A stretch of DNA of 21,135 nucleotides, from the NCBI GenBank assembly GCA_050246815.1, contig JBFWVI010000026.1, forward strand, positions 22,819 to 43,953. The letters are read 5' to 3'. This document shows positions 1 to 21,135 of the stretch, piece after piece; position 1 is the stretch's first letter, and every line of letters starts with the position of its first letter. Source of the stretch: Bdellovibrionales bacterium (GTDB lineage Bacteria > Bdellovibrionota > Bdellovibrionia > Bdellovibrionales > UBA1609). The notes under the pieces are model-generated. The model searched no databases. It was given only the letters and a program-made list of their open reading frames with translations, and was not told the DNA's origin. The position numbers and the translations under genes are program-made.

Positions 1-2693
1 TCACGCACCACGCGTTCGAATTCCACTTTGCGGTGTTCGATGGTGACTTGGTTGGTGCTTAAAGATTCTGTGTTTTTCTGCGACTCTTCACTCATTTTGG
101 CGATCTGTTCGTTCACCTCAAGCAAAGACTTTTCAACCATTTCCAACTGGAAACGAAGACCTTCGGCCTCTTTCAGCTTCGAGGTTGAATCCACTTGCAG
201 CGCGCTGACTTCGCGGCTCAATTCGTCCACGCCACCGCGCGATTGTTCATATTCAGCCGTCAATGCGGCGACACTGTTTTCAAGCTCAAGCTTTTGTGTG
301 CGCAGCTCAATCAAACGTTCATTCAACTGATCTAAGTCATTTCGAACGGCCAAAGCGCCGGCTTCGTCACGTGAAACGTCGTGGCTTTGCTTCTCGTAGG
401 CGCGCTGAGCATTGCTAAGTTCGGTCTCGGCACGTTCGAGGTCTTTTTTAAGGCCTACGATCATCAATTCTTTTTCACTTTGGCGGCGTTTTGCGCCTTC
501 TAGCTCCGTGGTCAAGCTTTCAAGCTGAGCCTGCATCTTCTTAAGAGAAGCCTGTGCCAAAGCCAATTTGCCGGCCCACTCTTCTCGCAAGCGCGACAAT
601 TCTTTGATTTCACGACGGCGTTTCAGCACGCCCGATTCTGCTTGGCCTGCATCGCCACCAGTCAACACACCCTCGTGGGTCAAAGTGTCGCCGTCTTTGG
701 TGACATAGGTAAAGCCTTCGTAACCCGAGCCGCGCAAACGTAAGGCTGTGCGAATCGAATCGACAATTGCAACGCCACTTAAGAAGGGCTTTACTTGGGC
801 GGCGAAATTTTCTGGGATCTGTGCAATGTCTTCAAGCAGGCCCTGCACGCCCATCTCTTGCTTCATGCGTTCGCGCGATTCGGCCAACACATCGCGGTTG
901 GGGTTCCAATCGGCCGCCACAAAACTTGAGCGGCCGTTCTTTTGTTCTTTCAAATAATCCACGGCACCTAACGCGGCATCGCTGGATTTCGACAAGAGTA
1001 GTTGCAAGCGATTGCCAAGAGCGGCTTCCATGGCCAATTCGTATTCCGCCGGAACCTCGATGACTTCGGCCACGGGTTGAAATTCACTCTCACTTTCAAC
1101 CGAGCCGTCCGCACGCACCACTTGGCGCGAGCGCTGCCACAACATGACGTTTTTCACGCCGTCTTCGAAGCCTTCGAAGTTGGCCTGCAAATTTTCTAGG
1201 CCATAAAGACGCGATGAAACTTTATTCAGCTCGTCCTTAAAGTGCTCCACCTCACCTTGGCGGCTCTGAACTTGAGTGTGCAGCAATTCCATATTTGACT
1301 GATAGGTCTCGACGTCTTTGACGATGTCGAGTTGCATCTGGCGCTCGCCTTCCAATTGACTGAACAAACGATTACGGCGCTTTTCAAACTCTTCTTTTTG
1401 TGTGCCCAAATCGGCATAGACAGCACGGGCGGTTTCTAGGCGTGCTTCGATTTCATGGGCTTTTTCTTCCAAAGACATTGTGCGCGCTGAAATGTGCGAC
1501 TCACTTTGCGAAACGGTCAGCATCTCGCGACGCTTTACGGTCAGGTCTTCATCCACCTGGCGGATGCGCGCTTGAATCGCATCCAATTCGGCACGGCGAG
1601 CTTCGTACTTGCCTTTGAGTTCTTGCGCCAATGCATCCGTGGTTGTCAGCTGAAGACTATATTTGTCCTTTTCGATGTCTAAAGCTTGTTTGCGAGCTTC
1701 GTACTGGTTTTTGATACTGCCCGTCATCTCTTCGGTGCGGCGGGCTTGCTCGATTTCAAATTGCAACTCGCGCACTTCGCGCTCTAAGCGCTGGGCAGAA
1801 TCACGGCGCTCCTGGTGTTTAGTCTGCCATTCTTCCACCAACTTTTCGCGCTCTAAAACCGAAAGCTTTAGACCTTGCAGCTCGGTCTCTTCGTTTGAAA
1901 GGTTGGCCGAGGCCTGAAGCTCTTCGCCCTGGGCGGTGTTAAAAATTTCAGCGGCCGCTTTAGCTTCGGTGTTCATGGTCAAATAGCTTTTGGCCGAAAC
2001 CCAAAGTTCTTTGTCTTGGGCTTCTTTTTTAAGATTACGATAGCGCTCTGCGCGCTGGGCCTGGCGCTGTAGGCTATCCAGGTGGCGCTTTTGTTCACCG
2101 ATGATGTCTTGCAAACGAATCAAGTTCTGCTCGGTGGATTCAAGCTTGCGCTGTGATTCACGCTTACGAACTTTAAATTTGGTGATACCGGCCGCTTCCT
2201 CGATCAAGGTGCGACGGTCCTCAGGTTTGGCGGTGATGATCTTACCGATAGCGCCCTGTTCGACGATCGAAAAGCCTTTCGAACCCGCGCCGGTGTCCAT
2301 GAAAATTTCTTGGATGTCACGCAAACGCGCGACCTCTTTGTTGACCAGGTATTCCGAATCGCCCGAGCGATACAGGCGACGAGTGACCATGATTTCAGAA
2401 AATTTAGAGTACTTGGCCGGGAATGGACCGCCGTCGTTTTCTAAAGTGAGGCTGACCTCGGCCATACCCACGGGGGCATAGCCATCGGCGCCGGCAAAGA
2501 TCACGTCGGCCATATTGGCGCCGCGCAAGTGTTTGGCCGACATTTCGCCCATCACCCACACCAAAGCATCGACTATGTTCGACTTGCCGCAGCCGTTAGG
2601 CCCCACGATGCCGGTGATACCGGCATCAAAATGAATCACGGTGCGATCTTTGAAAGACTTAAAGCCACAAAGTTCGAGTTTTTTAATTCTCAA
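1..2693 (-). CDS. smc: Chromosome segregation protein SMC, N-terminal ~897 codons; runs off the left edge
   Basis: Manual translation from TTG at 2693 gives MRIKKLELCGFKSFKDRT...GITGIVGPNGCGKSNIVDA (SMC head, Walker A), then coiled coil and a hinge ending ...TLTHEGVLTGG. GGAAGG precedes the start, which overlaps the ppdK stop (TTGA). The frame is still open at the edge (...KVEFERVVR). Absent from the ORF track because the stop lies outside the window. Confidence 0.96.
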   Translation of the reverse strand, partial: MRIKKLELCGFKSFKDRTVIHFDAGITGIVGPNGCGKSNIVDALVWVMGEMSAKHLRGANMADVIFAGADGYAPVGMAEVSLTLENDGGPFPAKYSKFSEIMVTRRLYRSGDSEYLVNKEVARLRDIQEIFMDTGAGSKGFSIVEQGAIGKIITAKPEDRRTLIEEAAGITKFKVRKRESQRKLESTEQNLIRLQDIIGEQKRHLDSLQRQAQRAERYRNLKKEAQDKELWVSAKSYLTMNTEAKAAAEIFNTAQGEELQASANLSNEETELQGLKLSVLEREKLVEEWQTKHQERRDSAQRLEREVRELQFEIEQARRTEEMTGSIKNQYEARKQALDIEKDKYSLQLTTTDALAQELKGKYEARRAELDAIQARIRQVDEDLTVKRREMLTVSQSESHISARTMSLEEKAHEIEARLETARAVYADLGTQKEEFEKRRNRLFSQLEGERQMQLDIVKDVETYQSNMELLHTQVQSRQGEVEHFKDELNKVSSRLYGLENLQANFEGFEDGVKNVMLWQRSRQVVRADGSVESESEFQPVAEVIEVPAEYELAMEAALGNRLQLLLSKSSDAALGAVDYLKEQKNGRSSFVAADWNPNRDVLAESRERMKQEMGVQGLLEDIAQIPENFAAQVKPFLSGVAIVDSIRTALRLRGSGYEGFTYVTKDGDTLTHEGVLTGGDAGQAESGVLKRRREIKELSRLREEWAGKLALAQASLKKMQAQLESLTTELEGAKRRQSEKELMIVGLKKDLERAETELSNAQRAYEKQSHDVSRDEAGALAVRNDLDQLNERLIELRTQKLELENSVAALTAEYEQSRGGVDELSREVSALQVDSTSKLKEAEGLRFQLEMVEKSLLEVNEQIAKMSEESQKNTESLSTNQVTIEHRKVEFERVVR

Positions 2694-5413
2694 TGTTCAA
2701 CCTTCCGCTGCTGAATAGCAGCTTGTGCGGCCGCTAAACGCGCAATCGGAACACGGTAGGGAGAGCAACTGACGTAATTAAGGCCCACCGTATGGAAATA
2801 CCGGATGCTGGCTGGATCTCCCCCGTGTTCCCCGCAAATTCCCAACTTAATATCCGGTCTGGACCTTCGTCCCAATTGAACCGCCATTTCGATCAGTTTG
2901 CCAACACCTTTTTGATCGATTGTGGCAAAAGGATCGGCATCAAGGAGTCCTTCGGACACATAAGTGGCCAAAAACTTGCCGGCGTCGTCACGGGAGATCC
3001 CCAAAGTCGTTTGGGTCAAATCATTGGTGCCAAAGCTGAAAAATTGGGCATGTTCGGCCAAATGATCGGCCAGCAGCGCCGCACGGGGCAATTCGATCAT
3101 GGTTCCGACCATGTAGTCGTACTTCAAACCAGTTTGTTCCTGCACTTTGCAGACCTCATCGTCCACCAGCACCTTCATGCGCTTCAACTCCCCTTCGGTT
3201 CCGACGATGGGAATCATGATTTCAGGGGTCAGCTTTTTGCCCTTTTTCACCATTTCAGCTGCGGCTTCGGCAATAGCGCGAGCCTGCATTTGATAAATTT
3301 CGGGATAGGTGATGGCCAAGCGGCAACCGCGATGACCTAACATCGGGTTGAATTCTTGCAGGTTTCGAACCTTGTTGCGCACGCGATCGGCGCTCCAGCC
3401 CAGGCGCTCAGCCAATTCCACAGTCTCTTCTTCGCTATGAGGTAAGAACTCGTGCAGAGGTGGATCCAAAAGACGGATGGTTACCGGGAAGCCATCCATT
3501 GCCTCAAACAAACCCACAAAGTCTGCCCTCTGCATAGGTAACAGTTGATCCAAGGCGGCCACGCGCTCTTCGTAGTTTTCGGCCATAATCATCTGACGAA
3601 CCACGTCGATACGGTCGGGACCAAAGAACATATGCTCGGTACGGCACAGACCAATTCCTTCGGCACCAAAACCACGCGCCACCTTGGCGTCGGTGGGAGT
3701 GTCGGCATTGGCGCGCACGCCAAGGCCACGATATTTGTCGGTCATCTTCATGATGCGGGTGAAGTATTGATCCAGCTCAGGTTCGATGGTTTTCACCTCG
3801 CCCAAGAAAACTTCGCCGGTTGAACCATCCAAAGTAATTTGATCCCCGGTCTTAATCACAAAACCCTTCACTCGCATTTCGCCTTTGCGATAATCCACGT
3901 CGATGTCACCGCAACCGGCAACACAACATTTACCCATGCCTCGCGCCACCACGGCCGCATGCGAGGTCATCCCACCGCGTGTGGTCAGCACACCTTGAGC
4001 TGCAATCATGCCTTCGATGTCATCGGGCGAAGTTTCAATTCGCACCAAAATCACTTTTTTGCCCGCATCTTTGGCCTTCACCGCCTCTTCGCTATTGAAC
4101 ACCACGGTTCCGGTGGCACCGCCGGGTGATGCCGGCAACCCCTTGGCCAAAGTGGTCTTCACCGCCTTGGGATCTAAGGTTGGATGCAGCAATTGATCCA
4201 AGCTTTGGGGCGTGATGCGCATCAGCGCCTCTTCATCGCCGATCATTTTTTCGTCGATCATATCGCAAGCAATCCGCAAAGCCGCCTTCGCCGTTCGTTT
4301 GCCGTTGCGAGTTTGCAGCATATAAAGTTTGCCGCGCTCAATGGTGAATTCGATGTCTTGCATGTCGCGATAGTGTTTTTCAAGTTGTTGATAAACTTCA
4401 ACCAACTGCTTGTAGGCCGTGGGCATCAAAACCTCAAGCGAGTCCATTTTCTTTTCTAAACCCTCCGCCTTGGTGATCGGCATCGGCGTGCGAATGCCCG
4501 CGACCACGTCTTCGCCTTGGGCATTGACCAAAAATTCGCCAAAAAAAGCTTTCTCGCCCGTCGATGGGTTGCGCGTAAACGCCACGCCGGTGGCGCTGTC
4601 ATCACCCAGATTTCCGAAAACCATCGACTGAACGTTAACGGCCGTGCCCCAAGAGCTGGGGTAACCATGCAATTCACGATAGGTCATCGCACGTGGCGTG
4701 TTCCAGCTGCGGAACACCGCCGAAATCGCACCCCATAACTGCTCTTTGGGATCATTTGGAAAGGCTTGACCGGTCGACGCCAAAATTTGCTTTTTAAAGT
4801 TCTGAACTAAAGCCTTCAAATCATCGATCTGAAGCTCGGAATCTTTTTTATAACCTTTGTGATCTTTCAAATCTTCAAGGGCTACTTCAAGCAGCGAGGA
4901 ATTCATGCCCATCACCACGTCCGAATACATTGTCAAAAAGCGGCGGTAAGAATCCCATGCAAAACGTTCGTTGCCCGCCTGTTGAGCTAAACCTTTGACA
5001 GTTTCATCGTTCAGACCCAAATTCAAAATGGTGTCCATCATACCGGGCATGCTGGCGCGCGAGCCCGAACGCACGCTGACCAGTAACGGATTTTTCGTAT
5101 CGCCAAATTTTTTGCCCACCAATTTTTCTGTGCGGGCCATGTATTCGTCGGTCTTGACCTTCAAAATTTCAGGCAAACGCTGATTGTTGTCGTAGAACAC
5201 CTGACACATTTCGGTTGAGATGGTGAATCCCGGCGGCACAGGCAACCCCATCGAAGTCATTTCGGCCAAGTTTGCACCCTTGCCACCCAAAGTATTTTTC
5301 ATTCCGGCATTGCCCTCGGTTTCACCGGCGGCAAAGAAATAGATGAACTTTTCAGGCAACTTGAGGTTTGCTTTCGAGGACGTGGTCGTACTAGCCATAT
5401 TGGTGTTCCCCAT
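2690..5413 (-). CDS. ppdK: Pyruvate, phosphate dikinase
   Basis: LGGKGANLAEM, PLLVSVRSG..SMPGMMDT, GGMTSHAAVVARG (phospho-His), GIGLCRTEHMF, FSFGTNDLTQ, GICGEHGG. Start moved to ATG 5413 (5398 is an alternative) because the longer ORF overlaps glyQS. Confidence 0.97.
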   Translation of the reverse strand: MGNTNMASTTTSSKANLKLPEKFIYFFAAGETEGNAGMKNTLGGKGANLAEMTSMGLPVPPGFTISTEMCQVFYDNNQRLPEILKVKTDEYMARTEKLVGKKFGDTKNPLLVSVRSGSRASMPGMMDTILNLGLNDETVKGLAQQAGNERFAWDSYRRFLTMYSDVVMGMNSSLLEVALEDLKDHKGYKKDSELQIDDLKALVQNFKKQILASTGQAFPNDPKEQLWGAISAVFRSWNTPRAMTYRELHGYPSSWGTAVNVQSMVFGNLGDDSATGVAFTRNPSTGEKAFFGEFLVNAQGEDVVAGIRTPMPITKAEGLEKKMDSLEVLMPTAYKQLVEVYQQLEKHYRDMQDIEFTIERGKLYMLQTRNGKRTAKAALRIACDMIDEKMIGDEEALMRITPQSLDQLLHPTLDPKAVKTTLAKGLPASPGGATGTVVFNSEEAVKAKDAGKKVILVRIETSPDDIEGMIAAQGVLTTRGGMTSHAAVVARGMGKCCVAGCGDIDVDYRKGEMRVKGFVIKTGDQITLDGSTGEVFLGEVKTIEPELDQYFTRIMKMTDKYRGLGVRANADTPTDAKVARGFGAEGIGLCRTEHMFFGPDRIDVVRQMIMAENYEERVAALDQLLPMQRADFVGLFEAMDGFPVTIRLLDPPLHEFLPHSEEETVELAERLGWSADRVRNKVRNLQEFNPMLGHRGCRLAITYPEIYQMQARAIAEAAAEMVKKGKKLTPEIMIPIVGTEGELKRMKVLVDDEVCKVQEQTGLKYDYMVGTMIELPRAALLADHLAEHAQFFSFGTNDLTQTTLGISRDDAGKFLATYVSEGLLDADPFATIDQKGVGKLIEMAVQLGRRSRPDIKLGICGEHGGDPASIRYFHTVGLNYVSCSPYRVPIARLAAAQAAIQQRKVEH

Positions 5414-5427
5414 GTTTTTTACTCTTT

Positions 5428-6792
5428 CTAAAAATCGTTCAGTTTGTCGGCGATGTACCTTTTCAACTGACTTAAATCGATGCGGTCTTGCTTCATTGTA
5501 TCGCGGTGACGAACAGTCACTTGATTGTCTTCTAAGGTTTGAAAATCGATGGTCACACACAAGGGCGTGCCAATCTCGTCTTGGCGCCGATAGCGTTTTC
5601 CGATTGAGCCGGCCTCATCGTATTCAACGTCCCACTCCAGAGTCAGATCATCAAACAGCTTGTTGCCGATATTGGCCAAAGGCTCTTTTTTTGAAAGTGG
5701 CATAATCGCCACTTTGCGCGGCGAAAATTCGGGCTTCAGCCCAAGCACAACACGAGTGTCTCCGTCTTCGCCGACATTTGCGACCTCTCCACCGCCACTA
5801 CCAGACACTTTTTCTTCGCGATAGGCATCGCAGAGCAAAGCTAAAGCTAGGCGATCACAACCAACTGCGGTTTCAATGACGTAAGGGATGTATTTTTCTT
5901 TCGCGGCTTCATCAAAATACTCGATTTTTTTGCCCGAAAATTTGGCGTGCTGTGAAAGATCGAAGTCGCTGCGGTTGTGCACGCCCTCAAGCTCTTGCCA
6001 GCCAAAGGGGAATTCGTACTGCACATCGAACGCGGCGCGAGCGTAGTGGGCCAGCTCATCAGGACCGTGCTCTTTGTAACGTAGCTTGTTTAAGCGCATA
6101 CCGATTTGTTTGTAATAGCTCCAGCGGGCTTCTTTCCAGGTTTCAAACCACTTCATATCGGTGCCGGGCTTAACGAAGTATTGCATCTCCATCTGTTCAA
6201 ACTCGCGGGTGCGGAAGGTAAAGTTGCCCGGCGTGATTTCGTTACGGAAGGACTTGCCGATTTGCGCGATTCCAAACGGAATTTTTTTGCGCATGGATCC
6301 TTGCACGTTTTCAAAGTTCACGAAAATGCCTTGAGCAGTTTCAGGGCGCAGATAAACCACCGAGGTCGAATCTTCGATAGGGCCCATAAAGGTCTTGAAC
6401 ATCAAATTGAAATTGCGTGGCGCCGTGATGTCGCCAGAGCCACATTTAGGGCAAGTTTTTTTGCCATCTTTGATCGTGGCGTGATCTTCGCGAAAGCGGT
6501 TCTTACAGTTTTTGCAGTCGACCAAGGGATCTGAAAAACCATCAACGTGGCCCGAAGCCTTCCAAACCGTGGGGTGCATCAAGATGGCGGCATCAAGGCC
6601 CACAATGTCTTGCCTGCGGGTCATTGCTTTCCACCACGACATTTTTACGTTGAATTTGAAGCTGGCTCCCAGGGGCCCATAATCCCAGCACGAATTCAAA
6701 CCGCCATAAATCTCACTGCTTTGAAAGACATAACCACGACGCTTACAAAGCGACACTAAGGTCGCGAGATCGTTCAGATAAGTGACTGACAT
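5428..6792 (-). CDS. glyQS: Glycine--tRNA ligase, homodimeric (alpha2) type
   Basis: [62 protein letters not shown]; CxxC...CxxC insertion. ATG 6792 follows GAGAGG. Confidence 0.97.
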
Positions 6793-6842
6793 GAAACCTC
6801 TCTTCGGGATGCAAAAGGGGTAGCACAGGAACCAATTTCTGG

Positions 6843-6882
6843 CAAAAGGTGCCTGGCACCTTTTGGTTGAGATTTGCGTCAA
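6843..6882 (-). repeat. Copy 1 of a 40-bp element with palindromic core (REP-like)
   Basis: Minus strand reads TTGACGCA-aatctc-AACCAAAAGGTGCCAGGCACCTTTTG. The core at 6843-6865 has perfect 11-bp arms around one base. Confidence 0.85.
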
Positions 6883-6919
6883 AACTCGAAAAGGCAGGCC
6901 GTGACCTCTCAAGACGTGC

Positions 6920-6935
6920 AGGCACAGTTGCTGCT
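6920..6935 (+). promoter_or_regulatory. Possible sigma54 -24/-12 promoter for the downstream + strand gene
   Basis: aGGCACagttgcTGCt has GG-N10-GC spacing and resembles TGGCAC-N5-TTGC, ~75 bp before the TTG at 7011. Confidence 0.35.
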
Positions 6936-7010
6936 AATTCTTCGGCGGGCCCCTCAATTTCAGGTTAAGCCCATGAAATGGCTTATTTTTTTAGATCTGG
7001 AGAGACGAAT

Positions 7011-8267
7011 TTGAGCCCCTTGTTCAACTCTTATGCAAAAGCATCTCGAGTGTCGCTGGCGACACTGCTCTTACTTTTGACCCAAGGCACTCAATCCCCG
7101 GCCAAAACCCCAGCTTGGTTGGACCCAGTCCTCGTGACTTTTTTCTTAAGTCCTGATTGGGCACCAACATATGGCCCCGAATTCGAGTTTACCTCGCACG
7201 AAATTGTGCGCGATTGGCCGACGGATAGACCCAAATTTTTTGCAATCGACAATAAAACGTTGATCGATGGACGCGAAGGGGTCCTACAAAAAAAGTTGGT
7301 GGCAGCCATACGCCTGAAATGCCAAACAACCGGACGGTGCAAAGTGTATGAAGACCTGATCGCCGGGGAAGACCAAATGACCGACAGCCTGAATAACCCC
7401 ATTTATTTTTTAAGATTCGAAGACAATCTTTGGTTCAGGATTGAAACCGATCCAGGCTGCGTTGAAGTGCAAATGACTCCTTCAACCACGGACCAGCTTT
7501 ACGACATTGAAAAACGAGCGCGACACTTTATATTCGAAACCGCTTTTGAGTCTGGTCTGATCGTCGAAGACGGCGGCAACGGTCACTTCAATATCGGTAT
7601 AGAAAGTGCTTTTGGTCCCTATGGCTTGGCGCTTTTAAGTTATATCGCCGATTACGCCAATTTTCCCGAGCTCAGCTTGGGCGCGCTTGGGCGCAACCTG
7701 GACACCGCCCCACCCATAAATGGATTAAGCCTGCTGCAGCGGCGTGCTTTCGAGGCTTTGCTGCGAAAGGTACGCGCTCAACGCCTTGCCAATCCCGATT
7801 TATCTTTGTCGACCGAAGAGGTGGCACAAAAGATCGCGCACGACGTTTATTATCAGTCTCGCACGCGCGGATTTAATGGCTACCATGATCAAGCCATTAG
7901 CCTGTCCACCTCGATACCAGATGCATTTGAATACAAACGCCTGAAAGACCTTCAGCGCGCCGAACATCGCGACAATTTCGCGCAACCCACTTTTCGACAC
8001 TTTATCCTTAGGGGCGAGCTGTTCGAATGGCGTATGCGCCATCTGGTGCGCCAAGGTTTACCCCTGGAATACAAAGCCCCTGAGCGCTTTCAGGCACGCC
8101 ACTCAAAACAAGCTTTGGTCGACGCCCTTTTCCGCTACGTGGGGGCCGACATAGAGCGCTTTGTTTACTTTCGCCCCCTGCTACCCAATCACTTGCAAAA
8201 CATCTGGCCCACAAAAGCAAAAAGCGCACAGCCTTGCGACAGTGCGCTTCTACGTAACGTGCTTTAA
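7011..8267 (+). CDS. Hypothetical exported protein with amidoligase (carboxylate-amine ligase)-like motifs
   Basis: Long ORF; in-frame TTG 7011 follows GGAGAG (ATG 6978 is an alternative). Signal-like N-terminus (KASRVSLATLLLLL). Ordered motifs GPEFEF, TDPGCVEVQMTP, GNGHFNIG, QAISL, RAEHR. The gene call is firmer than the functional call. Confidence 0.65.
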   Translation: MSPLFNSYAKASRVSLATLLLLLTQGTQSPAKTPAWLDPVLVTFFLSPDWAPTYGPEFEFTSHEIVRDWPTDRPKFFAIDNKTLIDGREGVLQKKLVAAIRLKCQTTGRCKVYEDLIAGEDQMTDSLNNPIYFLRFEDNLWFRIETDPGCVEVQMTPSTTDQLYDIEKRARHFIFETAFESGLIVEDGGNGHFNIGIESAFGPYGLALLSYIADYANFPELSLGALGRNLDTAPPINGLSLLQRRAFEALLRKVRAQRLANPDLSLSTEEVAQKIAHDVYYQSRTRGFNGYHDQAISLSTSIPDAFEYKRLKDLQRAEHRDNFAQPTFRHFILRGELFEWRMRHLVRQGLPLEYKAPERFQARHSKQALVDALFRYVGADIERFVYFRPLLPNHLQNIWPTKAKSAQPCDSALLRNVL

Positions 8268-8273
8268 TGAGCC

Positions 8274-8795
8274 TTACTCTGCGAATTCCGCGCCGACCAG
8301 CAACCACTCACGGGTTTGAGGGTCTTCAACTAGCAACGCTTCGCCGGCCATGAAGGCGCCAGTGAATTCGATCACGTTTACATTCAATTGCGTGTTGCCC
8401 TTCAAAATATCGCGGACCTCACGCGCCAGGATTTCACGCGGGCGGGCACTGCGAAACTCCATCTGCTTAGTCGACAAATCCGTAGCCCAGCGAACGGCAC
8501 GCTCGGTGCTGAACACGGGTCTGACTTCGACCTCATGCACAACATTGGGTGCCAGCACGCGATGGACCACTTGTTTGACGGTGTTGTTGCGCGCTTCTGC
8601 GCCCTCTTCGACCATGCGCTGAGCACCGTTAATCAACCACACATTTTCATTCTGATTAAACTCAGCCACCTTCACGTACTCAGCGCGAATCGCGCGCAAA
8701 TCCTCGCTCTGCAAGCGCTTCACAGACTCGAACTTGGCGCCGAACGCCGAAAAGCTCGCGACACTTAAAACCAATGCAACAAAAGTTGTTTTCAT
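8274..8795 (-). CDS. Hypothetical secreted protein
   Basis: Sec-type signal peptide MKTTFVALVLSVASFSAFG/A. GGAGG is 5 nt from ATG 8795 but only 2 nt from ATG 8798. No recognised domain. Confidence 0.85.
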   Translation of the reverse strand: MKTTFVALVLSVASFSAFGAKFESVKRLQSEDLRAIRAEYVKVAEFNQNENVWLINGAQRMVEEGAEARNNTVKQVVHRVLAPNVVHEVEVRPVFSTERAVRWATDLSTKQMEFRSARPREILAREVRDILKGNTQLNVNVIEFTGAFMAGEALLVEDPQTREWLLVGAEFAE

Positions 8796-8889
8796 CATAC
8801 CCTCCCCGGTATGAGCGCATACTTACGCCAGACACGATCACGTATGTAGCCTTGGAACTCGGCAGGCAAAATCTACAAACCGCCTCAAA

Positions 8890-8931
8890 TTGACGCAGCG
8901 CTAAACCAAAAGGTGCCAGGCACCTTTTGGT
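8890..8931 (+). repeat. Copy 2 of the 40-bp palindromic element, inverted relative to copy 1
   Basis: TTGACGCA-gcgcta-AACCAAAAGGTGCCAGGCACCTTTTG(GT); 36/40 identical to copy 1. The core at 8905-8931 has perfect 13-bp arms. Confidence 0.85.
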
Positions 8932-8984
8932 GTTTCAGGGTGACGCGAAATTGATTGGATTTTGTCTGAGTTTTGGACTCCCTC

Positions 8985-9013
8985 TCGACCTTTTTTATGC
9001 GTGGCGTTATTCT
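8985..9013 (+). promoter_or_regulatory. Putative sigma70-type promoter of the riboswitch-containing RNA
   Basis: TCGACC (8985-8990), 17-bp spacer, TATTCT (9008-9013). Predicted start ~9020, just before a hairpin at 9024-9047. Confidence 0.45.
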
Positions 9014-9183
9014 AAGAACCTACTCCTATGTAACGGACGTTATAGGAAAAGGGGGAGCCTGTGGTGCGAAGACCTAGGGACATGCGTCTCGACCCACCGC
9101 CGAAGTGACGATGCGGTTGAGGTTGTAGAAGGATCAAATAACTCTATCCCAAGGGGGTTTGCAGTTAAGAGGATCCAATGCTC

Positions 9184-9277
9184 CTCTTTGTGAAGGGCAA
9201 ACCGCCGGAAACGGCGGGACGCAAAACCATGAGGCTACAGCCCCTGAAAAGGCCAGGCCCGTCAGGTCGCCAAAGAG
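9184..9277 (+). promoter_or_regulatory. c-di-GMP-I (GEMM-I) riboswitch aptamer
   Basis: GGGCAAACCGCCG-GAAA-CGGCGGGACGCAAAACC matches the GEMM consensus (GGCAAACC..GNRA..GGGACGCAAA). The 3' end reads GGTCGCC, and CTCTTTG/CAAAGAG can form the closing helix. Confidence 0.92.
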
Positions 9278-9318
9278 ATTGATTTTGGTGCAACAACAAA
9301 TGAGGAAGCATCGGTTAG

Positions 9319-9348
9319 AACCCGCCACAGTGTTGGCGGGTTTTTTTT
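9319..9348 (+). terminator. Intrinsic terminator
   Basis: (AA)CCCGCCA-cagtgt-TGGCGGG followed by T8. Confidence 0.92.
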
Positions 9349-9355
9349 AAAGGTC

Positions 9356-9379
9356 GCTGCTTCTTTTGGCAGGAGCAGC
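9356..9379. terminator. Hairpin just past the mrp stop; possible terminator or 3' stabiliser of mrp mRNA
   Basis: GCTGCTTCT-tttggc-AGGAGCAGC; no good U-tract on either strand. Confidence 0.35.
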
Positions 9380-9385
9380 CCCCGC

Positions 9386-10150
9386 TCAAAGACCTCCCGC
9401 TAATTGATTGAATGCTTTAGCTTCGACTGAACTTGGGCTACTGTCCACAGCCGGAATCCCAGCTTCACAGGCCAAAGCCACTTGTGGATTGAATGGCACT
9501 TCAGCCAACCTTTTAATTCCCCGGCTGTCCAGAAAGGCATGCAGCTCCCCCCGCGGGAACAGCTGCACCTTTTCACCACCAACTTCCATGTAGGCCATGT
9601 TTTCGACCACCCCCAAAACAGGGATTTTAACTTGTTCGAACATGCTGATGGCCTTTTTGGCGTCAGTCAGCGCCATATTTTGCGGTGTGCAGACCACAAT
9701 CGCCCCGTCGACGGGTACTTTTTGCGCCACCGTCAGGGCCACATCGCCTGTGCCAGGCGGCAAATCGATGATTAAATAATCCAGTTCTCCCCATGCCACA
9801 TCACGAAAGAACTGTTCCATGGCCTTAAACAGCATTGGCCCCCGCCAAACCACAGCCATCTCTTCATCCACCATAAAGCCGATGCTCATCAACTTGATGC
9901 CATGGCGAACCAAGGGGGCAATTTTTTGACTGGAGTCCATGTCTGGCCGCTGATGAAGAGCCCCAAACAAACGAGGCACGCTGGGACCGTAAATATCAGC
10001 ATCCAGTAAACCAACTTTGTGTCCCGCATTCTTTAAGGCGACAGCCAAGTTGGCCGCCACGGTGCTTTTGCCCACCCCGCCCTTGCCCGAGCCGACGGCG
10101 ATGATTTTACGCACACCAGGAATGGAAGCTTGTTGTGAGAACGGATTCAT
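9386..10150 (-). CDS. mrp: Mrp/ApbC/NBP35-family P-loop ATPase
   Basis: GSGKGGVGKST, LLDADIYGPS, VVWRGPML, WGELDYLIIDLPPGTGD, GVVENM. ATG 10150 follows GAGG. Confidence 0.93.
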   Translation of the reverse strand: MNPFSQQASIPGVRKIIAVGSGKGGVGKSTVAANLAVALKNAGHKVGLLDADIYGPSVPRLFGALHQRPDMDSSQKIAPLVRHGIKLMSIGFMVDEEMAVVWRGPMLFKAMEQFFRDVAWGELDYLIIDLPPGTGDVALTVAQKVPVDGAIVVCTPQNMALTDAKKAISMFEQVKIPVLGVVENMAYMEVGGEKVQLFPRGELHAFLDSRGIKRLAEVPFNPQVALACEAGIPAVDSSPSSVEAKAFNQLAGGL

Positions 10151-10239
10151 AGGCACCTCGTAAAAGTGAAGCCTTTTTCGCACGGAAGTCTGTCCACGGC
10201 AACCCCCGAACTTCCTGGACCAGGTCCCTTGACCTGGGC

Positions 10240-10268
10240 TTGCTAGGTCTTAAATCGCATTTGATAAT
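10240..10268 (+). promoter_or_regulatory. Putative sigma70 promoter
   Basis: TTGCTA (10240-10245), 17-bp spacer, GATAAT (10263-10268), in a divergent intergenic region. Confidence 0.5.
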
Positions 10269-10275
10269 GGGTTTC

Positions 10276-10701
10276 ATGGAGTATCTGAATCTCGAAAACT
10301 TCCTCTGGCTGCAGGCCGGCTTGGTCGTCGTGGGCATTGCCTACCTGCTTCGCCGCGGAAAACGCCAGGGCGTACAGTTTCGCTGGCGTCCACGAGCCGA
10401 GCGTATGATCCCCACCGAGATGGCGAACGCTCCACGCATGTGGGACAACCGTGTGCCACAGCGACACAAGCCATCTTCGGGAGTGACGGATTCACCTGGA
10501 CCGAATGGGGAGCGCGCCCTGAACGTGCACTTTAATTTCAACGGTCACTCTTGGGATGCCTTCGAAGTTTTGGGCCTGCCCGCCGGCAGTTCGGCTGAAA
10601 AAGTCGACGACGCCTTACGCAAGGTTTTGTCACAAAGCCAAAATGAGTCTCACGAATTTTACAAGATGGCTCACGATGCCATCCGCAAACAAAACCGATA
10701 A
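10276..10701 (+). CDS. Membrane-anchored hypothetical protein with a degenerate J-domain-like C-terminus
   Basis: N-terminal TM (FLWLQAGLVVVGIAYLL-RRGKR). C-terminal WDAFEVLGLPAGSSAEKVDDALRK resembles J-domain helices I-II, with no HPD. ATG 10267 is an alternative start. Confidence 0.8.
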   Translation: MEYLNLENFLWLQAGLVVVGIAYLLRRGKRQGVQFRWRPRAERMIPTEMANAPRMWDNRVPQRHKPSSGVTDSPGPNGERALNVHFNFNGHSWDAFEVLGLPAGSSAEKVDDALRKVLSQSQNESHEFYKMAHDAIRKQNR

Positions 10702-10702
10702 A

Positions 10703-12628
10703 TTAGCGCGGAATAACCAACTCACTACCCGCCAATAAGCGCGATTTGTTTTTGATCTGATTTTGCTTGGCAATAGCGCCCACCGAAACCCGATATCGCC
10801 CGGCAATGGCCGCCAAGGTTTCGCCCTTGGCCACAGTGTGTTTTTGCACCCGGTTTTTAGCCACTGATTTTTTGTTCTTTTTGGTGGTCAGATTGGCGTC
10901 TTGGCTGACTTTGGCAATCTTTGAGCCCCCAGCTACTTTGGGCGCGATCTTTTTGGCCACCTTCACAGCCTTGGCTTTGTTGGCTGCTACTTTTTTCGAC
11001 TTGCCGGCAGGGCCCTCTTTGGCCTTTTCGCTTTTTGCGATTTTGCTAGGCACGACAGCCAGTGTTCGGCGGCTATCTTGGGCCGAATTGGATTTGCTGG
11101 CTTCAATTTCGCCTTCATCTTTCAAACGCAAAGTTTGGCCGGCGCGCAAAACCGCGCGGCTGTTCAGACGATTCAAGCGTCGAAGTCGGCCAACCGACAG
11201 ACCGTATTTGCGTGCAATTATGGTCAGGTTTTCACCACGGCGAACAACATGCTTTTGCGGCGGCTCAACATCGGCTTGATCGGGCTCACGCGCCTCACTG
11301 ACCACGGCCGCGGCGGCCGCGCCTTGCCGTTGTGATTCGGTGGCGGCCAAAAGCTTCGGGTTGCTGGCCACGGTTTTAGGAATTTCGGGAGTATCGGCAG
11401 CATCATCAGGACCGTCTGGACCCTCATTGTTGCTTGCCAGGTCTTCATAAGCAGGCATTTCATAGGTCACAAAACTGCCACCGCGGTCGGGCACTTTCAG
11501 CTTTTGCCCCACGCGAAGAAGCGTGCGATTGCCCAAACCATTAAGCCTCTTCAAGTTTGCGATGGACGTGCGGTGTTTTCGAGCGATGGTCGAGAGGGAA
11601 TCCCCTCGACGAATCCGGTAAAAGTAGTGTTCCGCAGCGATGACCTTCGGTGCTGCACTAAACGACTGCGGAATAGCCTGGGCTACCACTTTGCTTTGCC
11701 CGACCGGCACGCGAATCATGGTGTCCGCGCCACGATACTGAGGCACATAGTCGCCGCGAAACTTGGGATTCAAAAGTTTCAGCGTTTCCACGTCGATGTT
11801 GGCGCTTTGGGCCAGCTTGCTCATGCTGACCGGGTTGACCAGTTGAACTGTGTCAAAGGAGAGCGGCGCCTCGTAAGGGATATTGGTGAAACCATATTTC
11901 GCCGGATCTTTGGCGATCAAAGTGGCGGCGATAAATTTAGGCACGTAGTGTTTGGTCTCTTTGGGAAAGGCCCGACGATTTTTGATCAGGGCCCAAAAAT
12001 CGCGACTGCGATATTTGTTCACCACACGATACACCCGGTTTTCACCGACGTTGTAGGCCGCCATAGACAAATGCCACGAATTCAACATTCCATAAAGAGT
12101 CTTAAAGTACTCGGCGGCCGCACGAGTCGACAACACCGGGTCACGGCGCTCATCAATAAACGGATCCACCATCAAACCGTAACGTTTGCCGGTGGCGCGA
12201 ATGAATTGCCAATAGCCGACCGCATTGGCATGGGAGTGCGCCAGGGGACTAAATCCTGATTCAATTAAAGCGATGTAGACCAGATCTTCAGGCAGACCGT
12301 TTTCACGCAAGGTGTTTTTCATCATCGGCAGATAGCGGCTTGAGCGCTGCAAATAGACTTCCATGTAACGGCGGCCGCGCCCCTGAAAGTACTTGATCCA
12401 CTGCTGGGTCAAAGGGGTTTCATCCAAGGCAATTTCGCCCAGCGGCGAAACATAGGGCTTAGCAATGTTGGCCATGACCTGATTGGATGCCTGTTCGGCA
12501 CCCGAGATCTGAACGCCCAGGGGCTCGCCGGTGCTGCTGGATTTGCCCCGTAAAGAGGCGCAACCACTGATTAATAACGCTAGCGACACGGCCAATGCAG
12601 ACCGTTGAATCTGACTTTTTTGTACCAT
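10703..12628 (-). CDS. mltD: MltD-like lytic transglycosylase lipoprotein with three LysM domains
   Basis: Lipobox LISGC after ATG 12628. SLT motifs IALIESGF, AVGYWQFI, DERRDP, AAYNVGE, ETKHYVPKF. LysM repeats YRIRRGDSLSTIA, HVVRRGENLTIIA, HTVAKGETLAAIA. Confidence 0.92.
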   Translation of the reverse strand: MVQKSQIQRSALAVSLALLISGCASLRGKSSSTGEPLGVQISGAEQASNQVMANIAKPYVSPLGEIALDETPLTQQWIKYFQGRGRRYMEVYLQRSSRYLPMMKNTLRENGLPEDLVYIALIESGFSPLAHSHANAVGYWQFIRATGKRYGLMVDPFIDERRDPVLSTRAAAEYFKTLYGMLNSWHLSMAAYNVGENRVYRVVNKYRSRDFWALIKNRRAFPKETKHYVPKFIAATLIAKDPAKYGFTNIPYEAPLSFDTVQLVNPVSMSKLAQSANIDVETLKLLNPKFRGDYVPQYRGADTMIRVPVGQSKVVAQAIPQSFSAAPKVIAAEHYFYRIRRGDSLSTIARKHRTSIANLKRLNGLGNRTLLRVGQKLKVPDRGGSFVTYEMPAYEDLASNNEGPDGPDDAADTPEIPKTVASNPKLLAATESQRQGAAAAAVVSEAREPDQADVEPPQKHVVRRGENLTIIARKYGLSVGRLRRLNRLNSRAVLRAGQTLRLKDEGEIEASKSNSAQDSRRTLAVVPSKIAKSEKAKEGPAGKSKKVAANKAKAVKVAKKIAPKVAGGSKIAKVSQDANLTTKKNKKSVAKNRVQKHTVAKGETLAAIAGRYRVSVGAIAKQNQIKNKSRLLAGSELVIPR

Positions 12629-12742
12629 ATCTTCTAACTGTAACGAAGGGGCGCCGTCACCGCAACCCAAGTTGCCGACTTCATCACAATGAAACAACAA
12701 TATCGACACAACCTAGACCTTGGACGCGCCGCCCGCACAGCC

Positions 12743-15040
12743 TTAAGACTGTGGGATTTGCCACAGAGGATTGGCCAATTTCACCTCACCCTTGCCGATC
12801 ATTTGATAGATTAACAAGTTGCGCAAAATTGCCTTCACGTAAGAGCAGGTTTCATCCCAAGGAAGCTCATCAATCCACATCTCATCTTCTGGGGCTGAAG
12901 AAAGCTTGCCTTCGATGTCACCCAAATCAGCGCGTGCCGCTAACCACTTACGTAGCCGCCCCGTGCCCGCATTGTAAGCCGCCAACGACAATGGCACATG
13001 TCCCTTATAGGCCTTCACCAGTCGCGCCAGATAGGCCGAGCCAATGCGAATATTGATATCGGGATTAAACAAGTCGTCGGGCAAAACCAAAGCCGGCTTC
13101 CACCTTTGCATCTGCGCCACTTCTTGTGCCGTGGCTGGCAGCACTTGCATCACGCCCATGGCATTGGCGGTGCTGGTGACCTTGGGACGAAAGGTGCTCT
13201 CTTGACGGATCAACCCGCGGATCAAATCTTCATCCAAACCTGAACTTTTACTGTTTTGCGTGATCGCCGCCTGAAATTCAAAGGGGAATGCCGATTTGGC
13301 TTGGGACCACTGAAATAAATCCGGCCGTTTCGTCCACACGTCATTGAACAACCGAACCGCATCGTAATGATCAAATGCCGTGGCAAAAAGCCTTGCCCGC
13401 ACCAATTTATCCTCAGCGGTTAAGGGTTCCGGCAATTGTTCCAGCTCGGCTTGGGCCTCATCAAACCAACCGGCCCTCAGCAACAGTTGCAAACGCTCCC
13501 AAGCCTGGCTTTGCGTTTCAGTCAGCCACAACTCACTTTTCATCGAACCCGCGCTAGACGACGCTTGGGCCGGCTTGGGGGTGGCAAAAGTCAAAAGGCC
13601 ATTGTTCAATTCGGCACGCGCGCGCAAACCGTAATAGGTCAAAGGATATTTGCTGATCAAACGCTCAGCTATGGTCTTAACTTCACTGCCTTTTAGTTTC
13701 TGCTGAGCCCGCCAATGCCAATGCAGGGCCAAATACTCCCAATCGGTACCGGGAGCCAGTGACAACAAGCGTTCAAAATAAGCCGAGGCATCAGCGTATT
13801 TTTTAGCCCGCAAACGTATCAACCCTAAGCGGAACATAGCTTGGCGCGATTCATCACTACCACCGTGCTGTTCAGTCAGGCGCTCGAACCAGCGCTCGGC
13901 GCTACCTAGATCACCGGCGTAAAAAGCTGAATTCGCGGCAAGCAAAATGGCCTTGGTCGAATCGGGTTGCCCGCCGTACTTGTTGACTGCGGCCTCACTT
14001 AAACGTTGGGCGTCTTTATAAAAACTTTTAACATAGGCGTTATTGGCCCAGCGAAACAAACGCGTGGCGTCGGCTCGCACCATGATTTCGACCGCGCGCT
14101 CGCGTAGCGTTGGGTAATTGCCTTCGGCCTTTGCGCCCAAGCTTAAATAGACTTCTAAAATACGATCTCCAGCCCATTTGGCTGAAGTGCTGCCCGGAAT
14201 TTTTTCGATCAGCTTCACACCATCTTCGACGGCTGAAATCAAGTCGCCGGATTTTAACGCCAACTCCATACGATCTGAGATTTCTTTTTCGCCGCTGACC
14301 ATAGCCATGTTGTTAGCCGTGGTCTCGGCAGCCTCGGGTTTGGGCTCCTCTTTTTTGCCTGACAGAGCAGCCCGCACCGAATCCAAGCGGCGACGCACGT
14401 CGGCCGATTCTTTTTCACTCAGACTGCGCGAATACAAATCAACGGCCAGGCTTACGTTTTGCTCGACAAAGGCCAATTCACCACCAGCGCGATACATGCG
14501 AGCTTTTTGATCTGCGTTTAAATCACGCACCCACTGCTGAAGCACGTCATAAGAATTCCAGGCTTGGCGGCGCTGATTTTTGATTTGCCTTTCAAACCTC
14601 ACCAACTGACCCTCAAGGTAATTGGGCTTAAGCATAGGCACTTGCGGGCCATTTAAAAGCCAGCGCGGATTTTGATCGACGTAAGCCAGGGCTGTGACCA
14701 ACGGCGTGATGTCTTTGCCGTCAAGTTGCGCCAACTTCAACGCACAATCCAATTCGACCACGGCCAACCAGGTTTTCAACCCCGGTGATTTGGCCGCCAG
14801 CTTTCTTGAGGCCCCGTAACATTCAGCATGTTTTTTACTGACCTGGGCACGGCGCAGATTCACCAACTGTTCCGCAATCGGTGGGCCTTTGATTTTAGCC
14901 TTCAAATCAAACATCCAGCGGGGCGCGCTTATGTCCTGGTCAAAAGAAAAAGTCACGGCACGCAGTTTGGCCTCGGCCTGAAAACTTAAGGCCAAAACCC
15001 AACTGACCCAAATTCGTGACGTCCACTTTGAGACTTTCAA
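12743..15040 (-). CDS. Slt-family lytic transglycosylase with N-terminal TPR region
   Basis: Signal peptide ending AEA; helical TPR-like repeats; C-terminal LIRQESTF, AMGVMQVLPATA, NIRIGSAYL, AAYNAG, ETCSYV. TTG start follows AAGGTG. Confidence 0.92.
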   Translation of the reverse strand: MKVSKWTSRIWVSWVLALSFQAEAKLRAVTFSFDQDISAPRWMFDLKAKIKGPPIAEQLVNLRRAQVSKKHAECYGASRKLAAKSPGLKTWLAVVELDCALKLAQLDGKDITPLVTALAYVDQNPRWLLNGPQVPMLKPNYLEGQLVRFERQIKNQRRQAWNSYDVLQQWVRDLNADQKARMYRAGGELAFVEQNVSLAVDLYSRSLSEKESADVRRRLDSVRAALSGKKEEPKPEAAETTANNMAMVSGEKEISDRMELALKSGDLISAVEDGVKLIEKIPGSTSAKWAGDRILEVYLSLGAKAEGNYPTLRERAVEIMVRADATRLFRWANNAYVKSFYKDAQRLSEAAVNKYGGQPDSTKAILLAANSAFYAGDLGSAERWFERLTEQHGGSDESRQAMFRLGLIRLRAKKYADASAYFERLLSLAPGTDWEYLALHWHWRAQQKLKGSEVKTIAERLISKYPLTYYGLRARAELNNGLLTFATPKPAQASSSAGSMKSELWLTETQSQAWERLQLLLRAGWFDEAQAELEQLPEPLTAEDKLVRARLFATAFDHYDAVRLFNDVWTKRPDLFQWSQAKSAFPFEFQAAITQNSKSSGLDEDLIRGLIRQESTFRPKVTSTANAMGVMQVLPATAQEVAQMQRWKPALVLPDDLFNPDINIRIGSAYLARLVKAYKGHVPLSLAAYNAGTGRLRKWLAARADLGDIEGKLSSAPEDEMWIDELPWDETCSYVKAILRNLLIYQMIGKGEVKLANPLWQIPQS

Positions 15041-15059
15041 ACTTCACCTTTCGGTTCTG

Positions 15060-16979
15060 TTAAGCCGGTCCTTCGACTTTTTCATCTTCGGGTTTTTGGC
15101 TGGCCATGGCCGCCGCCCGCAAACTTAGACTGCTTAACTCTTTCAAGAGCGCTTTCAAAGCTTTTTTCTCTTTGCGCTCGCCCACCAGGTTTTCTGGAGC
15201 AAAACTCAAAAGCTCCAAGATTTGCAGAAGTTTAGTGGCGGGATCGGTCAGCTCGCGACGCACACTGGGGGGCAAATCGAGTAAAAGTTTACTGATCTCT
15301 TGACCCGCCCCGCCTTGTTCCGAGAGTTGTCCTAGCACGAAATACAGCAAATTAGTACCCTGCACGCCAACCCCGCGCCAATCTCCCTTGTCAGCGCAGA
15401 CGTTGATGGACTCAAGTCGCTTGTTAACCAACTTCAGCATGTCCTGGCGGCGCCGAAACAACTCCGCACTGGAAATCAACCGCCACGCCAAACCCGCCAG
15501 CACCAGCACGTACAAAAAGGTCCACATCACCCAACGCGGCAAAACCGAAACACTCGTCCCAGCCTCCCAGCTCATCGCCAATGGGGGCAATGACGGATCA
15601 CTCGATTTATTTTGAGCTTTGCCGCCATCCGCCATGGGCGTGCTGGCACCCGCTTGGGGCGCCACACCCGGCAACACATTCAGTGTAACAGATTGAGTGC
15701 TAACCGGATAAAACTTACCGCTGCCTGGCTCAAAGGCGCTAAAGGTGATCGCCGGTAGCACCACTTGGCCTGCCTGACGAGGAATCAGAACCAACTCAAA
15801 TTCTTTGTAGCTTGTGCCCTCGCGAAAAAATTTAGCCTCGTTTTTGGTGTCATAAATTTCAATGCCAGCTGGCAAATCAAGCGCCGGTAAATCGATGAGT
15901 TTGGCGTTACCCCGCCCCTCAAAACGAATTTTGTACGAAAGCGGCTGATGGGCCGCCACTGTCGTTTCGGCTACGGACGCTTTGGCGGTGAACTGCCCCA
16001 CCGCGCCGGTGTAATTGGCCGGGCGATTGTCTTTGGGCACATCTTGCACTTGGATCTGAATGGGTTTGCTGACTTTGGTGAACTGATACGGCCGACTGAA
16101 TCCAAAGTTCGACGGCACCGTGACCGTGCACTTGGCCTTGTATGAATCCACAGTGGAATTGCCCGCTTTGATCGGGAACAACGCGTAACTGGCCAGCAGC
16201 GCTTTTTGGTAGACAATGCCGTTGACCACTTCTTGCTGAAAATTCAAACGCGTGGCCAGTTCGATTTCTTCTTTCCAAAACCCATTCAGCGACGGATATT
16301 TGAGCGTGTCGATGTCATGGATCTGTCCGCGGGTGTACAAATACCACGAGGCCGTCACCTGCTCGCCCGCATAGGCCTTGGTTTTGTCGACGTCCACTTG
16401 AATAAAAAAGGCCTCCTCAGGATTCACGGGTTGAGTGCGCGTGCCACCGCCGCCGCCTCGCCCCAAACGTCGCTGCAACAGCTGATTGAAAATGTCTTCG
16501 ACATCTTCAAAGGTACCGGGTGTTTGATCTTGTTTGGCCTGTGGCGGTGCCGCGCGGCCCTCAAGCACCCTTAATGTAATCGGCTGGGTTTGGTAGGGTT
16601 TGCCCTCGACGACCACGGCGATTGACGGAATTTTGAAAGTGCCCGCTTTTGAAGCCGAAAGCATGTAATTGAAGTTTCGCGACTGCACCACTTCAAAGGT
16701 GCCATTGGCGTAAGTCGAACGGCTTTCAACGCCACTCCATTGATTGATCAATTCAAAACCGTTCGCGCTTAAATTGGGAAGCGACGGGTCGGCGATGTTG
16801 AGGCTCGATTCCGAAGCCACTTCGATGGTGAAAGTGAATGTGTCGCCCACCCCCATCTCATTGCGGTCGACAGAACCTGTGACCTGCACAGGCTTTGCCA
16901 ACGCTAAGCTTGGCGTCAACAGACTCAAACTTAAAATCCATCTTAAAATATTCAAAGAAAAGCTACCACTGTTTGTCAC
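15060..16979 (-). CDS. batD: BatD-family protein
   Basis: Signal peptide, repeated Ig-like modules (VDRNEMGVGDTFT, VDKTKAYAGEQV, YTGAVGQF, EGRGN), C-terminal TM helix, and position after batABC. GTG start overlaps the preceding gene by 17 nt. Confidence 0.88.
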   Translation of the reverse strand: MTNSGSFSLNILRWILSLSLLTPSLALAKPVQVTGSVDRNEMGVGDTFTFTIEVASESSLNIADPSLPNLSANGFELINQWSGVESRSTYANGTFEVVQSRNFNYMLSASKAGTFKIPSIAVVVEGKPYQTQPITLRVLEGRAAPPQAKQDQTPGTFEDVEDIFNQLLQRRLGRGGGGGTRTQPVNPEEAFFIQVDVDKTKAYAGEQVTASWYLYTRGQIHDIDTLKYPSLNGFWKEEIELATRLNFQQEVVNGIVYQKALLASYALFPIKAGNSTVDSYKAKCTVTVPSNFGFSRPYQFTKVSKPIQIQVQDVPKDNRPANYTGAVGQFTAKASVAETTVAAHQPLSYKIRFEGRGNAKLIDLPALDLPAGIEIYDTKNEAKFFREGTSYKEFELVLIPRQAGQVVLPAITFSAFEPGSGKFYPVSTQSVTLNVLPGVAPQAGASTPMADGGKAQNKSSDPSLPPLAMSWEAGTSVSVLPRWVMWTFLYVLVLAGLAWRLISSAELFRRRQDMLKLVNKRLESINVCADKGDWRGVGVQGTNLLYFVLGQLSEQGGAGQEISKLLLDLPPSVRRELTDPATKLLQILELLSFAPENLVGERKEKKALKALLKELSSLSLRAAAMASQKPEDEKVEGPA

Positions 16980-17664
16980 GGGGCCGCTCCTTTACGCCTT
17001 TTGAGTAATGGTCGCTGCGAACACGTTGCTCTTGGGCTTTTAATTCCTCTAAAACTTTACGTACGGTTTCTTGTGACAGCTCTTGGCTTTCAAATGGTTT
17101 GGGTTGCTGTTTTTTTTGCTCTTCTTGTTTGTCACCAGCACCCTGCTCGCCCTGTTTGTCTTCGGGCTTGTCACTGCCGCCGCCTTCGCCGCTGTTATTT
17201 TGCCCTTGTTGCTTTTGGTCGCCCTTGCCGCCGCCTTTGCCCTGTTGTTGCTGCCACAAAAGTTCAATGTTGGTTTTCACTTCGATCGAATCGGGCTGGA
17301 TCTCCAAAGCGCCTTGATAGGCATTTAAAGCCGCCGCCAAGTCCCCCTTGGCGCCCAGCTCAACACCTTGATTGAACAGGGCCATAAACTTGATCTGCTT
17401 GTCATCGCCTGCCAACTGTTCGGCCATTTTGTATTCAGACAAGGCCTTGTCGGGCTCTTTGTTCAATGAATAGGTCAAACCCAAATTCAACCGAATGGTG
17501 GGATCAAAAGAGTCTTCGGCCGCAGCCTCGGCAAATTTTTGATAAGCGCCGTATTGATTTTCTTTCACTAGGCTTTTCACGCCTTCGTTGTTGGGGCCAA
17601 TGGCATTAAAGTTGGCCGCCTGAACGGAAAGGCTTAAGAGCCCTAGCGCGAAGAGGTGCATCAT
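16963..17664 (-). CDS. batC: BatC-like TPR protein with Q/E/K-rich tail
   Basis: Signal peptide, TPRs (RLNLGLTY, LFNQGV, ALEIQPDSIEVKTNIEL), low-complexity Gln-rich linker, terminal KQW. ATG 17664 overlaps the batB stop (ATGA). Confidence 0.82.
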   Translation of the reverse strand: MMHLFALGLLSLSVQAANFNAIGPNNEGVKSLVKENQYGAYQKFAEAAAEDSFDPTIRLNLGLTYSLNKEPDKALSEYKMAEQLAGDDKQIKFMALFNQGVELGAKGDLAAALNAYQGALEIQPDSIEVKTNIELLWQQQQGKGGGKGDQKQQGQNNSGEGGGSDKPEDKQGEQGAGDKQEEQKKQQPKPFESQELSQETVRKVLEELKAQEQRVRSDHYSKGVKERPRDKQW

Positions 17665-18731
17665 GACTGAGCCACCTCGAACCGACCGCGCCACAAGCGC
17701 CCCTTGCTTCGACGCTCGCTGAGCAAAATTTCGATCAAAGCCAAAATTAAAGCCAGCAACAAATACGGTTGATAGTCCTCGTTATAGCTGGTGATTTCGG
17801 CATCGTCGAACTGGGCTTTTTGCAAACGATCCAAATCTGCCAGGATCTGGCGAACAGTATCACCGCCAAACACAAGATGATAAAAGCGGCCGCGCCCGGC
17901 ATCGCTGAGCTCGCGCAAACTTTTGTCGACCACTTTGGTGACGACTTCTTGACCATTTCGATCACGCAAGTTGCCGATCAAATTGCCGCGTTCATCACGC
18001 ATCGGGATTGCGCCACCGCGTTCGGTGCCGATCGCCAAACCATAAAGCCGCACGCCCTGGCCGGTCAGATCTTTGATGATTTCGCTCGCGCCAGATTCGT
18101 TGTCTTCACCATCAGACACCACCAAAATCACTCGGGTGACGGCCGAATCATCGCCGGTGTCGGCACCGCCGCGTTCAAAAGCGCCTTTGGCTTCGCTTAA
18201 AGCGCGGCGAAAATCCGTGCCCTGCGAAGACACCGCCGTCGGCGATAAAGATTCCAAAAACATATTCAGTGCCGACTTGTCCGTGGTCAGCGGAGAAAGC
18301 GTGACGGCACTGCCGGCAAAAGCCACCAAGCCAATTTTATTGCCTCCCGAGGCATTCACAAAACGAATCATTTCTTTTTTCGCCAGCTCTAAACGCGAGG
18401 GCCGTACATCCTCGGCCATCATGCTCTGTGAGACGTCGACCAGCATCATGATCTCAACGCCTTCACTTTTGACTTTTTGTTTGCTGGAACCAGATTGGGG
18501 GCGGGCCAAGGCGGTCACAAACAAAGCCAAGACCACCAGCTCCAAAACCAATTTCAAACGCCGCCGCCCGGTCGACACCGACGCCGTCAACAGCGGCAAA
18601 AGTTTTTTGCTTAAGGCTTTGGCCATTTGGCGGCTGCTTTCGCGGGTCATAAACCAGGCCAAGCCCCAAACCACCGGCACCGCCCACAAAAACTGTAAAG
18701 CGGCGGGGTTTTCAAAACGATCGGCGATCAA
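17661..18731 (-). CDS. batB: BatB-like VWA membrane protein
   Basis: ALARPQ, MIDAS DVSQSM, DVRPSRLELAK, PLTTD, SDGED; TM segments at both ends. TTG start overlaps the batA stop. Confidence 0.88.
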   Translation of the reverse strand: MIADRFENPAALQFLWAVPVVWGLAWFMTRESSRQMAKALSKKLLPLLTASVSTGRRRLKLVLELVVLALFVTALARPQSGSSKQKVKSEGVEIMMLVDVSQSMMAEDVRPSRLELAKKEMIRFVNASGGNKIGLVAFAGSAVTLSPLTTDKSALNMFLESLSPTAVSSQGTDFRRALSEAKGAFERGGADTGDDSAVTRVILVVSDGEDNESGASEIIKDLTGQGVRLYGLAIGTERGGAIPMRDERGNLIGNLRDRNGQEVVTKVVDKSLRELSDAGRGRFYHLVFGGDTVRQILADLDRLQKAQFDDAEITSYNEDYQPYLLLALILALIEILLSERRSKGRLWRGRFEVAQS

Positions 18732-19735
18732 GGGCCCCTCCTAAACCAGGTGTAACCTGAAAGAAGGGCCAAAAGATAAAACAACACCGCCCACTGCAAA
18801 TACGGCGGGAAAAGCTCGGCGTATTTGGTGTACTGATTGACTTCAATCTTGGTGCGCTCAAGACGGTCGATGTCTTCGAACACCTTTTTCAAAGCATTGG
18901 TGGTGGTGGCACGATAATATTTGCCGTTGGTTTGCTCGGCGATGCGGCCTAAAAGTTCATCGTTTACGCTGGAATGAATTGGTCTGTAGCGTTTGATTTT
19001 TTCGCCTGTGCCGGTGTCGATGTAAACAGGCAGTTGCGCCTGCCCGTCTTGGCCCGCGCCGATGGTGTAGACCCGAATACCAAAGCCCTTGGCGATTTCT
19101 AAGGCCGTGTCGGGATCGATGGTGCCACTGTTGTTTTCGCCGTCGGTCAACAAAATCACCACGCGGCTTTTGGCGGTGGAATCTTTTAGCCGCGCCACCG
19201 CGTTGGCCAGCGCCACGCCGATGGCAGTGCCCATCTTGATATAGCGGGCGGTTTCGACCGCAGCCAAACTCTTTTGCAGCAACGGATAATCCAAGGTCAG
19301 GGGCACCCGAGTGTAAGATTCACCGCTGAAAACCACCAGCCCGATGCGGTCTGAAATGCGTTTTTCTATAAATTGTTTAATGATCAGCTTGCAAGACTCC
19401 ATGCGGTTTTCGGGTTGCATGTCTTCGATTAGCATCGAATCTGAAATATCCAAGGCAACCATGATATCGATGCCCTCGACGTTGCGTTTGATTTTGGTGT
19501 CGGCGCGCTGCGGACGAGCTAAGGCCACCACCGCTAAAATCAACGCGATCACTTTTAAAACTAGCGGCACAAAGGCCAGCTGCGCCCGCATTCCACGGCC
19601 CACCTTGCGCAAAGCTTGAAGACTTGAAAACTGCAAAGTGGCATGCATACTTCGGCGCTTCCACCAACGCCAAGCCAAAACCAAAATCAACGGCAATAAA
19701 AACGCAAATGCCCAAAGCGAAGCCCAAGTGGTCAT
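18728..19735 (-). CDS. batA: BatA-like VWA membrane protein
   Basis: ALARPQ, GIDIMVALDISDSM (MIDAS), DRIGLVVF, PLTLD, GTAIG, ILLTDGENNSG. Confidence 0.92.
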   Translation of the reverse strand: MTTWASLWAFAFLLPLILVLAWRWWKRRSMHATLQFSSLQALRKVGRGMRAQLAFVPLVLKVIALILAVVALARPQRADTKIKRNVEGIDIMVALDISDSMLIEDMQPENRMESCKLIIKQFIEKRISDRIGLVVFSGESYTRVPLTLDYPLLQKSLAAVETARYIKMGTAIGVALANAVARLKDSTAKSRVVILLTDGENNSGTIDPDTALEIAKGFGIRVYTIGAGQDGQAQLPVYIDTGTGEKIKRYRPIHSSVNDELLGRIAEQTNGKYYRATTTNALKKVFEDIDRLERTKIEVNQYTKYAELFPPYLQWAVLFYLLALLSGYTWFRRGP

Positions 19736-20775
19736 GGGTGACCACCCTTCGAGCGCTCAATTTTCTCAGCGGTACGCCGACTCATCTCGTGCAGCTGGTG
19801 ACAATCGATAAAACTTAAGCGCTTCGAGGCCCGGGCGCGCTTTAGCTCTCGTAAAACACTATAAATTTCGGCCCCCGATTTTTTATAAAGCATCTTGTGG
19901 CGCTTGCGAATGTCGCGAATAACGGCGGCGTCCGACCACTCGGCGGCCGGCACTAAAAGTTCGCGCGAAATGTACTGACGAAAACTTTCATTTAAACCTT
20001 GTGCGTAATCTTCAGGTTTGTGGTTATCATCGGCCATTGACACGCCCTCGTAGCGTCGTAATAGTGCGCGCAGTTCTTTGTGCAATTGCGCATACGGCGA
20101 CAGCACCGAAGCCTTGGCTTGGATCTTCTCGAGCAAGCGCTGACGGGCCCGATAGCGCTGCACCCGCCACCAAGTCAAAGCCCCCACCAAAAAAATAAAA
20201 AGACCGATGCCGGTCCAAAGCCACCATGGCCAATGGATCACCAAAGGCCCAAATGGCGGAAAAGGTTTGGGGGGCTGCCCCTGCTGCGGCTGAACAACGG
20301 TTTCGATCCGCCATTTTAAATCATGTACACGCACCTGATTGGCGCCCACACCGATAGCCACAAGCCCGCTGTATTCGCCAGCTTTATAACCCGTGACAAC
20401 CAATTCTGCGGAGTTGGCGTCGGCCTTGTTCACTTTTAAAACCTGTAGCGTAAAAGAGTCCTCTGGCGTGGCGAAGGCCAAAGGTGGCACGGCCGTCCAT
20501 GGCGGGATACTAGGCCCCGAGCAATTCAGTAAAAATTTTGCGCCCACAGTCAGTTGGTTCAAATCCGGGCCATCATTGGCTTTGGCGATTTTGCAATCCC
20601 ACAATGGGCCTTCACTTGTGGCAAAATCGGGAGCTGGTCCAGAAAACACCGGCACGCCATCTTTGTTGCCAATTTGCTTTTGCTGCATGGGCGGCGCTGG
20701 CGTTGCCTGCGGCGGGTGCAGTCGTCCGCCCTCTTGGGTCGGCAAATTCTGTGCGGGTTTACGGGCGCCACTCAT
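19732..20775 (-). CDS. Hypothetical single-pass membrane protein of the Bat operon
   Basis: ATGA overlaps at both ends; central TM WPWWLWTGIGLFIFLVGALTWW; helical basic C-terminal domain; occupies the usual position between DUF58 and batA. Confidence 0.85.
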   Translation of the reverse strand: MSGARKPAQNLPTQEGGRLHPPQATPAPPMQQKQIGNKDGVPVFSGPAPDFATSEGPLWDCKIAKANDGPDLNQLTVGAKFLLNCSGPSIPPWTAVPPLAFATPEDSFTLQVLKVNKADANSAELVVTGYKAGEYSGLVAIGVGANQVRVHDLKWRIETVVQPQQGQPPKPFPPFGPLVIHWPWWLWTGIGLFIFLVGALTWWRVQRYRARQRLLEKIQAKASVLSPYAQLHKELRALLRRYEGVSMADDNHKPEDYAQGLNESFRQYISRELLVPAAEWSDAAVIRDIRKRHKMLYKKSGAEIYSVLRELKRARASKRLSFIDCHQLHEMSRRTAEKIERSKGGHP

Positions 20776-21135
20776 CGCTTGTGCCTGCGCTGAAAGAAAT
20801 GAACCAAAGGCTGCACGATATCTTGATCGGTTAAAACGTCGATGCGTTCAATTTGTGCACGACGCAGCTCTTGATCACGCAATTCTTTGCGCTCGTTCAT
20901 GTATTTTTCGTATTGACGGCGCACAAATTTTGACGAGGTGTCGAGCGTCAGAATTTCGCCGGTTTCAGGATCTTCCATATCTAACAGCCCGACATTGGGC
21001 AATCTTAGCTCGGCCGGATCGGCCACCACCACGGCCACCGCTTCGTGCTTTTTGCCGATCATGCTCAAAGAGCGGTCAAAGCCGTGATCAAAAAAATCGC
21101 TGAACAAAAAAACATTGGCCTTTTTCTTAAGCACG
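20772..21135 (-). CDS. DUF58-family protein, C-terminal part; start lies beyond the right edge
   Basis: VFLFSDFF, KKHEAVAVVVADPAE, LPNVGLL.MEDPETGE, LVHFFQRR are typical of MoxR-associated DUF58 proteins. Confidence 0.88.
   Translation of the reverse strand, partial: VLKKKANVFLFSDFFDHGFDRSLSMIGKKHEAVAVVVADPAELRLPNVGLLDMEDPETGEILTLDTSSKFVRRQYEKYMNERKELRDQELRRAQIERIDVLTDQDIVQPLVHFFQRRHKR

Follow-up and report, generated by a model that had tools for sequence, protein, structure and literature searches.

Bdellovibrio bacteriovorus HD100 produces a hugely abundant attack-phase RNA, merRNA, whose reads at that stage about equal those of all protein-coding genes together (Karunker et al. 2013, PMC3627812). 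The merRNA promoter is the strongest native one among those tested. In the portions of that paper cited here, it is listed as non-FliA. The same portions term merRNA non-coding, propose that it stores c-di-GMP and report no conservation outside Bdellovibrio; a reading frame was sought downstream of the riboswitch alone, where no conserved one was present. The Vc2 riboswitch sRNAs of Vibrio cholerae also carry a GEMM-I aptamer on the 3′ side of the RNA. According to the cited part of that study (10.1101/617340), the aptamer at the 3′ end stabilizes the upstream RNA on ligand binding, and Vc2 stability rises with c-di-GMP; Vc2 additionally controls the downstream gene tfoY, and the sRNA ends arise from decay.

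The RNA described here lies in a 21,135-nucleotide stretch of a Bdellovibrionales genome (the window; all positions below are window positions). Like merRNA of HD100, it is a stand-alone c-di-GMP-I RNA beside mrp, with a predicted non-FliA promoter, a terminator and the same order of elements, and in both RNAs a short frame led by a Shine-Dalgarno (SD) motif lies upstream of the aptamer (12 codons in HD100, read by eye). The two differ in length (~330 nt predicted versus 445 nt), in the end of that frame (DPPPK in the window, HHDDELK without any proline in HD100) and in a second frame behind the aptamer, which HD100 merRNA has (by eye) and which is poorly supported in the window RNA. Unlike Vc2, the window RNA has a terminator, no downstream gene, and a probable coding frame upstream. 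The features are as follows.

9004..9013, + strand: predicted extended −10 promoter element, non-FliA type (sequence; loose motif in relatives)
9020..9348, + strand: predicted stand-alone transcript of ~330 nt, probable merRNA orthologue (promoter plus terminator; fold; synteny)
9050..9057, + strand: Shine-Dalgarno of ORF1 (−10.9 kcal/mol against the anti-SD 10-mer)
9061..9108, + strand: ORF1, GTG start, 15 codons, MVRRPRDMRLDPPPK, TGA stop (conservation and codon-position tests)
9087..9127, + strand: predicted hairpin of the Asp-Pro-Pro-Pro codons and bases past the stop (folds; swap test weak)
9167..9173, + strand: SD-like purine motif, rarely with a start codon behind it (GGAGG in this zone in 69/100 loci)
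9175..9186, + strand: pyrimidine-rich 5′ strand of a predicted helix closing the aptamer domain (minimum-energy folds)
9186..9274, + strand: c-di-GMP-I (GEMM-I) aptamer with G20 (Rfam, 73.4 bits)
9302..9314, + strand: purine-rich 3′ strand of the closing helix (folds; overlaps a weakly supported ATG frame at 9300)
9319..9348, + strand: intrinsic terminator, hairpin plus T8 (sequence and fold; similar hairpin in relatives)
9386..10183, − strand: mrp (NUBPL/ApbC P-loop NTPase), synteny marker convergent with the RNA (PF10609, E 1e-92)

A c-di-GMP-I unit beside mrp

The first-pass annotation had placed a GEMM-I aptamer at 9184-9277, and the Rfam c-di-GMP-I model (RF01051) bears this out, matching 9186-9274 (+) over its full length (model positions 1-87) at 73.4 bits (gathering score 35; E 5.5e-13). 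This is the sole match in the 3.4-Mb, 99% complete genome. The ligand-contact bases G20, A47 and C92 and the GAAA loop are all present in the Rfam alignment. Position 20 is G in the window and in all 91 loci that could be anchored (9 were not), and the A that marks cGAMP-sensing GEMM-Ib aptamers occurs in none of these. Because G20A is the rule cited as separating c-di-GMP from cGAMP sensing (cited part of PMC6140456), G at this position argues for c-di-GMP, rather than cGAMP, as the ligand that the window aptamer would sense.

The strong T8 terminator of that annotation also stands, with a stem of 8 bp at 9320-9341 and its T8 run at 9341-9348 (−15.2 kcal/mol); the list of a consensus terminator scanner does not include it. 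Behind it comes only the convergent mrp gene, which ends at 9386, as had been claimed, so that the arrangement for cis control of a downstream gene is missing. A second hairpin at 9357-9380, between the terminator and the mrp stop, is possibly the terminator of mrp.

Among 150 genomes from the order, 99 gave an aptamer match, a single one in 98. The sole genome with two (G114) carries them on one strand of contig C4 at 78157-78248 and 79007-79097, 850 nt apart. We analyzed 100 loci, namely one for each of the 99 aptamer genomes (the weaker second copy being left out) and one further locus, with flanks of 1.5 kb for 35 loci and ~3 kb for 65. A terminator-like hairpin follows the aptamer in 99 of the 100, its T-run beginning 61 to 131 nt past the aptamer. 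Within the fetched flanks, mrp is present in 69 loci, mltD in 50, and either in 88. The RNA lies downstream of mrp in the same orientation in 64 of the 69 and faces it in 5; the window is among these 5, so the RNA unit moves as a block. No conserved co-oriented gene follows the RNA in the 100 loci: by a crude longest-ORF rule, the next long frame is convergent in 70 loci, co-oriented in 25 and absent in 5.

Published merRNA (1,073,741-1,074,185) lies 212 bp from the mrp gene Bd1134, followed by Bd1136, a 140-amino-acid hypothetical protein gene arranged as in the window; slt and mltD are ~11 kb away. The best four named relatives of the window Mrp are from Bdellovibrionales (69-77% identity). 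The end of the published merRNA promoter is found exactly in four of our loci, with predicted RNA lengths of 447-453 nt versus the published 445. The window RNA, a stand-alone unit adjoining mrp with a predicted promoter and terminator of its own, is thus almost certainly an orthologue of Bdellovibrio merRNA; the earlier wording, homologue or analogue, can be sharpened on the strength of mrp synteny, element order and a similar non-FliA −10.

The earlier proposal of a promoter giving a ~330-nt RNA fared less evenly. The −10-like element at 9004-9013 is common in relatives, a loose version occurring upstream in 68 of 100 loci versus 13 of 100 control regions, a soft count because the motif was drawn from the same loci and some matches are internal; on the other hand, a sigma-70 scan called no promoter for the window unit. 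No FliA −35/−10 pair at the right spacing was found in 8781-9200. A hexamer similar to the window −10 ends the published PmerRNA, and the mapped 5′ end of merRNA lies ~16 nt past the matching hexamer (read by eye), which would place the 5′ end of the window RNA near 9020, give or take ~10 nt. The whole 331-nt unit folds better than shuffled sequences (z = −2.9). The ~160-nt structured 5′ part of the first-pass annotation did not hold up: the 5′ 164 nt give z = −0.32, with 71 of 200 shuffles folding equally well, and this part is probably coding. None of the public runs recorded as RNA contained this stretch. In three small-share public runs whose RNA label is uncertain, pieces of 152, 277 and 185 nt align nearly end to end inside 9034-9309, and the flanking genes are matched just by short unrelated pieces; as these runs have no DNA control, the pieces are at most a weak hint of expression.

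Some features of the surroundings may be recorded. A REP-like palindromic repeat of ~40 nt lies at 8890-8930, with several further copies in the contig; allowing up to 5 mismatches, its first 36 nt match 28 times in the genome. The resemblance of its opening bases to the aptamer core is probably accidental. Neither the 88-amino-acid frame at 8927-9193 nor the flanking hypothetical genes match a Pfam family, and two exact-sequence look-ups were empty. ARAGORN reported two tmRNA-like matches on one contig of the same genome, one of which overlaps a tRNA-Met and is probably spurious.

Seventeen loci elsewhere in the phylum, outside the order (L112-L133), carry a separate kind of c-di-GMP-I unit that also stands alone. 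It has a closing helix and a terminator of its own and often precedes queE. These units resemble the window RNA in their purine/pyrimidine helix around the aptamer, a similar −10 and a terminator, and differ in having another closing helix and a location away from mrp. No DPPP frame was seen by eye in the 17 loci.

ORF1, a short frame upstream of the aptamer

ORF1 ends in Asp-Pro-Pro-Pro-Lys-stop and occurs once in the genome, where no long frame ends in or contains its motif. Frames chosen by SD and length alone (8 to 17 codons, 30 to 200 nt upstream of the aptamer) were found in 66 of 100 loci, versus 9.3 ± 2.6 in 30 dinucleotide shuffles (maximum 14). When aligned on the stop, 62 of the 66 have a typical tail and 4 an atypical one. 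Six more typical frames fall outside the filter, four with 28 to 31 codons, one further upstream and one with a weaker SD.

Variation among these frames is coding-like. In 20 sequences, one per genus from the window's family (f1) and two others (f3 and f12), the entropy at codon positions 1/2/3 is 0.58/0.40/1.34 bits, and Pro at −4 is present in 20 of 20. Across four sets, pN/pS is 0.17-0.32. In the same three families, Asp occupies −5 in 27 of 34 frames, Pro occupies −4, −3 and −2 in 33, 30 and 29, and Lys or Glu is last in 30. Family f10 has a different tail, His-x-Asp-x-x-Pro-Lys (His −7 in 28 of 31, Asp −5 in 28, Pro −2 in 24, Lys last in 30), and a weak codon-position signal (0.84/0.69/0.85). 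Asp at −5 and Lys/Glu at −1 are common to both tail types; all these residue counts are overstated, as kin are not independent. Near-identical public contigs differ within ORF1 by one silent and one Arg-to-Lys change, and their sole indel is upstream of the SD.

The N-terminus is free, with lengths of 9 to 16 codons and a 9-residue version in two loci. All four f5 loci (L011, L012, L015 and L098) have frames of 28 to 31 codons whose ATG sits at the predicted transcription start, so they would be leaderless. Both g49 loci of f3 (L021 and L026) carry three tandem frames ~330 nt upstream of the aptamer, two ending in DPPPE and one in a Phe-Pro-Pro-Pro-Ile variant. From these patterns, we consider it very probable that ORF1-type frames are translated under selection, and likely that a merRNA-type RNA, published as non-coding, carries a conserved coding frame. 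Among the literature matches listed, none reports a peptide in merRNA; subscription papers, including those by Dwidar that use the merRNA promoter, lay outside that scope.

ORF1 resembles the leader peptide frames of TnaC and the Pro-rich MgtL, which combine a short frame and strong SD with conserved C-terminal residues by the stop. It differs in that no downstream gene could be attenuated, its spacing to structure is not fixed, and its stalling is a prediction.

Two other attack-phase sRNAs in the cited part of PMC3627812 also contain SD-led frames when read by eye: APsRNA5, the second most abundant, has one of 29 codons ending Gly-Pro-Pro-stop, and APsRNA2 has one of 15 codons.

The 3′ half and the separability of the two modules

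The closing helix around the aptamer, predicted in the window's fold, is conserved with moderate support. Of its 8 pairs, 7 or more form in 72 of 100 loci, the mean being 6.87 versus 5.98 in shuffles; in 31 of 41 genera, a locus's own strands pair better than strands combined across genera, and single loci beat their shuffles at p ≤ 0.05 in 18 of 100, the window not among them. Enforcing the aptamer fold lowers the predicted unpaired probability of the two flanking strands from 0.22 to 0.01 and from 0.38 to 0.15. A switch pairing the SD-like motif with the pyrimidine strand was considered and rejected (6.21 of 8 pairs versus 5.99 shuffled; p ≤ 0.05 in 4 of 100 loci). An ATG stands 3 to 10 nt behind the SD-like motif in 9 loci.

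SD-led starts (≤ −7 kcal/mol) behind the aptamer are frequent in some families (19 of 21 f2, 23 of 36 f10, 4 of 4 f5 and 2 of 2 f4 loci) and less so elsewhere (1 of 15 f1, 7 of 20 f12 and 0 of 2 f3 loci). In f2 loci such as L002, L007 and L103, a strong SD leads a frame rich in Pro that crosses a C-rich terminator loop; its stop often falls in or past the T-run, and the mRNA would then be non-stop. In f10 loci such as L035, L049 and L056, the second frame has a nearly invariant end, DWFHSP-stop, and this constraint may act on the RNA, as there is little silent variation.

Each module also occurs alone. Thirty genomes without an aptamer match were searched for mrp, and 29 gave a locus. At 7 of the 29, a −10-like element, an SD and a DPPP-type frame are followed by a terminator 60 to 150 nt on, the −10-like element and the terminator having been identified by eye; the other 22 of the 29 have no DPPP-type frame within 1.5 kb. 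When 18 of the 29 loci, among them all seven units, were scanned with Rfam up to E 5, no c-di-GMP match appeared. One of the seven units belongs to the window's own genus; on a quick Mrp tree of 67 rows (f2, f10 and f12 with one row per genus and state), it groups with the window in a clade with support 97 that thus holds units both with and without an aptamer. Losses of the aptamer are not countable on this tree, since its deep nodes are unresolved. In the opposite direction, the aptamer is kept and ORF1 is lacking in all 21 f2 loci, in 3 g39 loci and in a few others.

An 18-nt codon pattern of the peptide matched in 50 of 150 genomes of the order versus 10 control matches. Reading 30 further pattern matches gave two SD-led units, L170 and L192 (the latter identical with the L150 unit); the others lacked a strong SD. 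An eighth aptamer-less unit was found in another family. Outside the order, the motif is at chance level (9 of 292 genomes versus 8 controls). Gene content is uninformative about the RNA, with GGDEF in 60 of 60 genomes and csrA in 142 of 150.

Possible roles of the RNA

We favor, with a probability of about 0.4, a dual-function RNA in which nascent-peptide pausing and a ligand-closed 3′ domain both lengthen RNA life. This reading builds on the aptamer, the terminator, the synteny, a frame with coding-like variation and units with either module alone, all of which are observed. Transcription from 9004-9013 would give a stand-alone RNA of ~330 nt on which ORF1 is likely translated; the nascent peptide would likely pause its own ribosome near the stop, and c-di-GMP binding would close the 3′ aptamer domain. 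Pausing and the closed domain would each slow decay, so that the hunting cell, which does not grow, would have a long-lived RNA retaining ribosomes and, where the aptamer is kept, c-di-GMP. Nascent arrest peptides typically combine conserved C-terminal residues by the stop with an unconstrained N-terminus. We arrive at pausing and decay protection from that free N-terminus, the fixed stop-proximal residues, the existence of very short and of tandem frames, and the precedent of Vc2; the 9-residue version is short for a diffusible product.

Several points weigh against this dual-function reading. Although PPP stalls ribosomes, EF-P relieves the stall and Asp is not among the stall-promoting residues (cited part of PMC4176338), and EF-P is encoded in the genome. 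Polyproline stalling would not be general, since the HHDDELK frame of published merRNA has no proline and the f10 tail differs; a fixed coupling of frame to aptamer is missing, since the stop-to-aptamer distance varies from 41 to 142 nt. The absence of ORF1 from the f2 and g39 aptamer loci counts against it as well. We also considered an SD roadblock. STAB-SD stabilizers need a host 5′ exonuclease, RNase J, whose C-terminal domain (PF17770) was not found in the 99% complete genome, which removes this simplest roadblock mechanism. A bolder form of the pausing idea, in which order-wide arrest peptides ending Asp-x-x-Pro-Lys/Glu-stop park ribosomes on merRNA until aptamer-set decay frees them at prey entry, seems to us unlikely.

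The RNA may instead serve as a very small mRNA: its peptide, once released, would work in trans by way of the Asp-x-x-Pro-Lys/Glu C-terminus, and the 3′ riboswitch would tie mRNA stability, and with it peptide dose, to c-di-GMP. We regard this as possible though doubtful. It would explain why conservation in the aptamer-less units extends to little beyond promoter, SD, frame, short linker and terminator, why Asp −5 and Lys/Glu −1 recur in both tail types, and the g49 triplication, which fits dosage; it sits poorly with peptides of 9 to 31 residues with a free N-terminus, with the lack of a candidate partner or of any long genomic frame bearing the motif, and with the f2 loci, none of which has ORF1.

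A non-coding c-di-GMP store, as proposed for merRNA and close to the sponge of the first-pass annotation, with the frame a by-product of a conserved hairpin, is rather improbable as a complete account. The very high published attack-phase level of merRNA (cited part of PMC3627812), the retained ligand-contact positions and the f2 loci with an aptamer and no ORF1 would suit it. So would the Pro codons lying inside the hairpin in many loci and a last codon that ends in G in 29 of 30 instances. Against it, the Pro codons are free to vary at their third positions, with 28 distinct strings among 30 instances, and a hairpin swap test was near chance, the own sequence being better in 18 of 32 and 18 of 30 loci. 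Moreover, whatever the length of the frame, and whether it has an SD or not, SD, start and stop remain in frame. In the aptamer-less units, the RNA is not a c-di-GMP sponge, because the unit persists without an aptamer at 7 of 29 mrp loci, and a pure sponge is unlikely because either module can be kept alone and the frame is conserved. What survives of the sponge is buffering as one of two possible roles.

CsrB/Rsm-type sRNAs carry many GGA motifs in loops, and the purine motifs of the RNA could similarly be its working part, in CsrA titration or RNA pairing, with frame and aptamer tuning its level. This, too, is improbable. GGA outside the aptamer is in excess (652 versus 558 ± 13 in shuffles), csrA is present in the genome and the SD-like motif is widely kept with rarely a start codon behind it, but the excess is 1.17-fold and largely due to SD motifs, the tested span of the window contains 6 GGA, GGA lies inside 26 of 99 terminator hairpins versus 191 of 712 background hairpins (which are longer), and csrA occurs with or without the RNA. 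A conventional translational switch of a second micro-frame before the terminator is about as improbable a role for the aptamer, for even with SD-led starts frequent in f2, f10, f5 and f4, a closing helix that masks the purine tract of that start, and such a frame in published merRNA, the starts are less frequent in f1, f12 and f3, the window's best (−5.1 kcal/mol) opens a frame that runs into the terminator, and no frame sequence is shared across f1.

A riboswitch behind a coding frame with no gene following is a rare arrangement. Since 2013, merRNA has had no tested function, and the working model has been a non-coding sponge confined to Bdellovibrio. The present analysis adds an order-wide unit whose conserved upstream frame can outlast the aptamer. 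If that frame stalls ribosomes, it would define a new arrest-peptide family. The relatives that keep ORF1 without the sensor offer a simple test of what merRNA is for, and a single start-codon change set against an aptamer point mutant would separate the models.
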